Source: Candidatus Bathyarchaeota archaeon (GTDB taxonomy: Archaea > Thermoproteota > Bathyarchaeia > 40CM-2-53-6). From it: a stretch of DNA of 64,000 nucleotides. The stretch spans positions 64,001 through 128,000 of the forward strand of contig CAVPLU010000013.1 in NCBI GenBank assembly GCA_963706285.1. Reading direction: 5' to 3'. Numbering within the stretch: position 1 is the stretch's first letter; every line of letters starts with the position of its first letter. The notes beneath the pieces were generated by a model that was not told where the DNA came from, did no database searches, and saw only the letters and a program-made list of their open reading frames with translations. Positions 1 to 64,000 of this stretch are shown piece by piece. The position numbers were made by a program, and so were the translations under genes.

Positions 1-92
1 TCGCTGGCACCGATGAGAGCAACCGTCTTCGGATTGAGCATTCTTCTTAATCCGTCGCTCTTCTCGGTAGAAATTATGCTCAACCGGTTCAT
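1..92 (-). CDS. N-terminus of CoA-binding / acetate-CoA ligase (ADP-forming) family protein; runs off window
   Basis: Manual translation MNRLSIISTEKSDGLRRMLNPKTVALIGAS; NPKTVALIGAS is the typical start of the CoA-binding domain. Confidence 0.65.
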   Translation of the reverse strand, partial: MNRLSIISTEKSDGLRRMLNPKTVALIGAS

Positions 93-235
93 CTCGCCTG
101 TAATTGCTTGTTGCCGCTAATGGTCGCAAATCGTCTCTTATAGAGGAACCTGACTTTCCATGACCAATTTCAAAGATGTTTTCATATTTCAATTCTTAAT
201 ACGGAGTTCACTTACCCATCCGAGCGACTTCGAAG

Positions 236-1423
236 ATGCCAAAATCCAGAGTGTTCTTCACCGACAGAAAGGCTGAGACGTACTACAACATGCTTGACAA
301 GTTGGAACACGTGCTTAGCGAACTTGGCCTTTCGCGGGCGATCAAGAGAGGAGACAAGGTGATGATTAAAACACACTTTGGTCAGTGGGGCAACACGAAC
401 TACATCCGCCCCGCATACGTCCGAAAAATAGTTGAAATTGTCAAGGCCGCAGGCGGAGAACCCTTCGTGGCTGAATCCTGCGGACTAGGTTATGGTGAAG
501 GGGGACCATATGGAGGACGAACGACCGCTCCGGAATATGTCAAGATGGCAGCATTGAACGGGTTCAGTGAGGCTACTCTGAACGCTCCGATCATAATGGC
601 TGACGGTTACTGGGGAACAGACACCTACGATGTTGCAGTTGATGGCGACTTCATCAAGAAGGTCGATGTTGCGTCTGCTGTGCTGGATTGTGATCAAGTG
701 ATAGTCCTCAGCCATGCGAAGGGGCATCTTCATGGCGGCATCGCGGGCAGCCTCAAGAATCTCGGGATCGGTTTAGTTGGCAAACGCGGCAAAGCCGCGA
801 TGCACGTCATGGGCGAGGTCAAAATTGACCCTGCCAAATGCAGAGGTCCTGAATGTTCCAAATGTCTCGATGTCTGCCCTGTCAGGTGTATCGTGATGGA
901 GGAGAAGGCGGAGATCGATTCAAGAAGATGCATCTCTTGCACTCACTGCGCAAGCGTCTGCAACAGAATTGGCGTAAAGGCAATTGCAGTCAAATGGAGG
1001 CCTGATCACGATCAGGCTCCAAGGTTTGTCGAGAACGCGGCTGGCGTGGTCAAGTCGATTGGCGCTGACAAGTTCTACTACGTCAACCTGGCAGTCGATA
1101 TCTCTGACAAATGCGACTGCTGGGACGTAGGCCCTACGCTATTGGTTCATGATATTGGAATCTTTGGATCGCGTGACCCTGTGGCTGTGGATCAAGCATG
1201 CTTTGACGCTGTCAGCAACGCAGAGCCAAATCCAGAATCAATCGTTGGCAAGTTGAAGCCTGGCGTAGACAAGTTTGCTGTAGCACATTCCTCAAAGGAC
1301 CCGAAGACCGGCAAGATGCTTCATCTTGCAGACATTCAACTGGCGCACGCCGAAAAGATGGGCCTTGGTGACAGAGATTACCAGTTGGTTACATTGACCA
1401 AGGAGCCACCGAAAAAGGCATGA
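236..1423 (+). CDS. DUF362 family Fe-S protein with 4Fe-4S ferredoxin insert
   Basis: KTHFGQWGN, HAKGH-GG-LKNLGIG motifs; CxxCxxVCP and CISCTHCASVC clusters; DIGIFGSRDPVAVDQA. Confidence 0.85.
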   Translation: MPKSRVFFTDRKAETYYNMLDKLEHVLSELGLSRAIKRGDKVMIKTHFGQWGNTNYIRPAYVRKIVEIVKAAGGEPFVAESCGLGYGEGGPYGGRTTAPEYVKMAALNGFSEATLNAPIIMADGYWGTDTYDVAVDGDFIKKVDVASAVLDCDQVIVLSHAKGHLHGGIAGSLKNLGIGLVGKRGKAAMHVMGEVKIDPAKCRGPECSKCLDVCPVRCIVMEEKAEIDSRRCISCTHCASVCNRIGVKAIAVKWRPDHDQAPRFVENAAGVVKSIGADKFYYVNLAVDISDKCDCWDVGPTLLVHDIGIFGSRDPVAVDQACFDAVSNAEPNPESIVGKLKPGVDKFAVAHSSKDPKTGKMLHLADIQLAHAEKMGLGDRDYQLVTLTKEPPKKA

Positions 1424-1481
1424 ACCTTGGTGAGAAGGATTTCTCACGCGTGCCGAAATCGATGACGGAGGAGAATGCTGA

Positions 1482-2234
1482 ATGTCGCAGTTGAGCGGGA
1501 AAGTCGCGCTCGTCACAGGAGGCGGGCGAGGCTTAGGACACGCAATGGCGCTCGCGTTTGCAGGCGCAGGAGCAGATGTAGCTGTTGCCAGCCGAACAAG
1601 AGAACAGCTGGATATAGTTGTTGAGGAGATTCGCGCAAGAGATAGACGCGGCATCGCTGTGGAGGTTGATGTGACTGATAGCGCGTCCGTTACGCGAATG
1701 GTTGAGACAACACGCGAGGAGTTCGGACGAATTGATGTTCTAGTGAACAGCGCGGGCGTGGGCTGGGTGTCACGCGTCACGCAGATGAATGATGATTTGT
1801 GGAAGCTGATTATCGATACGAACCTGACAGGGACATTCTACTGTTGTCGCGAAGTGGCGCGATTGATGATTGAACAGAAGAATGGCAGCATCATCAACAT
1901 GGCGTCGGTTGCAGGAGTTAAAGGCCCGCCGGGATTAGGTGCATATGCGGCGAGCAAGGGAGGCGTGATCGCGCTGACTCGCGTGCTTGCTCTTGAGAAC
2001 GTGCGCTTCAATGTCCGGGTGAATGCGATTGCGCCCGGCTATTTTCGAACTGATATGAATGCGGCTGCACTGGATGACCCCGAGATGGGGCCTAAGGTGA
2101 TAGGCCGTATTCCGATGCGCCGAGCTGGACGCCCGGAGGAGATTGGCCCACTCGCCGTATACCTTGCCAGTGATGATGCGTCCTATGTCACTGGAGAGGT
2201 CTATTTCATAAGCGGTGGCGAGATGGCTCAATAG
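1482..2234 (+). CDS. Short-chain dehydrogenase/reductase (FabG-like)
   Basis: TGGGRGLG, NSAG, YAASK, NAIAPG motifs. Confidence 0.92.
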   Translation: MSQLSGKVALVTGGGRGLGHAMALAFAGAGADVAVASRTREQLDIVVEEIRARDRRGIAVEVDVTDSASVTRMVETTREEFGRIDVLVNSAGVGWVSRVTQMNDDLWKLIIDTNLTGTFYCCREVARLMIEQKNGSIINMASVAGVKGPPGLGAYAASKGGVIALTRVLALENVRFNVRVNAIAPGYFRTDMNAAALDDPEMGPKVIGRIPMRRAGRPEEIGPLAVYLASDDASYVTGEVYFISGGEMAQ

Positions 2235-4256
2235 AGGAGCCAAGAATATCCTGGCTCTCTTCCATGCGAGCAAGGCAGAAGATCCGGGAGCGCAAACCAG
2301 GGGTGCGTCTCCTCTAGCAGTGCCCATTTCGCGTCAGGCTGGAGGATCTGAGGCTTTCTCGCTACATCTTCTTGCGTGCCGTTGGGTTGTCTCAGGTGCT
2401 GGTCAAAGAAATTAGCGATCAACTTCGTGATCTCAGTACGGGTTGGCCTGATTACGCCACCCACAGGAGCGAAACCATGTCCAGCATTCTTGACTATGAC
2501 CAACGTGACGGGAATACCGACGGCTCTGAGCCGTTCGTAGAGTTCCAGCGACTGACTCACAGGCACGAGCGTGTCTTTTTCACCGTGTAGAATCAAGAAC
2601 GGCGGATCGTCACTGGAGGCATAGGATACAGGACTGGCCCATTTGAGAACCTCAGATCGCTGAATCCGTGACGTTGAATACTTCTTGAAGGAGATGTGGG
2701 TTTGCGCCGTTGAAGACCTGTGTCAAATCGCTGGGACCGAACATGTCCACCACAGCCTGTACCCGGCTCGATTGGTCAATGTAGCCGCCTGAACCTTCGA
2801 AACCCGCATCCCGATCAGTCAGCCCCAAAAGAGAGACAAGGTGACCACCTGCACTGCCGCCCCAAGCTCCAATTCGCTCAGGATTCAAGCCGTACGATTG
2901 CGCATTGGCCCTCAGGAAACGAACAGCACATTTGACGTCTTCGATTTGTGCCGGGAACGTGTACTCAGGTGCGAGACGATAGTTCACAGCTGCAACGAGA
3001 TAGCCTCGTCTTACCATCTCTCCTATCTCTTGCACTCCCGCTCCCGATGCTTTGTCCCCTTTCGTCCAACCACCACCATGGACGTACAATACCGCCGGAG
3101 CCAGTCCGTTCGTATTCGTGGGACGGTAGATGTCCATCTTCAGCTGAAAACTATCACCAGTACAGTAGGCGACATCTCGTTCAACATTGGCCTGGCCAAA
3201 TGAAACTGGCGTTGCAGTATCAGCAGCGCGTGGGTCGACGCCCGGATGAGTCTTCTCCCATTGGGAGAAAGCATCTGCCATCTCCGAGAAAGTTGCCCAG
3301 CGAATCCTCCCAGCTTTTGCGAGTGGATTGATGACATCGGCTAAGAATTGGTCGACGATTGCGTAGGGTTTGGTGGAGTCGCCGCGGAACTCACCTGGAT
3401 GGATTGTAATGTGGAAGACGTTGACACGGTTTGGTTTTGCCGTCTCCAAGGACCTATTGAGGCTCTCTGCGAGGTAGTCGAAGTATGCTTGATCTCCGCC
3501 GGTCTGAGTTATCTGTCGCTTCGCAGCGAAATCTGCAGGATCGTAGGAACCATCTGGCAGGTAGATGACCTTGCCCTGCGGATCATATTTCGCAAAAGCG
3601 ACAAGACTCTGCTCGGTCGGTCCTGCCGAAGGACGCCAAGGGCTTACTCCCACGACTAGCTCGTTGGTCTGTTGCAGGTGAGGATTCTTCCAGTCGCTCA
3701 TCACGTCCAAGCCGGCGATTGCAGCCGCATCCAAGATGCCAGGGTAGAGGTTCCCACCGCTCCAGTAGCGGACCTCTGTCGCTCCTGCCATTTTGAGATA
3801 GGAGATCTCCTGAGTCATCGCCGCCGCCCATGTCTGGACCGACTGGACCTCGGGGTTCGCTCCCAGATGCGCGTCCTCATGGAAGTGAAGACCAATCTCG
3901 TGACCGGACGCCTCAAGGTCCGCAAACAGGGTCTCACCGGATCGGATTGCCACAAGAGTGAATGGTGTCTGGGCCTGAACCGTCAGTTTTGCTCCGTATC
4001 GCTCGACGATTCTGGCTAGAGTGCGTATGTCTTCAACATGATGATTGAAGAATGCTGGATCGTTGTAGTTGCCCTTGCCGGGTCTCTTGCCATCAAACGG
4101 TTCGATATGTATCCCAATGCCAACCAACAGCACGCCGTCGGAAGGAGGATTTTCTGAACCTGATGAATGTAGGCTTGTTGCTTCTATGTAGACTGCAGAT
4201 GTGATTCCTCCAATAGCAAGGGCGATTATCAACAATGCAATTGTCGTCTTGTGCAA
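2228..4256 (-). CDS. Secreted/anchored two-domain protein: deacetylase-like barrel plus alpha/beta-hydrolase esterase; frameshift near 2650
   Basis: N-terminal TM/signal; GIHIE and HEIGLHFH motifs; HGGGW and GGSAG; C-terminal ILHGEKD...NAGHGF continues in ORF 2228..2596. Confidence 0.8.
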
Positions 4257-4319
4257 TCTCTTTCCGTTCCCCTTCTTGGTTCTGTGGTTTCGATGATGAT
4301 GCAGAGACTTAAAGGGCGA

Positions 4320-4452
4320 ATGAACGAATCATCCTTCCCGAACTGCTGAACTGGATTTTCAGGTAGGCGTAGAAGCGCGACACGTCTTCAAGCAGCTTCA
4401 TCTTGCGGTTCTCGCCTAGCTCCGCGTTGGCTAGGAAGTAATTAACGGACTC
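4320..4452 (-). pseudogene. Tyrosine integrase N-terminal remnant
   Basis: Translation EESVNYFLANAELGENRKMKLLEDVSRFYAYLKIQF is homologous to the remnant at 29013-29340 (ESVKSYL-NVEPGENRKTKLLEDASRFYAHLMIPF). Confidence 0.75.
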
Positions 4453-4491
4453 CTCGAAGTGCGCAGTTGGGATTCGCGCACCAGCCTGCCA
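4453..4491 (-). repeat. Degenerate att site: decayed copy of tRNA-Leu 3' end
   Basis: ctcgaagtgcgcagttgggattcgcgcaccagcctgcca versus ctcaaagtgcggggggtgggattcgaacccacgaaggcctacgcca at 29362-29407. Confidence 0.65.
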
Positions 4492-4692
4492 GTATCGAGT
4501 ATCTCATATCTGGGGAGGCTGTTCCAATACCTGCAGGCGTTCGAATCTGATGGGTCCGCCATCTCCTTGACCAAGAAATCGCCTTCAACTTTCGTCACGC
4601 GCAATTTCTTATGTGAGTAGACGTGGTCTTTTCTCTAGGTCGGTTTTTTATCGCCAGTCTGACTCTAGCATACGCGTGAGGCGAGTGGCGTT

Positions 4693-4905
4693 ATGTCGGA
4701 AAAGGAGTATGATGTTCGGGTAGAGGGGAACCTTGAGATAATCAAGGGGCTGCTTGAGCAAGGGTACGAATACATTTGCGACTTCCAGGACGGGCCCATT
4801 GCTCTCAAAATGTTCAGGAGGAGCGTTGGCGTTCGTGAGAAGGCTCTTCATAGTGAGGGCGCAGGCTCGGACAAGACGACTAGACGAAAAGGCAGTCGAT
4901 TCTAG
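4693..4905 (+). CDS. Small protein resembling the C-terminal tail motif of Bathyarchaeia tyrosine recombinases
   Basis: EYDVRVEGNLEIIKGLLEQGYEYICDFQDG..KMFRR resembles the EEYxVKVA...L(I/L)ExGFEYV.D..G.KIFRK tail (recalled motif). Confidence 0.5.
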   Translation: MSEKEYDVRVEGNLEIIKGLLEQGYEYICDFQDGPIALKMFRRSVGVREKALHSEGAGSDKTTRRKGSRF

Positions 4906-5141
4906 AAGAACGCTCATTCATGCTATTGTAATTGGCTCCGCTTAGCAGAGCGGTGGTGACGGATTCAACAAGGACAACACGTTGAGGCTACAGGCTTGAA
5001 TCGCAGCCATATCTCTGAGATCGCACTTTGAAGCTCTTCCTGACCATCTTTTTCCGAGTCTGAGTTGGCCTGCGAGAGTTGTATTTTCCCGGCGATAGCC
5101 ATTTCACTGTTGCACCTCTACTTCATCCTAGCATTCTCGCT

Positions 5142-7331
5142 TCATGCTTGCACTTTGCCATGCAAGTGTGATAGGCCGTGTTGTGTTTTCTCCCAGTAGA
5201 ACGGCTTTGTGACCAGTTGTATTACTCCTCTCCAGTCTCCGATACTTATCAGCACCCAGTAGAGTGGAATGATGAATGCAAAAGGAATTGATGTGTAGTT
5301 CTTCTTTACGACATACGGGCCCATGTGTAGGAGAATGAAGACACCGTTCCCAATGATGAGATTGAAGATGCAGATGTACACTATTGGATAGAAGAATAGG
5401 AAGTCGAACATTCCTGGGCTCAGCAGAGTCAGTGCCGTGACGGCCCACAATAGCGGATTAATCAAGGGAAGGAATATGTTTCCACCGAATGTCAGTTGGA
5501 AGTAGAAGAACTGTTTCCAGCCCATTTCTCGAAGCAATTTTCGTGGATGTCTCATATGAACTAGGTAGGTCTGTATGTATCCCTTGTTCCACCTGGATCT
5601 CTGCTTGATCCAGTTGCCGAGCTTGTTGTTTGCCTCCTCGTACGTGTACGAATTGAGCATGGCCGTCTTCAGTTTCTTTCTGGAGATTCTAACACCAAGA
5701 TCAGCATCCTCAGTGACATTGTATGGGTCCCAGCCACCGAGCTCACGTAGTTGCTTGGTTCTGAAGTGGTTGCTAGTGCCGCCTAGGGGAAGGGGCGCAC
5801 CCACGTGATCTAACCCGTCCAGGTAGTAATCATACCAGAATGAGTATTCCAGGGAGAACCACCTTGTGAGCAGGTTCTCTTTCGAATTGTAGAAATTCAG
5901 CCGAGACTGAAGGCAGACAACGTCTTCTCCGGCGCGAGAAAACGCAATGGCAGCTTTCTTCAACTGGTCAGGGTCAGGGTCATCCTCGGCATCGTATATG
6001 ACACAGTACTTCCCCTTCGCCCTCTGCAACCCATAATTGCATGCCCGTGGCTTCGTCTTGATCTCAGCGTCAGGGACGACAACTGCATCGAACACTCGCA
6101 GCGACTCCAAGTATTGTGTCATGAGCTCGTCGAGGCTACCCTTCAACAGGACTACATCGTCAGCCGAATCAACAAAGCTCTCTGGGATCTCCATTGTCTC
6201 ACCGCCGTTGCACTTCACTGCCAGGACCAATCCAGAGTTGCCTCTGGTGGCTCCCTTGACGCCTTCGAGCATACCTATTGTGTTCGCATTTCCATCTATC
6301 ACCCTCATAGAAGGTTGCAGTTTATTCATAGGGATCGATATCGTCCCCTGCTTGGCTAGGATGATTGGAGCGATCACGGCTTCCGGCTTGCCGAATAGTC
6401 CAAGTCTCTTCGCTTCATCAATTGTCTCCGTATCAGTCTCTTCCATCAGAATCTTGACGTCCAGCTTCTCGTGGGGGTAGTCGATTTTGTACACGTTCTC
6501 AATTATGTGTGATAGAATCCTTGCTTCATGATAGATAGGGATCAAAATCGTGTAGACCGGAAGATCCTCCTCAACCAGTTCTTTCAAGTCCTTGTCGGAT
6601 ACGCGTACCGATCTTCTGGAACCTCTGAATCCTCTAAATGAGACGTAGAACTTGATGGGGCTCACACCGAAGTAGAGTACGTTTATGGTAGCGAACACCA
6701 CGATGAATGAGACCGGATAATTCACGATGAAGAGTACCGCAAGGAACAGCCCAAGCCCAATAATGAAGCGTCTCTGCCATGGATAGAGAACGCGATGGGC
6801 GGACTCGTCTGGGCTACGATAACGAAGGTCAAGTAGCGCTCGGTCTTTGTGGATTTCGCGATATCCCTTCCCAACAGCGTGTTCAACACCGTCAATGGAG
6901 GTGACGCACAGTTCCACTTTGGCATGAAGTATTTCCTCCAGCATCGTGAGGAATCCTTCGTTGAGAGGATTCGCGGTAGCAATCCTTACTCTCCCATTTG
7001 ACAGATCCAACGGCAAAGCCAGATTCTCAAGCAACACTTTGTAGGGGAGCGTTGCTGCCAGCTCAGAGTTCTCTTCGATTTGATCACCGTGAATGAATGG
7101 AACACCTAGCTCACGAGCAAGGTCAGCAAAGAAGCGTTCATTCACCTTGATTTTGTGTGCCTGCAAAGCAAATATGAGGTTCTGTTCGGTCACATTGGAG
7201 CCATCTAGGAAGCTCAGATCTTCGCTGCAATACTCTCTCAGTTTGTCAATTAGCCAGCGTTTCCTGATTGTTGTAGCGACCTGCAAGTTTATTCTCGCCT
7301 CTCTACGAGCGAAGTTGCGCTCTTGTGGCAT
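5142..7331 (-). CDS. Processive GT2 glycosyltransferase with N-terminal MshEN (GspE_N-like) domain and internal PRC-barrel-like insert
   Basis: TKPRACNYG, IYDAED, TEDADLG, QRSRW motifs; LARELGVPF...IATANP N-domain; C-terminal TMs and WEKTQHG. Confidence 0.88.
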   Translation of the reverse strand: MPQERNFARREARINLQVATTIRKRWLIDKLREYCSEDLSFLDGSNVTEQNLIFALQAHKIKVNERFFADLARELGVPFIHGDQIEENSELAATLPYKVLLENLALPLDLSNGRVRIATANPLNEGFLTMLEEILHAKVELCVTSIDGVEHAVGKGYREIHKDRALLDLRYRSPDESAHRVLYPWQRRFIIGLGLFLAVLFIVNYPVSFIVVFATINVLYFGVSPIKFYVSFRGFRGSRRSVRVSDKDLKELVEEDLPVYTILIPIYHEARILSHIIENVYKIDYPHEKLDVKILMEETDTETIDEAKRLGLFGKPEAVIAPIILAKQGTISIPMNKLQPSMRVIDGNANTIGMLEGVKGATRGNSGLVLAVKCNGGETMEIPESFVDSADDVVLLKGSLDELMTQYLESLRVFDAVVVPDAEIKTKPRACNYGLQRAKGKYCVIYDAEDDPDPDQLKKAAIAFSRAGEDVVCLQSRLNFYNSKENLLTRWFSLEYSFWYDYYLDGLDHVGAPLPLGGTSNHFRTKQLRELGGWDPYNVTEDADLGVRISRKKLKTAMLNSYTYEEANNKLGNWIKQRSRWNKGYIQTYLVHMRHPRKLLREMGWKQFFYFQLTFGGNIFLPLINPLLWAVTALTLLSPGMFDFLFFYPIVYICIFNLIIGNGVFILLHMGPYVVKKNYTSIPFAFIIPLYWVLISIGDWRGVIQLVTKPFYWEKTQHGLSHLHGKVQA

Positions 7332-7813
7332 GCAATTGAGACAAGCGATTTCGTTTCGACTACGCCATCTATGTGGGACAAGGCCTCAAGGATCCGATCG
7401 AGTCTGTCTTGTTCGACTATGAGTACGACGTCCGCGTCTCCGGTGACTCTGAAAATCTCGGTGACAGGTAGCTCGTCGATCCTCTGAATTGCCTCGGACC
7501 TTTTCTGAGGCAAGATTCTGACATTCAGAATTACTGGGGCCGTTCGATATCCGACTGCTTCCAAGCCTTCTTTGGTCACGTTTATGAAGCCACGACCGAC
7601 TTGGATAAGGCCGGACTCTCGGAGTTTCTTGAAATGAAGGCTGAGTGCCTGGCGAGTGATCTGTAACTCCTTAGCTAGCTCGACTTGTCCGATGGACACA
7701 TTGTAGACAGTCTTTCTATGTCCATTCTGAAGGAGCAAATTTAGAATCTGTAGAGACTTTGAGGTCGGGAACCTCAAGGAGAGATTTGGTGCAGCGCTCA
7801 TTTGTGCCTTCAA
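7289..7813 (-). CDS. Lrp/AsnC-family HTH regulator
   Basis: QVELAKELQITRQALSLHFKKLRESGLI HTH; RVTGDADVVLIV...IDGVVETKS RAM domain. Confidence 0.85.
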   Translation of the reverse strand: MKAQMSAAPNLSLRFPTSKSLQILNLLLQNGHRKTVYNVSIGQVELAKELQITRQALSLHFKKLRESGLIQVGRGFINVTKEGLEAVGYRTAPVILNVRILPQKRSEAIQRIDELPVTEIFRVTGDADVVLIVEQDRLDRILEALSHIDGVVETKSLVSIACHKSATSLVERRE

Positions 7814-8021
7814 ACAAGAGCTTGCCTTTGTAAAGGCTACCCTTGCTTTCGTCGTGAGAGATTTCAGTAATGGTCAAGGCGTTTCGCTAGTATAGCCGCA
7901 TCTGCGCTCGACAATAGCACACTGTCACTACAATGGGTCAAGTTGGAGGACAGCGGATAGAACTGCCAGGGGACCATACTCTGCCATAGAGACAACGAAG
8001 CGAAGGGATTGAGATAGTGGG

Positions 8022-8457
8022 TTGAACAAGATCCTAGTTGTGGATGATGAATTCATACTTCGAGACTTGATGCGGACAATTCTAGAAGAGGAAGGGTACA
8101 GAGTGATCACAGCGTCTGATGGAGAGGAGGCACTAACGAAGGCGGACAATGAGCTGCCCGACTTAATCATATTGGATTTGATGATGCCAGGGAAGAGTGG
8201 TCTAGAGGTCTGCAAGATCCTGAAAGGTCAAGACCAAGACGAAGCACATCCCAGTCGTGATGGCCACTGTTCTTGGCCGCGAAGTTGATAGGACCTTGAC
8301 GAAAGCGGCTGGAGCTGACGCGCACTTCATGAAGCCCTTCAGCGCTTTCGCGCTTTTGACTGAAGTCAGACGACAGCTTGACAATGCAAAGGAATCGAAG
8401 TCCCTCAAAGAATTGGGAAGACCCCTGTCGTTGAACAGCATCGCGATGAACGCTTGA
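8022..8457 (+). CDS. Response regulator receiver protein; frameshift near 8228
   Basis: ILVVDDE, LDLMMPG, then IPVVMAT...GADAHFMKPF in the second frame. Confidence 0.85.
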
Positions 8458-8709
8458 GCGTCGCATGTCACAATCTCGCTTCACCGGTTTAGCAATCGAA
8501 CCTCCAGACCGCCAACGGGTTGCGCAAAACACGACACGGCTGGTATTCGACCCAGGAATAGCCTCGGATCCTCGTACCGAATCCGTCTGCACTTGATTCA
8601 GAAGACGCTTACGACCTGGGAGGCTTCAGCACGCATGCGACCTACTGAAAACAACGGATAACTAACCTTACAACGTAGCCCCTCAACGACGTACTATCGG
8701 GCACGACTT

Positions 8710-10101
8710 ATGGCTTCAAGACTCCAGATAGGGGAAGACAAGGACAAGAAGGAAGTCATTGACCTTCTGCGCAAACACATTGCATCGGAAGGGGAGAAAG
8801 TCGGGCTATATGAGGAGACAGTGAGGGACATAAAGAGCAGCCCCGTAATGCACCTGCTACATACTCTGCGTCTCGACTCGAGAAAGCACATCGAGATATG
8901 TCAAGCAGTCATCGAGGTGCTGGAAGGACAGGATTGGCTTCCGCCGGACAAAAAGGAACTCGTCGAGCACCTACAGCGCCACGTCAATGCCGAGAAGGAT
9001 GCCATCGACAGGGCGAACAGAATCCTCGAAAATATTTGGATACAGAAAACATCGGTTCTGAAGGAACTCATTGAATCACTCAGGGATGACGAGGTAGGGC
9101 ATTACAACACACTGAAAGACCTCGGAATCCGAACAATCGAAGGCACAAAGCACGTCCACCGAGACGAAATGAAGCACATAACACTTGAGCGGCACCCATT
9201 GAACCCGCTGATAACTCCGCGACCTGGCATAAGCTGGGAAGAGAAGGGAACCTTGAACCCTGGCGGGGTCTTCGCGGATGGGATCTTCCACATATTCTAC
9301 AGAGCCTTCAGCGCACAGAACACGTCCTCCATTGGATACTGTGCGATAAGCTCAGATGTGCGAATGATCGAGAGGCCAGACCATCCTATCATGGCTCCAG
9401 AGTACGAGTGGGAGGAGCATGGATGCGAGGATCCAAGAGTGACCAAGATCGGCGAGACGTATTACATGACGTACACAGCATATTCGAGGAGAGGCCCAAG
9501 GATCGCCCTGGCGTCAAGCAGTGATCTCAAGACATTCAAGAAGATTGGTGTCATAGGGCCTGATCTGGACGACAAAGACGCCGTACTATTTCCTGAGGTG
9601 ATCGATGGCAAGATCGTGCTAATTCATAGGATCGAGCCCGCAATGCAAGTCGCCTTCATTGATCACTCCAAGTTCGAAAAGATGTCAGATCCTCAACTCC
9701 GGTCTGAGTATTGGACACAGTACAGCCTACAGCACCTTTCTGATCCCAGCGTACATGCTTTGATGAAACCAACAGAATGGTGGGAAGAGAAGAAGTTGGG
9801 TGCAGGCCCACCTCCGATCAAGACTCCCAAAGGATGGCTGATCATCTACCATGGTGTTGACAACAGCCTCATCTACAGAGCAGGAGCCGCCCTAGCAGAT
9901 CTTGAGAACCCCTCGAGAATCATCGCGAAATCGAAGACTCCAATTCTCGAGCCGAAAGAGTTCTACGAAATGAGCGGGTTCGTCCGTCGCGTCGTGTTCC
10001 CTGAAGCTGCGATGATCCAAGATGGTGTATTGTACGTGTTCTATGGCGGTGGTGACTCAGTCTCATGCCTTGCAACTGCTTCGCTAGACGACGATCATTA
10101 A
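8710..10101 (+). CDS. Ferritin-like domain fused to GH130 glycosidase/mannoside phosphorylase
   Basis: N-terminal four-helix repeats with DSRKH/DEVGH; GCEDPRVT, DKDAVLFP, GAGPPP, WLIIYHGV, VVFP GH130 motifs. Confidence 0.85.
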   Translation: MASRLQIGEDKDKKEVIDLLRKHIASEGEKVGLYEETVRDIKSSPVMHLLHTLRLDSRKHIEICQAVIEVLEGQDWLPPDKKELVEHLQRHVNAEKDAIDRANRILENIWIQKTSVLKELIESLRDDEVGHYNTLKDLGIRTIEGTKHVHRDEMKHITLERHPLNPLITPRPGISWEEKGTLNPGGVFADGIFHIFYRAFSAQNTSSIGYCAISSDVRMIERPDHPIMAPEYEWEEHGCEDPRVTKIGETYYMTYTAYSRRGPRIALASSSDLKTFKKIGVIGPDLDDKDAVLFPEVIDGKIVLIHRIEPAMQVAFIDHSKFEKMSDPQLRSEYWTQYSLQHLSDPSVHALMKPTEWWEEKKLGAGPPPIKTPKGWLIIYHGVDNSLIYRAGAALADLENPSRIIAKSKTPILEPKEFYEMSGFVRRVVFPEAAMIQDGVLYVFYGGGDSVSCLATASLDDDH

Positions 10102-10237
10102 CTCGCTTCAGAAGATCTGAAAAATGCTGTTGTTGCAGCCTGTGAGATGCTGATACGAGTGCACGTTCCACACTCGCCATTGCAGAGAGAAAGCAAGAAA
10201 AGAGGCACTGACCTTAGGTGTCAGGGGCGTTCCTAGC

Positions 10238-10690
10238 GTGGAGCAAAGAGCCATTCTGATCGTAGATGATGATGAGATCATCCTAGAGACCCTCAGAGAT
10301 TTCTTACAATCCAAGGGCTATGCGGTTGCAACAGCCGCTACAGCAAAAGAAGCAATGGAGAAATCCAGGTCCAGGAATTTCAACCTCGCCTTACTAGACA
10401 TCAAGCTCCCTGATATGGAAGGCACGGAACTATTGCGGAAACTCCACAGCGTGACGCCAAGAATGATGAAGGTAATGATCACAGCCCATGGCACTCTAAA
10501 GAACGCAGTTGACTCCGTGAACTTTGGCGCTGACGGATACTTGTTGAAACCGATCAATCAAGGAGAGCTACTCAAGATTGTAGAAAGCAAGTTGAGAGAA
10601 CAGTACGCGACTGAAACAATGAGCGAAGATCAAGTTGCAGAATGGATCCGTACGAGGCTACAGAAGCTGGAGCAGAATCAACAGCCCTAG
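10238..10690 (+). CDS. Response regulator receiver protein
   Basis: ILIVDDD, LLDIKLPDMEG, GADGYLLKP. Confidence 0.92.
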   Translation: MEQRAILIVDDDEIILETLRDFLQSKGYAVATAATAKEAMEKSRSRNFNLALLDIKLPDMEGTELLRKLHSVTPRMMKVMITAHGTLKNAVDSVNFGADGYLLKPINQGELLKIVESKLREQYATETMSEDQVAEWIRTRLQKLEQNQQP

Positions 10691-10701
10691 ATTATCCTGG
10701 A

Positions 10702-10754
10702 TTGACCTTCTCCTCGACTGAAGTCGGAGCTTGCGCTCGCCCAGTTATGGTCAA
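10702..10754. repeat. 53-bp palindromic element, copy 1 (IS200/IS605-end / PATE-like)
   Basis: ttgaccttctcctcgactgaagtcggagcttgcgctcgcccagttatggtcaa; hairpin CGACT-GA-AGTCG. Confidence 0.7.
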
Positions 10755-10960
10755 CATGACTTCCGCTGCAACTCACCCATCATGTGACAATTTGATCGAT
10801 GGCTAGTTGAGAATACATGGAGGTTCAAACACCCCTCGGTCACAACCTTCTTGGGCCTCCGTATAAGACGCGTGGGGATCATCGGAGTCTCGGCAAAGTA
10901 TCTATGAGCGCCGCACCATATACGGCCAAAGACAGCTCGACATGTAGCTGGAATTCGTTG

Positions 10961-11320
10961 ATGGAAGGTTCCAATCGGCTAGAAGGAAAAGAGTACGAGC
11001 TAATGCAGAGAGTCTTGAAGCTCTGGGAACGTTACAAGCCACTCTGCTTGGAACGCCTATGCGTGATCGAAGAGGCATATGCAGTTGCCGAATCGGCCAC
11101 TTTGGATAGCGATCTCCGAGAGAAGGCAGAATCAGCAGCGCACAAGCTGGCCGGTGCATTAGGCTCCATTGGCCTTCCAGAAGGATCCAAGATAGCAAGC
11201 CAAATAGAGGCCCTTCTCCAGCCAGAGAATAGTCTTACTCCCGGCCAGCTCCCACTCCTTTCTGAACTTATCGCCAAACTACGCTCTCAGCTGACCAATG
11301 GACCTGCCAGTCCGGGATGA
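10961..11320 (+). CDS. Hpt (histidine phosphotransfer) domain protein
   Basis: AHKLAGALGSIG motif; all-helical ~110 aa. Confidence 0.88.
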   Translation: MEGSNRLEGKEYELMQRVLKLWERYKPLCLERLCVIEEAYAVAESATLDSDLREKAESAAHKLAGALGSIGLPEGSKIASQIEALLQPENSLTPGQLPLLSELIAKLRSQLTNGPASPG

Positions 11321-11367
11321 TTAATTAGAAACCCATTGATGCATTTCAGTCAACGAGAACCTCTCCC

Positions 11368-11420
11368 TTGAGTCTCTCCTCGACTGAAGTCGGGAGCTTG
11401 CGCTCGCCCAGTTGTGGTCA
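11368..11420. repeat. 53-bp palindromic element, copy 2
   Basis: ttgagtctctcctcgactgaagtcgggagcttgcgctcgcccagttgtggtca; direct repeat of 10702-10754. Confidence 0.7.
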
Positions 11421-11798
11421 CACATTCCAACCTAGTATTGCCGCAATTTGGGTGCCTATTTTTACTGGGTCGAATGGTTTCGCGATGACATCTCTAACGC
11501 CCAGGTCCGCGAATACCTTTCTGTCAGCCGCTTGCACTTTTGCTGTGAACATGATCACCGGGATTTGCTTGGTCGATGGGTCGGCCTGCAGTTTATGGAA
11601 TGTCGCTATTCCGTCGATGTCGGGCATCATTGCGTCCAATAGAATTGCATCGGGATTTTCCTGCTTCGCCTTTGCAATGCCTTGGTTTCCGGATTCAGCG
11701 GTGAGGACTTGCCATCCCGAAACCATCTCGAGACTCATCTGAGCGAGTTCTCGAATGTCCGGTTCATCATCGATCACTAGGATCTTCTTACTCGACAT
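11418..11798 (-). CDS. Single-domain response regulator (bacterial-like)
   Basis: MSSKKILVIDDEPDIRE...LLDAMMPDIDG...IAKPFDP. Confidence 0.92.
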   Translation of the reverse strand: MSSKKILVIDDEPDIRELAQMSLEMVSGWQVLTAESGNQGIAKAKQENPDAILLDAMMPDIDGIATFHKLQADPSTKQIPVIMFTAKVQAADRKVFADLGVRDVIAKPFDPVKIGTQIAAILGWNV

Positions 11799-14700
11799 TG
11801 GTCTTACTCCTGCTTTTGAGAATACGCTCCATGAATTGGATGACCTTCTCTTCGAATTGTTCTGGTGGAATGCGGCTCTTCGTAAAGAAAAGCGTTTCAC
11901 CCAATCTCAGGTTCTCCCGCTGCTGCTTGTCGAGTTCTCTCACAGTGTAGACGACTAGTGGAATCGATCGGAGAATGTTGTCTTTGCGCAGATCTTCGAC
12001 CACAGCCGAGCCATCCATGTCTGGGAGCCCCAAGTCCAGTACGATCAGGTCGGGATGCATCTGCTTGCTGAGCGTGATGCCTTTTTCGCCTGTTTGTGCG
12101 AGGCGTGGGTTGAATGTCGTGTCGTTGCAGCATTGCCGCCAGTATCTTGGCTAGATCGAGGTCGTCTTCTATGATCAGGACCGTACGTGTGCTTTCTGTT
12201 CCAGTCATTGCCTTCGGTTCAGGTAGGGGGTGTGTTTCTTGTAGTGGAATTGTGAAGAAGAACGTGCTGCCTTTGCCGACTGTGCTCTCGACCCAAATCT
12301 TGCCATTGTGCTGTTCGATGATGCTTCGCGAGATTGAGAGCCCTAGCCCCGAGCCGCCTTTCTCTCTTGCGTCTGAGCTGTCGACTTGCTGGAACCGTTC
12401 AAAGAGTATCCCGAGTTTGTCGGGTGGAATCCCTCGTCCTTCATCTTGTACTCGGAAAAGCATTTGATTCTCTTTACGTTCAGCGGCGACCCATATCCTG
12501 CCACCCTTGGATGAGAATTTGATTGCGTTGCTTATGAGATTCGTTAGCGCCTGAACGATTCGATCTGGATCAGCCCACAACTCAGCATCCTGGCTTGCGA
12601 TGGAGAAGGAGATGCCTGCCTTCTCAGCCATTGGTTTCATCACATCCGTAGCCTGCTTGACTAGTTGTGCTGTACTGCATTGTTTCTTTTCCATCGGGGT
12701 CTTCCCAGAGGCCAGTCTTTCGGTGTCGAGAATATCGTTTATGAGGCGTACCAGTCTGTCGGTGTTGGTGACCGCGATCTCAAGCATACGTTGCCCTTTC
12801 TCAGGCAGCGCTCCACCTACACCACTGCCCAGAAGGCCCAGCGAGGCTCGAATGGACGTGAGTGGCGTACGCAATTCGTGACTTACCGTCGAAACAAATT
12901 GGTCCTTCATTCGTTCCACCTGCCTGCGTTCGGTGATGTCCTGATGGGTTCCGATCATTCGGAGTGCTTGACCATTCGCGTCTCGGGCGCTTGCTTTTCC
13001 TCGTCCTAGAATCCATTTCCAATCGCCGTTCTTGGTTCTCATTCGGAATTCTATCGCAAAGTTCGGGATCCGATTCTCAATGCAGTCTTGGTTGCTTCGC
13101 AAAGCCTGATCCCGATCGTCAGGATGAATGAGATTCAACCAAGTGTCCTTAAGGTCTGGAAGTTCACCAGGCTCATAGCCGAGCATCCGATAGTAAGCTG
13201 GACTAAAGTACATCTCACCAGTAACCACGTTCCAGTCCCATAACCCATCACTGGTTGCTTCCATCGCTCGGCGGAAGCGTTCCTCGCTCTCCCGCAACGC
13301 CTCTTCCGCTAGCCTACGTTTGGTGATGTCTTTGTTGATGCCTCGATAACCAAGAAGATCACCTTTCTCATCCAGCATGAGGCACAGCCGTTGGTGAGAA
13401 TGCAGATCCTTTCTCCGTTCTTAGTGAGGTTCCAGTTCTCCAAGTCAATTATGCTCTTCTTTTCGGAGTGTAACCTGCCTGAAAATCTTGGCGACGCGTT
13501 CTACTTCATCCTGTGGCATGAAGATCGAAACGGCGTCTTGCCAATGAGTTCTTCAGAGGAGTACCCGATGCATCTGCTGCAACAGTTCCAGTCGACAAAC
13601 GTGAATTTTCCGTCCCTGTCAACTTCCCAGATCCAGTCGCCTGAGCTCGCTCTATGTCCTTGAACCTCTTTCTGGATTCCTTCAGCATCTGTCTGCATTC
13701 GCTTACGTTCGGTGATGTCTCGAGTGGCGAGAATGGTCCCAGTCATCTGGCCCGTCTCATCAAAGACAGGATTACCGACAGACTCAAGCCAGACATAGTG
13801 GCCATCAGCATGTTTGTAACGGTAATCAAACGTTGCAGTTGAACTAGTAGCAAGAGCCTTTCGAACGATTTCTAGCACGTTATCGAGATCATTGGGGTGG
13901 ACAAGCTCAAAAAGAGATTTGCCCAGCACATCTTTAGGGTCATATCCCAGAACAGTTTTGAATGATGGACTAGCGTACTCACAGATTCCCTGAAGATCCG
14001 TCTGTGCAACCATGTCCATCATGTTCTCGGTGATCCGCCGAAAACGTTCCTCGCTCTCTCGCAGTGCATCATTTGCCTCGTCAATTCGCTCTCCGACTGT
14101 TTGACCTGTTCTTGATGCGAGAACGACAACAGTCGCCAGCGCGAGAAGTAGTACAACTGAGGCCGTCAGTTCAGGGTTGCCTGTCCATGTAACGTCGACC
14201 TCACCAAACCAGCCGAGGAACAAGATAATAGCGACCGTAAGTGGAAGGAACGCCCGAAGTAACTGGGCCTTCACCGACTGACCAACCACAATACGCACTG
14301 GCCAACATGTCGGGCCCGCCGAGATGCAAACGCCAATGCCTAGGAGATCAAGAGCAATAGCAGTCGCCATTACATCCGGCATGCTCGAACTTCCATACAT
14401 CAGCGTTTCCCCTAACACGAAGCCAATCGAACCCACAAGAAGAGCAAGAATGGCAGCCAGTTGGTTTCTTCGGTCACCACTAGCCGAAGAGGGGGTCAGC
14501 ATCACGAGAGACGCACTGGCCAGCACAAGGCCTATGGCGGCAATTGCAGACATCCTGCCGGCTGGCGCGAAACCGACCCAGAAACAGTACGCAGGAACAG
14601 CTGCTCAATATCGAGCGGGGTTCCAGTCACAAACTCGATGAGTACTAGGAGACAGAAGACTAGAACAACAATTGCACAGCCTCGGGCAAGCATTCGGCGG

Positions 14701-14928
14701 CGATGGCTCAAGGGCTTATCAGAATAGGTGAACCATGATGCACACAACAGAAGAATCATCAAAGCAGTGCTGGGAGCCATTTGAATGCGTAGATGAGGAC
14801 TGATCATAGAAGCGATGAACCAATTCGACGCCCAACCAACGATCGCAATCGCGGCAAGTACCGGTGGCCACCACAATGCTCAGCCTTGCGATTCGGGTCA
14901 GATTCCTCGAGCTTTCTTGACTCAACAT
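11788..14928 (-). CDS. Membrane-bound hybrid histidine kinase (TM - 3 PAS - HisKA/HATPase - REC); several frameshifts
   Basis: Joined ORFs 14719-14934, 14532-14876, 13501-14553, 11897-13378, 11788-12060; SHELRTPL, NLISNAIKF, GGSGLGL, LDLGLPDMDG. Confidence 0.88.
12925..13291 (-). repeat. PAS/PAC-coding repeat, copy 1 (inverted relative to 22179-22547)
   Basis: Long identical stretches, e.g. TTGGTTGAATCTCATTCATCCTGACGATCGGGATCAGGCTTTGCGAAGCAACCAAGACTGCATTGAGAATCGGATCCCGAACTTT. Confidence 0.9.
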
Positions 14929-15083
14929 CTCCACCTCAGCTCAGATACATTTTCGTTAAGGAGAGGACTTCCGGCAGACACCAGCCAGACGTAGCGACCG
15001 TCAGCATACCTACAACGACTCAGATCTCTGAAACGCATCTCGGAGCTCTCGAGCTTCTCTGCCAACAGTCTCCGTTCAGTCAA
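14922..15083 (-). pseudogene. Internally deleted PAS-domain remnant
   Basis: LTERRLLAEKLESSEMRFRDL joined to CRYADGRYVWLVSAGSPLLNEN. Confidence 0.55.
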
Positions 15084-15098
15084 GCCATGGAACCTCCA

Positions 15099-15260
15099 TT
15101 ATGCTTCTACCTTGATCCTTCCCTTCTTCACGACGATTTGGCCATCGTCGCTGGCGAATACTAATCGATCACCATTATCCAGTTTGAGAATGTCTCTGAC
15201 ACGTTTTGGGACGGTTGCCTGAAACTTGCTAGTCAGCTTTGAATCGCCCAAGAGCTCCAT
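15099..15260 (-). CDS. AbrB/MazE/SpoVT-family DNA-binding protein (53 aa; not in ORF track)
   Basis: MELLGDSKLTSKFQATVPKRVRDILKLDNGDRLVFASDDGQIVVKKGRIKVEA. Confidence 0.85.
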   Translation of the reverse strand: MELLGDSKLTSKFQATVPKRVRDILKLDNGDRLVFASDDGQIVVKKGRIKVEA

Positions 15261-15753
15261 GAATGAATCACTACTTCAATGAAGTAATGATGTAGGATCG
15301 GGATAGGAGATGTGTCACCCAAGTGCAGGCATTCTGGTGAGAGCCATCCTACCGGAAAAAGACATCCTCAGCAACATCACACAGTGACTAGCTCCCCCAT
15401 GAACGAGTGTTGGCCTCTGGCTCACAGGCCAGTATTTCTCATCTCTGTTCATAGAGCAGTTTCATGGAATTCGCGTGCGAGGTGGGAGTCACCCTTGATC
15501 GCATTAGCACCCTCATCAAGTCGAAACGCGAACAAGAAGACTCGGCGCAGGGAGAGAGCGCTGAACAGAAGGTTCGACATGGTAGCCCTGGCCTGGCGTG
15601 TCTGGTCTAAGCACGGAGAGGGCATTGAACCGCGGGTTCAACTCGAATTCCGTGACCTTCGCTTCGTTGAGCTCATACCTATGAATGTTCCATCCGATTT
15701 CCTTGCTCTTCTTATCGAAGGATCTGCTAACTACCGAAGAAGAATTGCAGCTG

Positions 15754-17088
15754 CTATGTATCCGGAGTCGAAATTTGTCGTGCTCGAATCGTATCTTTCA
15801 GCTTCGCCAAGCCTAGCACTGGTAAGGCGACATAGACCACTATGGTCATGGATGCGGCGGCTAGGAAGGCGATCACCGAAGCCACGTCAGCGCTTCCTGT
15901 CATAGTGCCTATGGCTGCGAATATCAGAGCCGTAGCATGAACTATCCCTATCAGGGGCAGCAACAGGACGCGGAAGACTGCTCGTAGAAGAACGCTTGCT
16001 GATATGGCTTCAGCCAGCCACGGGCTCCATGAATAGTAGAAGCCGTTGAATGCCTCAACGAGGACTCTTCCCGTCGGTGTTGAGCCTATCAGGTTGTCGC
16101 GTACGTAGCGCATGTAGACGACCTCTGGCGCTTGGTCTGAAGCGTACGCGGCAGTAGCAATCACGCAATTCAAATTCAAAGGCGGAGACAGAGGCTTGAA
16201 GGACTGTGCGCTAGTAGTCGTTGTGCTAGTTGTGAGGCTTCTCGTTTCGAGCGTGAGTATCACGATTTCGGTGCTCACACTGGTTGCCGTGCGGGTAATA
16301 GTCGCGTCACGCGTTGTGGTCGTACCAGATAGTGTCACGTAACCCGAACTAGTCACAGTTGTAGTCCCAGCAATCGTGGTTGTTACGCTCGTTGTCGTGC
16401 TTGTCGTCCAACTCACTATCCAAACCGATCCGCCAGTCAAGGTCAGTACGCCGCTCGCAGCGTTCCATTGCCATCCTGCACCCTCCACTTTTGATACGCC
16501 ATCAAGGCTCACAGCTATTGGTTTGCCTTCGACGCTTGACAGCTGCAATATTCCAGTTCCTCCCGTCTGGATCGTGAGTTGCTTTGCACTTGGCGCATAG
16601 GTTGTAGCGATTATGGGGGTGGTCGCTTTGAGAATCTTGATTCCCGATGTGCCTAACGTATTGAAGTCTACTGTGACCGTTTGGTTGCTCAACTGGGTGT
16701 AGAGCGTCATGTTGGTATTCGCGTACGAGTAGTTGAGTGCGTTCACGACGAAGGACGGGGAAACGGTCCCAGTCTGGAACGTAATCGGAATTGTTCCTGT
16801 GCTAGTGCGGTTCCACGCAAGAAATGTCATCTGTTTGTTCGGCAGTAAGTCGGTTCTCCCGGTCAGATTTAGGAAAACCTCGGGAGGTTGGGTTTGCTTC
16901 GGAAGCACCAACGGGCCAGACAACGTATACGTGTTGAGGAAACGGACTGTACCATTATTCCACTGCAAGCCTACTTGGCGAGAGTAGTTCAAACTCAGGT
17001 ATTGTGGAACTACGACCGAGCCTCCCGCCAAAGGTAGAAAGATGGTCGCGATCATGGTAAGAACTACAAGGTGGGCAAAACAGCGCAT
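15754..17088 (-). CDS. Secreted Thr-rich surface protein with CFI-box-CTERM domain
   Basis: Signal peptide, Thr/Ser linker, CVIATAAYAS...RYVRDN...FYYSWSP, C-terminal TMs. Confidence 0.85.
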   Translation of the reverse strand: MRCFAHLVVLTMIATIFLPLAGGSVVVPQYLSLNYSRQVGLQWNNGTVRFLNTYTLSGPLVLPKQTQPPEVFLNLTGRTDLLPNKQMTFLAWNRTSTGTIPITFQTGTVSPSFVVNALNYSYANTNMTLYTQLSNQTVTVDFNTLGTSGIKILKATTPIIATTYAPSAKQLTIQTGGTGILQLSSVEGKPIAVSLDGVSKVEGAGWQWNAASGVLTLTGGSVWIVSWTTSTTTSVTTTIAGTTTVTSSGYVTLSGTTTTRDATITRTATSVSTEIVILTLETRSLTTSTTTTSAQSFKPLSPPLNLNCVIATAAYASDQAPEVVYMRYVRDNLIGSTPTGRVLVEAFNGFYYSWSPWLAEAISASVLLRAVFRVLLLPLIGIVHATALIFAAIGTMTGSADVASVIAFLAAASMTIVVYVALPVLGLAKLKDTIRARQISTPDT

Positions 17089-17253
17089 CAGTCTTCATCT
17101 TTTGGATGGTCAGCCTCGCGGATGATTCTGCGGGTTTCTCCGAGTGAACGAACAAACTCTGACAGCTTCTTTGGCACCCACATGAAGAACACGCCGACTA
17201 TCGCCGTATTTCAGCGATTCAAAACCGACTATCGCCAACACCACTTACGTCTC

Positions 17254-19273
17254 TCATACTGTCTTGAGCCTTACCACTAGTGCCGTGTCAACGCTGGCGG
17301 CAGTCGCCTGAGTCAATGGATCGAAGGTGGCAGGACTCGTATTAGCCGCTATCGCAGTCGTGAACATCGTTGGATGAGTGCCAGCTTCAACATTGGTATT
17401 GATTAGGTCGTAAGTCTGAGTTCCATACGTCCTCGCCGTGAAACTACCTGAAGCGCTATCCCTCCCCCAGAGAATGTAGATCAAACCGCGCTTCAGAGTC
17501 ACTGACCCTTGGCTAGGCGCAACCGTGTAGGTAGCCGCCCCCGTCATCGCTATCGCTGTACAGGTGGCAACCAGATTTGCCACGCCGCTCTTTCCGTCAG
17601 TTGCCTGATAGATCAACAGCCTCGCAGTGCCTGACCCCGTCCCAGTGGTTCTGAATACTATCCGATTGAAAGTCACTGGTCGATTAATGATGTAGGATGC
17701 GCCGTCAAAGTTTGTCTGATCAGCCCGCGTAATCTGTGCGGCAGTCGGACCTTCAGGACGAGGAAGATAATCAGCCGTCTCAATCCCAAGAATCTGATCA
17801 GGAACCGCGTCAATGTCAACCGTATTGGTTGCGGGAGTATCAACCACCGTAAGTTTCGTGGATGCAGCTTTGATGTTCTTGAGTTGAAGATCGACGCCAA
17901 GACTTCTGCTTGTAGATGCCGATTCCTGCTGTGCCCGCATTGGATGCCGTGTTTGATTCACCCACACCTGTACCGGATAGGACCGTGGTTATCCCGAGCT
18001 TTCCAGACGTGATGAACTTCGCTTTCAAAGGATCATTGAGTGCCGTGGTGCCCTGCTGAACGATTAGCCAACCACGAAAAGTCATCAAAGTGGTGAAGGG
18101 ACCAATATTGACAGCCTTGAGAACATCCGCTTGGGCCGCCGCCATACTAGCATACTCTGTCTGTCCATAATGAATCAGGCCAATAGCAACCTCAGGGTCG
18201 AAGAATATTTGTTGAAGCGTGAATTTGCCAGCAGTCACAGCATGTAGAGTGCCAGTACCATCATCGTAATGTTCTGGGTCTATGCTCTGGGATTTTGATG
18301 TATGAGTCCATACGCCCGGAGTGGCACTCTGGTAACTGTATATGTTCCAAACAATCGTTACGGCATTGTCTGTGTGGATGTTTGGACTTCGTCTATCCTG
18401 TACGTATCCTGATCCAATCGAGAACGTTCTACCAGCCGTCTTATCGACAAAGAGGTTCGCGCCGTTCGGTCCAAAAACGTTCCCGTCAATGTTGAATGAG
18501 CCTAATGCTTCAGCGAAATCGGTGAACTGCATTCCAGTATCGTATGCGACGTAGCTGTGACCTAGAATGCCTTCGAGTACCGTGTGCAGCGGATGTTGCA
18601 ACTGCCCTAATTCAACCAGGTCTCTCCGCTCGGAAGCAGTTAATTCACTGGTTTGTTGCATCACGGCTCCGGCAGCATTAATGCTCACATACGTCTTATC
18701 AGCCGTTGCCAGATTAGGAACCGCTATGGCAGTCATAGCTGGCCAATTGAGTGTCGTTCGAACTGGCGCATTAACATCCGTGTAATTATTCACGAAAATG
18801 CCTGAACCAGCAGCTATGTCGAATTTGGTGGGGTCAGCATTAATTGAAAGCGTCCCACCAGTCAACAATCCAGTGGATTGCACATTCTTCATTCGGATGG
18901 TTTCTGCGGAGATGTCTACGCCGTCAACGTTTCCTGTAGCAGTTAGGTTGGCAAGCTTGAGATCCCTGTATGATGCACCCGTAATGTCCATGATGGCAAG
19001 CGTGTTGGCAAGGGAATCCTCTTTGAGAAGAAGGGCGCCTAGTTCGATCTTATCGGGGTTATCGTAGAGTGTCATGGCACGGCTGGGTTTAGTGTCTTCA
19101 AAGGCAAGCAGTAGACTGAGTAGCGCACCTGCACCAAGTCCTCTGCTTAGTCTCACTAGAACGTCGCGCCGAGACGACGGGGGTAGTCCAGCGATGGCTT
19201 GGCTGATCGCGTCTACGTCAGCGTCCTTTCTTCCCCCATCTTCACGATGGACCAAGGGGTTTCCATTCCTCAC
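17254..19273 (-). CDS. Large beta-rich protein, virion/tail-fibre-like, with twin-arginine-like signal; frameshift near 17905
   Basis: SSRRDVL plus hydrophobic stretch; GESNTASNAG..GIYKQK-GVDLQLKNI spans ORFs 17840-19273 and 17254-17967. Confidence 0.6.
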
Positions 19274-19499
19274 CTATTGGGTTCGGCATTGAGTTTGAAT
19301 ATTCTTGAGTACTTGGAGGCAAAATCGCCCATGCGAGCATTAACAATCAGCATTGATGTGTCCTCATGAAAATCTCGCTAGCGTAGACCATTTCTTCTTT
19401 CTTGTTTGTGAGGTTTTGATGTGAATGGTTGGCCATCGTTGACCACGAGATTGCAGATCGAGCTCACGATCGACACAGACGCAACATACAAAGACAAAC

Positions 19500-19712
19500 A
19501 TGTTCAAAGAAAGTGCCCCGGCGGTAGAGAAACCAGTTTTGAGAAGACTGTGTGAGAAATTCGGCATGGACTACGAAAGCATCAAGGACTTGCAGTTTCA
19601 GGCCACTCTCGAGACGGCCACGCATATTGTAGGCCCGACCCCTAAGCAAGTTAGGCAGATTGCTGTGGCTTTCTCCAGTTCTTGCGAGCGTAGGAGGCTT
19701 GCGACTGGTTAA
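19500..19712 (+). pseudogene. DUF3227/NitrOD5-like fragment
   Basis: MFKESAPAVEKPVLRRLCEKFG resembles the C-half of paralogs at 20946 and 21642. Confidence 0.45.
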
Positions 19713-19889
19713 TCCAAGCGTGACTCCGGCAAGTCTGCCGGCACTCTGTCTTGAAACGTTTCATTTACAATGAATTCTGGAAAATTCAGTTGAAACATGC
19801 CCGTCAGAAATCCGATTCACCAGTGGGGCACACTGTCTCAGGCATTCCTCGTTCCCGGACAAGAACTTTCTCTAGCGTTGGTTAGAGGC

Positions 19890-20635
19890 TTACATGAACC
19901 CGTTCGTCATCGACTTCCTGGGAGCACCAGTGACAATGCCTTCATATTGGGCAAAGGGCGCGGCTACCTTGATACCCTGTGACGTAATCGCAAACTCCCT
20001 CAGCTCTTTGCTATGGTCACTTCCTCTAAGCTTCAATATGACCAGCGCTTTGCGCATGGAGGACTCGATCTCGACGTATCGTAGAAGAATTATGCCGTCT
20101 ACGAGAAAACTCATCCCGGCTTCTGTCACTGAAAGCGATTGTCCAACTATTTGTGGCGACTCCCATGTGAGTACTGAGCTTGAGTCGCTTGGTCTTGAGA
20201 TACATGATCAATCGATAGGTTTCCTTTCTGAGGTCGCTCTCGGGAACGTACATTTGAAGGTGGCTTAGCGAGTCGATTACTATTCTCTGAGGCTGAATCT
20301 CCTTGATCGACTCGTCAAGTATGTTTTCTCCTCCTTCGGTTTGCATGAGTAGATTTGGAGACGTGCATATCAACCTGAACTTGTTTTCCTCCTCTAACTT
20401 CCGTAGATCCCAGCCAAAGCTCTTGGCATCACGATAGATCTGATTGGGAAGTTCCTCGAAGGTCACGTAGATCCCCCTGTCACCAAATTGAGTTACCCCG
20501 TTCACCAAGTACTGCAGTGCAAGAGTTGTCTTTCCTGACCCGGCGCTTCCCGCGATCAGGACGGCATCTCCTGGCATGAATCCACCCCTTGAGCATCTCG
20601 TCGAGTTCAAGTATTCCTGTCTTGATACGTTCCAT
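19890..20635 (-). CDS. Single-domain KaiC/RAD55-like ATPase; frameshifted
   Basis: MERIKTGILELDEML-GG, GSAGSGKT, RIVIDSL, ILKLRGSDHSKELREFAIT. Confidence 0.9.
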
Positions 20636-20648
20636 CTTCGTTAATCTC

Positions 20649-20939
20649 CTATCCTTTCTCCAATCCCTTCATGTGTTCCACAATACTATCCTGAATTTTC
20701 TTGTCAACTTCACGGTTCAAGAGAACGACTTCAATCTTGCCGATTCGTTTCTTTCTTAGGAGACCTAGTTTCACCAAGTCTTCTACATCCGACTCTACCA
20801 CGTTAGCCGTCCTTCCTATCCTACGGGCCACGCCATCCATAGTATCCATGATTCCTGGATTCTTGTGGAACAAGACGAGGAGGTCTGCTTTAACCTCCGA
20901 AGAAAGCAACCTGCTCAGTAGCTCATTTCCTTCGCTCAA
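20649..20939 (-). CDS. Winged-HTH protein associated with the KaiC-like ATPase
   Basis: LLVLFHKNPG..DTMDGVARRIGRT...VEDLVKLGLL. Confidence 0.7.
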   Translation of the reverse strand: MSEGNELLSRLLSSEVKADLLVLFHKNPGIMDTMDGVARRIGRTANVVESDVEDLVKLGLLRKKRIGKIEVVLLNREVDKKIQDSIVEHMKGLEKG

Positions 20940-20945
20940 CTCGGG

Positions 20946-21302
20946 TCAAGACTCCTCTTCGTATCGGCGTTTGCAGTTTTCCACGTACAACTTCAAGCTC
21001 AAGTCGCTCCGTTCAGGAAACGAACAACCCCCAATCTTATTGCATAGGTTACGCGCGATCATCCGGGCCAGTACCGGAGCACCTTTGCCAAACATCTTCC
21101 CTAACGCGGTCTGAAAATCATCCAAACGGTCTGGAATCTCTTCACGCCTGACATTGAAGCTCTTCTCTAGGCAGGGGAACATAACCTCCAGTGGCCTATC
21201 TCCTAAGACTCCACGTATGGCATCATCAATGGACTCAAGTAGCAAACTGCGAAACGCTTTTGCTTCGAGATTCGCCAGGCGCAGCTCTTCTGTGCGGAGC
21301 AA
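20946..21302 (-). CDS. DUF3227/NitrOD5-like protein
   Basis: LLESIDDAI..VLG...REEIPDRLDDFQTALGKMFGKGAPVLARMI. Confidence 0.65.
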   Translation of the reverse strand: MLRTEELRLANLEAKAFRSLLLESIDDAIRGVLGDRPLEVMFPCLEKSFNVRREEIPDRLDDFQTALGKMFGKGAPVLARMIARNLCNKIGGCSFPERSDLSLKLYVENCKRRYEEES

Positions 21303-21641
21303 ACACTACTGCCTGAAAGTTGGCGTTGGATTCCCTCTCGATAAAGATTGCCGCCTGCGACCGCATTGCTGACGCGATTGCGTCGGTTGGATTGCATGTG
21401 AGTTGACAGAATACTGTCTACTGCATGAGAAAGGATCGTGTCGTTGCCGAAATGAGTTCAGGCGCTACACCAATGCGTCGCTTGCTCCACGACAATGACG
21501 CCAAAAGAAGACATAGGAACAGGTAAGACAACGCTGAGCACGTTTTTTCGACTTGGCTCTAGGAGATTCATCGTCAGTATTCTCGTGTGCACCTCTGAAC
21601 AGGAACAAGGCGCTCGAAATCCTTTGTATTGACATATTTCT

Positions 21642-22055
21642 TTGTACGACCAGCCCAACCCTTATGCCACGCAAGAAGGCAATTCATCATTTGCCGGGTC
21701 GAATTCTGGCAGCGGACAATTCGTGAGTGAACCTGCACAGTTCAGGGAGGCATTGATTGAAGCTGTTGATTACGGACTGATGGTGCTGGGCGAGATTGTA
21801 AGACAAACTATCTACGGACAGATTGAGAATCATCACGCACTCAAACGTACAGAGATTCCTGAACGACTTGAAGCTTTCCATAAAGCGATGGAGAGCGTGC
21901 TCGGGGTAAATGCAAAGACGGTTGAGAAACTCATCGCCAAGAACCTCTACCAGAGACTCAACTTGCACTTCACACCGCGTCCGGAATGGACGTTGATTGA
22001 ATATCTTGACCACGCAAGGACGGCTTCTTCAAAGTCAACTCCAGTTCACGTATAG
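21642..22055 (+). CDS. DUF3227/NitrOD5-like protein
   Basis: LIEAVDYGLMVLGE...RTEIPERLEAFHKAMESVLG..AKTVEKLIAKNLYQRL. Confidence 0.7.
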   Translation: MYDQPNPYATQEGNSSFAGSNSGSGQFVSEPAQFREALIEAVDYGLMVLGEIVRQTIYGQIENHHALKRTEIPERLEAFHKAMESVLGVNAKTVEKLIAKNLYQRLNLHFTPRPEWTLIEYLDHARTASSKSTPVHV

Positions 22056-22076
22056 GCCTTAGGGTATGAGAAGACT

Positions 22077-24476
22077 TTGAAGAAGCGACAGAAAACGGAA
22101 AAAGGACAAATAAGAAGAAAAGGTAAGCGAGCCCAACCACATTCTGCCGCTCCGACTTCTGAAGACAAGCCACTTCAAGAGAGCGAGGAACGTTTCCGTG
22201 AGGCGATGGAGGCGACGAGTGATGGTTTGTGGGATTGGAACGTGGAGACTGGTGAGATGTACTTTAGTCCAGCTTACTATCGGATGCTTGGTTATGAGCC
22301 TGATGAACTTCCAGGCCTCAAGGACAACTTGGTTGAATCTCATTCATCCTGACGATCGGGATCAGGCTTTGCGAAGCAACCAAGACTGCATTGAGAATCG
22401 GATCCCGAACTTTCAAGATAGAATTCCGAATGAGAACCAAGAGCGGTGATTGGAAATGGATTCTAGGACGAGGAAAAGCAAGCGTCCGAGACGCGAATGG
22501 TCAAGCACTCCGAATGATCGGAACCCACGTAGATATCACCGAACGCAAACGCTTGGAGGAGGAGCTCGGGGCGAGCGAGGTACGTTTGCGGCGAATCACT
22601 GACAATATGTTGGACATGGTGGTTGAGACTGATCTTCAGGGAATCTGCAAGTATGCCAGCCAGTCACACAAGTCTGTTTTGGGATACGATCCTGAGGACA
22701 TGGTAGGCAAGTCTCTGTTTGACTTCATACATCCTGAAGACATTGACATCGTGACAGAGACTGTCCGGAGAGCCATCTCCAGCGGCCGCTTGTTGACGGG
22801 TGGAAGGTTTGAGTGTCGTTACAGACATGCTGATGGCCACTATGTCTGGCTTGAGAACCTTGCCAATTTTGTTCGTGATAAGAACGGCGAGATGGTGGGG
22901 AGCGTAATCGGCTCACGTGACATCACTGAACGCAAGCGAATGGAGGAGGAGCTTCGGCGCTATTCTACACAGTTGGAGGGGCTCGTTGCGGAGAGAACCG
23001 GCAAACTGACGGAGAGCGAGAGAAGGTTCAGAGAGTTAGCCGACCTCCTGCCCCAGATCGTGTTCGAGACAAACGAGACAGGCAATCTCACCTTTGAAAA
23101 TCAAACCGGATTCGCCATCACTGGCTATACGCAAGAAGATCTTGACAGAGGTCTCAATGCACTACAGATGTTCCCCCCGGAGGAGCAGGCCAAAGCTCGA
23201 GACCGCATCATGGGAGCGCTGGGTGGTGAGAGATCAAGCGGCACAGAGTACCGAGTACAACGGAAAGACGGCAGCACATTTCCTGCAATCATACACACCA
23301 CAGCAGTTCTCCGTGAAGGCAAAACTGTTGGCCTAAGAGGAATTGCCATAGACATCACTGACCACAAACGGGCGGAGGAAGAGATTCACGCAGCAAGAGA
23401 ACGACTGGATTACGCGGTCAAGTCGAACCCTGCTGTAATCTACTCGGGCAAACCTCTTCCAGACCGCTCCGATTTTGTCCTAACTTACTTGAGCGAGAGG
23501 GTCGTTTCGATGCTTGGTTTTGAGCCTCAGGATTTCATTGATCATCCCGAATTCTGGGAGCACCATATTCTCCCTGAAGACAGACGCCACGTTCTGGCGG
23601 GAATGCCTCGCCTCTGGAAGGAAGGACAGTTTACCGTTGAGTATCGGTTTCTGCACAAGGACGGAACCTATCGGTGGATACGTGAAGAAGCGAAGCTGAT
23701 TCGTGATGCCGCGGGCAGACCCATGGAGGTTATTGGTTACTGGACAGATGTCACCGACCGGAAACGGATGGAGGCGGAGCTTGTCAAATCTCAACGGTTT
23801 GTCACAATCGGAGAAACAGCGGCGATGGTTGGACATGACTTGCGTAATCCGCTTCAAGCCATAGTCAGCACCACTATATCTTGCGAAGAGAGAGCTGGAA
23901 AGTCTGCCTGAGCCCAGCAGGGAAACCGCGGTGAAGCCGAGTTTAGTCGAGATGTTGGAGACGATTGAGAGCGAGGCGTATTACATGAATAAGATCGTCT
24001 CCGACCTACAGGACTACGCCACACCATTTAGGCCAGAACCCAAACCAGTTCAAATGGGATCACTTTTCAAAACTACATTATCGACGATACATATCCCGCA
24101 GAACATCAAGGTCTCATTCATGGTCGATGAAGCATTGCAGACCGTGATGGTCGACCAATTCATATTGAGGAGGATCTTCACGAACTTGATCACGAACGCC
24201 ATACAAGCCATGCCGGACGGAGGAGAATTGGGAATAGACGTGTACGGAACGGATGAATTCCTGTTCATTGCATTCAAAGACACGGGCATGGGTATACCGG
24301 AAGAGAACATGGATAAGCTGTTCAATCCGTTCTTCACCACAAAGGCGAAGGGACAAGGACTCGGATTGCCCGTCTGCAAGCGCCTGGTGGAAGCGCACAA
24401 CGGCAGAATAACCGTCGAAAGCAAGCCTGGAGAAGGTTCCACGTTCACGGTCAAGGTGCCGCTTATCAAGCCATGA
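22077..24476 (+). CDS. Cytoplasmic multi-PAS (4) histidine kinase; frameshifted
   Basis: ORFs 22077, 22198, 22391, 23931; GHDLRNPL, NLITNAIQAM, FFTTKAKGQGLGL. Confidence 0.88.
22179..22547 (+). repeat. PAS/PAC-coding repeat, copy 2
   Basis: Near-identical to the reverse complement of 12925-13291. Confidence 0.9.
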
Positions 24477-24489
24477 TGGGGGTGACAAC

Positions 24490-24949
24490 TTGGAGAAGAA
24501 ACGTATTCTAGTAATCGACGATGACGAGGTCGTCCGGAAGAACTTCAAAGCAATCCTCGAACTTGAAGGCTACAATGTGGACACCGCAGTGACAGGAAAA
24601 GAAGCGATCGAGAAATCCAACGCAAACTTCTACAATCTCGCGTTGATTGACATCCGCCTTCCGGATATGGAAGGCACACAACTCCTCACCACGATGCGAG
24701 AGACTATTCCCAAAATGGTGAAGATAATCGTCACAGGCTACCCGTCGCTGGAGAACGCTAAGGATGCTGTCAACATGAGCGCGGACGGCTACGTGGTCAA
24801 ACCAATAATGGACACGGACGAATTCCTCCAGAAATATCAAGGAGCATTTGAAGAAGCAGGATGAGGCACAACGGTACAGTGAACAGAAGGTCGCAGAATA
24901 CATCGAATCGCGCGTGAAGCAGGAAGAAACCCGAAAGACCAAGAATTGA
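24490..24949 (+). CDS. Response regulator receiver; frameshift near 24833
   Basis: ILVIDDD, LIDIRLPDMEG; tail EHLKKQDEAQRYSEQKVAEYIESR in second frame. Confidence 0.88.
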
Positions 24950-25095
24950 AGACAGACAACTACTCGGATCGTGATTCGATAGATCGCACGTACCTCAGAT
25001 TTCGATTCTCGTGATAGGCACAATTCGAATTGTCATTGAACCGGTTCCTCTATGTTATTTGCTCGATAAGCACGAGAGATGTTAGACATTCGAGG

Positions 25096-27161
25096 ATGGG
25101 GATTCAGGTGTCTCAGGGTGTGTCCAATACTGGATCGAAGTTGCCTCTTGTTGCAACAATCGGTTTTGTCATCGTTACGGGAATCAGTGTGATTGCAGGT
25201 CTAGGTTGGATCACAGGTCAACTTGTCTTCGCACAGATCTTGCCTGGATATCTTCCAATGGCTCCGTTCGCGATCACTGTTCTCCTTGTTGCTGTGTGTG
25301 TCGTATTTCTTGTATGATTGGAGACCGAATTTTCCCTGGATTCGAGTTGGAGCAGGAGTTGGTGCGCTTTTTGTGGCAATAGTGAGCTCTGTGATTCTGA
25401 TGCATTTCCTGACTGATGTGGGGCTTGACATCGAGGCATCGTTTTTCTCGAACTTCGAGAGCCTCAGAGGATACCCGATTGTCAACATATCTCCAATTGC
25501 TGCAGCCTTGCTTCTCCTGGGCGCTCTCGCCCTCATCCTGCTAGTCTCGACTCCAAGGAGGTTGGTGAGAAGCTGCGTTGCTGTGTGTGGCATGTTCGTC
25601 GGTTTCATTGGGTTCGTGATGACTGTCGGCTACGTTTACAATGCTCCTCTGCTGTACGGAAGCTCCATTAGACCGGTTGCGTTTCCCGCCGCGCTCGCCT
25701 TCCTGTTCTTGGGAATGGGAATCTGGGCGTCTGCTGGGCCGGACTGTTGGCCCACGCATGAGCTGACTGAAGATTCGGTGAGGGCTCGACTCTCGCGGGC
25801 ATTTCTTCCGACCACATCCTTGATTCTGGTTCTTTTCGTTATGTTTCAGGCTTTGATTGCTCGGGATATCGCAGGCGCGGCTTTGTTGGGATCTTTAGCA
25901 CTGCTGGGATCATTGGCTGGTATGATTGTGATTGTCTGGAAAATGGCCCGTGGAATTGGAGGTGATGTCGACCGAGAGGTCGGCGAACGCAAGAAGGCAG
26001 AAGCGGCACTGGCAGGAACACTTGAACAGCTGCAAAAGAGTGAAGGTCAATTGAGAGCCTACTCGGAGCATCTGGAAGAACTCGTTAAGGAACGGACTAG
26101 AGGGCTCTCGGAAAGCGAGAAGAGATTTCGAGAACTAGCTGAACTGCTCCCTGGAATCATCTATGAGACTGACGCGAATGGAAACCTCACATTCATGAAC
26201 CGTACCGGACTTTCGCTGATCGGCTACAATGATGATGACATCAAGAAGAACTTGAACCAGTTGCAACTGTTTGCTCCGCAGGAGCGAGGACGCGATGCTG
26301 GAGCACCTCCGACGAACGGTGGCAGGTGAAGCCTTGCCTCCCCATGAACACACTGCGATGAGAAAAGACAGCACCACTTTCCCGGTCCTCATGCATTCGA
26401 CTCGCATCACGCAGAAAGGCAGAGCTGTAGGCGTGAGAGCGATTGCGATAGACATTACCGACCGAAAACGAGTCGAGCAAGAACTCACCATATCTCGACG
26501 CATGGCGACCATCGGCGAAACTGCAGCCATAATTGGACACGACCTAAGGAACCCGCTTCAAGGAATCTCCACAGCCACGTACATACTCAAGAAGAAACTG
26601 GAACCGTCCCCCGACGAGGAAACAAGAAGGATGCTCTCAACAATTGAAAAGGGGATTGAACGCTCAGAAAGCATCATCGCAGGCCTCCTGGACTATTCAA
26701 GGGAGATGAGACTGGAAACGACCGAGACCGATTTGAATTCGTTGACGTCTGAAGCGCTATCGCTCGCCAGAGTCCCAGAAAATGTGCGAGTGCTCAACCT
26801 AACCGATAGCAATCTAAGAATCATGGTTGACAGGCAAAAGATCACAAGAGTGTTCCTCAACATCATCACGAATGCTATTGAAGCAATGCCCGAGGGAGGC
26901 ACCCTCACCGTTACGACCAAGCAATCCAACTCTAACGTGGAACTGATGTTCTCAGACACAGGAGCAGGCATGACAGCGGAGGTTATGAAACAGATCTGGG
27001 AGCCTCTCTTCACAACCAAATCCAGGGGAATTGGATTGGGCTTACCAGCCTGCAAACGCATAGTCGAAGCCCATCGGGGCACAATCTCCGTCGAAAGCAC
27101 CCCCGGAAAAGGGTCAACGTTTATTGTCAACCTACCGAAAATAGTAAAGGCAGAGGCATGA
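25096..27161 (+). CDS. Membrane-bound PAS histidine kinase; frameshifted
   Basis: Multi-TM N-terminus paralogous to kinase 11788-14928 (SAGPDCWP/SAGPTCWP); GHDLRNPL; LFTTKSRGIGLGL. Confidence 0.88.
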
Positions 27162-27167
27162 AATGTC

Positions 27168-27623
27168 TTGACCGGGAAGCCTCGAATTCTAGTTATTGAC
27201 GACGATGAAACCATAAGAGAGTCAATGTCCACCCTACTCCGGCGGGAAGGATACGTTGTCGATACCGCTGAAACCGGAAAGGAAGCCATAGCAGCCAGCA
27301 CCGCGAATTTCTACAATCTCGCTATCATCGACATACGACTACCCGACATGGAAGGCGTAGAACTCCTGACAGCGATGAAGGAAACTGTCCCGAAAACGGT
27401 CAAGATCATTGTCACAGGTTACCCATCCATCGAAACAGCGATCAACGCTGTCAACGATGGCGCCGATGGATACTTGACGAAACCCTTCAAAAGCCAAGAA
27501 CTCCTGGACAAAGTGGCGGAGCATCTGAAGAAGCAAGAGCAAGCAGCGAAGTACAGTGAAGAGAAGGTCGCCGATTTCATCCGGTCCAGAGCAAGGGAAC
27601 TGGATACAGCAACGAAAACCTGA
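27168..27623 (+). CDS. Response regulator receiver protein
   Basis: ILVIDDD, IDIRLPDMEG, GADGYLTKPF. Confidence 0.92.
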   Translation: MTGKPRILVIDDDETIRESMSTLLRREGYVVDTAETGKEAIAASTANFYNLAIIDIRLPDMEGVELLTAMKETVPKTVKIIVTGYPSIETAINAVNDGADGYLTKPFKSQELLDKVAEHLKKQEQAAKYSEEKVADFIRSRARELDTATKT

Positions 27624-27728
27624 GTCATGACTCCTTGGCTCAGGAATACCGTTGTGAATAGACCGTTAAAGACCTGCAAATGGCCATAATAGATACAGCT
27701 CCGCACGCTCGGCGCTGAAACGAGACAG

Positions 27729-27959
27729 TTGATCTACACGCGCGTGAAGAATCGTTGGCAGCTTGGACATGAAGACATACCCGCAAACCTCAAACATTTC
27801 GATGGAGCTCTAGGAGACTTGCTAGGTCGAGAGGCCAAGATACTTCTCGACGAAATGTTCACCAGCAGTCTTTATCACAAACTCGGCCTCACCCTGAAGC
27901 GTCGCGTTGATTGGACATTCCCGACCTATGTCAACAATGCGTCCAAACAACTGAAATAG
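27729..27959 (+). pseudogene. DUF3227/NitrOD5-like protein, probably 5'-truncated
   Basis: EDIPANLKHFDGALGDLLGREAKIL...LYHKLGL...DWTFPTYV. Confidence 0.55.
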
Positions 27960-28231
27960 CAACTCTGCTGTGCGAGATTCACAGGGCGCCAGACTGGCGA
28001 CGCCACGACATATCTTGCATTTTGAATACGTGGATTTCTGCGGACACGCCGGTAGCCTGTCGGAGAATTAGATCGATTCGCTATTTCGACTTCAAACTTT
28101 GGATCTTAATGACTCAAGCGCCTTCTTGGACACATCTCCACGAGCGACTCCTAGCATGAGAGATCGTATCCCGCCTTTCTCAGAATGAGAAATCTCAAAG
28201 CGGCACCTCTTTCCCGGAAAGCGACCCCTCT

Positions 28232-28429
28232 GTGGAGGATGTGATCAAGCACCATGCTAGCGGTCCTCCACTAGACGGCAACAAGTGCAATCTTCTACCG
28301 TGGAATCTAGCTGCGCTCTGCCAGAGATGCCACTACCAAGTTCAATGGACACTAGACTTCTGCCAATCCACACTCACGGATAACTACCCTCAGTGGATGC
28401 GGATCCACGTTAGAGCGTACAACGCGTGA
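28232..28429 (+). pseudogene. HNH-endonuclease-like fragment
   Basis: HH...DGNKCNLLPWNLAALCQRCH. Confidence 0.6.
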
Positions 28430-28720
28430 GCGCGAACGAAAGGACGCACCCGACTCATCTTGGCCGAATGAAACAAGGACGATGGTTCTGGCGCTTTGCA
28501 GTGCGGCCGTTTCATTGAAAAATCTGGAGGGTTACGCGGTTAGAGACGAAGCTAAGTGAGTCATGACTAGGTTAGCCTGAAGACTAGCTTGATGGGTTTT
28601 CAGGTCTCAGGTTTCTTCGACGGTCTCACAAAAACGATTGCGACGTTCAGGATGCACGTTTGGAGATAGATAAGAAAAAATTGAGGAAATTCTGGTCAAT
28701 ATCGGTTCTAGGCTGTTTGC

Positions 28721-28873
28721 CTAGTACCTGCGGTGCTTCTGGTAGCATTCTCTACAGTAGACTGGTTTGCCCGCAGTAGGCACAAACGGTACTTCCGTAT
28801 CTGCGCCGCAGTCGGCGCATTTGACTTTCGTCATTTGCCTCGGGGGACCAGACCGTCGATTCTCATAACCCAT
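28721..28873 (-). CDS. CxxC-x17-CxxC zinc-ribbon protein (50 aa; not in ORF track)
   Basis: MGYENRRSGPPRQMTKVKCADCGADTEVPFVPTAGKPVYCRECYQKHRRY. Confidence 0.9.
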   Translation of the reverse strand: MGYENRRSGPPRQMTKVKCADCGADTEVPFVPTAGKPVYCRECYQKHRRY

Positions 28874-29012
28874 ATTTGCATTCCACCGTCCCTATTCTCT
28901 AGTTATACGAAAGATAATACTCGCCGCGATAATCGGCACGAGCCACGACAGCCCTCCCGTCATCCACGCAGGTAAGATCTCCAGTATACCGTCCGCGCAA
29001 GAGCCAAGACGT

Positions 29013-29368
29013 CTATAAAAAGTGACCCAATACTTGTGGCTGTGGAATGAATGGTAACGTCTCAATCCGTTTGTATCGGGGTCTGTTGAATGGAATCATC
29101 AGGTGAGCGTAGAAACGTGATGCGTCTTCCAGGAGCTTTGTTTTGCGGTTCTCGCCTGGTTCGACGTTACTAGGTAGGATTTGACGGACTCTGGGTCTAG
29201 AAGGTTTGTTTTTCTCGCGAGGCCTTTAGGGCTCGGACCCAGGTTTGGATTGTAGAGTTTCTGTATTCTGTTTTTGCATCCAGAAGGCGAGCTGGAGGAT
29301 TTCGCTGAGCACGTGGGGTTCGATTTCCTGGGTATATCGAGATCCGATGCGGTGGGTGGAGCTCAAAG
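29013..29368 (-). pseudogene. Truncated tyrosine integrase whose frame runs out of the tRNA 3' half
   Basis: VGSNPTPRTLSSTHRIGSRYTQEIEPHVLSEILQLAFWMQK..YRNSTIQTWVRALK..NLLDPESVKSYL..RPRYKRIETLPFIP, then stop; several indels. Confidence 0.78.
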
Positions 29369-29517
29369 TGCGGGGGGTGGGATTCGAACCCACGAAGGCC
29401 TACGCCACGGGATGACTCACCCGCGCTGTGGGCTTGGTCTTGAGTGTGGCGCGCGTGGTCAGGACGCGACCCGCCCATCTAGCCAGACGCATGTTGACCT
29501 GGCTCTGGGACCCCCGC
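29369..29517 (-). tRNA. tRNA-Leu(CAA) with three BHB introns (21/22, 30/31, 37/38)
   Basis: Removing 29479-29493, 29446-29469 and 29414-29438 gives GCGGGGG TC CCAG AGCCAGGTCAA ATGG G CGGGA CTCAAGA TCCCG TGGCGTAGGCCTTC GTGGG TTCGAAT CCCAC CCCCCGC A. Confidence 0.9.
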
Positions 29518-29634
29518 GTTTCATTGACACGAGCGATCTGCATTCTTCAGCTAAAGGCTTACCGCTACCGTGACAGTTGTCCATTCGAGCGGAACAGTAT
29601 CCTGACAAGAATTGGATGAAAACCGCGAGCGTCG

Positions 29635-29943
29635 TTAGAGGAGTTCGATCTCGATAAAAACGTCTTCGGGTGTTCGTATGCGCATCAAGCGCTTGAGAAA
29701 TCTCTCGTTCGGGTCTACGTCGATTAGGCGCTTATGGATTCGCATCTCCCACTTGTCCCACGTGTTTGTGCCTTGGCCACAGGGACTCTTACGAGTTGGC
29801 ACGTTCAGTTTCTTCGTTGGAAGCGGTATCGGGCCGCGGAGTTTCACGCCGGTCTTTTCAGCGATCTTAGTGATTTCTCCACAGATCGAGTCTAGCCCCT
29901 GAGGGTTCGTGCCAGACAACCTGATGCGGGCTTTGTTAACCAT
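29635..29943 (-). CDS. rpsJ: 30S ribosomal protein S10 (uS10)
   Basis: [18 protein letters not shown]...[11 protein letters not shown]. Confidence 0.97.
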
Positions 29944-30016
29944 TGGGGTCTATCCTCCACGCTAACCGGAAACACAGCAAGAACAGCTGAGGCCTATAAA
30001 GGTTCAGAGTTTGCGT

Positions 30017-31330
30017 TTATGCTTTCTCTGTGATCTGTGCGACGACGCCGACTGCGACTGTGCTGCCCATGTCGCGGATCGCGAATCTTCCCAGTTGCGG
30101 AATTTCGGAGTAGGACTCGATCGGTAGTGGCCTTACAGGGCGTAGCTTGACGAGTGCAGAGTCACCGGTTTTGAGGAACGACGGCTTCTCTTCAACAATT
30201 TGCCCGGTTCGTGCGTCGATCTTCTGCAATAGTTCTGTGAATGTGACGGCCATCGTGGCTGTGTGAGTGTGCATTACTGGGGTGTAGCCTGCTGCGATCG
30301 CTGTTGGGTGGAAGACGACTATGATTCTGCCAATGAATTCTTTTGCAACGGTCGGTGGTGCGTCGGTCTTTCCGACCACGTCGCCTCGATGAACGTCTGT
30401 CTTTGTGATTCCTCGTACGTTGAATCCGATGTTGTCGCCTGGAATTGCCTGCGGAATCTTCTCGTGGTGTGTCTCGATGTCTTTACACTCACCCTTCACG
30501 CCGGAGGGCATGAAGATTAGACTATCACCGGTCTTCATTACGCCGGTCTCTACTCTTCCGACGGGAACGGTTCCAACTCCAGTGATCGTGTAAACGTCTT
30601 GGACAGGAATGCGGAGCGGCTTGTCGAGTGGCTTCGGCGGTTCCGTGAAGGTATCCAGAGTCGCAAGGAGTGTTGGTCCTTTGTACCATGGCATCTTCTC
30701 GCTCGGCTTCGCCAGATTGTCCCCGGTCCAGCCTGAGACTGGAATGATCGTAATCTTGGATGGATCGTATCCAACAACTTTCAGCAGGTCGCTGACTTCT
30801 TTCTTACATTCTTCGAAACGTTCCTGACCCCAATTGATAGAGGCGTCGTCCATCTTGTTGATGGCGACTGCAAGTTGGGCGACTCCAAGGGTTCTTGCGA
30901 GGTATGCGTGCTCGCGTGTCTGACCTCCTGGGCCGACACCGACTTCGAACTCTCCCTTCTTACCCGAGACAACGAGGATCGCGGCATCTGCTTGACTTGT
31001 GCCGGTGATCATGTTCTTGATGAAATCTCGGTGACCTGGCGCGTCTATGATTGTGAAGAATATCTTTGGCGTCTCGAACTTCTCAAATCTAAGATCTATG
31101 GTGACGCCTCTTTCTCTTTCTTCTTTGAGTGTGTCAAGGACCCAAGCGAACTTGAAGGTCTCGCCTACGCCCAGTTTGTTTGACTCATCAGCGTACTTCT
31201 TGATGGTCTTATCATCGATGTTACCGGTCGCGTATAGCAGGTGACCAGTCATTGTACTCTTTCCATGGTCGACGTGACCGATGATGATCAGGTTCAAGTG
31301 AGGCTTCTTTGCCGACACGAAATCATCCAT
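30017..31330 (-). CDS. tuf: Elongation factor EF-1alpha
   Basis: GHVDHGKST, EERERGVTI, DAPGHRDF, NKMD. Confidence 0.98.
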   Translation of the reverse strand: MDDFVSAKKPHLNLIIIGHVDHGKSTMTGHLLYATGNIDDKTIKKYADESNKLGVGETFKFAWVLDTLKEERERGVTIDLRFEKFETPKIFFTIIDAPGHRDFIKNMITGTSQADAAILVVSGKKGEFEVGVGPGGQTREHAYLARTLGVAQLAVAINKMDDASINWGQERFEECKKEVSDLLKVVGYDPSKITIIPVSGWTGDNLAKPSEKMPWYKGPTLLATLDTFTEPPKPLDKPLRIPVQDVYTITGVGTVPVGRVETGVMKTGDSLIFMPSGVKGECKDIETHHEKIPQAIPGDNIGFNVRGITKTDVHRGDVVGKTDAPPTVAKEFIGRIIVVFHPTAIAAGYTPVMHTHTATMAVTFTELLQKIDARTGQIVEEKPSFLKTGDSALVKLRPVRPLPIESYSEIPQLGRFAIRDMGSTVAVGVVAQITEKA

Positions 31331-31521
31331 CCGTTCCCGTATTAGATTTGTAGAGTAGAATCGATCTCATCTATTTAAGGGTTCGACACGATCCCGGCCG
31401 TTTCCGAAACCAGAATCGATGAATCTCTCAAACTCTTGTCGGAACATGCGCCTAGAGCGAGAAAACTACTCCGAACAATCATTCACGAAAATGAAACGAA
31501 GAGAAGTTCAGCTCAGTTGCT

Positions 31522-32118
31522 CTATCGTGAGGCCAACGCGACGCGTTCCATCTCGTCACGCTTTCGAACAGCGTAGCTGCGATTGTCGCGAGCTGCAGCA
31601 TTAACAATCTCCTCAGCCAAGCATTCGTCAATGGTTCGCGGATTACCGTACGCTGCTTGCCGCGCACCATCGGTTATGAATCGCATTGTCAAATCTATCC
31701 GCCGTTGTGGAGCGATATCAACTGAGATCGGATATACTATTCCACCGTAGGCGACCCGTGTCACATCCTCGGCGGGAGCAACATTCTCCACTGCCCTGAC
31801 GAGCACCTCAACAGGATTCTTCTTCGTTTTCAGTTCAATAATCTCGAAAGCGTTGCGAACGATGCTGACGGCTTTGGCTTTCTTGCCGCCGACCTTGCCG
31901 TGACGCATCATGTTGTTGACGAGGCGTTCGACTATGTTGACGGTTGATTTTCTGAATTTCTGGTGTTCATGACGACCGCTGCTGTGAGGAACAAACATTG
32001 CTCTTGTGCTCAGATATCTCTGGAGACTGATGTCTGCGACCTCGATGTCACTGAGGCTCCACTTGTTGAAAGCCTTGACCTCAGCGAGCCTCTTTGCTTC
32101 CTTGCTCATTCTAGACAC
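31522..32118 (-). CDS. rpsG: 30S ribosomal protein S7 (uS7)
   Basis: PHSSGRH..F.KS..NIVERL, VDIAPQRR, ERVALASR. Confidence 0.97.
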   Translation of the reverse strand: MSRMSKEAKRLAEVKAFNKWSLSDIEVADISLQRYLSTRAMFVPHSSGRHEHQKFRKSTVNIVERLVNNMMRHGKVGGKKAKAVSIVRNAFEIIELKTKKNPVEVLVRAVENVAPAEDVTRVAYGGIVYPISVDIAPQRRIDLTMRFITDGARQAAYGNPRTIDECLAEEIVNAAARDNRSYAVRKRDEMERVALASR

Positions 32119-32222
32119 TTCGCATCCTGTGAGTTCGCTTTCTTTTTCAAAGGTTCGCTGAACGTAGCTGCGAGCTTAATATAAGCTAAGCGTATCGCGG
32201 CAACGATGCCTTCGAAAATTAA

Positions 32223-32547
32223 GACGGTGGCGGCATCCCCAAGTGATGGACACAGTTTCCTTCCACGGTTTTTCAGATGCTTTCTATACCCTGTGATCCT
32301 ATCAGCGCCAGCATGTCGACCTTACGACTGCCCTCTTCCGAGTCTCGCCGGGTTCGGCCGCAAAGAAGTCGACCCTTCCCTTCGGAAGAGCCTCTTCCTC
32401 CACCGGCCCGGTAGGGCAGGATTTCATCGTTGGCAACTGAAGCCTATGAGAGGAACCAAATGCCTCTCCCTTGAGTTAACGGATCCCCGCGTAGAGCCGA
32501 TTTCGGGTAACAAGGAACGGCTGACTCCTCGATCCCCCACCACCGCC
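32223..32547 (-). ncRNA. ffs: Archaeal SRP (7S) RNA
   Basis: ~325 nt; terminal helix GGCGGTGGTGG/CCGCCACCGTC; helix 6 GGCTCTTCC-GAAG-GGAAGGGTC; helix 8 CTC-GGAA-GAG flanked by AACC...TAAG. Confidence 0.85.
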
Positions 32548-32673
32548 GTTCAGAGCTGAGGACGGCTATCCTTTAACTCTTGTCTCACAGGGTCACAACT
32601 GACAATCATCCACAGGAACTTTTGCCATCACGGAACAGTCTATCTGTCTTAGTTAGTCTGCAATGATAGTCTA

Positions 32674-33613
32674 TCAGCGGACCTCGGCAACCTCTGTTTT
32701 GAGTGACCTCAGCATTTGACAAGCTTCACAGATGTCGTTAGGGGTAGGTTCACCGCAGACTCTGCATGATCGAAAATCACGTTGTCTCTCCGTTGCCTCG
32801 GCTGTCTGCGAGAGCCTCTCGATGGATCGAGCGATTGTATATTTCATCCCTGGGTGTTTCAGTTCGAGTCTGTTCAGCATCACTCTGATGTCTCCTCTCA
32901 ATGCATCATGTCCATGCGGGCATGGCATAGTCTGGAATCGAAGCCCAGACGAGTATGCGTACAACGTTGTCTCTCTTTCAGGCAGTTCAGCTAGAGGTTT
33001 GATTCTTGGAACGAATCCTGCAGGAGCATTAGTAGTGGAACGAGAGTTTTGGAGAATTCGTTCTACATCACCATGTAAGATGTTTATCAGGGCATGTCTG
33101 TGCTTCGTCGTCAAGATTGTGTGCCGTCGCCAGTTTCGTGGCTCCGAGTTTCATCGCGCCTTTATTGAGTGCCTTTCTTCTCAGGACCCCACAGTAGGAG
33201 CAGGGTTGCAGTTCATTCTGCTTTGCGGCCACATCATCCATTGTTACCCCGAATAGTTCCTTGAAGGAAATTACGATGTGCTCGATCTTGAGCTCGTCGC
33301 ATACTTGTTCTGAAATGGAAATTGCCTCACTTCTATAGTCGGTTATCCCTTCGTCCACGGTTAGTGCAATGATTCGAGCTGGCGGAAAACGACGTTCAAG
33401 CTTCTGAAGAATCCGCAGGAGCGTTACACTATCCTTTCCGCCTGAGAGCGCCACAGCAACTATGTCGTTGGGTTCAAGCATGTGTCTGCGCGTTATTGTT
33501 CGGCGTACCTTCGTCTCTACGCTGTCAACAAAGCATTTCCGGCAAAAACTGACTCCCTCATGCTCTCTACGGTAGTAGATTTGGCTCACACCACATCCGG
33601 AACATGTGGCCAA
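32674..33613 (-). CDS. tRNA 2-thiolation ATPase (TtuA/Ncs6, TIGR00269-like); frameshift near 33095
   Basis: SGGKDS PP-loop, CSYCGVLRR, AHNLDDEAQT, terminal Zn fingers. Confidence 0.9.
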
Positions 33614-33629
33614 TTGCAGTCGATCTCTC

Positions 33630-34802
33630 TCAGAGCTTTATGAATCCGAAACGCACTATGGACAAGAGGAAGTTTAGACCTAGAATCGCCAACGAAACAG
33701 AACTTGCAAACATCCGTATTTCCTTAGCTCGCCTAATACCTGAGGCTTTCAGGAGAGTCTCTAGGAATCGATCACCATCAAACATGAATAGCGGCATCAT
33801 ATTGACCACACCTACACTGACGAAAACTATTGACGTCCAGAACTCCACGCGAAGGAGATAATACGGCAAATTGTCAGGCAAGAATGCGAATCGACCAGTA
33901 TACGTAATGACATCTTGCAATGGGCTAATACCCATGATTGCGCGAGAGGAATTCTTCGGATCTGCCGTCGTCACCACGTGGAAACTTCCACGGGCTGTTA
34001 AGAGCACCACATCTGCACCAGGTGAAAGTCCGGACATTGCGTGTTGCAGATCGGCGCTGTCGTGCACTTGGATTCCGTTGACTCCTGTGATAATGTCGCC
34101 GGTGTGTATGCCCGCAATCTCAGCCGGATAGCCTGGCATGAGCCCCCCAACCTCGACGCCTGCATAGTTGGTTGCGTAGAATGGAGCTATTGTCACGGCA
34201 AAGTTGGCGAATAGAAGAAGCACGACCATTCCTAAAGCTGCGTTCGTGAAGGACCCGGCGGCGTAGACTCTGAGTTTCGTTTGATTGGATGCTTTCTCCA
34301 GTTTCTCTTCTTCGGGTTCAACGAATCCCCCGAAGAGGATGACTGCTATGAAAACTCCAGCCGATTTCAGAGGCACATTGTCGACACGTGCCGCAACTCC
34401 ATGCGCCAGCTCATGAGTGGCTAGCACTAGCGAGATTGCGAAGATCAAGTAAGGAAAGCTTTCCCAGCTTATCGTGAGTCCTGGAAGGGGAATCACTGGT
34501 TGGATGGATGTTGCTGCCTCAACGTGGAAGAACAGATTATACAAATTGAATCCAAGTTGGTATATGGCAAAAGCCATCAAACCGATTCCGACAACGACTC
34601 CTGTATTGCCAAGGATCCTCCACAGACTTCTCCTCTTTCCGGCAAGAGATCCTATCCATTCGTTAAGAGCTGTGGTTTTGTACATGAAATATAGAGGTGA
34701 GAGGACAAAACCGAAGCGTTCAGCTTTGAGAATTCTTCCCACGAGGTAGAGTCCCGCCCAGATCGCCACATAGTAGAGCAAAGCCGTGATCGTGGGATCC
34801 AT
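33630..34802 (-). CDS. Site-2 protease (M50) with PDZ domain
   Basis: HELAH, AGSFTN, NMMPLFMFDG. Confidence 0.92.
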   Translation of the reverse strand: MDPTITALLYYVAIWAGLYLVGRILKAERFGFVLSPLYFMYKTTALNEWIGSLAGKRRSLWRILGNTGVVVGIGLMAFAIYQLGFNLYNLFFHVEAATSIQPVIPLPGLTISWESFPYLIFAISLVLATHELAHGVAARVDNVPLKSAGVFIAVILFGGFVEPEEEKLEKASNQTKLRVYAAGSFTNAALGMVVLLLFANFAVTIAPFYATNYAGVEVGGLMPGYPAEIAGIHTGDIITGVNGIQVHDSADLQHAMSGLSPGADVVLLTARGSFHVVTTADPKNSSRAIMGISPLQDVITYTGRFAFLPDNLPYYLLRVEFWTSIVFVSVGVVNMMPLFMFDGDRFLETLLKASGIRRAKEIRMFASSVSLAILGLNFLLSIVRFGFIKL

Positions 34803-34893
34803 GGTTATTCCTCCGGGCGTTGAGAAGTTGCGGCGTCTACAGCAGGATGCTTGACTAAAAGCATAGCTCCGTTGCAGGCAATCGAAAACTATC

Positions 34894-35970
34894 TCACTCT
34901 TGATGAAGCCGGTATCTCAGTAGAGCTGCAACACCGCCGAGTGAACGTAGCATCTTTCCAGATTCTTGTTCGCTGCTCACCAACGCAACCTTGCCTCCGC
35001 GTTCTTCTACGATTCTCATTGTTCCTTCAATTTTCAATCTTTCCTCATCCTCAGCTTCTCTGACTATTTGGTCAGACACTATCATTGTGTCCACGGCGCC
35101 CGCTTCACCGTCGGCTTGAACTCGATCAAGCCCATAGGAAACATCTCCACTTGAAGCCCCGAGTCTCCTCAACGCCTCGTTGACAAGTTCTATCTCTTGA
35201 GTGGCACGTGCGTCTCTTTTGATTTTGCTGGCAGCTCCAACTCTAATTGCTTCGTGCACACCGGCAACACCGCCGCTTCCAACACTCTTGACGGCAATCT
35301 TTCGTTCCCCAAGATACTTCGCTTCCGATCTAAGTTCTGTCACGAAATGATCTTTTGTGAAACCTGGCCCAACGATCAGGATCGGCCCGGGCAGTTCAGC
35401 GCAAATGGTCTCCAGCAAGCTCTCGATTCTGCGGAAGTAGTCTTTCATCGCGACTTGGCGTTTCTCGGCCTCATTCTTTCCGGGGAGGCGTGATCGTACC
35501 TCGCCCTTGAAGTCCAAGCCAAAAGACCGAAGTATCGCAACTGACGCCTCTTCGGAGTCAAGTGCCAGAATGATTATTGGCTCCTCAGCGATAACAGCCT
35601 TATCCACTCTTTCGACTTGATGGCTGAGCCATTTGTCCTTCAAAATTGTGACAATGTCCTCGGGTCCTACGCTCAGGGTGTGATGGGACCCCGTCACCCT
35701 AACCTCCTCAGGAGCTTCGAAGACTATTCCGTGAATTCTGAGCCTATCAAGATCGCGATCGAAGTACACCTTCTGCACTGTAACCCCGAGCGTAATCGTG
35801 ACTCTTCTGCTGAATGGTCTAGCACTCTCTGTGGACTTCACCTCACGTGTGGTCTTTCCAAGAACCCGATCATTCTTTTGGATGACGTTGTACAGCGCCC
35901 AAAGGTCGTCTATATTGCGAAGCTCCAGCTTCATGATGCCATGCTTGACATCTTTCAGGAGTATTTTCAA
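34894..35970 (-). CDS. pelA: mRNA surveillance protein pelota
   Basis: DDLWALYNVI, RLRIHG, HHTL, GPGFTK, LGGVAALLRY. Confidence 0.93.
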   Translation of the reverse strand: MKILLKDVKHGIMKLELRNIDDLWALYNVIQKNDRVLGKTTREVKSTESARPFSRRVTITLGVTVQKVYFDRDLDRLRIHGIVFEAPEEVRVTGSHHTLSVGPEDIVTILKDKWLSHQVERVDKAVIAEEPIIILALDSEEASVAILRSFGLDFKGEVRSRLPGKNEAEKRQVAMKDYFRRIESLLETICAELPGPILIVGPGFTKDHFVTELRSEAKYLGERKIAVKSVGSGGVAGVHEAIRVGAASKIKRDARATQEIELVNEALRRLGASSGDVSYGLDRVQADGEAGAVDTMIVSDQIVREAEDEERLKIEGTMRIVEERGGKVALVSSEQESGKMLRSLGGVAALLRYRLHQE

Positions 35971-36215
35971 GGGCTGACGCCTGGGGATGGAGAACCACTT
36001 GCTAGTGACCTTTTTATACGATTGAATAATGGACAGCTTGACTGAACGGGACAACAAACTCGTACCTCACGTAACGACTCAGAGTAAGCCAGTAGTCGCC
36101 ATATTACACTTGCCAGAAAGAATGGAAAAAGCTAGCCTTTGCGTTTCTAACACACCAGAGCTATGTTGAACCTTCTGTTCAGAGCCCACCCCCGGTGCTT
36201 TGTATCCTCACCTGT

Positions 36216-36431
36216 TCAAACGTGCGCGAGAAATTCGTCTCTTGACACGTTGCAGTCTTTCAGTATCCTATTCAATAGGCCGACACGTATTTCCTTCATT
36301 GGAACCGTGACGAAAGTTTCGTTCCGCTGCAACGTCACGTGGCTGCCTTTCTGCCTAACCTTGATGAAACCGAACTTGTTGCAGAGAATCCTAATCAGTT
36401 CCCTACCGTTTACCGGCCGTAGACGAGTCAA
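36216..36431 (-). CDS. hicA: HicA-family toxin
   Basis: FGFIKVRQKGSHVTL..VTVP...GLLNRILK. Confidence 0.9.
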   Translation of the reverse strand: MTRLRPVNGRELIRILCNKFGFIKVRQKGSHVTLQRNETFVTVPMKEIRVGLLNRILKDCNVSRDEFLAHV

Positions 36432-36448
36432 TGACTCGCCCCGATGGA

Positions 36449-36655
36449 TCAGCGGGCTACGACCGTCGCAAGCTCTCTTCTTGCCTTCTCCCGCAGAACG
36501 GACAGGTGCAGATCGAGAGCATCCTGGAAATTCCGTTTAGCTTCCTTGAGGGTCTTGCCGACCGAGTAGACGCCGAGAGCTGAACACGCGACAGCGTACG
36601 ACCCATCATCCTCTCGTATTACCTCAGTCCTGACGTCTCTCAGTTTCAATGCCAA
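36449..36655 (-). CDS. hicB: HicB-family antitoxin
   Basis: EDDGSYAVACSALGVYSVGKTLKEAKRNFQDAL. Confidence 0.85.
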   Translation of the reverse strand: MALKLRDVRTEVIREDDGSYAVACSALGVYSVGKTLKEAKRNFQDALDLHLSVLREKARRELATVVAR

Positions 36656-36923
36656 CCCACAGACCCCTAACGCGATGAATTGATGAAAGCCGCCTATAAG
36701 TAATTCAATGCGTCGGAGGAGCGCTTGAACCTTGAGTTCAGCGTCCACCCCCAACGCTGAACCCTCTTGGTCGCGTAACGTGGATCATTACCATTCATAG
36801 TCAACCAGAGAATAGAAGCAAGCCCCAAGCGAACCTACCCTGAGAACCCCCAAAGAGGGCAAAAAGCCCACAGAAACGGTAAATACATATACGATTGTCC
36901 GTTACGTTGCGATCGACCCTTCG

Positions 36924-37079
36924 ATGAATCCTGATGAAGAGGACAAGATCGTTGAGGCAATGGAGCAACTGCGAATAAACTATAACCTGCGTCAATGGCG
37001 GGTTTGCTCGCTAATCTGCGAGTCACTTGCTGAGAAGTTCAAGTCGGTATCAGAGCAGAACGCCAAGTCACCAAAATAG
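36924..37079 (+). CDS. Possible small hypothetical protein
   Basis: MNPDEEDKIVEAMEQLRINYNLRQWRVCSLICESLAEKFK; plausible helical composition only. Confidence 0.3.
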   Translation: MNPDEEDKIVEAMEQLRINYNLRQWRVCSLICESLAEKFKSVSEQNAKSPK

Positions 37080-37103
37080 TATGACTTTGCTCGCGATGGT
37101 CAA

Positions 37104-37379
37104 CTACAGGGCTTTCAGCGCCTCGTTGAAGTTCATGAGCGCCTTGGTCTTCTGACTATCTTGATTGAGTGCAAGTATTTTCATTCCGCCTTCGTATCGA
37201 TCGAAGAGAACTACTCCGTGCCGAACCAACGGTTCAATGATTCTTGCAACGGTTGAGGGCGAGACTTCCAAGAAGCCCGCCAGTGTGCTTTGGTTGAAAA
37301 CTTTCCCCGGGTTATCAAGCAAATGTTCAACTAGCCTCACTTGTGCTCGCGACTGGAAGATGTCAGTCAGCCTCGTCAT
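37104..37379 (-). CDS. Winged-HTH protein
   Basis: FNQSTLAGFLEVSPSTVARIIEPL; 4-bp overlap with pyrH. Confidence 0.8.
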   Translation of the reverse strand: MTRLTDIFQSRAQVRLVEHLLDNPGKVFNQSTLAGFLEVSPSTVARIIEPLVRHGVVLFDRYEGGMKILALNQDSQKTKALMNFNEALKAL

Positions 37380-38068
37380 CGTGATCGTCTCTCGGATGAG
37401 ACAATTCTAGTTCCGACGCGTTTACGATGTAAAGCCTTCTCGATATTCGATGAATCAGTTCCGTCAACAATGACTGTGTGAATGTTAGATCTTTTGATGA
37501 TGCGAAGCGCAAGTGGATCCATAAGATCATACTCTCCAGCCTTGAATCCCTCCGTCGAAAGTATCTTCATCAATTGATCAGGAGTCACTTCGTCGAGCTT
37601 CCTTGCATTCGGATCTTTGCGCGGATCAGCAGTGTAGACGCCATCCACTTTGGTAGCGTTTACTAAGAGATCTGCATGCATGGCTTCCGCAGCCAGCGCG
37701 GCAACCGCGTTCGTGGATTGACCAGGCTGGAGTCCTCCCATCACAACCGTCAATTCCGAGCTGAGTGATTCGACCAAGTCATCGGGAGATTCAGGTATCT
37801 TTTGAACAGCGGACTCCCTGAGCACAGTTGCGAATAGCCTAGCATTCAAGCGTGAAACGTGAATGCCGATCTGATCGCAGAAGAACTCTGAGGCGCCTAG
37901 ATCCCTGGCAGCAGTAATGTACTTACGCGCAATCGAACCCCCGCCTGTCACGATGACCAGTCGGTTGCTCTTTGAGAAGTCTCTCACTATTCTTGCATAT
38001 CTATCGATATTCTTCCCGGACAAGTCCGAATCAAACGCAAAGCCTCCGAGCTTTAGGACGGCCTTCAA
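37376..38068 (-). CDS. pyrH: UMP kinase
   Basis: VLKLGG, VTGGG..AR.YI, PGQSTNAVAA, VDGVYTADP. Confidence 0.95.
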   Translation of the reverse strand: MKAVLKLGGFAFDSDLSGKNIDRYARIVRDFSKSNRLVIVTGGGSIARKYITAARDLGASEFFCDQIGIHVSRLNARLFATVLRESAVQKIPESPDDLVESLSSELTVVMGGLQPGQSTNAVAALAAEAMHADLLVNATKVDGVYTADPRKDPNARKLDEVTPDQLMKILSTEGFKAGEYDLMDPLALRIIKRSNIHTVIVDGTDSSNIEKALHRKRVGTRIVSSERRSR

Positions 38069-38231
38069 TATTCCTCAATCTCTCGCGGTTCTGTTTGACG
38101 ATGTATGTATGAGTTGCGCATCTGACGGATGAGAGTGTCGCCCTTCGTTGTTTGTTATGTTGCGGTCTGTGTTTCGCGCCATTTATAAGAACCAGATCTT
38201 CGAACGCATCAGCCAATGGGAGTAGAAGTTA

Positions 38232-39488
38232 GTGTCGTCAGCCGACTCGGTCTCACGCTTCAAACTCAAGCGGACTTTGGAGACTCTGGCCTCCAAGGAG
38301 GGAAGAGGCACCGAATTGATCAGCCTCTACGTTCCTCCCGATAGGCAAGTACATGAGGTTATGACGAATCTCCGGGAAGAATACGGGACGGCATCTAACA
38401 TCAAGTCTCGAGTGACTCGAAAGAACGTCCAAGAGGCAATTGACAAGGTACAGCAGAAGCTCAAGCTCTTCAAGACTCCCCCGCCGAAAGGCTTGGTCAT
38501 ATTCTGTGGGGCAATCCCATACGGAGCGCCCGGAAACGAGAAGATGGAGATCTATACTCTTGAACCACCGGAGAAGATCAACGTATACTTCTACCGTTGT
38601 GACAGTCACTTCCATCTGGAACCCCTCTTCGACATGATGCGCGAGAAGGAAACGTACGGCGTACTCGTCATCGACGTCAGTGAAGCGATCTTGGCCATCT
38701 TGCGAGGTCAGCGGATGACCGTGCTGAAGGAGTTCACGTCTGGAGTTGCTGGAAAGCATCGTGCAGGAGGCCAATCAGCAAGAAGATTCGAGAGGATCAG
38801 AGAGGCCCAAATCAACGACTATTTCAAGAGAGTTGCGCGTCACACCAATGAAATGCTCGAACCAATTCCGGATCTGCACGGAATCATTCTGGGTGGGCCG
38901 GGTCCGACAAAGTACGACTTTGAACAAGGGGACTATCTCAACTACATGCTCAGACAGAAGATTATCGCAACTATTGACACATCATATGTTTCCGAAAGAG
39001 GCGTTGAGGAGATCCTGGAGAGAAGCCAAGATCTCCTCAAGGGCGTCCGCTACATGGAGGAAAAGAAGGTCGTGCAGAAGTTTCTCTATGAACTCGGCCA
39101 TGAGACTGGCCTCGGATCTTACGGGGAGACGCAAGTGAGGAGACACCTTAACGCTGGATTGGTGGATACTCTGCTGCTCTCAGAGAAGTTGGATAGACTC
39201 CATGTTCTCACGAAATGCAAGACATGCGGAGACATCGAGGATTCACTGCTTGCTCGCTCAGGCCTCACCAAATTTGAACAGGAACTGCTTTCCAGACAAT
39301 GCAGAAAGTGCAACAATCCGACCCTAGCGATCGAGAGTAATCAGAATTTGCTAGACGAGTTCGTTGAGATTGCTGAGAAGAGCTCCGTGAATCTGCAAGT
39401 GATCTCAACTGAGACGGAGGAGGGAATCATGCTGCTTGATTCATTCGGCGGCATAGCCGCAATACTCAGATACAGACCGTCGAGTTAG
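38232..39488 (+). CDS. prf1: Peptide chain release factor aRF1
   Basis: TASNIKS, YRCD, GGQS. Confidence 0.97.
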   Translation: MSSADSVSRFKLKRTLETLASKEGRGTELISLYVPPDRQVHEVMTNLREEYGTASNIKSRVTRKNVQEAIDKVQQKLKLFKTPPPKGLVIFCGAIPYGAPGNEKMEIYTLEPPEKINVYFYRCDSHFHLEPLFDMMREKETYGVLVIDVSEAILAILRGQRMTVLKEFTSGVAGKHRAGGQSARRFERIREAQINDYFKRVARHTNEMLEPIPDLHGIILGGPGPTKYDFEQGDYLNYMLRQKIIATIDTSYVSERGVEEILERSQDLLKGVRYMEEKKVVQKFLYELGHETGLGSYGETQVRRHLNAGLVDTLLLSEKLDRLHVLTKCKTCGDIEDSLLARSGLTKFEQELLSRQCRKCNNPTLAIESNQNLLDEFVEIAEKSSVNLQVISTETEEGIMLLDSFGGIAAILRYRPSS

Positions 39489-39700
39489 CTGGAAGTCAAA
39501 GAAGAAACAGCAATTCTGGCTCCCATGCGTTTCAGGCATATCGAACTCGGTTGAACTTTCTCGCGAGTGCAATTGTCCTCTTCTTTGCCTGGAATCCTAC
39601 GAACGGCAGCGCTCGTCACATTCTCTGAGGCTATGAGGTTCAGATACTGAACTTAGGTTGGCTGACAAGAGCCGCGCCAGCTGTTCAGTCTTGAGTGAGT

Positions 39701-40756
39701 CTAGATCCGCTTGTAGATCGTTCTCTCATCCGCGCCGTGCCCGAGTTCGGTTTCAATCTGTCTTAGCAGCAGAATACGTTTGTAGGTAGGTGGATGCGTG
39801 GAGAAAGCTTCGTTAATTCCCGACCAAGTCGATTTTGCCTCCCTCTCCATCGCAAGCTGAAGCTCTCTCTCGCTGAGTACGCCGTCGTGGTCCAAGTCAT
39901 ACTGAGTCTTTCGTTCCAAAATGCCCTGGACTTCGCTCCTGGCCAGGGAAGGATCAGAAATGTACAGTGCACGCACACCCTGCGGATCCTCTGGCCGCAT
40001 GGAAAGTCCGTAGGCGATCTTCGTCAGAGCGCTCTCAAGGCTTCTCGGGGAACCGGTCAAGTACCCAGAGTAAACATCAGCAAAGTGTTCTCTGAGCCGG
40101 CTTAGCCTCAGAACGAGAAGCTGAGCCACAAAATACACAACCATTGCAGCAATGCCAGCCAAAGCAATGTATCCGGCGTTCCTGTTCCTGTCACGCGAAC
40201 CGGTACCCAGGTACAGGGTACTCCTCGCAACCATGTATGCGAGCAACGGAATCGCGGAGAGAACCGTCATTACGATCGAGTCACGGTGTTTCACATGTCC
40301 CAGCTCATGAGCGAGTACACCCTTGACCTCATCCTCGTTTAGCTGCCTCAATAGGCCCTCATGTACCGCGAGTGTCATCTTTGATGATGAATTGCCAAAC
40401 ACGAAAGCGTTAGGAGTTGGGTTTGTGACTATTGCCAATCTAGGCACTGCCACTCCACTGGCACCGGCAAGTTCCTTGACAGTGTTCTCAAGCCAGGGAT
40501 ACTGTCCAGGCTGCAGATACTGGAGCCTGGTAGACCACGCTACAATGGATGGGCTGATCAAGAATTGTATGCCCAGAAAAATCAGCGCCAACACGAACGA
40601 TCCTACGAGAGTGCCAAATGGAGATAGATTGAGACCCGCTGCCGCACTGTACAGCAAAGAGACCGCTCCGACAAATCCCACAAATATCACCAGCGTGAGG
40701 ACAATAGTGACAAACATGCTTGTCCGAAGCTGAGATAGGCTTGCCATCTCTATCAC
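39701..40756 (-). CDS. htpX: HtpX-family M48 zinc metalloprotease
   Basis: PNAF, HELGH, SRLREHFAD, STHPP. Confidence 0.92.
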   Translation of the reverse strand: MIEMASLSQLRTSMFVTIVLTLVIFVGFVGAVSLLYSAAAGLNLSPFGTLVGSFVLALIFLGIQFLISPSIVAWSTRLQYLQPGQYPWLENTVKELAGASGVAVPRLAIVTNPTPNAFVFGNSSSKMTLAVHEGLLRQLNEDEVKGVLAHELGHVKHRDSIVMTVLSAIPLLAYMVARSTLYLGTGSRDRNRNAGYIALAGIAAMVVYFVAQLLVLRLSRLREHFADVYSGYLTGSPRSLESALTKIAYGLSMRPEDPQGVRALYISDPSLARSEVQGILERKTQYDLDHDGVLSERELQLAMEREAKSTWSGINEAFSTHPPTYKRILLLRQIETELGHGADERTIYKRI

Positions 40757-40837
40757 GCGGTGGTCACAGGGTAAACTGAAAGCGGGTAAAAACCTAGCGC
40801 TCGGCTAGCCGGCTATTTGATGAAGAGACACATTCAC

Positions 40838-41030
40838 GCAGTCATCATGCACCTATTCCAGATAGCTTTTACATCATGCTTTTTCGTTTCGCTCGCAGCT
40901 TTCTTGATGCTAATCCCTTCCTGCATCCACACGACATTTGCAGCTCTTCTCTCGCGTCTCTGACGACCGACCAGACATCTGGAGAAGGTTAGAAGAATCC
41001 CACTATGTCGACTTTCAAGTCAATCGTCAA
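40838..41030 (-). pseudogene. CoA-binding protein (YccU-like) remnant
   Basis: KVDIVGFF*PSPDVWSVVRDA then ANVVWMQEGI...WNRCMM, with in-frame stop. Confidence 0.65.
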
Positions 41031-41273
41031 TAGCTGGAGGAGATTTTCACTTTCGAGACCTCGGCTATGACCGGATTCACAGGAATCAAACTGAATCCGT
41101 GATTCAATGGACACTCAGGTATTGTGAGCTGGTTTCCAGGGAATTTCTCGATACAACAGCGACTACAGCGTTTCTCAGCTTCAGAAGCTAGTTGATGTCG
41201 CATTTTGCGAGATTACTCATTACGACACTTGGAGAGGAAAGAATCCAACAATCGCTGCCGTCAGGATTGAGAT

Positions 41274-41672
41274 CTAGACACGTCTTCCTCTGCGTCCACC
41301 AGGTCGGCGCGTTCCGTCGTGTGGAACAGGTGTGACATCTTCGATCCGACCGATTCTGAAGCCTGCTCTCGCTAACATTCGAATTGCAGCTTGCGCACCT
41401 GGGCCGGGTGTTCGCGCTCCGTGTCCGCCTGGCGCACGTACTCGAATATGTAGGGCAGTAATACCTCTGTCCTTCGCTGTTCTGGCAGCGGCACCAGCGG
41501 ATTGCATCGCGGCATAGGGTGAACCTTGAAGCCTGTCCGCCTTGACGTGTTGTCCACCGGAGCTTCTGGAGACCGTTTCCGCACCAGCGAGATCGGTGAT
41601 GTGTACTAGCGTATTGTTGAACGAGGAGTAGATGTTCGCGATTCCCCAACGTTCAACACGTTTCTCTGAGAT
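41274..41672 (-). CDS. rpsK: 30S ribosomal protein S11 (uS11), apparent ATC start
   Basis: One frame: (ATC)[20 protein letters not shown]...[10 protein letters not shown]...[17 protein letters not shown]; GGAGG 7 nt upstream of ATC. Confidence 0.95.
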
Positions 41673-41874
41673 GTCTGCTTCCTCCTTCTGTGATGACGAG
41701 TCGTAGCGTACGACCCTACACCGTTTATTATAGGTTTGTCTGAGCCTGCAGACTACGCTAGACCTTCCGGATTAACGTAATTCGCTTAACCTGCACATGC
41801 GCTTCTGCATGGCGCCGATCGTCATGCGCGATCCGGGAAGACGAAAGCACTATTTCTCGCCAAGGACGAAACGA

Positions 41875-42360
41875 ATGGTCATGGCGGCACGCACTCGCTT
41901 GTCTTGTTTAGTTCGACTCGTAGAAGCATCAGACATACCGGGGATCTATGCGGTTGAAAGAGCTTGCTTCCCCGACCCCTATCCTTCGGTTTTCCTGGAT
42001 GACCTGATGAAATCCTATCAGGCACAGTTCTTTGTTGCTGTGGATAATGGCGAGATTATTGGATATGCCGTGGCTTCCATAGGCGACAGATATGGGCATG
42101 TCATCTCGCTTGCGGTTAGTCCGCGCTATCGTCGAAGACGTGTGGGCACGGCCCTGATGTCGGCTCTCGAAGCAAAACTGACTCAAGAAGGGGCTGAAGA
42201 GATTCATCTTGAGGTACGAAAGGGAAACGGCGGAGCTATCTCATTCTATGAGCGCTGGGGATACCAACCAGTATCGGAAATTCGACGTTACTACCCTGAC
42301 GGCGAGGACGCTTTGGTTTTTGAGCGATCCATCGAGTCATCTGCATACCGCGATCCTTAG
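41875..42360 (+). CDS. rimI: RimI/Ard1-like N-acetyltransferase
   Basis: GHVISLAV..RRRRVG, LEVRKGN..AI.FY, YYPDGEDA. Confidence 0.88.
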   Translation: MVMAARTRLSCLVRLVEASDIPGIYAVERACFPDPYPSVFLDDLMKSYQAQFFVAVDNGEIIGYAVASIGDRYGHVISLAVSPRYRRRRVGTALMSALEAKLTQEGAEEIHLEVRKGNGGAISFYERWGYQPVSEIRRYYPDGEDALVFERSIESSAYRDP

Positions 42361-42579
42361 AGGTGAACCATCTTTAAGATCCTCAGATTCTTCCTGCTAG
42401 ACCAAGAAAGACAAGATACTGTACGGGAAGGCTCAACCGTATTTTGAAGTAACCTCTGATCAAGTCGAACAGAACACTGGATTTCTAATCAAGTCGTGCC
42501 TGCAGCGACTAGAACACTAGGCGTCTTCGGCATTGGACAGGAGGAGTTACTACTTCGAGGGCAAACCTCGCTGCTGTAG

Positions 42580-43749
42580 TCAATGCCCGCCAAGTTCGGA
42601 CATTGTCAGGACCTTGACATCGGCGGGTTTCTTGGCGATTTCTGACAAGCGATCGCCTACTACGTACTTGATTTTCTTCTGGTCCGCTAGGTCAAGTATC
42701 CTTTGCGTTATGACTCCATCGAAGACTAGAGTGCTAGGCGCCTCCATGTTTGGTAGTTGGTTTGCAAGTTCGCTGACTGGTAGGCGAGCTATTTCTTTGC
42801 CCGTTTCATCAAAGATTGCTGCCTCAAGTGTTCCTTTGAGTTCCTGAGCTTTCTGAAGAATAGGTTCAGGAAAGGTCGTTTTAGCTATGACTGGCTTCGC
42901 TTCTGCTTTTGGTGCTCCGTGTGATACGCGATCGCGTAGCGCTTTCATTATCTCCTTCGGCGTGAGCTCCTCGACCTCTTTCCCAGGCGGAGCTCGCGTC
43001 AGGTAATCCAGCTCTGTCACTTGGTCGAGTTCCTTCAGTATGAGGTCTCCACCTCTGTCTCCGTCCAGAAATGCTGTGACCTCTTTGTTCTTGCACAGCG
43101 TGATGATTGTTTGAGGAATCTTTGTGCCTTCTATGGCTACTGTGTTCTTGATTCCGCATCTGAGCAGATTTAGAATGTCCGCTCTTCCCTCGACAATTAT
43201 GATTGAGCCGCTGCTCTGTACATCTGGTCCTGCGGGAAGTTTGTCAGGCCCGAATTCCACGATCTCTGCGGATCGAATGGCTCCCCCGACTTCTTTGACC
43301 ATTTCATCTGTGCTTGGTGAGCCTTCAATCACCCATTTCTTGAGGATCTCTTTGGCCTTGTCCAGGATGACTTTTCTTTTCTCTTCTCGGACATCCTCTA
43401 CCTTCTCAAGGGTAACCTTCGCCGTGCAGGGTCCGATCCTATCGACGCTCTCAATGGCCGCCGCGACTATTGCGGTGGAAACTTTGTCTAGGCTAGACGG
43501 GATCATTATCTTGCCGGTAGTCTTGTCCTGTCTGGATTCCAGTTGAATCTCGATTCTCCCAACCCTTCCGCTCTTTTGAAGTTCCCTGAGATCCAGATCA
43601 GGTCCGAATAGGCCTTCGGTCTGTCCGAAGATTGCACCGACTACGTCAGGCTTCTCAACTACACCCTCCACTTCGAACGCCGCCAAAACGACGTACTTGG
43701 TAGTGGGCGCATACTGACTTTCTGCTCCCAATTGATTGTAAACCTCCAC
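42580..43749 (-). CDS. dnaG: Archaeal DnaG (primase-like, exosome-associated)
   Basis: GVVEKPDVVGAIFGQTEG, VEGRAD, DGDRGG. Confidence 0.96.
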   Translation of the reverse strand: MEVYNQLGAESQYAPTTKYVVLAAFEVEGVVEKPDVVGAIFGQTEGLFGPDLDLRELQKSGRVGRIEIQLESRQDKTTGKIMIPSSLDKVSTAIVAAAIESVDRIGPCTAKVTLEKVEDVREEKRKVILDKAKEILKKWVIEGSPSTDEMVKEVGGAIRSAEIVEFGPDKLPAGPDVQSSGSIIIVEGRADILNLLRCGIKNTVAIEGTKIPQTIITLCKNKEVTAFLDGDRGGDLILKELDQVTELDYLTRAPPGKEVEELTPKEIMKALRDRVSHGAPKAEAKPVIAKTTFPEPILQKAQELKGTLEAAIFDETGKEIARLPVSELANQLPNMEAPSTLVFDGVITQRILDLADQKKIKYVVGDRLSEIAKKPADVKVLTMSELGGH

Positions 43750-44258
43750 TTATCTATCGTATATTGCACGTAGAACGCCCCTTTCAGTCCCTACTTTCGT
43801 TCGTTACCCTTACTTCGTCGGTTAGATCGGCGACCGAAAGGATGCGAGTGAACGTGAACAGTCTATACCATGTCGGCAGGAGACATAATAAGCTACTTGC
43901 TGTCGCGTCCGTTCGCCGTGCGCTGAGACTTGCCACCTTCTCCCTGTCCCTTTGTTCGCTCTACTATCGGCCAGAGGTCACCTGACAACCTCACCACAGA
44001 TGAGGTATAGGAAGGCGGCCTCATGTTCACCTTTGAATTTGACGAGCATTTGCAGCCAGGGATGCTCGCACCTGTAAGATTGCGGAATCGAAGTCATGCG
44101 GACGAGGATTGTTCGACTCCCCCACCCATGGAACTTGAGTCTCGGACACGTGGTGACTCTTCATTCCCGCGCACAAGAAAAGTGAGAAAGAGTCAGTCAG
44201 ATACTTAGTGCCTCGAGGTTTCTTGCGAAGAAAAGGAATGTGCTGATAACAGAAAAAA

Positions 44259-44807
44259 CTAGTCTCGTCTCCACTTGATGGAGCATCCGAACGGTCTAGT
44301 TTCAGCTACGGAAGCCTTCTTTCCCGCCGTGATGGCGTCGAGAGCGTTCCTAAGATCATGCGTCGTCACTTTGGAGGAGTCCCTGTTATCATCAATGCGG
44401 CCGTGGTAGACAAGCTTCCTAGCCTTGTCGAAAACGAAGGTTTCAGGTGTGCATACGGCGGAGAGCGCTCTAGCTAGGGATTGATCCTCGTCTCTAATGT
44501 AAGGAAAATTGAATCCTTTTTCCTTTGCTCGTTTGATCATATTCTCGTAGCTGTCCTCCGGATAGTCCTTGTCATAGTTCGAATTCACGGCAACGAAGCC
44601 GACGCCTCGATCCATGTAGTCACGCTGGATGGCGATCATGCGATCCTCGTACGCCTGCACGTAAGGACAATGATTGCATGAGAGAATCAGGACCATTGTT
44701 GGGACATCTGCAAAGCTGGCGAGAGAATACCTCTTACCGTCAGTTCCGAGTAGGTCACGGAAGTCCGGTATCGTTTCTCCGATCTTCAATGCGTTCACAC
44801 TAGTCAA
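44259..44807 (-). CDS. Thioredoxin-family (AhpC/TSA-like) protein
   Basis: CNHCPYV, YHGRIDD, GCSIKW. Confidence 0.9.
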   Translation of the reverse strand: MTSVNALKIGETIPDFRDLLGTDGKRYSLASFADVPTMVLILSCNHCPYVQAYEDRMIAIQRDYMDRGVGFVAVNSNYDKDYPEDSYENMIKRAKEKGFNFPYIRDEDQSLARALSAVCTPETFVFDKARKLVYHGRIDDNRDSSKVTTHDLRNALDAITAGKKASVAETRPFGCSIKWRRD

Positions 44808-44996
44808 TCCGGGTAGGATGGAAATGAATCATTCCGCCTCCCCACAGACATTTCTCCCCCTCACTCAGACGATTTGCCCTGCACACCAAAGGAGCTTGTT
44901 TCTTGGCACATTAGCGACTTGTGAAGCGATTTTCAATAGGATAATTCCGCTCCTAGCGAGGAGGAGTGTCACTGACGACCGCCATTAGGTTGGGGC

Positions 44997-45446
44997 TCAT
45001 CTTCTCAGACGTGACGTAATCGAATGATTAGGCGGACCCCTCTTCGCTGACGAGCCGACCGCTAGTCTCTCCATGTACTTCTCGATATTCTCAATTCCCA
45101 CGACCTCCGATCGAGCGAGAGCTTTCAACTGCTTCCAGATCTCGACGTTCGCCTTCACACGCAGGTGCGATAGCTCCGTGCGAAGCCGCCATGCAAGCGC
45201 TCTTCCTTCCTTGTCGAAATCAGTCAAGATTATCACTTCTGAGTGGACTGCAATAGAGTCTAGGAAATCAACAAGTCCCAAGCGTCGAGACTTGGCGCAA
45301 AATATCGGCCCCGAAATTCCTAATTTACGGAGCGTCTTAACGTCATTTGGACCTTCGACGACAACCGGGATTCCTCGACTCGAGTGCGAAACAACGACTT
45401 CTATGAGTTCTTTAACCGCTTCAAGGCGTCGTTCTTGAGCGCTCAA
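44997..45446 (-). CDS. Small TOPRIM-domain protein
   Basis: VVEGPND, ILTDFDKEG. Confidence 0.88.
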   Translation of the reverse strand: MSAQERRLEAVKELIEVVVSHSSRGIPVVVEGPNDVKTLRKLGISGPIFCAKSRRLGLVDFLDSIAVHSEVIILTDFDKEGRALAWRLRTELSHLRVKANVEIWKQLKALARSEVVGIENIEKYMERLAVGSSAKRGPPNHSITSRLRR

Positions 45447-45460
45447 TTCGCACTTGGGTC

Positions 45461-46594
45461 CTACCGGGTGATTTCCAAGCTCATGACACGCCTGAGCAGT
45501 TCAGGGTCTTTCCCAAGTTCACGTCTTACACCCTCAAGCCTTCTCGATAGTCCGTCGGCAACTGCGTCTTTAAGATCCTGAGGATGAAGCTGGCCAAGCT
45601 CGTATGCCTTCTTGAGCTCTTGATAATCGTCAAATCTGACGTTTCCTCCGTACTTGAGCGGCCTTTGGATTTCGAGGCTACCCACCTGAGGCAACAGGAC
45701 TAGTTGAACGATTTCTAGTACGGGATTGTTCTGAGTCTCCTTGGACGGGCAATATGCGGATCTCATTTTCTTCTTGATCTCCTCCGGTTCTTCATGAACC
45801 AGAATTGCGGTTCCAGGAATGCTTTTCGCCATCTTTGACCCAATTTCGGAGTTGTACTCAGGATTCTCATCAAGGTCGTTTGCGGTGGCTGCAGTTGCGA
45901 CGGTTTGGGATTTGCCGGCAAGGCCCGGCAGGAGAGGCGTGTGTACCGAAACTGGCTTTCTTCTCTGCAGTTTCTGAGCGGATTCCCGAGCTATAATGTG
46001 TGCCTTCCTCTGATCAATTCCCGCGCAAGCGATATCAAGATCCATCTGAAATATGTCCGCAGCTTGCATGCAGGGATAAAGCAACGCTGCTGTTTCAATG
46101 TCTTCCACGTCCATTTGTCGCCCCATTATCGGAAGTGCCCTGAGCATTCTCTTAGTTGAATTTGATTTGGCTATTCTGATTACTTTCTCCCAGTAGTCGA
46201 GAGCACCTTCAACCTCAGAGCCCAATCGATATGTGACCTTATCTCCGGTGAGTCCGAGTCCAATGAAACATTTCCTGAAATATTCGGCGCATAACCGGAT
46301 GTTGTCAAGATTGGCGCCGAGTTTGTTATTGATCCATGCGTGCCAATCCGCGAGGAAGACCGTGAAATTGCAGCCCGCGTCCACCATGTCTTTGATCTTA
46401 CCTCCGCAGACTAGCCCCGTTCCGATGTGCATGCCCCCGCTCGGCTCGAAGCCCCAGTAGGCTTTTGGGGCAACTGTTGTTTCCAAGAGTTGTCTGAGTT
46501 CGTCGCCTGTGATAATCTCTTCTGTACCTCTTGAGATAAGTTGTAGTCGTTGCTCCGCATCCAATGTGTAGACTCTCGCATGGAAGGTTTGCAC
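45461..46594 (-). CDS. tyrS: Tyrosine--tRNA ligase
   Basis: YWGFEPSG.MHIG, YPCMQAAD, KMAKS. Confidence 0.95.
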   Translation of the reverse strand: MQTFHARVYTLDAEQRLQLISRGTEEIITGDELRQLLETTVAPKAYWGFEPSGGMHIGTGLVCGGKIKDMVDAGCNFTVFLADWHAWINNKLGANLDNIRLCAEYFRKCFIGLGLTGDKVTYRLGSEVEGALDYWEKVIRIAKSNSTKRMLRALPIMGRQMDVEDIETAALLYPCMQAADIFQMDLDIACAGIDQRKAHIIARESAQKLQRRKPVSVHTPLLPGLAGKSQTVATAATANDLDENPEYNSEIGSKMAKSIPGTAILVHEEPEEIKKKMRSAYCPSKETQNNPVLEIVQLVLLPQVGSLEIQRPLKYGGNVRFDDYQELKKAYELGQLHPQDLKDAVADGLSRRLEGVRRELGKDPELLRRVMSLEITR

Positions 46595-46620
46595 GTAGAC
46601 CTCTTAAATGATAAGCTCAG

Positions 46621-46755
46621 GTTTCACCGCGGGCAAGAGTCCAGGGTTACCCGAGCTCCCGCCCTGTCGCCCACGACACTAACACGCGAACTTCATCGAG
46701 GGGCGTCGCCCCACTTGGTCGGCTCTCTCGGGGGTGGGCTGTTTCTGGTGCCTGC
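46621..46755 (-). ncRNA. Candidate structured RNA (H/ACA-like or tyrS leader)
   Basis: GC-rich intergenic stems GCCCAC/GTGGGC followed by GACA; GGGCGGGAG/CTCTTGCCC with G-U pairs on the minus strand; GATGA motif. Confidence 0.45.
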
Positions 46756-46782
46756 AGAGAATATGTTCTCAGCTGAATTAGA

Positions 46783-48483
46783 TTAAGGGTTCGTTGCTGC
46801 AATGTGCAATGTCCGCGTGTTCAGCTCAAACGCAGCGGCGGGGTTCTGGATTCCCCAGTTCTCTAGGACTTGGGGATGAATCTCACCCATGATTCCTACC
46901 TGTGCCTCTCCAACACGTATTGCAGCTGCACGTCCGTTCACGAAGCTTCCATGCTCTAGATCGGTAACCTGAGCGCTCAGACCAAGGTTCGTGAGCAAGG
47001 CATCGATACAAGCTCTTGCTTCGGTGAATGAGGCCTCGGCGTGGCATGTGATGCCTGCAACTTTTGTGATTTCTTGGACGCCGGACCCATCTCGTATAAC
47101 GCAGTCGCCCGTCTCGAAGATCTTCTGAGGGTACGTAACATGAACATTGGCTGCCAGAATCTCCATTAGGCTTGGGATCAGCCAGTCTCTAAGACACGTT
47201 AGGGTCTGTACGCGTGGATTCTGGAGGTCAACAACATTTTCTGGTAACAAGTTCATTCGCTTGAAGAGTTTTTCCGGGTTGGAGAGAGTGAATGTGAGTA
47301 CTTCCTGGAAGCCTAGTCCGAGCATTATTTCGCGCAGCAGATCGTTGAACTCTTGTTGTCTCGTCATGCCGCCAATCGTGGGGTGCGAAGGCCATCTTGG
47401 CTTGATTCGGTTGAGGCCATAGACAATGCCGATGTCTTCAATGACATCAACGGGATGCATAATGTCCAACCGGTAACAGGGCACGATCACATTCAATGCG
47501 TTTTGTGATTTTCCGGACGCGCCGAATCTTGCTTTGCGCAGCAATTTCACTGCCTGAGCGACGGTTAAGTCAATTCCAAGTATTCTCTTCATGTAGTCTA
47601 GTTCAATTCTCACGTGACCTGTTCTCAGCGTGGGCGTCATTGCACTCTTCGTCTTGCCATACGGGTAGTGAACAATGCTCGAATAGATACTGCCGCCGCG
47701 ATCGGCCAGACTGATGGTCACCATCATGAGCGCGTTCAACACTACATCGAGCGATGTGCCGGTGACTTCGACAAGCACATTGTGTGTCTGAGGAGTGATC
47801 CGGCCGAGATCGTTCGAGTTTATGATTGGAGGAAAGGAAAGCACGTTTCCTCTCGAGTCAAGCAGGATAGGCCACAAGGGATTCAGTTCCACAATGTGTC
47901 CGTACTGAATTCCTTTGGGATGTTTGACTAGGATCTCCCGAAGACTCATTCGCTCATTTGTTCCAAGAGGAATGAAGCTAATCTCCTCCGGTCTAGCTAC
48001 AGCGTATCTGAGTGGCGGAGCTATCAGATCGAAGTCGTAGAGTCCGATTGATGATCTCTTCCTTCCTCGACCGTAGCTCTCATCGAGCTTGTCCTGGAGA
48101 TGCATGAGGCCTCGGATTGCAGCGTCCGAAAGCCGAACGCTCTTCACTACCGAGCAGCCGATGAATGGCCTGATTTTCTGCAGGCGAGGGTCAACCGTGA
48201 TTGTTACGCCAGAAGGGCCCGCTATTGTGTAAGTCTTAGGCCCGGTCTCAAGCCCAAGAAACCCCCGCAGGGCCCTCGCTATACCTTCTGGCGACCACAG
48301 GTCTGGTCGATTGGTATCCTTGTTCTCAAGACTGAGCTCCTCAACTCCGCTCTCTTCAGAGATCGTGCGCGTTACATCGCACTTGATCTGATGAAAAATT
48401 TCATTCAGAGCATTGATATCTGTTGGCAACTTGCCGCGGAGCAACTCTTCGAGGTCTTCCTGCTCTACTGATATGGTGACCAT
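46783..48483 (-). CDS. pheT: Phenylalanine--tRNA ligase beta subunit
   Basis: NRPDLWSPEGIAR, SFPPIINS, YRLDIMHPVDVIED. Confidence 0.96.
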   Translation of the reverse strand: MVTISVEQEDLEELLRGKLPTDINALNEIFHQIKCDVTRTISEESGVEELSLENKDTNRPDLWSPEGIARALRGFLGLETGPKTYTIAGPSGVTITVDPRLQKIRPFIGCSVVKSVRLSDAAIRGLMHLQDKLDESYGRGRKRSSIGLYDFDLIAPPLRYAVARPEEISFIPLGTNERMSLREILVKHPKGIQYGHIVELNPLWPILLDSRGNVLSFPPIINSNDLGRITPQTHNVLVEVTGTSLDVVLNALMMVTISLADRGGSIYSSIVHYPYGKTKSAMTPTLRTGHVRIELDYMKRILGIDLTVAQAVKLLRKARFGASGKSQNALNVIVPCYRLDIMHPVDVIEDIGIVYGLNRIKPRWPSHPTIGGMTRQQEFNDLLREIMLGLGFQEVLTFTLSNPEKLFKRMNLLPENVVDLQNPRVQTLTCLRDWLIPSLMEILAANVHVTYPQKIFETGDCVIRDGSGVQEITKVAGITCHAEASFTEARACIDALLTNLGLSAQVTDLEHGSFVNGRAAAIRVGEAQVGIMGEIHPQVLENWGIQNPAAAFELNTRTLHIAATNP

Positions 48484-48484
48484 T

Positions 48485-50011
48485 CTAGACTAGCTCCTGC
48501 TTCCTCAGCCAATTGAGGTCTTGAGAGAAGAGCGTGCGCATGTCGTCGATTCCGGCCTTCATCATGAAAAGGCGCTCGACACCTAGGCCCCAGGCTATCA
48601 CTGGCACTTCAATTCCGAGCGGGATAGTGAGTTCCGGTCGGAAGATGCCGGACCCTCCAAACTCAAACCAGCCCACTCCTTCTTTGTATGCCTGAAGCTC
48701 AACGCTAGGTTCTGTGAACGGGAAATAGTCTGGATTGAACTTGACTTTGTCCGCGCCAGCTATGTCTAATGCAAATTTCTCTAATACACCCAGCAAATCT
48801 CTGAGGGTTAGATCCTCACCGACGACTATTCCTTCAACTTGATTGAATTCTGTAAGATGCGTCCTGTCGACTTTGTCTGGGCGGAAGCACCTAGCTATCG
48901 AGAAGTACTTGCCTGGGATCTGCAACTCCTTGCTGACTAGGGTTCTTGCACTCTCGGCGGTCCCGTGGCTTCTAAGAACCAGCCGAGAAGCTTCGGTCGT
49001 GGAGTAGGGGGCTCTCCAGCCTGTTGATCCCGTCTTCCAGCCGTTCTCATGCGTCTCCTTCACGTTGTCAAGAAACGCAGCGAAGGGTGCAGAGTCTCCA
49101 TGCTCCGGCGATTTTACCAGGTATATGTCGTGGACCTCGCGTGCCGGATGATCTTGGGGCATGTAAAGCGCGTCGCAGTTGAAGAACATTGATTCAACGA
49201 TGGGGCCTGTCATCTCTCTGAAGCCGAGTGCGATTAGCTTCCACTTGAGTTCGTCTAGGAATCGTCTGTATGGTTGTTTCTTGCCTGGCCAATATGGAGC
49301 TACTTCGGCTTGCACATCATACTTTCTCAGTGTGTTTTGACGCCAGCTTCCTGTGGCCAACATTTCAGGTGTTAGGCTGCTGGTCTCGTGCTGAACTGCA
49401 ATTCCTTGCTTCACGAGGCTCATGCCCTCCGGCGTGATCGATACGACCTTGTCTGCTCGCTCGCGGAGGGTCAATAGCCTTCTCTGCTTCAAGACTTGAA
49501 GCTCAACCTTATCCGCGGAATCTAGGGCGGACAAATCGGTTCCTTCAGATTCCGAGAGTGTGTGAAGCACTTTCTCGTCGTTTGATACCTCAGCTACTTT
49601 CTCCGCGATTATCATCGTCGCTCCGTCGGACTTTTCGAGCTTAGCCCAGCCCTTCTTCTTGAGCCATCCATAGACCACCGGAAGCATATCCGCTGGCACC
49701 TGTGCCAGATGGGCTGCCTCGGATGCTTCCATTCTCCCTCCGTGATCGACTACCGTTTTGACGATCCTGCGCTCGGGCAATCCTCTCTGCGAGTAGTCTC
49801 GACCTTCTGTTGTAAGAGAGGCTAGTGAAACAGGTTCGTCCTTGACCAATGCGTAGCCTCGCTCGGCGAGTGCAAGGGCCGCTCGTATCACGGCGGCTTC
49901 CTCAAGTCCGGTTTCGGCTGCAACCTCCACCGACTTGGACGGCCTTTCTAGCTTTCCGAGTGCTTGAAGAGTTCTAGCTTCATGATCTCTGAGTTCTATC
50001 ACAGTCACCAC
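48485..50011 (-). CDS. pheS: Phenylalanine--tRNA ligase alpha subunit
   Basis: PQDHPARE, THLTEFNQ, YFPFTEPS, GSGIFRPE. Confidence 0.96.
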   Translation of the reverse strand: MVTVIELRDHEARTLQALGKLERPSKSVEVAAETGLEEAAVIRAALALAERGYALVKDEPVSLASLTTEGRDYSQRGLPERRIVKTVVDHGGRMEASEAAHLAQVPADMLPVVYGWLKKKGWAKLEKSDGATMIIAEKVAEVSNDEKVLHTLSESEGTDLSALDSADKVELQVLKQRRLLTLRERADKVVSITPEGMSLVKQGIAVQHETSSLTPEMLATGSWRQNTLRKYDVQAEVAPYWPGKKQPYRRFLDELKWKLIALGFREMTGPIVESMFFNCDALYMPQDHPAREVHDIYLVKSPEHGDSAPFAAFLDNVKETHENGWKTGSTGWRAPYSTTEASRLVLRSHGTAESARTLVSKELQIPGKYFSIARCFRPDKVDRTHLTEFNQVEGIVVGEDLTLRDLLGVLEKFALDIAGADKVKFNPDYFPFTEPSVELQAYKEGVGWFEFGGSGIFRPELTIPLGIEVPVIAWGLGVERLFMMKAGIDDMRTLFSQDLNWLRKQELV

Positions 50012-50231
50012 TCACTGTTTCGAATCGCTTCTGTTTGAACTTCTGGAGCTGACACGTGTTTGGGCGAGATCTCGGCTCCTGACGTAGCCTGCAATTAGTG
50101 GCGTATTCAGCGGCCGGCAGGGAGCGTGAAAACGCAGTCACCGTCATCGTTGCTCCCGCATCTCATCATTAATCTCCGGAAACGTTCGTGCCCGTAGGTA
50201 CCTTTGGAACGATATATTAGTCATGCCAGAT

Positions 50232-51380
50232 TCATTCCGGTAAATCCAGGCCCTTCTTCTCAGCGAGGAATTCGTCCACATGGTCCTTTGCTCTCTCTCG
50301 CTTCGCTTGATGTTCACGGAGAAAAGGTTTCACGCGTTGAACAAGCATCTGCTTGCAATCTCCGCACAATAAGTGACCTGACATGCAGTTTCTGCGAAGC
50401 TGTTCAATCTCCTTGTCATCATCCATGAAAAGGAAATACTCATAGTAGTAGATCGGGCATATGTCTGGATTCGCGCCTAGCCGCCTCTGCTCCTCCACGG
50501 TGGCTCGCCCTCCTGTGAACGCATTCATTACTTTTCGCTCTGCAACCTCAGGTGCATCCGTTGTGAATATCGCCGTCTCCGGCATTGAGGCCGACATTTT
50601 TCCTCCCTTACCTAGGCCCGGCAGGAACTTCGAATGTATCTGGGCAGGCTTTGGAAATCCAAGTTTCGGAGCCACATCCCTAGTAATCCTCCAGTATGGA
50701 TCCTGATCGATCGCTGCTGGTATAAGACAGGGGACGCTCTTGCCGCTTGTAGCAGATGGGAGAAAGGCAGGTACCGACTGAACTGCTGGGAAGAATATGA
50801 TGCCGATATTGGAGCTATCTTGGAAACCGAATACCGCTTTGACAGTCGAAAAGGTCATGTGTTTTGCGACTTTGATAGCTATTTCATAGAGGCGCTGCAT
50901 GTTCTTGAGATCTGAAATGATCACTGTTCTCTTTGGATCGAACCCCATTGCTATTATGTCCAGTATGTTCTCGTACGTCCAGTGATGCGAATCATCAATG
51001 CTAGCTTCCTGACGGAACAGAAATTTCTCATCGTCAGTCAACTGAAAGAAGAGGTTCGCTTTGAAGACATCTTGGAGATGCTTTGTGAATACCCACGGAA
51101 CGATGTGTCCGATATGTACTGGACCTGATGGTCCCCTGCCGGTGTAGAGTGCGAACTTATGCCCCTTTTCGTATTCGTCCAGAATCCAATTCAGGTCCCT
51201 GTGAGAGAAGAATATCTTTCTGCGGAGCTGAGTATGTAGCGTTCCTGCGTGCTTCCGGACGCGCTCTAGCAGTTCAATCGTTATTGGTTCAACGCCAAAC
51301 TCACGGGTGAGCTTGTCATAGTCGATTTTCCCCGAGACTTCCCAAGGGGTTACTATCATTTCCTCGTTATTGTTTGACAG
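50232..51380 (-). CDS. trpS: Tryptophan--tRNA ligase (start at CTG 51380 or ATG 51359)
   Basis: VTPWEV, YTGRGPS..HIGH, IDQDPYW, KMSAS. Confidence 0.96.
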   Translation of the reverse strand: MSNNNEEMIVTPWEVSGKIDYDKLTREFGVEPITIELLERVRKHAGTLHTQLRRKIFFSHRDLNWILDEYEKGHKFALYTGRGPSGPVHIGHIVPWVFTKHLQDVFKANLFFQLTDDEKFLFRQEASIDDSHHWTYENILDIIAMGFDPKRTVIISDLKNMQRLYEIAIKVAKHMTFSTVKAVFGFQDSSNIGIIFFPAVQSVPAFLPSATSGKSVPCLIPAAIDQDPYWRITRDVAPKLGFPKPAQIHSKFLPGLGKGGKMSASMPETAIFTTDAPEVAERKVMNAFTGGRATVEEQRRLGANPDICPIYYYEYFLFMDDDKEIEQLRRNCMSGHLLCGDCKQMLVQRVKPFLREHQAKRERAKDHVDEFLAEKKGLDLPE

Positions 51381-51490
51381 CGATAGCCTCTCCAAGATTC
51401 CAATTACTTCATCAGTTCTAGCGCGGTCTTGCTGATCTCCCAACCCTAAATATAATGCAAGCGATAGCAATCTATTCATTTCAGGGGATT

Positions 51491-52399
51491 GTGCAACTGA
51501 TTTCCAAGGACGAGCTTGAAGCATACAGGCGAGGCGGGCAAATCATCTCACAGCTTCGAAAGACCGTGCCTACGTTCGTACACGAGGGCGGGCTTATCCT
51601 TGAGCTGTGCGAACGGGTTGAGGCAGAGATTATCTCTCTCGGAGGGCAGCCTGCCTTTCCGTGCAACGTCAGCATCAACGAAGTGGCTGCTCATTACACA
51701 TCACCTTGGGAGGATCCAAGTGTACTGCCAAAGGATTCCGTCATAAAAGTCGATTTTGGGGTGCACATAGATGGTTACATCAATGATTCAGCTGTCACCG
51801 TCTCGCTTAGCCCGATCCATCGTTCGATGATTGAAGTGGCTGAGGAAGCGCTTCGTGCTGGAATCACGAGAATCGCCCATGGCGTCCGATTCTCCGAAAT
51901 CGGAGAACAAATCGAGAAGACGATACTACAATACGGCTGTAAACCAATCCAAAACCTAACAGGGCACAAAGTGGAGCGCTACACAATCCATGCCGGCCGA
52001 TCGGTCCCGAATGTTTCTGGACCAATACCGGGGCGTTTCCAGACAGGCGATGTCTATGCAATTGAACCCTTCGTCACCTTAAAGGATGCAGCCGGAAGAG
52101 TTGAGGATTCTGCCGAGATGTACATCTACAGGGCGGTCAAAGAAAGAGGGGCACAGTCTGAATCAGCCAAGAGGATCGTGGAGCATGTTCGGAGAACGTA
52201 TAGAACCTTGCCTTTTGCATCCAGATGGCTGTACGCGTCATTAGGCAGGGATATTGTTGAGACCGGCTTTCCTGAGGCTGTTAACGCGAAATGCATCTCC
52301 GGATACTCTGTATTGGTTGAAGCAAGCGGCAGGGTCGTGACGCAAGCCGAGCATACGGTTGTGGTTAAAGAGAACGGCTGCGAGGTCTTGACGATCTAG
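51491..52399 (+). CDS. map: Methionine aminopeptidase type II
   Basis: AFPCN.S.NEVAAHY, DFGVHIDG, NLTGH, AIEPF, QAEHT. Confidence 0.95.
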   Translation: MQLISKDELEAYRRGGQIISQLRKTVPTFVHEGGLILELCERVEAEIISLGGQPAFPCNVSINEVAAHYTSPWEDPSVLPKDSVIKVDFGVHIDGYINDSAVTVSLSPIHRSMIEVAEEALRAGITRIAHGVRFSEIGEQIEKTILQYGCKPIQNLTGHKVERYTIHAGRSVPNVSGPIPGRFQTGDVYAIEPFVTLKDAAGRVEDSAEMYIYRAVKERGAQSESAKRIVEHVRRTYRTLPFASRWLYASLGRDIVETGFPEAVNAKCISGYSVLVEASGRVVTQAEHTVVVKENGCEVLTI

Positions 52400-52797
52400 G
52401 AACGATTCTTGGCGGGTTCTTCAGCATATATCGAGTCGACACGCATTGTTCCGTTGCACTGCTGACATTTGCCTACTTCTTTGTATACGAAATCGCCTTC
52501 TGAGAAGCCCCGTACCACCTTGAATCCGCAGCTTGCACAGAGGACCACGGAGAGCACCTTTACCGCAAGGTTCCGCAGCAGTATGACTCTTCTTCGCATC
52601 TGCATGATCGAAGATACAGCTAGCACAATTGCCACTGAACTGGCGGCTGCGTAGAAGTAGAAGCTATCCATGTTGCCTTGTTGTTGGAAGCTGAAGGCGG
52701 AATACATTGCCCAAATGGCCCATGCGAGTATTATGATGCTGAATATTACCATCAGGTAACTGTACATGCTATTCTTCTTTGCTTCCACATCCGTCAC
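52396..52797 (-). CDS. Membrane protein with C-terminal Zn-ribbon
   Basis: Two TMs; CASCG...F.EGDFV...CQQC. Confidence 0.75.
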   Translation of the reverse strand: MTDVEAKKNSMYSYLMVIFSIIILAWAIWAMYSAFSFQQQGNMDSFYFYAAASSVAIVLAVSSIMQMRRRVILLRNLAVKVLSVVLCASCGFKVVRGFSEGDFVYKEVGKCQQCNGTMRVDSIYAEEPAKNRS

Positions 52798-53976
52798 CTA
52801 CTGTGCGATACCCACTGTGTTCCCGATGCCGGCAACGATTACCAATTCGCCTTCCTTCGTTCTTTCCTGGATAAGGACCTTGATTCTCTGAATGACGCCC
52901 TCCGCGGCTTCAGCAATCTCCTTCTTCATTGGCGTAATTGCCTCCTGAATGCTCTGCTTGACTATGACCGCGTAGACCGGAATCTTGTACTTCGTAGCCT
53001 CCTCCTCGATCTTGAATCGTTCCGTTCCAACTCCCCCAATTGCTGCTCCGATACCTTCTGTTATCTCTCCGGTCTTTTCGCCTTCGAATTTCAATGCGGC
53101 ATCGACCATTATGACCATTGCAACCTTCCCATTGTTTTCCTCAATGACAGTTCGAATTGCATCTCCAGGCTTGCCGACGTTGCCTCCGGGGCCTTTTGCC
53201 TTCAAGGCTATGACACGACGCCCTTCCATCGTTGTTTCTGCAACCATGACATCCTTGTCGACCTCGCGCTTCTCGTGGTCTCTCATCAGTCTCGCCGCCA
53301 CCAACGCGCCGGCTCCATCTCCGACCGGTTGACCTTGGGCGAAGGCTTTTGCAGCACCTGAGTATGCTTCTGCCTCCTGCATGATCATGGGGAGAAGCAT
53401 CTGGAGCTGAAGTATCACATAGAAACTTGAAGTCTTCTTTCCAAGAAGATAGAAGTGTCTAACTATCTTGTAGAGTAGATTGAGTGCCCAAGATGCCTCG
53501 ACCAAGTTCTCGAGGTTGTTTGACTGTGCATCTGTCGCTTCTGGAGCAATTTTCTTTACATCTGATTTGAACTTTAGATCACGCACATCCAATAGATGGT
53601 CAAGCTTCCCAATTACTCCAGCTGGATCGAGAGCAACTGGATCTATGAAGAACTGCTCAAGAAGGCCAGAGAGCGCAGGGGATGGATCATCCTTCGGTTT
53701 TCCAATCTCCTTGATTGTACGAAGAGCCAGAGCCTTCGCATCATTCTTGATGAATTCAAGTTTCCTGACAGCTCCGTCCAGCTGGAGGATCGCGATCCGG
53801 CTCTGTATCTGCTGACCAAAGAAAAAGGAGGCAAATATCATCCCGAATATAACGAGATTCATCAGATTCGAAAGAGTACTGTTTCCTCCTGTCGGGGCGA
53901 GCTGAAGCGCCAGGTCAAATATCAAATCAGTATCCTCAATCAATCGGGCACTACAATTAGGCGGCGTTATAAACAT
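52798..53976 (-). CDS. DUF1512 family protein
   Basis: PVALDPAG, PVGDGAG, KAKGPGGNVG, VDAALKFEGE, GIGNTVG; true start probably ~60 nt downstream. Confidence 0.85.
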   Translation of the reverse strand: MFITPPNCSARLIEDTDLIFDLALQLAPTGGNSTLSNLMNLVIFGMIFASFFFGQQIQSRIAILQLDGAVRKLEFIKNDAKALALRTIKEIGKPKDDPSPALSGLLEQFFIDPVALDPAGVIGKLDHLLDVRDLKFKSDVKKIAPEATDAQSNNLENLVEASWALNLLYKIVRHFYLLGKKTSSFYVILQLQMLLPMIMQEAEAYSGAAKAFAQGQPVGDGAGALVAARLMRDHEKREVDKDVMVAETTMEGRRVIALKAKGPGGNVGKPGDAIRTVIEENNGKVAMVIMVDAALKFEGEKTGEITEGIGAAIGGVGTERFKIEEEATKYKIPVYAVIVKQSIQEAITPMKKEIAEAAEGVIQRIKVLIQERTKEGELVIVAGIGNTVGIAQ

Positions 53977-54005
53977 TCATCGATAGTTCTGATAAGAAAG
54001 GTGAT

Positions 54006-54132
54006 GGGGTTGGCAGCTGTCCAAGTTTCGCGTGGCCTTGCGGAACACACTACTGCCTGAATCGCCTGGGAGATTCACTTCCGTGTTCGGAATGGGAACG
54101 GGTCCTAGCTCCCAGCTATGGCCGCCAGCTCC
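54006..54132 (-). rRNA. rrf: 5S rRNA (stand-alone)
   Basis: GGCGGCCATAGC...ACCCGTTCCCATTCCGAACACGGAAGTGAA...GCGAAAC...GCTGCC. Confidence 0.95.
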
Positions 54133-54605
54133 GATAAGGAGCTTCGCCGACGCATAATTAAACATTGAGGGAGGGTTTTGCGTGACAACTTTCTTCGTCT
54201 ATTTGGAGTTCGACGTTTCGCCTGATAACGTGTTTTTGTGGCATCGACCGGAATCCGTGCTTCAAGTCGTGAGTCCGCTAGACGACGAGAGGTTGGGCGT
54301 TGTAAAGAAAACAGAAATGGTGGCCCGGGGGAAACCTTACGGCTCCATCTAATATCCACTTAATGACTTCTCTGACATCTTCTTCAAGGCTCGCATTTAG
54401 TAACTCTTTCCTTGGCATTTCCAAGAAGCCATCACACATAGCCGTCTTCCGTTCTTCCTCGTAACCCATTCAGTCCTAGACTGCGGAGCTAAGACACCTA
54501 AGAATATTATCGGAACTGCAAAGATTCTTATGAGAATACTTTCTTGCTCCAAACTTATATTATGTGAATACCGGACTTGCGGCAATAACTCAAGCTGGTT
54601 ACGAG

Positions 54606-55814
54606 ATGGGTTTTCCAGGAGCAACGAAAAACCAAACGACAGGCGTCGCACGCACCACATCCCAAAAACCACGATCCTTCCTGTTCACCTCCGAGAGTGT
54701 CACGGAGGGTCATCCTGACAAAGTCGCGGACCAAATCTCCGATGCGATCCTAGATGACATCATCTCCCAGGATCCAAAAGCGAGGGTAGACATTGAGACC
54801 CTAATAATGAAGGGCACCGTCATAGTTACGGGTCAGGTCACCACATCCGCCTATTCGCACATTCCTCGCATCATTCGAGGCGTCCTGCGAGATATTGGGT
54901 TCTATGATGCGAAGGTTGGTATCGACTGGGAGGCTTGCGGAGTCCTCGTCTCAATGGAAGAGCAATCGCCAGACATCGCGATGGGAGTCAATCGGGAAGA
55001 TATGGGTGCAGGAGATCAGGGCATGGTCTTCGGTCATGCAACAAACGAAACCCCAGAACTAATGCCCCTCCCAATAACCCTCGCACACAAGTTGGTTAGA
55101 AGGCTAGCGGATGTAAGAAAGCAAGGAATCCTCAAATACCTTCGACCCGACGGCAAATCACAGGTGACGATCGAGTACCAAAATGGCACACCCAAGAGAG
55201 TGGAAGCCATTGTAATCGCAGCTCAACACGATGAAAACGTCTCAAGGGAGGAAATGAGAAAAGACATTATCGAGAAAGTGATCAAGCCCGTTATCCCGTC
55301 AGAAATGCTCGACGAGAAAACTAAGTTCTTCATCAACGAAACTGGAAGGTTCACTGTCGGCGGTACACTTGCCGACACAGGTCTTACTGGCAGAAAGATA
55401 ATTGTCGACACTTATGGGGGAGTTGGAAGCCATGGCGGAGGCTGCTTCTCTGGAAAAGATCCCACGAAAGTCGACAGATCAGGCAGCTACATGGCCAGAT
55501 ACATCGCGAAGAATATAGTGGCCGCAGGACTCGCCGACAGATGTGACGTTCAGATCGCCTACGCTATCGGTGTGTCGAAACCCGTCTCAGTGATGGTCTA
55601 CACGTACGGCACAGGAAAAGTGCCTGATGAGAAGATTACGGAAGCGGTACTGAAAGTATTCGACATGAGGCCAAAGGCAATAATCGAACAATTGAAGCTT
55701 CTCAAACCCATCTACCGAAAAACGGCCGTTTATGGCCATTTCGGACGGGATGATCCAGACTTCACGTGGGAGAGGACGGATCGAATAGACGAACTCAGAA
55801 AACTCTGCGACTGA
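54606..55814 (+). CDS. metK: S-adenosylmethionine synthetase, bacterial type
   Basis: [59 protein letters not shown]. Confidence 0.96.
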
Positions 55815-56376
55815 CATATCCCCACCGAAATCAAGATATATTTTCTGCGGGCATCGCCTGAGCAAGCAGCGAGGGCACCGCATTACTGATCTGTTGGGAC
55901 TTCAGTGCAAGCGGTCCTGAGAACCTGTATGTGTCACGAAAAGAATGCAGTCGTGCAGCTTCTCGCGTTGTGAAGAATCTTGCGTGATCACTATCAGGCA
56001 AACATACATCAAGCTATCATTCTGCATGTGCACAAGTAGTGTGCTATCCCACTGCTGTTCCTTGGACGTCCCGATCCTATCTCATGTGAAATACACTCTT
56101 ACTGAATTGCGGTGCTCCAAAGTCAGCTGCATTGAGCATACTGGAATTCTCTAGTTCCCTCAAACCCTCCAAATTTGGCTGACGATTTTGCCGTTCTGAA
56201 AGAGCCAATACCCGGGGAAATTCTCCATGACGAAGAATTTCGGCCTTGCTTCCTTCATAACTAACATCATCAAACGATGCATTTACCGATAGAATTTCTT
56301 CGATTGCAGCGGAAAAGTGCAACGCCAGGCGATTATGCGTGAAGAACAGCAAGCGCATCAGCGCAAAATAGTAAGT

Positions 56377-56597
56377 TGGTGGGGCCGAAGGGATTGTCAT
56401 GGCGTGCCGCCATTTTGAACCCTCGACTTCCGCCGTTTTTCTTCGTCTACGGGTTTCTCCCGCGCTCCGGAAGATCGTCATCCCACATGGTCAGCAAACC
56501 CGTTGCATGCCAAAGGCTTCTGGAGCCCTTAACGGGGGTTGTCCTGTCGTCATCCCTGGCTAGATTCCGCCGAACCTTGATCATCGCCTACGGCCCC
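56377..56597 (-). tRNA. tRNA-Trp(CCA) with five BHB introns (10/11, 28/29, 37/38, 45/46, 59/60); CCA encoded
   Basis: Splicing out 56565-56587, 56529-56545, 56455-56519, 56428-56446 and 56394-56413 gives GGGGCCG TA GTCT AGCCAGGGA TGAC G ACGGG CTCCAGA CCCGT AGGTC GAGGG TTCAAAT CCCTT CGGCCCC A CCA. Confidence 0.88.
56455..56519 (-). ncRNA. Intron-encoded box C/D guide RNA of pre-tRNA-Trp
   Basis: ACGGGTTT-G-CTGA complementary to AAACCCGT (target C39); ATGACGA then CTTCCGGAGC near-complementary to GCTCCAGAAG (target C34). Confidence 0.75.
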
Positions 56598-56647
56598 ACT
56601 GGACGACGACGCTCTGGCCCCACCGAGCTAGACTCGCACGCGAACAA

Positions 56648-56658
56648 CATATTTAATG
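56648..56658 (-). promoter_or_regulatory. TATA box of tRNA-Trp transcript
   Basis: TTAAATA about 55 nt upstream of G1. Confidence 0.5.
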
Positions 56659-56798
56659 TTTCACACAGAGCCGCGTTCTTGCGGCAATCCAACTCTAGAC
56701 GCCCGACAAGAAAAGCCATCGACCTTCGATGACTGCCTTGTGAAGAACAGGCTCGTAATCAGTTAGTTGCGACCGAGGGCCTCAGTCAAAGCGTAGAC

Positions 56799-57359
56799 CT
56801 ATACGGAGAAGACTCTCAACAAGTCTGCTTTCGTGATTATTCCCGCTACCTGCCCTCTCTTCACTACCACAACTGCCGAATGGTACTGTAAGAGAGTCGA
56901 AATCAGAGACAGCGGCGCCTTCTCGTCAATCTGAGGGAAAGCCTCAGCCATCACCTTAGAGACAGGCATACTTGAAAGTTCTCGCGGGCTAATCCCTGAT
57001 ATGAGTCGATCCATGATCACTTTCTCTGCGATGCTTCCGACAATATTTCGTCCACCAAAAACTGGCAGTTGAGAGAATCCGCTTTCCTTCATTATCGCTG
57101 CCGCTCTTGAGATAGAATCGTTCTCATCTACTCCAACAACCTTCGATTGCAGGAGATCCCTCGCATGCGGTTCCTTTTCCCTCTGCATCTTCTCCAACGT
57201 ATCAAAGATGGCTTTCGTCTTGAGATAGGATGGCTCAGTCTTTCCGGCCTCTATTTTCGCGATCATTGATTGGCTCACGCCGGCAAGCCGTGCAAGATGC
57301 TTCTGACTCAGCCCGACGATGCGTCTTCGCTTTGAGATCTCCTCAAGCCTTGGGAGCAT
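56799..57359 (-). CDS. HTH plus tandem CBS domain transcription regulator
   Basis: GLSQKHLARLAGVSQSMIAKIEAG; GFSQLPV; GIITKADLL. Confidence 0.92.
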   Translation of the reverse strand: MLPRLEEISKRRRIVGLSQKHLARLAGVSQSMIAKIEAGKTEPSYLKTKAIFDTLEKMQREKEPHARDLLQSKVVGVDENDSISRAAAIMKESGFSQLPVFGGRNIVGSIAEKVIMDRLISGISPRELSSMPVSKVMAEAFPQIDEKAPLSLISTLLQYHSAVVVVKRGQVAGIITKADLLRVFSV

Positions 57360-57452
57360 GGACTCATCCGCCCTCGCAATATTCCTTCAGGAATATGTGG
57401 ATCAGAACTCTATTAATAGACGCTCTGGGTGTTGTGACCGCGAGGTTTCAGA

Positions 57453-57645
57453 ATGGCGAACATATCCGGCGGCGTGCTCAATCAGACTCCTGTGCAAGAT
57501 CAACCCATTGAGATATGCGAGAGAAAGGGGTTTGGCTATCCTGAAAGAAGTCTCCAAAAGCGTTCAAGAGCTCGCCGCTGCCGAACTCTCAAACATCAAC
57601 AAATTCAGCGAGGATCTTGCCTACGGGCGCATCCCAGTCTGCTGA
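57453..57645 (+). pseudogene. mat: Archaeal-type SAM synthetase (MAT) pseudogene with large internal deletion
   Basis: MANISGGVLNQTPVQDQPIEICERKGFGYP joined out of frame to LKEVSKSVQELAAAELSNINKFSEDLAYGRIPVC*. Confidence 0.82.
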
Positions 57646-57741
57646 GACATAGCCGCTCACTTCCCAACATGTAGTGCCTGTTTCTCTACCCTGAGCCGGC
57701 CACCGCGCTGAATCCCAGCTTGTGAGGAGCTTCAGACAGGA

Positions 57742-58674
57742 TTGCTTTCAAGCCTGAAAGAAGAGGCTACATCAGCTTTCAGGAAAGTCGTAACAGCGCT
57801 CGTTCTGATTCTTTTGGCCTCCTACTTGATCTCGATGATCCTTGGCCCAATCCTCTTCTACACATCACGCGAGGGACTTGATGCTGCATCCAACCTGATC
57901 ACTAAGCTCCCACTAAGCCTGTTCATGATTGCTGACTTCTCGATTCCTATGGGAACCTACGTGGGCATATTCTTCTTCATGATTTGGATGCTCTTCGCTG
58001 CCGCATTTGTTTTGGCCTGGATTGATGCTCCGAGTTTCCCCATCTCGATCAAGAAAGTCACCCAACGAGTCAACGTAATCGGTTCAAACTACCTCATTGT
58101 TCTACCACAAGTGTCCACCATTGTGCTCGTCGCAATTGTGGTGCTTCAAGCGTTCCAGGAATCCGCAGGCGTCCAGACAGGCAGCATCTCTTTCGAGAAT
58201 CCAGTGATCGGTTTCCTGTCTGTCTCTTATGCTCCATTAGTGGAAGAGCTCAGCTACAGGATAACAACCCTGGGTCTTCTAGATGGGCTGTATCTTGTAT
58301 GGAGGACCCGGCACCAAGAACAGTACCAAGGCATCAAGGGTGCCGTCTACCTTCTAGCAGGTACAATGTGGAAACCGGACGGACCAAAGAGACTGTTAGG
58401 ATTCAAGACAATTCGAGACAACGGCTTGAAAGGAATCTCGCGGATCGAGTGGCTCATTCTGATTGCGACGTCAGGAGCTTTTGGAGCTGCTCACTATCTA
58501 TACGGGGGCGGATGGGAGATCGGCAAGGTTTCCACTGCGATGATATCGGGACTTGCGTTGGGCTACGTCTATCTACGCTATGGTGCATATGCTCCCATCT
58601 TGCTTCATTGGTACTTCAACTACTATTTTGGAACCTTTGATCTCGCTTCACAACTGAACATGCCCGAGCGCTGA
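57742..58674 (+). CDS. CPBP (Abi/CAAX) intramembrane metalloprotease; C-terminus possibly frameshifted
   Basis: APLVEELSYR, FGAAH, ILLHWYFN. Confidence 0.88.
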   Translation: MLSSLKEEATSAFRKVVTALVLILLASYLISMILGPILFYTSREGLDAASNLITKLPLSLFMIADFSIPMGTYVGIFFFMIWMLFAAAFVLAWIDAPSFPISIKKVTQRVNVIGSNYLIVLPQVSTIVLVAIVVLQAFQESAGVQTGSISFENPVIGFLSVSYAPLVEELSYRITTLGLLDGLYLVWRTRHQEQYQGIKGAVYLLAGTMWKPDGPKRLLGFKTIRDNGLKGISRIEWLILIATSGAFGAAHYLYGGGWEIGKVSTAMISGLALGYVYLRYGAYAPILLHWYFNYYFGTFDLASQLNMPER

Positions 58675-59017
58675 CCTGCTTGCTCTTGGTATAGAATTCT
58701 TGAATCTTGGCGGCGGAATCATCCTTGCATCAGGTTTGATTGTATCTTCCGTCGCCAGACTCTGGTCTGCCACGCGGCACAGGACCTAGATTCGAAGAAG
58801 AACGCCAATGACCTTCCAAATATTCACGATTCGAACCCTGAAAGCCTACCATCGCAGGCGCCGGAGTGTATATCACCGCCAAGTTCATGTGCATTTGTAG
58901 GCTTTGCAGCAGACGGAACGATCCTATCAAGAGTGTATCTGCGGGAGAATCCTTGGCATGAAAACTGATACAAGAGCGATAAAACTCGATACTGAGAGAA
59001 ACGCCGGACATGATGAG

Positions 59018-61476
59018 ATGAGGCTTCCTCCTAGATATGAGCAGTCCACGCTTGAGGCGTCATGGCAGAAGAACTGGGAGCAGACTGGTATCTATCACTA
59101 TGACGCGAGCGACCGTTCGAGACCAACCTACTCGATCGACACGCCTCCACCTTACCCAAGCGGGGAATTTCATATGGGAAACGCTCTCAACTGGTGCTAT
59201 TTCGACTTCGTTGCCCGCTACAAACGAATGCGCGGATACAACGTCCATTTCCCTCAGGGGTGGGATTGCCATGGTCTTCCGACGGAGGTTAGGGCCGAAC
59301 GCACCTTCAACATCAAGAAACGAGACATATCGGTTGACAAATTCCGCGAGATTTGTGTGAAACTGACCACCGAGTATATCGAGAAAATGAAAACCGCGAT
59401 GCAGTCTATGGGATATTCAATCGACTGGAACCTTGAATACCGAACCATGGATCCCGAATACTATAAGCTGACGCAACTTTCGTTTCTACAACTCCTCAAA
59501 CGTGGACTCCTCTACAGAGGAGAACATCCAGTGAACTGGTGCCCAAGGTGTGAGACGGCAATCGCGGAGGCAGAGGTTGAATATGTCAGAAAGCAAAGGT
59601 ACCCTCCTCGACATTCCTCTTCTCCACACAAAAGGGCGACTTAGTCGTCGCAACCTCACGCCCAGAGTTCATTCCTGCCTGTGTGGCATTGGCGGTGAAC
59701 CCGACCGACACCCGTTACGCGGGATATGTTGGAAACGAAGCCGTGGTGCCTCTTGTGGATCGCAGGATTCCCATCCTGAAGGATGAGCTCGTTGACGTTA
59801 GTTTCGGCAGTGGCGTCGTGATGATATGTACGTTTGGCGATAAGACCGATGTCCGCTGGCAACACAAATATGCCCTTCCAGTTGTGAAACTCCTGGACGC
59901 GCAAGGGCGGTTAACGCAAGAAGCGGGAAAATATGCAGGACTCAAGATCCAAGAGGCACGGAAGGCAATCGTCGAGGACCTAAAGAATGCTTCAAAGATA
60001 GGTGGATCAAAACCAATTGAACGCGAGATAGGCACCTGCTGGAGATGCCACACTCCAGTCGAGATCCTGTCAGCTCCACAGTGGTTCATGAAGACCAAAG
60101 ATATGACGAACGAGATAGTCGAATGGACCAACAAAGTCACTTGGGTGCCAGATTTCTCCAAGAACAGGATGATAGAGTGGGCAAAGTCTCTCGACTGGGA
60201 CTGGGTAATTTCTAGGCAGAGACTGTTCGGAACCCCGATACCAGTTTGGTACTGTCGCAAGTGTGAGCAAATATTCGCTGGAAAAGAGGAATGGCTGCCC
60301 GTCGACCCACGCTCCCAGAAACCACCGGCAGGATCCTGCCCACACTGTGGATCAACCGAGTTCATCGGTGACCAAGATGTTATGGACACTTGGATGGACT
60401 CATCAATCACATGCGCCGTCCACGCTGGGTGGCCAGCAAAGGTTGATGAATTTCAGAGACTATTTCCCGCAGACCTCCAACCCAATGGTCTGGACATCAT
60501 ACGGACATGGGATTACTATCTGATGGCAAGACACCTTGCCCTATTTGGACAGGCACCGTACAAGACTGTCCTCGTAAACGGTATGGTTCGTGGCGCCGAC
60601 GGCAGAATGATGCACAAATCGTACGGCAACTACGTAGAAGTCACAGAGGCGATCATGAAGTATGGAGCAGACTCCGTCAGGCAATGGGCAGCGGCGGGGG
60701 GATCCACGGGCTACGACATCCCTTACAGATGGGCAGACGTTGAGTACGGCCGCAAGTTCCTGACAAAACTATGGAATGCTGCTCGGCTAATACTCTCTTC
60801 GCTCCAAGACTACGACTCCGCCCTCGCAGCTCCGAAGCTGGACTTGCTCGACAGATGGCTGTTAAGTAAACTCAACAACCTTATCAAGACCTCCACGGCC
60901 GCTTTTGAGAACTTCCAATTCAGCGTCGCCACAGAATCTACGAGAAACTTCATTTGGCATGATCTCTGTGACCAATATCTGGAAGCAGTGAAATACAGGC
61001 TATATGCCGAGCATTCCCCAGAGAGCGAAAACCGAAGAGCCGCTCAGTACACCCTATTCCAGACTCTGGAAGTTGTTCTGAGACTGCTCACCCCTATCTG
61101 CCCTCACGTCACGGACGCTCTTTATCATGAGCTCTGCCATGACCGGCCAAACGTTAGAAGCATCCACTCGGATGCCTGGCCCCTTGCAAATGATGAGCTC
61201 ATTGATCCGGAATCCGAAAGAAATGGATCGATCATTGTTCGAATACTCTCAGAAGTCCGTCGCTTGAAGTCAGAGAAACGACTCTCAATGAAGGCCCCCA
61301 TCAAGAGATTAACAGTCGAATCAACAGAAGAAGTGATGTGCGTACTCCGCGAACATGTAGACGCCATTTGTCAGATAGCCGTTGTCGAACAGGTTGAGAT
61401 CGTTCCCATCAAACGGCCAATGGATGATTTGCCCCCACAGAAGGACAACGACATCCGGCTCTCCGTACAATTCTAG
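59018..61476 (+). CDS. valS: Valine--tRNA ligase; frameshifts near 59590-59640
   Basis: IDTPPPYPSG.FHMGN, GWDCHGLPTE, DWVISRQR, DTWMDSS, MMHKS. Confidence 0.95.
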
Positions 61477-61526
61477 GCGCGAAGTCTTTAATACATAATC
61501 TCAGTTTGTTAGGGCGGCGATCTTCC

Positions 61527-61814
61527 ATGAAGATAACTGAGCTAACACCGGGGATGAAAGGAGTCAATGTCGAGGGCAGAATTACGGAGAAGGGAGAACC
61601 CCGACAGGTCCAGACCAGATACGGCGAGAGTAGAGTAGCCGATGCTATCTTGACAGACGATTCTGGATCGATCAAGCTGTCTCTATGGAATGAGCAGATA
61701 GACAACTTCAAAATCAATGATGAAGTACGGATTGAGAATGGCTACATCACAAGCTTCAGAGGCGAAGCACAACTTTCCCCGGGAAGAACAGGGCGCCTTA
61801 CGCTAAAGCAATAG
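61527..61814 (+). CDS. Single OB-fold ssDNA-binding protein
   Basis: VADAILTDDSGSIKLSLWNEQ...IENGYITSFRGE. Confidence 0.88.
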   Translation: MKITELTPGMKGVNVEGRITEKGEPRQVQTRYGESRVADAILTDDSGSIKLSLWNEQIDNFKINDEVRIENGYITSFRGEAQLSPGRTGRLTLKQ

Positions 61815-61890
61815 TAGCAAGAGATAGCTTTCACGGCACCTAGCTAGCGCTCCGCGAATAACGGAGCCCCGGGTAGGAGTAATTTCTGAT

Positions 61891-62772
61891 ATGAGCGAAG
61901 ACGAGAGACTCGCCAAGATCAAAGATTTACTTGATTCTACGCTCGCTGAATTCGAGTCCGTCTTCAAGTCCGCAGGGACTTTTGATCAGTCGCGAGTGGG
62001 AAACGGTTGGACACCTTCAAACATTCGAATCCAGACGTATATGATCGACCCCATGTCATTTGATCAGGCTCGGAAGATTGCAGAATCGCGGAAAGCTAGA
62101 GCCTTTGGACCTTTTGGATGGCTACGAGTACGGCCTGGCCGAATGCACTTGATAGGTGAACCTACACTGGTCTTCTTTCCGTTTTGGCGTGTGAGGGGAT
62201 ATCACGAATGCTTCTACTTCCGAGGGAAGACGTACACGACGACTGTCCCAGATGATGTCATGGCCGTCCAAATGGGCGGGCGAATGCGAGCATTGACTTC
62301 ACAGCTCAAAGCTGAACGTTCTGTTATGGCTAGAGCAAGAAATGTGCTCAAGCGAACTCTGACGGCGCGAGCTGAGCCTAGATATTTCACAGTCGACGGC
62401 GCTATAGAACTTGCACGTCAATTCAGTGATGCATCGGTCATTGTCAACGGAGAGGGTAAGGAGGATGTTTCGATGGAGTACCTGCTTGAGAAAAAGCCAC
62501 AAATGCATCATATGGAGGAAGATCGCGAGCGAGGTGAACAGAAACCGGCTATCAAGTTCGCCCCGTTGGCTTTGCAGGCGGAAGATGTTGTGCGGGTTCT
62601 TCATGGCAGAGTGGTGAAACCACCACCTGTCTTCAACAAGATATTGACGAATAGGTTTGAGGTCACAGAACTTAGTCTTATTGAATTGCCAATCTATGTT
62701 TTCACATACAGGTATCTTGGCAGAGAGAAAGAACTCCGAATTCACGGGGTAACGGGCGAATTGCTGAGGTAG
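61891..62772 (+). CDS. Hypothetical protein
   Basis: 293-aa ORF; FFPFWRVRG and LPIYVFTY...IHGVTGEL; no confident family. Confidence 0.7.
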   Translation: MSEDERLAKIKDLLDSTLAEFESVFKSAGTFDQSRVGNGWTPSNIRIQTYMIDPMSFDQARKIAESRKARAFGPFGWLRVRPGRMHLIGEPTLVFFPFWRVRGYHECFYFRGKTYTTTVPDDVMAVQMGGRMRALTSQLKAERSVMARARNVLKRTLTARAEPRYFTVDGAIELARQFSDASVIVNGEGKEDVSMEYLLEKKPQMHHMEEDRERGEQKPAIKFAPLALQAEDVVRVLHGRVVKPPPVFNKILTNRFEVTELSLIELPIYVFTYRYLGREKELRIHGVTGELLR

Positions 62773-64000
62773 CGCCAAATCGATGGGTGATTCGGGCGCC
62801 GTCTGAACGCGGATAGAGTCCGCTTCGTCTCAAGATACAGGCGTCGCCAGAATTTCGAAAGCAGCCATCTAGCCACAAGAAGCACAGCTGCGACTACAAT
62901 GACTATCTCGAGCAATGTGTAAGGTTCCGTGGCTACTTCAAGAAAGCTTGACCCTGAGTTGCCGTAGATATCCGTAGCCTCGACGTTCAGTCTCCAACTT
63001 CCAAGTCTTAGCAGATCGCCCCAAGAGAAGGCGTACTTGATTATCCAGACAGGGGTCGTTTTGTCATGAGTTACTGTCGCGTTCATCTTTGAGTCTGAAG
63101 CGTTCAACCAAGCTCGGACTGTTGCATTAGTGACTGTTGTGCCATCGGGGTAGGTGACTTCTGCATATGCCGTAAGTGTGTCGAACGGGACTTGGTAGCG
63201 GGTAGAATTCGAGACAGAACCTACCAAAAGCGTTGCAGGAGTCACGGTGAAGCTACTTGTCTCGACGTCCTTTCCTGGTCCAGTGTTCCCTTTCCCGTCG
63301 TCAAAGGCCTTGGCCAACATTAGGAACTTGTAGTTCACATCAAGTGATGCGTTCTGTGGGATTCTGTACTGAGCAGTCCAAATCCCACTCGTCGTCCCCG
63401 AGATTGCGAGGCTAAGATCTTCTGTTTTCAGCTGCCCTGCATACAACGCAACCGGTTTAAGGCCGCTCCTGACGCTAACAACTTCGGAAGAGTCAGGGTA
63501 TCGTATGATGAACTCGGCAGAGGCCGCCTGCGTTCTCTCGTAGGAGGTATGTGGCGCAACATTGACTGAAACATTCAGGAGTGCCGGGGTCACACTGAAC
63601 TTCGACAGAGAGACGAACTCTGCGTTTGGAGAATCATATGTCCCCACGCCATCTATGAAAACGGTGTAGGATTCAGGCATGGCGTCCGACGGAATCTTCC
63701 AAGTCGCAGCAAAAGTACCTGTTTGATTTGCTGCAATTGTTGTGTCATAGACGAAAGCTGCTGAGGGGTTTCGGATGGTAACCTTCAAACTAGCTTTGGG
63801 GAGGACACCGCCACCGACGGCCTTTACAATCTCCGTGCGTTGATATACGTACTTGTCAGTCCCCCATATTCCGTAGTGCGCACGAGCTATTGCAACATCC
63901 GATTTAGTTGAGTTGGAAATGCTGACCAAGTAGGTTCCTAGGGTAGCATTCGGTTCGATCGGCAACGAAATGGAAGGCGGGATCTGTCCCTTATCTGTCG
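62742..64000 (-). CDS. Beta-rich (Ig-like repeat) surface protein with C-terminal TM anchor; 5' end outside window
   Basis: Repeated YPD..V / W...Y.IP strands; C-terminal hydrophobic helix and basic tail. Confidence 0.75.
   Translation of the reverse strand, partial: TDKGQIPPSISLPIEPNATLGTYLVSISNSTKSDVAIARAHYGIWGTDKYVYQRTEIVKAVGGGVLPKASLKVTIRNPSAAFVYDTTIAANQTGTFAATWKIPSDAMPESYTVFIDGVGTYDSPNAEFVSLSKFSVTPALLNVSVNVAPHTSYERTQAASAEFIIRYPDSSEVVSVRSGLKPVALYAGQLKTEDLSLAISGTTSGIWTAQYRIPQNASLDVNYKFLMLAKAFDDGKGNTGPGKDVETSSFTVTPATLLVGSVSNSTRYQVPFDTLTAYAEVTYPDGTTVTNATVRAWLNASDSKMNATVTHDKTTPVWIIKYAFSWGDLLRLGSWRLNVEATDIYGNSGSSFLEVATEPYTLLEIVIVVAAVLLVARWLLSKFWRRLYLETKRTLSAFRRRPNHPSIWRYLSNSPVTP

Follow-up and report, generated by a model that had tools for sequence, protein, structure and literature searches.

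The closest described counterparts of the gene analysed here are the multi-intron tRNA genes of the Thermoproteales, for example those of Pyrobaculum calidifontis, which share with it up to three BHB introns per gene, micro-exons, relaxed motifs, non-canonical intron sites in the D arm and anticodon stem, and the need for an (alpha-beta)2 EndA. For P. calidifontis one paper counts 71 introns over 46 genes, and it gives an average of 0.84 per gene for the Thermoproteales and 107 non-canonical introns for the Thaumarchaeota (PMC8450103); the Thaumarchaeota (Nitrososphaeria) belong to the TACK group, as does the present host, and likewise carry non-canonical BHB introns. An EndA of the (alpha-beta)2 type has been tied to non-canonical introns in two further papers (PMC5829648; PMC12397907). 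In the Asgard archaea, again as here, nearly all tRNA genes are interrupted, many of them at least twice; many of the introns lie in the D arm, and the interrupted genes escape standard tools. Two preprints put the interrupted share at 97%, with up to five introns per gene (bioRxiv 10.64898/2026.10.13.758758), and at 92-95% (bioRxiv 10.1101/2023.11.21.568159).

Three-intron tRNA genes are a well-known kind, and it is the host lineage that appears undescribed for such a load. Our study reports on a tRNA-Leu(CAA) gene in a 64-kb stretch of DNA (the window) from a member of the Bathyarchaeia. From the sequences of the gene, its relatives and the candidate enzymes, we consider it very probable that this is a working gene whose three BHB introns would be cut by a heterotetramer-type EndA, and whose exons would be joined by RtcB to give an 85-nt class II tRNA. 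The neighbouring aEF-1alpha has 94%, 92% and 83% identity (and lower) to Candidatus Bathyarchaeia/Bathyarchaeota archaeon records, and NCBI taxonomy places the class Bathyarchaeia in a phylum of its own, outside the Thermoproteales; together these support the claim of an earlier note on this DNA that the host is a non-Thermoproteales archaeon.

Anatomy of the tRNA-Leu(CAA) gene

The gene lies 117 nt downstream of a row of S7, aEF-1alpha and S10, on the same strand (Table 1). Removal of the three introns in silico leaves an 85-nt product that ARAGORN calls as tRNA-Leu(CAA), whereas the 149-nt unspliced precursor is rejected by the same program. The earlier note had placed a 15-nt intron at 21/22, a 24-nt one at 30/31 and a 25-nt one at 37/38, with a 7-nt exon between the second and the third, and the coordinates and the splicing in silico bear out each of these details. 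The spliced cloverleaf has a 7-bp acceptor, a D stem with a G13.A22 pair, a 5-bp anticodon stem, a long variable arm and a canonical T arm; the long variable arm, the anticodon CAA and A73 are those of a class II tRNA-Leu. The unspliced gene gives no match to RF00005, even at E<=10, and at that threshold the only Rfam match in the gene region is a partial tRNA-Sec-like one over the T arm and acceptor. No other tRNA-Leu(CAA) was detected in the assembly.

Table 1. Coordinates of the tRNA-Leu(CAA) gene and its parts in the window.
Feature	Position	Strand	Description
tRNA-Leu(CAA) gene	29369..29517	-	149-nt precursor; position 1 = 29517, discriminator A73 = 29369; CCA not encoded
exon 1, 24 nt	29494..29517	-	positions 1-21: acceptor 5' strand, U8, D-stem 5' strand, 11-nt D-loop
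intron 1, 15 nt, at 21/22	29479..29493	-	G18-C20a pairs with intron nt 10-13 (central helix)
exon 2, 9 nt	29470..29478	-	positions 22-30
intron 2, 24 nt, at 30/31	29446..29469	-	central helix: 25-28 with intron nt 19-22
exon 3, 7-nt micro-exon	29439..29445	-	positions 31-37, anticodon CAA inside
intron 3, 25 nt, at canonical 37/38	29414..29438	-	central helix: 32-35 with intron nt 20-23
exon 4, 45 nt	29369..29413	-	position 38, anticodon-stem 3' strand, long variable arm, T arm, acceptor 3' strand, A73

BHB motifs and their chance level

The introns were sought with a home-made depth-first solver that skips a segment only if the BHB geometry fits and requires a cloverleaf at the end; the spliced products were judged by ARAGORN alone. 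In the register used, four exon nucleotides pair with four intron nucleotides, the former stopping 2 nt short of the 5' cut and the latter 2 nt short of the 3' cut; the strict rule demands a 4-bp central helix and one outer helix of at least 2 bp. A T-arm-anchored search of the gene returned a single solution, identical to the three introns of the earlier note, and a search that did not assume an intact T arm returned the same one. Of the 5589 start/end pairs within the gene, 138 (2.5%) form a correctly registered 4/4 helix and 43 (0.77%) satisfy the strict rule; all three of the sites dictated by the cloverleaf do so. The register is present at all six cut sites, the central helices named in the earlier note (GGTC/GGCT, GGCG/CGCC and CTCA/TGAG) being paired 4/4 in each case, and when one or the other cut site is displaced by 1-2 nt the central helix is usually lost. 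Each motif has, as follows from the register, two 3-nt bulges on opposite strands that each hold a cut site: AA|C and AG|A for intron 1, GG|T and AC|A for intron 2, and AG|A and TC|A for intron 3; the letters of the bulges differ between relatives.

None of the three motifs is of the strict hBHBh' form with both outer helices of at least 2 bp, the values of (h,h') in the genomic context being (3,1), (1,5) and (1,2) in order; since each has just one good outer helix, they are relaxed forms. The intron-side helix of intron 2 has 5 bp and closes a 7-nt loop. The exon-side helix of intron 3 reaches h = 5, as the anticodon stem, only after intron 2 has been removed. Counting against the proposed motifs, a minimum free energy (MFE) fold of the whole precursor contains none of the BHBs, and they are likewise absent from local MFE folds of the three intron segments (z -0.7 to -0.9).

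The motif of intron 1 is the weakest, its 4-bp central helix including two G.U pairs and its exon-side helix of 3 bp standing without an intron-side helix. In its local MFE structure, D-loop nucleotides 14-19 form a competing 7-bp hairpin with the 3' part of the intron, which can thus pair in two ways, with G18-C20a in the BHB register or with nucleotides 14-18 in the competing hairpin. The weak motif and the preferred hairpin would suit a gene in which just the insertions at 30/31 and 37/38 are spliced, and the 15-nt insertion at 21/22 either stays as part of an oversized D-loop or leaves the gene partly defective. We give this alternative a small chance. An oversized D-loop of 26 nt would be incompatible with the geometry by which G18G19 meet the T loop, which argues against retention, and further evidence on it comes from the orthologues described below.

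The boundaries themselves might also lie elsewhere, with intron 3 at 38/39, or with intron 1 cut 4 nt upstream so as to leave another 11-nt D-loop. Cuts at 37/38 and 38/39 yield the same product and are indistinguishable in it, because intron 3 starts with A and the next exon letter is also A; for intron 1 the alternative 15-nt excision, judged by eye, again leaves a loop of 11 nt. The BHB register nevertheless agrees with 37/38, and the alternative excision in the D-loop would make exonic those letters that vary among relatives and would leave a loop different from that of the orthologues lacking the intron. We therefore regard shifted boundaries as very improbable and retain those of Table 1.

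Conservation among orthologues

In a search of the family's 59 genomes with the 149-nt gene as query, the matches in other genera are longer than in the genus of the window, at 176-182 nt. The comparison set consists of 33 distinct Leu(CAA) orthologues out of 35 loci, some of them from named records. Intron 2, with lengths of 22-54 nt, is found in all 33 with its central helix paired 4/4 throughout. In its 24-nt form, represented by 10 distinct sequences, every one of 100 cells is paired, three pairs are changed on both sides and the covariation score is matched by none of 500 shuffles; two-column slides still pair 75-77% of cells because the helix is a CG repeat. Intron 3 is likewise universal in the set, at 20-61 nt, its central helix being paired 4/4 in 13 orthologues and 3/4, with a U33.U mismatch that counts against the motif, in the other 20. 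In loci L094-L113, from the genera g2, g3 and g5, intron 3 is enlarged to 53-61 nt, and many copies show, by eye, an internal hairpin, along with a U33.U mismatch in the central helix.

Intron 1 is the variable member of the three. It occurs in 28 of the 33 orthologues, with lengths of 11-16 nt, and is missing in five (L009, L114, L115, L015 and L017), two of which, L114 and L115, come from genomes of genus g4, the other three being named records; the 21/22 intron of Leu(CAA) is present in four genera and absent from a fifth, a sister genus. Its competing hairpin is paired 5/6 or 6/6 in 26 of the 28, which speaks for the reading that the insertion is retained, and the pair between exon position 16 and its intron partner shows compensatory change (C-G in 8, T-A in 19 and T-G in 1), the exchange of C-G for T-A running between genera. 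Set against this, the BHB helix is paired 4/4 in all 28, by way of four variants (GGCT, GGCC, GACC and GACT), and the exon-side helix keeps its 3 bp in all 28, while the letters of the loop and bulge vary, the 3' bulge dinucleotide freely so (AG, TG, AC, AT and AA). Moreover, in the relatives that lack the insertion the D-loop is identical to that of the spliced product, and the 21/22 site also holds an intron in three tRNA-Ala genes of the host genome.

One locus of a more distant Bathyarchaeota record, L017:4342-4475, loses its similarity to Leu(CAA) right after TTCGAATCC, which suggests that this orthologue may be interrupted once more, within the T loop or T stem, by an additional intron.

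Public sequencing runs and the integrity of the locus

The stretch is present in 20 runs of 14 studies labelled wetland, peat, soil or sediment, as small shares of the sampled words. Contigs of two RNA libraries, X15 and X19, each from a different study, run through all three introns in unspliced form: record 15 of X19 spans 29384-29520 with 3 differences, and records 2-4 of X15 cover the same region. These contigs may derive from DNA or from relatives. The RNA runs X15, X16, X18 and X19, represented by assembled contigs only, hold no joint across any intron and, being assemblies, cannot show a mature tRNA.

That RNA support for the mature product is absent from these assembled contigs, and that standard finders miss the locus, would also be expected of a decaying tRNA pseudogene or an assembly artefact, with UUG being read by tRNA-Leu(UAA). 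We hold this to be highly improbable on several grounds. Full 149-nt matches at 90-98% identity occur in 7 of the 9 other genomes of the genus, and two named records that match at 97-98% identity, one of them truncated at 144 nt, probably belong to those genomes; contigs from independent public runs contain the locus, and the three-intron plan is retained in other genera of the family. The exons together keep a perfect cloverleaf, and among six aligned sequences of the genus all 23 variable columns fall within the 64 intron columns and none within the 85 exon columns (Fisher p 2.4e-10).

Splicing enzymes and a model for maturation

The profiles PF01974 and PF02778 match two ORFs of the genome, one of 186 aa on contig C12 (alpha) and one of 174 aa on contig C6 (beta). 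The alpha protein is closest to crenarchaeal catalytic subunits (S. tokodaii 2cv8, E 4e-40; A. pernix 3p1z_B, 1.6e-37; 2zyz_B, 4e-31) and has the catalytic Tyr/His/Lys motifs; the His is marked by the A. pernix His-to-Ala mutant chain 3ajv_B. Across the Crenarchaea-specific loop the alignment of alpha to 2cv8 is free of gaps, whereas that to 3p1z_B/3ajv_B contains one; Lys 39 of alpha, in a conserved Lys-Pro, falls opposite the A. pernix loop lysine. The beta protein is a full-length two-domain protein that has the same fold by alignment, with its Tyr and His replaced by other residues, and its best sequence matches are chains from M. kandleri and M. jannaschii. The earlier note had proposed the architecture of EndA as a check; what emerges is a catalytic alpha with the Crenarchaea-specific loop together with a non-catalytic beta, and the predicted enzyme is of (alpha-beta)2 architecture with that loop in alpha.

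The RtcB ligase of the genome (G000:C4:105729-107043) lies in two overlapping frames that cover profile positions 1-243 and 236-426. It is also split in one related genome, G002, and whole in 5 of the 9 genus relatives; the break is either a frameshift or an assembly error. It falls in a genome where every tRNA needs ligation.

These data suggest a model for the maturation of tRNA-Leu(CAA). The gene would be transcribed as a 149-nt precursor, from which the three BHB introns would be excised by an EndA composed of the catalytic alpha, with its Crenarchaea-specific loop, and a structural beta. The exons of 24, 9, 7 and 45 nt would then be joined by the RtcB ligase into the 85-nt class II tRNA. 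Intron 2 probably leaves before intron 3 or together with it, because the anticodon stem is contiguous only without intron 2, and because the central helix of intron 2 also uses nucleotides 27-28 of that stem.

The remainder of the window

The earlier note held that both tRNAs in the window are intron-rich and that two tRNA genes share eight introns. Neither statement could be confirmed: the scans of the window recovered only tRNA-Leu(CAA), and the introns confirmed within it are three, in this one gene. ARAGORN in default mode calls no tRNA in the whole 64-kb window, and Rfam finds no second one across it, either at the gathering threshold or at E<=5. A scan of the window for T arms and acceptors gave Leu(CAA) only, as did a partial scan for acceptor pairs (902 of 1137 pairs tried, 377 of these timed out), and a scan for D-arm motifs gave nothing tRNA-like. 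T-loop-like sites near 58837 and near 4521-4560 do not read as tRNA, and two GC-rich non-coding islands, 46615-46759 and 56532-56645, yield no tRNA on either strand, whether the solver is run in its strict or its relaxed mode.

The window holds other candidate and recognised RNA genes. The non-coding island 46615-46759 has a G+C content of 70% and a weak H/ACA-like Rfam match (HgcG, E 2.1); the ORF downstream of it looks, by eye, like a class I aminoacyl-tRNA synthetase. At 56460-56645 (-) a TATA-like TTAAATAT is followed by a G+C-rich transcript-like stretch, with weak matches to C/D-box sRNAs (sR40, E 1.3; sR19, E 2.3), and an sR55-like match of 23.1 bits lies at 49196-49250 (+). At the gathering threshold Rfam identifies just two RNAs, an archaeal SRP RNA at 32225-32545 (-) (161 bits) and a 5S rRNA at 54008-54129 (-) (80.6 bits), both uninterrupted in contrast to the tRNA genes.

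Intron load of the host genome

The assembly to which the window belongs comprises 21 contigs with a total of 2.13 Mb, at a completeness of 89% and a contamination of 7.5%. Rfam finds 17 tRNA matches in it, and all 13 full-length ones above the family cut-off are 88-129 nt long. ARAGORN makes three calls without introns, none of them credible, and 25 calls with one intron allowed. A scan for T arms with a 7/7 acceptor partner gave 44 anchors, several of them spurious, and since the shortest candidate span is 88 nt, no detectable tRNA gene is intron-free. Of 42 candidate spans no longer than 180 nt, the strict solver combined with ARAGORN resolved 28, compared with 1 of 126 interior-shuffled controls.

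For the census the solution with the fewest introns was taken at each locus, and two duplicates on contig C20 were dropped. The 24 distinct loci so solved hold 46 introns: seven genes have one, twelve have two and five have three. The search across the genome that the earlier note had called for finds one to three introns in each of these 24 genes. Both the count and the resulting 1.9 introns per gene (46/24) are lower bounds, because at least one of the choices (a tRNA-Met) is better solved with two introns, because the unresolved spans are longer, and because eight relaxed-mode solutions (with 1-4 introns, many of them ambiguous) are uncounted. About one third of the expected isoacceptors went unrecovered by this anchor-based census, presumably those with introns in the T arm or acceptor stem; the tRNAs for Asn, Asp, Gln, Glu, His, Ile and Trp are among the missing ones.

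The intron sites of Leu(CAA) recur elsewhere in the genome, with 37/38 used in 15 genes, 30/31 in 7 and 21/22 in 4, the last being three tRNA-Ala genes and tRNA-Leu(CAA). Among the other Leu genes, CAG has two introns and TAA and TAG have three each. In the tRNA-Ala genes with anticodons GGC, CGC and TGC (C4:155275, 371617 and 398079) the 21/22 intron begins with GCC and ends with GGCCGAA, and each gene also has an intron at 37/38; the shared 21/22 intron is either older than the split of the isoacceptors or has spread between the genes.

The duplicated loci of the census are a tRNA-Met and a tRNA-Thr, at C20:1503-1610 and C20:9025-9127, with counterparts at C4:222230-222337 and C4:230576-230678. 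The Thr copies differ in two letters, both within the 37/38 intron, and the duplication fits a strain mixture, given the contamination of 7.5%. Three spans of about 282 nt (C10:555-837, C11:548-829 and C15:29405-29686) end in a tRNA-like T arm and acceptor; they have the T loop TTTGATA and no tRNA solution, two of them lie near contig ends, and they are possibly a repeat element.

Intron load of the lineage

The extent of the load beyond the host genome was assessed by proxy only, from the Rfam tRNA matches in each genome. The 10 genomes of the genus have 123 such matches (6-18 per genome), 97 of them full-length. By hand count from the listing, 7 of these 97 are 78 nt or shorter, five of them from a single genome with 6% contamination, where they occupy two contigs, and the remaining two from a second genome. 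Across the order, 31 genomes have 6-29 matches each at E<=0.001. In a sample of the class comprising 61 genomes, all at least 90% complete save that of the window, the matches at E<=1e-12 number 0, 2, 2 and 1 in four genomes of the family and 0-9 in 12 other genomes of the order, versus 2-28 (median 15, hand-counted) in 45 genomes of other Bathyarchaeia orders. Distant Bathyarchaeia loci have intron-free 75-nt tRNAs beside S10.

From these counts per genome, and within the limits of the proxy, the load appears strongest in the family and order of the Leu(CAA) host and not uniform across the class. The lineage-wide intron expansion suggested in the earlier note is in this sense borne out, with few Rfam matches in the genus, family and order relative to the other Bathyarchaeia orders. 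The Leu(CAA) gene is probably one instance of a load on every detectable tRNA gene of the genus, which the proxy extends to the family and order.

A broader reading, which taken as a whole we put forward tentatively and hold to be rather doubtful, is that an entire family, perhaps an order, of soil and peat Bathyarchaeia is as intron-loaded as the record holders among the Asgard archaea and more so than P. calidifontis, with every gene interrupted and about two introns per gene; that the load is still changing; and that the 21/22 intron is maybe a switch of splicing order or a footprint of intron acquisition. The last element comes from the 3' part of that intron, which can pair with two overlapping registers of the D-loop, one of them with compensatory change; the intron may therefore act as a conformational switch for the order of splicing, or bear the mark of how it was acquired.

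Comparison with known systems

In the literature searched, with most subscription papers and supplements outside its scope, we found no paper on tRNA introns in Bathyarchaeia. The class name is absent from the accessible text of one Asgard preprint (bioRxiv 10.64898/2026.10.13.758758), and in that of the other (bioRxiv 10.1101/2023.11.21.568159) Bathyarchaeia are named only in a community list and not for tRNA introns; one review has the phylum only in a footnote on TACK, and the Hirata 2019 review makes no mention of it. With every detectable tRNA gene interrupted, the lineage is an apparently undescribed case of heavy tRNA-intron load.

The predicted splicing enzyme resembles the crenarchaeal (alpha-beta)2 EndA (2cv8, 3p1z, 3ajv and 2zyz) in having two paralogous subunits of about 180 aa, the alpha with Tyr/His/Lys; the present proteins are at a level of only 40-45% identity to these enzymes, and their assembly and activity are predicted. 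Closely related genera of this lineage differ by the gain or loss of a single intron, a scale fine enough for testing by what route BHB introns spread, and the lineage is also suited to testing the co-evolution of introns with an EndA of broad specificity, a breadth that is predicted here.

Standard finders miss almost all tRNA genes of these abundant peat and soil archaea, and therefore quality checks of MAGs that count tRNAs, and inferences on codon usage and translation, will be wrong for the lineage. Unlike the Thermoproteales, which are hyperthermophilic crenarchaea, the present host is a Bathyarchaeia MAG from mesophilic habitats, and the Asgard archaea belong to a different phylum from it. 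Compared with P. calidifontis, its 24 strictly solved genes have 46 introns (1.9 per gene, a lower bound) and none was detected intron-free. After the Thermoproteales and some Asgard archaea, these Bathyarchaeia are a third, independent case of massive tRNA-gene interruption, and one from mesophilic habitats.

What the first reader, a model, noticed from the sequence alone, without database searches (positions are those of the whole stretch)
56377..56597. tRNA-Trp(CCA) gene split into six exons by five BHB introns
Seen: a 221-nt locus resolves into a 77-nt cloverleaf after removing 23-, 17-, 65-, 19- and 20-nt inserts at 10/11, 28/29, 37/38, 45/46 and 59/60. Each junction independently fits BHB geometry: central helices CCGT/GCGG, GACG/CGTT, CTCC/GGAG, CCGT/GCGG and TTCA/TGAC (one mismatch), and every intron ends in AA. 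Exons are only 8-19 nt. Known: multi-intron archaeal tRNAs are described mainly in Thermoproteales, with up to three introns to my recollection. Inference: five introns, including one at 10/11, may exceed described cases. It implies a relaxed-specificity splicing endonuclease and an ordered splicing pathway. Standard annotation would probably miss the gene.
Basis: partly seen in the sequence, partly recalled or inferred. Interest (0 to 1): 0.93.

Follow-up and report, generated by a model that had tools for sequence, protein, structure and literature searches.

The report
Five-intron tRNA-Trp gene in Bathyarchaeia
A genuine tryptophan tRNA gene of a soil or wetland Bathyarchaeon is cut into six tiny exons by five short introns, an extreme layout that is conserved in its relatives and hides the gene from standard tRNA finders.

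Summary
On the minus strand, window 56597..56377 holds six exons of 10, 19, 9, 8, 14 and 17 nt. Removing inserts of 23, 17, 65, 19 and 20 nt gives a 77-nt cloverleaf that ARAGORN calls tRNA-Trp(CCA). Every junction has bulge-helix-bulge (BHB) geometry.

It is not chance. A structure-only solver that used no Trp reference recovered the same five introns. None of 90 shuffled versions could be solved.

It is not a relic. The gene recurs in 70 distinct sequences, mostly from MAGs titled Bathyarchaeia. Exons are about 100% identical, introns 58-76% and variable in length. Each intron except 37/38 is absent from some relative.

The genome encodes a two-paralogue crenarchaeal-type EndA with the specificity loop, plus RtcB and TrpRS. 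No other tRNA-Trp was found.

All 29 tRNA genes I could resolve are interrupted, with a mean of 2.3 introns. Trp has the most.

A 2021 paper states "up to three" introns. A 2026 preprint reports "up to five", in Asgard archaea only.

No spliced RNA was seen. Splicing order is untested.

Side lead: a conserved leader element mimics the acceptor 5' strand.

The parts
56377..56597 (-). tRNA-Trp(CCA) gene, 221 nt from G1 to the encoded CCA
56588..56597 (-). exon 1 (positions 1-10)
56565..56587 (-). intron 1, 23 nt, at 10/11. Central helix is nts 5-8 with the intron 3' part, 4/4 pairs. The intron-internal helix h' has 3 bp.
   Evidence: Absent in 7 relatives with architecture 28,37,45,59.
56546..56564 (-). 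exon 2 (positions 11-28, including 17a)
56529..56545 (-). intron 2, 17 nt, at 28/29. Central helix is nts 23-26 with the intron, 4/4 pairs.
   Evidence: Absent in the 17/25,37,45 architectures.
56520..56528 (-). exon 3 (positions 29-37, holding anticodon CCA)
56455..56519 (-). intron 3, 65 nt, at the canonical 37/38 site. Central helix is nts 32-35 with the intron, 4/4 pairs. It is the longest of the 68 introns in the genome census.
56496..56503 (-). antisense element 1 in intron 3. It is complementary to A38-U43 plus the last two intron nts. The fifth nt upstream of the D'-like box pairs with C39.
   Evidence: and direct reading; covaries with the intron's last nts in relatives
56491..56494 (-). 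box D'-like CTGA (CNGA in relatives)
56475..56481 (-). box C'-like ATGACGA (ATGANGA in relatives)
56464..56472 (-). antisense element 2 in intron 3. It is complementary to G31-G37 plus the first two intron nts, with a constant mismatch opposite A36.
56447..56454 (-). exon 4 (positions 38-45), 8 nt
56428..56446 (-). intron 4, 19 nt, at 45/46. Central helix is nts 40-43 with the intron, 4/4 pairs. The exon context (CCGTAG) and the intron 3' end are the same as for intron 1.
   Evidence: Absent in L022.
56414..56427 (-). exon 5 (positions 46-59)
56394..56413 (-). intron 5, 20 nt, at 59/60 in the T loop. Central helix has 3/4 pairs. The inner hairpin has 5 bp and the T stem serves as the outer helix.
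   Evidence: Absent in architectures 10,28,37,45 and 17/25,37,45.
56377..56393 (-). exon 6 (positions 60-76, including the encoded CCA)
56616..56624 (-). leader 'acceptor mimic' GGTGGGGCC, 19-27 nt upstream of G1, complementary to G67-C75 of the tRNA 3' end
56650..56657 (-). TATA-like ATTAAATA, about 55-60 nt upstream of G1. An AT-rich box stands at a similar distance in relatives. Promoter function is inferred.
56365..56368 (-). T run 9-12 nt after the CCA; a possible archaeal terminator (inferred)
50232..51524 (-). tryptophan--tRNA ligase gene, same strand, 4.9 kb downstream
   Evidence: NF008927, 529.6 bits, cut-off 478

Best explanation
This is the functional tRNA-Trp(CCA) gene of a Bathyarchaeon and, as far as the assembly shows, its only one.

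It is transcribed as one colinear precursor of about 250 nt: a leader of roughly 30 nt plus the 221-nt body with an encoded CCA.

Each of the five inserts folds with the six exon nucleotides before it into a bulge-helix-bulge motif. That motif has a 4-bp central helix between the 5' exon and the 3' end of the intron, flanked by two 3-nt bulges.

The genome's crenarchaeal-type splicing endonuclease cuts in both bulges. It has a catalytic alpha subunit with the specificity loop and a second, structural paralogue. RtcB then joins the six exons of 8-19 nt into a 77-nt tRNA.

The 65-nt canonical intron also carries a conserved C'/D'-like module with two antisense elements against the anticodon arm. 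This is the layout of the known tRNA-Trp intron methylation guide (positions 39 and 34). It would have to act on the precursor, because the duplexes include intron nucleotides.

Shown here: the gene anatomy, its conservation, BHB geometry at all junctions, and the presence of the enzymes.

Inferred: the cleavage and ligation themselves, the methylation, any order of intron removal, and the role of the leader element.
For: (1) Product. The in-silico spliced 77-mer is called tRNA-Trp(cca) by ARAGORN, with canonical stems and T loop.

(2) Independent recovery. A solver that knows only cloverleaf rules and BHB geometry returns the same five introns. The five best of its 19 solutions share introns 1, 2, 4 and 5 and differ only in over-splitting the 65-nt insert. 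It found nothing in 0 of 90 shuffles.

(3) Comparative data.
- BLAST hits at E<=1e-8 in 31 of 40 relatives of the same order.
- A pattern scan of species-representative genomes returned 67 loci. 56 are titled Bathyarchaeia/Bathyarchaeota, 6 'archaeon', and 5 bacterial, probably mis-binned.
- Of 93 loci aligned, 88 were full length and gave 70 distinct genes. 30 have the same five introns, 6 have five with 17/17a in place of 10/11, and the rest have 2-4.
- Introns at 10/11, 28/29, 45/46 and 59/60 are each missing in some relatives, with the flanking exons exactly contiguous.

(4) Selection pattern, over 29 genes with the same architecture. Exons are 98.5-100% identical to the window gene. Introns are 58-76% identical, with lengths that do not differ by multiples of three. 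The T stem shows paired changes: GAGGG/CCCTT, GTGGG/CCCAC, GGGGG/CCCCT.

(5) BHB kept through change. The intronic strand of the central helix varies while pairing is kept: GCGG/ACGG; CGTT/CGTC; TGAC/TGAA/TGAG/TGGA. Among the 293 junctions retained at >=3/4 pairs, 61% have 4/4, against 1.7% at shifted frames.

(6) Machinery.
- Two PF01974 paralogues.
- The 186-aa one is best matched by 2cv8_A, 3p1z_B and 2zyz_B. It aligns K39/K41 to A. pernix K44/R46 of the specificity loop and keeps the His that is Ala in the entry 3ajv.
- RtcB, fibrillarin and RNase P RNA are present.

(7) Need and uniqueness.
- TrpRS is encoded 4.9 kb away.
- No second copy appears in the genome BLAST; the next hit is a 24-nt T-arm match at E 0.012.
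- The two ARAGORN 'Trp' calls elsewhere are three-intron Arg(TCG) and Gly(TCC) genes.
- CCA is the anticodon of only this one among 30 solved genes.

(8) Context. All 13 full-length RF00005 hits in the genome span 88-129 nt. All 29 distinct resolved genes have at least one intron.
Against: No spliced RNA was seen. The metatranscriptome contigs that lie on the locus (2 of the 4 runs laid) cover only the unspliced stretch 56405-56569, and no joints were reported. DNA carry-over cannot be excluded.

ViennaRNA at 37 C does not place any of the five central helices in the MFE of the full precursor. Introns 1, 3 and 5 stay near P=0 in every partly spliced state.

Intron 5's central helix has a U.C mismatch, and the D stem has a U13.U22 pair.

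The assembly is 89% complete with 7.5% contamination, so a second tRNA-Trp cannot be excluded. Four candidate tRNA genes were not resolved by the solver; by eye none shows a U-CCA-R loop.

tRNAscan-SE, SPLITS and a covariance score of the spliced product could not be run.
Confidence: 0.9

Rival explanations
1. A decaying pseudogene or relic. The working tRNA-Trp lies in the unassembled 11% of the genome or is too disguised to be found.
For: The genome is 89% complete. No spliced reads were seen. Four tRNA candidates were unresolved, and roughly a third of the expected isoacceptors were not located.
Against: Exons are 98.5-100% conserved across 29 same-architecture genes while introns drift. 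The same locus is the only Trp-like gene recovered in relatives from at least ten families. BHB pairing is maintained through substitutions. A pseudogene would not show this pattern.
Confidence: 0.03
2. A real gene with a different structure. For example, the 65-nt insert is two or three adjacent introns; or the upstream copy of the acceptor strand is a further exon (a sixth intron); or some junctions lie a base or two away.
For: The solver also returns solutions that split the 65-nt insert, at equal or slightly better raw score under my first scoring. The leader holds an 8-nt repeat of the sequence around G1. Junctions at 28/29, 37/38 and 59/60 can slide by a base or more without changing the product.
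Against: The 65-nt insert aligns as one unit of 57-83 nt in all 69 relatives, with conserved internal boxes. A test of every equivalent junction between the leader copy and the real 5' strand gives central-helix pair counts like the null: mostly 1-2 of 4, over 15-45 genes per junction. Relatives lacking single introns fix the exon ends.
Confidence: 0.04
3. The inserts are real but are not all removed by EndA at BHB motifs. Some would be removed another way, or some are retained and the RNA has another role (for example only as a carrier of the C/D-like guide).
For: Folding does not favour the BHBs. Only unspliced RNA-library contigs were seen. Three of the five central helices need exon strands that belong to the acceptor, D or anticodon stems in the mature fold.
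Against: All five junctions, and the alternative junctions 17/17a and 25/26 in relatives, have the same 4-bp helix with two 3-nt bulges, far above shifted-frame controls. The genome has the broad-specificity type of EndA. Exon conservation fits a tRNA, not a guide carrier.
Confidence: 0.03
4. A chance resemblance produced by free choice of five inserts in 221 nt.
For: Many degrees of freedom: five positions and five lengths.
Against: 0 of 90 shuffles were solvable. None of the 77 other genomic spans with chance acceptor pairing and CCA gave a solution within the time limit. 70 distinct orthologues exist.
Confidence: 0.003

Closest known systems
Multi-intron tRNA genes of Thermoproteales (e.g. 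Pyrobaculum, Thermofilum)
   Same: Short BHB or relaxed-BHB introns at non-canonical positions in the D arm, anticodon stem, variable region and T loop. Removal by a crenarchaeal alpha-beta EndA with the specificity loop. Similar intron ends at similar exon contexts suggest intron spread.
   Different: The tRNAscan-SE 2.0 paper gives 'up to three' introns per gene, and 71 introns in 46 genes for the richest genome (passages read). Here one gene has five. The 29 resolved genes of this genome average 2.34, and none is uninterrupted. The lineage is Bathyarchaeia, not Thermoproteales.
[quoted passage not shown]
   Same: Nearly every tRNA gene is interrupted, with a mean of about 2.2-2.4 intervening sequences and 'up to five in a single gene'. 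Many are D-arm inserts missed by annotators, and they sit at BHB motifs (bioRxiv 10.64898/2026.10.13.758758: abstract and sections 1, 2.1, 2.2 read; Valentin-Alvarado preprint, passages).
   Different: A different phylum. The preprint does not mention Bathyarchaeia or tRNA-Trp (0 occurrences each). Its five-insert genes are listed only in supplements, which I could not see. Here all five junctions are individually supported by BHB geometry and by relatives that lack single introns.
tRNA-Trp intron box C/D guide of Euryarchaeota (Haloferax volcanii intron; Rfam sR40 of Pyrococcus)
   Same: An intron at 37/38 of tRNA-Trp with antisense elements to both sides of the anticodon arm. Predicted targets are positions 39 and 34, as stated for H. 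volcanii C34/U39 (passage in PMC7714728). The 14-nt stretch around the D' box is identical to the sR40 consensus.
   Different: Only C'- and D'-like boxes are conserved. The slots where boxes C and D should stand hold no consensus. The Rfam score is 14.8 bits against a gathering score of 50. That sR40 is the Pyrococcus tRNA-Trp intron is my recollection, supported only by reading its consensus.
Ectopic and multiple tRNA introns of the red alga Cyanidioschyzon merolae
   Same: Several BHB-like introns in one nuclear tRNA gene (search listing only).
   Different: A eukaryote. At most three introns per gene in what I saw (abstract of PMC9602550). Some of those genes are permuted; this one is colinear.

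Membership tests
tRNA (cloverleaf, Rfam RF00005) | 7-bp acceptor stem, D arm with GG, 5-bp anticodon stem with U33 and R37, 5-bp T stem with a T-loop consensus, discriminator base | tested here: met
   Met for the in-silico spliced product: ARAGORN and my own solver rules. The unspliced locus does not match RF00005 even at E<=10, as expected. A covariance score of the spliced product could not be computed with the tools allowed.
tRNA-Trp | Anticodon CCA; archaeal identity elements A73 and G1-C72/G2-C71 (the identity rules are recalled, not from a call) | tested here: met
   CCA, A73, G1-C72 and G2-C71 are present. A cognate TrpRS gene lies in the window. Aminoacylation is not testable here.
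Archaeal BHB tRNA intron | 4-bp central helix between the 5' exon and the intron 3' end, flanked by two 3-nt bulges on opposite strands, with cuts after the second bulge nt restoring the mature sequence | tested here: met
   4/4 pairs at four junctions and 3/4 at 59/60. Enriched over shifted frames. Kept in relatives.
Archaeal BHB tRNA intron | At least one flanking helix (h or h') of 2 bp or more | tested here: met
   h'/h = 3/2, 2/1, 0/5, 2/0 and 5/5 bp for introns 1-5.
Archaeal BHB tRNA intron | Actual cleavage by EndA and ligation by RtcB | not testable with these tools
   No joints in RNA-library contigs. Folding is inconclusive.
Broad-specificity (alpha-beta)2 splicing endonuclease | Separate catalytic and structural paralogues; catalytic subunit with the Crenarchaea-specific loop and its Lys | tested here: met
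   Two PF01974 hits. The alpha subunit matches TIGR00324 at 89.2 bits (cut-off 59.6), and the second protein only weakly matches 'subunit beta' models. K39/K41 align with K44/R46 of 3p1z_B. Heterotetramer formation and substrate range were not tested.
Box C/D sRNA (tRNA-Trp intron type, Rfam sR40) | Boxes C, D', C', D with 12-nt guides and the N+5 rule | tested here: inconclusive
   D'-like CNGA and C'-like ATGANGA are conserved, and a 12-nt spacer follows C'. N+5 gives C39 for guide 1, and C34 for guide 2 if the slot after it were a D box. No box C or D consensus is present. Rfam scores 14.8 bits, below the gathering score of 50.
Split or permuted tRNA gene | Exons at separate loci or in permuted order | tested here: not met
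   All six exons are colinear within 221 nt.

The most novel reading that the evidence does not exclude
An order of soil, wetland and hot-spring Bathyarchaeia is a third, independent hot spot of extreme tRNA-gene fragmentation, beside Thermoproteales and two Asgard classes. No uninterrupted tRNA gene was found in this genome, and the mean is at least 2.3 introns per gene.

Its five-intron tRNA-Trp is processed with the help of a previously undescribed leader-encoded 'acceptor mimic'. This 7-10-nt leader element pairs with the 3' acceptor strand and the CC of the encoded CCA. That keeps the acceptor stem open, so nucleotides 5-8 can form the BHB central helix of an intron placed at 8-10. In effect it is an RNA switch that couples intron removal to 5' end maturation.
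Probability: 0.3. Interest if true: 0.78.

Novelty: new member of a known kind. Interest (0 to 1): 0.6.

Why it matters
Multi-intron archaeal tRNA genes are a known kind, so the mechanism is not new. Three things are worth a specialist's attention.

1. **Record-level interruption, unusually well supported.** Five BHB introns in one tRNA gene equals the highest count in print that I could find. That count is a 2026 preprint figure for Asgard archaea. The peer-reviewed statement I read (2021) is "up to three". In this gene every junction is backed by relatives that lack single introns.

2. **A lineage where none of my searches found it described.** Searches found no paper on Bathyarchaeia tRNA introns. 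RF00005 finds a median of 13.5 tRNAs per genome in this family, against 32 in other orders of the class. This may explain low tRNA counts in MAG quality reports for these organisms, and means anticodon repertoires inferred for them are unreliable.

3. **A natural series for studying intron gain and loss.** Within one order the gene exists with 2, 3, 4 and 5 introns. This gives material for studying how a precursor whose BHBs compete with the acceptor, D and anticodon stems is folded for cleavage, including the leader mimic seen here.

Tried and rejected
**Thermodynamic test of splicing order.**
- None of the five central helices is in the MFE of the full precursor.
- The helices of introns 2 and 4 rise to P 0.4-0.65 only once intron 3 is removed.
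- Those of introns 1, 3 and 5 stay near 0.
- I draw no order from this. The model penalises two 3-nt bulges, and the long antisense duplex in intron 3 outcompetes the 4-bp helix.

**RNA evidence.**
- Six RNA runs held a small share of the words, and four of them were laid.
- Two gave nothing. Two gave short contigs (153, 164 and 214 nt, 95-99% alike) on the unspliced stretch 56405-56569.
- There were no joints and no cover of the flanks.
- This shows neither splicing nor its absence, and DNA in the libraries cannot be excluded.

**Sixth intron.** I tested whether a sixth intron lies between the leader copy of the acceptor strand and G1. It is rejected: the pair counts look like the null.

**Box C/D membership of intron 3.** Not established. 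Rfam is below threshold and there is no C or D box.

**Other 'Trp' calls.** ARAGORN calls at C1:14034 and C3:155195 are rejected. They are Arg(TCG) and Gly(TCC) genes.

**First parse.** My parse was off by one base at four junctions. It is replaced.

**Census limits.**
- Four T-arm-intact candidates were unsolved.
- Three solutions look doubtful: C4:222230 with its twin on C20 (92-nt product), C4:220523 (84-nt product) and C10:102221.
- Genes with introns in the acceptor or T stems cannot be found by my anchors.
- The 77 noise candidates had only 3 s each.
- So 2.34 introns per gene is rough.

**Loci left out of the tally.** In one search, 6 of the 99 loci lacked the anchor pattern and were not tallied: L005, L007, L020, L022, L031, L032. 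Five were dropped as cut by contig ends: L015, L045, L051, L075, L080. Eight alignment-called inserts in five genes, each with fewer than 3 central pairs, were set aside. Three lie at the CCA end and are alignment artefacts.

**Selection bias.** The pattern required introns 3 and 4, so the tally says nothing about genes that lack them.

**Class-level count.** In one search at most 37 candidates per genome were scored, so counts near 37 are capped.

**Literature on a leader mimic.** Nothing turned up in the listing or in the passages. This is a weak negative.

**Not available.** tRNAscan-SE, SPLITS, GtRNAdb and SPLITSdb could not be consulted. Supplements of papers were closed. Tables S3/S4 of the Asgard preprint may list five-insert genes that bear on the novelty claim.
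Full report
**1. What is in the sequence**

The locus is on the minus strand, from window 56597 (G1) to 56377 (the A of an encoded CCA).

One D-loop nucleotide is counted as 17a. Their lengths are 23, 17, 65, 19 and 20 nt. The exons are 10, 19, 9, 8, 14 and 17 nt.

My first parse ignored 17a and was off by one base at four junctions.

The product, joined inside a script, is 77 nt. ARAGORN draws it as tRNA-Trp(cca) with these features:
- a 7-bp G/C-rich acceptor stem and a perfect 5-bp anticodon stem;
- anticodon loop C-U-CCA-G-A;
- a canonical T loop, A73 and CCA.

Its weak points are a U13.U22 pair and a G49.U65 pair. Both are unchanged in relatives.

On the unspliced DNA, ARAGORN finds nothing. 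Rfam finds no tRNA at gathering score or at E<=10.

**2. BHB geometry**

In the archaeal BHB, the four exon nucleotides at p-5..p-2 pair with intron nucleotides -6..-3. The bulges are [p-1, p | i1] and [i-2, i-1 | q].

With that rule the five central helices are CCGT/GCGG, GACG/CGTT, CTCC/GGAG, CCGT/GCGG and TTCA/TGAC. Four have 4/4 pairs and the last has 3/4. Each intron ends in AA.

Each junction has a flanking helix of at least 2 bp. For introns 1, 2 and 4 it is the intron-internal helix h'. For intron 3 it is the exon helix. Intron 5 has both.

The five central helices use different nucleotides, so they could coexist. Three of them borrow strands that belong to mature stems:
- intron 1 uses nts 5-8 of the acceptor stem;
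- intron 2 uses nts 23-26 of the D stem;
- intron 4 uses nts 40-43 of the anticodon stem.

Only introns 3 and 5 are compatible with the cloverleaf. This is why some ordering or refolding is likely. It is an inference.

**3. More than chance**

- Shifted frames: across 293 retained junctions in 70 genes, only 1.7% of 72,651 frames shifted by 3-8 nt have 4/4 pairs. For the window gene, 1-5 of 264 shifted frames equal each 4/4 helix, and 42 of 264 equal the 3/4 one.
- Independent solver: it uses only cloverleaf rules and BHB acceptance, with no Trp sequence. It returned the five-intron structure. The five best of 19 solutions share introns 1, 2, 4 and 5. The alternatives merely split the 65-nt insert.
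- Shuffles: with the acceptor 5' strand and exon 6 fixed and the interior shuffled, 0 of 90 sequences were solvable. 22 reached the 2.8-s limit.
- Noise spans: none of 77 genomic spans with chance acceptor pairing plus CCA was solved.

**4. Relatives**

BLAST of the locus against 40 relatives gave near full-length matches in six genomes of the genus (88-95% identity). It also gave matches from exon 2 onward in most families of the order.

A pattern of exon 3, exon 4 and the start of exon 5 with gaps found 67 loci among species-representative genomes. By record title:
- 56 are Candidatus Bathyarchaeia/Bathyarchaeota MAGs;
- 6 are 'archaeon' or 'Crenarchaeota archaeon';
- 5 are bacterial MAGs, which I take to be mis-binned contigs.

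Spliced alignment of 93 loci gave 88 full-length genes and 70 distinct sequences:

| Introns after positions | Distinct genes |
|---|---|
| 10, 28, 37, 45, 59 | 30 |
| 17, 28, 37, 45, 59 | 6 |
| 28, 37, 45, 59 | 7 |
| 10, 28, 37, 45 | 3 |
| 17, 37, 45 | 12 |
| 25, 37, 45 | 7 |
| partly low-scoring calls | 5 |

One BLAST-found gene (L022) lacks the 45/46 intron. So four of the five introns have natural intron-less alleles, with the exons exactly joined. The 37/38 intron is present in every gene seen.

Over 29 same-architecture genes, exon identity to the window gene is 98.5-100%. Intron identity is 58, 60, 76, 71 and 70%. Intron lengths vary, for example 15-33 nt for intron 1.

The T stem changes on both sides together. 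The intronic strands of the central helices change while keeping the pairs.

This is the signature of a working tRNA gene whose inserts are removed at the RNA level.

Because 28/29, 37/38, 45/46 and 59/60 occur in most families, a four-intron ancestor with later gains (10/11, 17/17a, 25/26) and losses is the simplest history. I did not test this on a tree.

**5. The organism and its machinery**

The genome has 2.13 Mb in 21 contigs, 51% G+C, 89% completeness and 7.5% contamination.

It has two EndA paralogues:
- The 186-aa protein passes NCBI's endA model. It is closest to chains 2cv8_A, 3p1z_B, 3ajv_B and 2zyz_B. Aligned with 3p1z_B, its K39 and K41 stand at K44 and R46 of the Crenarchaea-specific loop. 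Hirata et al. showed that this loop confers broad substrate specificity (passages of PMC3241643).
- The 174-aa paralogue is more distant and resembles structural subunits.

RtcB (found in two overlapping frames), fibrillarin and RNase P RNA are present.

TrpRS is 4.9 kb from the tRNA gene on the same strand, next to both PheRS subunits.

**6. Only one tRNA-Trp, in a genome of interrupted tRNA genes**

- RF00005 finds 16 matches. The 13 full-length ones span 88-129 nt.
- Anchoring on acceptor pairing, T arm and the encoded CCA gave 34 credible genes with spans of 91-221 nt. Trp is the longest.
- The solver resolved 30 of them, which are 29 distinct genes with 68 introns. The mean is 2.34.
- The distribution is: 1 intron in 8 genes, 2 in 9, 3 in 7, 4 in 4, and 5 in one, which is Trp.
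- A few solutions are doubtful and four genes are unsolved, so the figure is rough.
- The two 'Trp' calls that ARAGORN makes elsewhere are three-intron Arg(TCG) and Gly(TCC) genes.
- Across the class, RF00005 detects a median of 13.5 tRNAs per genome in this family (n=12), 18 in other families of the order (n=20) and 32 in other orders (n=89). At most 37 candidates were scored per genome.

The heavy interruption is therefore a trait of this order.

**7. The 65-nt intron**

It is by far the longest intron of the census; the others are 13-41 nt. It is also the best conserved.

An alignment of 59 distinct versions shows these conserved elements, in order:
- an antisense element (consensus ACGGGTTT);
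- one nt, then a D'-like CNGA;
- a variable hairpin;
- a C'-like ATGANGA;
- a 12-nt stretch holding TTCNGGAGC.

The first element pairs with A38-U43 plus the last two intron nucleotides. The fifth nucleotide upstream of the D'-like box pairs with C39. Where relatives end the intron in AT instead of AA, the element reads TAT instead of TTT. That change is compensatory and places the duplex on the precursor.

The second element pairs with G31-G37 plus the first two intron nucleotides. The mismatch opposite A36 is constant. If the four nucleotides after the 12-nt stretch were a box D, the fifth-nucleotide rule would give C34. They are CGGG here and CGTG or AAGA in relatives, so no box D can be named. 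No box C is seen either.

Positions 34 and 39 are the sites guided by the H. volcanii tRNA-Trp intron (passage in PMC7714728).

Rfam's sR40 model hits the region at only 14.8 bits.

I therefore describe a C'/D'-like module of the tRNA-Trp-intron type. I leave membership in the box C/D family open.

**8. RNA evidence**

Of four metatranscriptome runs laid, two gave short contigs (95-99% alike) on 56405-56569. That stretch is exon 2 to exon 5 with introns 2-4 unspliced. There was nothing on the flanks and there were no joints.

This is compatible with precursor RNA and also with DNA carry-over. It does not bear on splicing.

**9. Comparison with what is known**

[quoted passage not shown] It names P. 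calidifontis (71 introns in 46 genes) as the richest genome.
- A bioRxiv preprint of October 2026 reports, for two Asgard classes, 2.2 intervening sequences per gene and 'up to five in a single gene'. It does not mention Bathyarchaeia or tRNA-Trp.
- Searches for Bathyarchaeia with tRNA introns found no paper on the subject.

So the kind is known and the count of five has just been reported elsewhere. A five-intron tRNA-Trp, conserved across an order of Bathyarchaeia and documented junction by junction, was not found in print by my searches.

**10. A side lead: the leader mimic**

Nineteen to 27 nt upstream of G1 the leader reads GGTGGGGCC. This is the exact complement of G67-C75 of the tRNA 3' end.

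*In Trp genes of relatives.* A leader helix of at least 7 bp with the 3' end is present in 56 of 61 distinct Trp genes that carry an intron at 10/11, 17/17a or 25/26. It is present in 0 of 7 without one. Kin are not independent. Its variants differ only by C-to-U opposite G.

*In other genes of this genome.* 5 of 6 genes whose first intron lies at 8-10 have such a leader element matched to their own 3' end: Arg-CCG, Cys-GCA, Ser-TGA, Gln-TTG and Trp, but not Phe-GAA. Only 2 of 23 other genes have one.

*In folding.* Adding at least 25 nt of leader drops the acceptor-stem probability of the Trp precursor from 0.998 to 0. It raises the intron-1 central helix from 0 to 0.08 for Trp, 0.99 for Ser-TGA and 0.51 for Gln-TTG. 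There is no rise for Cys or Arg.

*It is not a sixth exon*.

My reading, at about 30%, is that the leader sequesters the 3' acceptor strand. This would free nucleotides 5-8 to build the BHB of an intron placed just after the acceptor stem.

**11. Verdict**

This is a real, conserved, five-intron tRNA-Trp gene: an extreme new member of a known kind, in a lineage where none of my searches found such genes described. Splicing itself, its order, the methylation guide and the leader switch remain to be shown at the bench.

Noticed in passing
window 56616-56624 (minus); also leaders of G000 C12:74233, C12:81727, C13:147535, C4:264371: A leader element complementary to the tRNA's own 3' acceptor strand plus N73-C74-C75 ('acceptor mimic'). 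It is found almost only in genes with an intron at positions 8-10, and is conserved in Trp genes of relatives. In folding it displaces the acceptor stem.
   Followed up: partly
window 58904-59644 and 59683-61476 (+): Valine--tRNA ligase is read as two ORFs covering profile positions 3-195 and 225-790 of NF009687. This is a split gene, a frameshift or an assembly error.
   Followed up: no
G000 C4:105729-107043 (-), locus L102: RtcB matches in two overlapping reading frames (profile 1-243 and 236-426). This may be a frameshift or a sequencing error in the ligase needed for all this splicing.
   Followed up: no
window 54564-55814 (+): The S-adenosylmethionine synthetase is of the bacterial/eukaryal MetK type (PF00438, PF02772, PF02773). 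From recollection, most archaea use the archaeal-type enzyme.
   Followed up: no
window 46783-51524 (-): An aminoacyl-tRNA synthetase cluster (PheRS beta, PheRS alpha, TrpRS) lies on the same strand as the tRNA-Trp gene. 5S rRNA is at 54008-54129 and SRP RNA at 32225-32545.
   Followed up: partly
window 56428-56446 and 56565-56587 (minus): Introns 1 and 4 follow the same exon hexamer CCGTAG (positions 5-10 and 40-45) and end in the same eight nucleotides. This could reflect copying of an intron to a second site with the same BHB half, or convergence under the pairing constraint.
   Followed up: no
G000 C1:14034-14186, C6:90769-90921, C3:155195-155344: Arg(TCG) and Gly(TCC) genes share a 40-41-nt D-loop intron with similar ends (73% identity between different isoacceptors). 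This hints at intron families spreading between tRNA genes.
   Followed up: no
G000 C20:1503-1613 and 9022-9127 versus C4:222230-222340 and 230573-230678: Contig C20 repeats two tRNA genes of C4 with nearly identical flanks. This is a duplicated region, or a second strain in the bin (contamination 7.5%).
   Followed up: no
loci L044, L046, L064, L089, L091: Five contigs carrying this archaeal tRNA-Trp gene sit in MAGs titled as bacteria. They are probably mis-binned Bathyarchaeia contigs.
   Followed up: no
window 56077-56481 (-) and 56376-56732 (+): ORFs of 134 and 118 aa overlap the tRNA locus. The 134-aa one has no Pfam match. The exon/intron conservation pattern argues that they are not genes and could be mis-annotated as hypothetical proteins.
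   Followed up: partly
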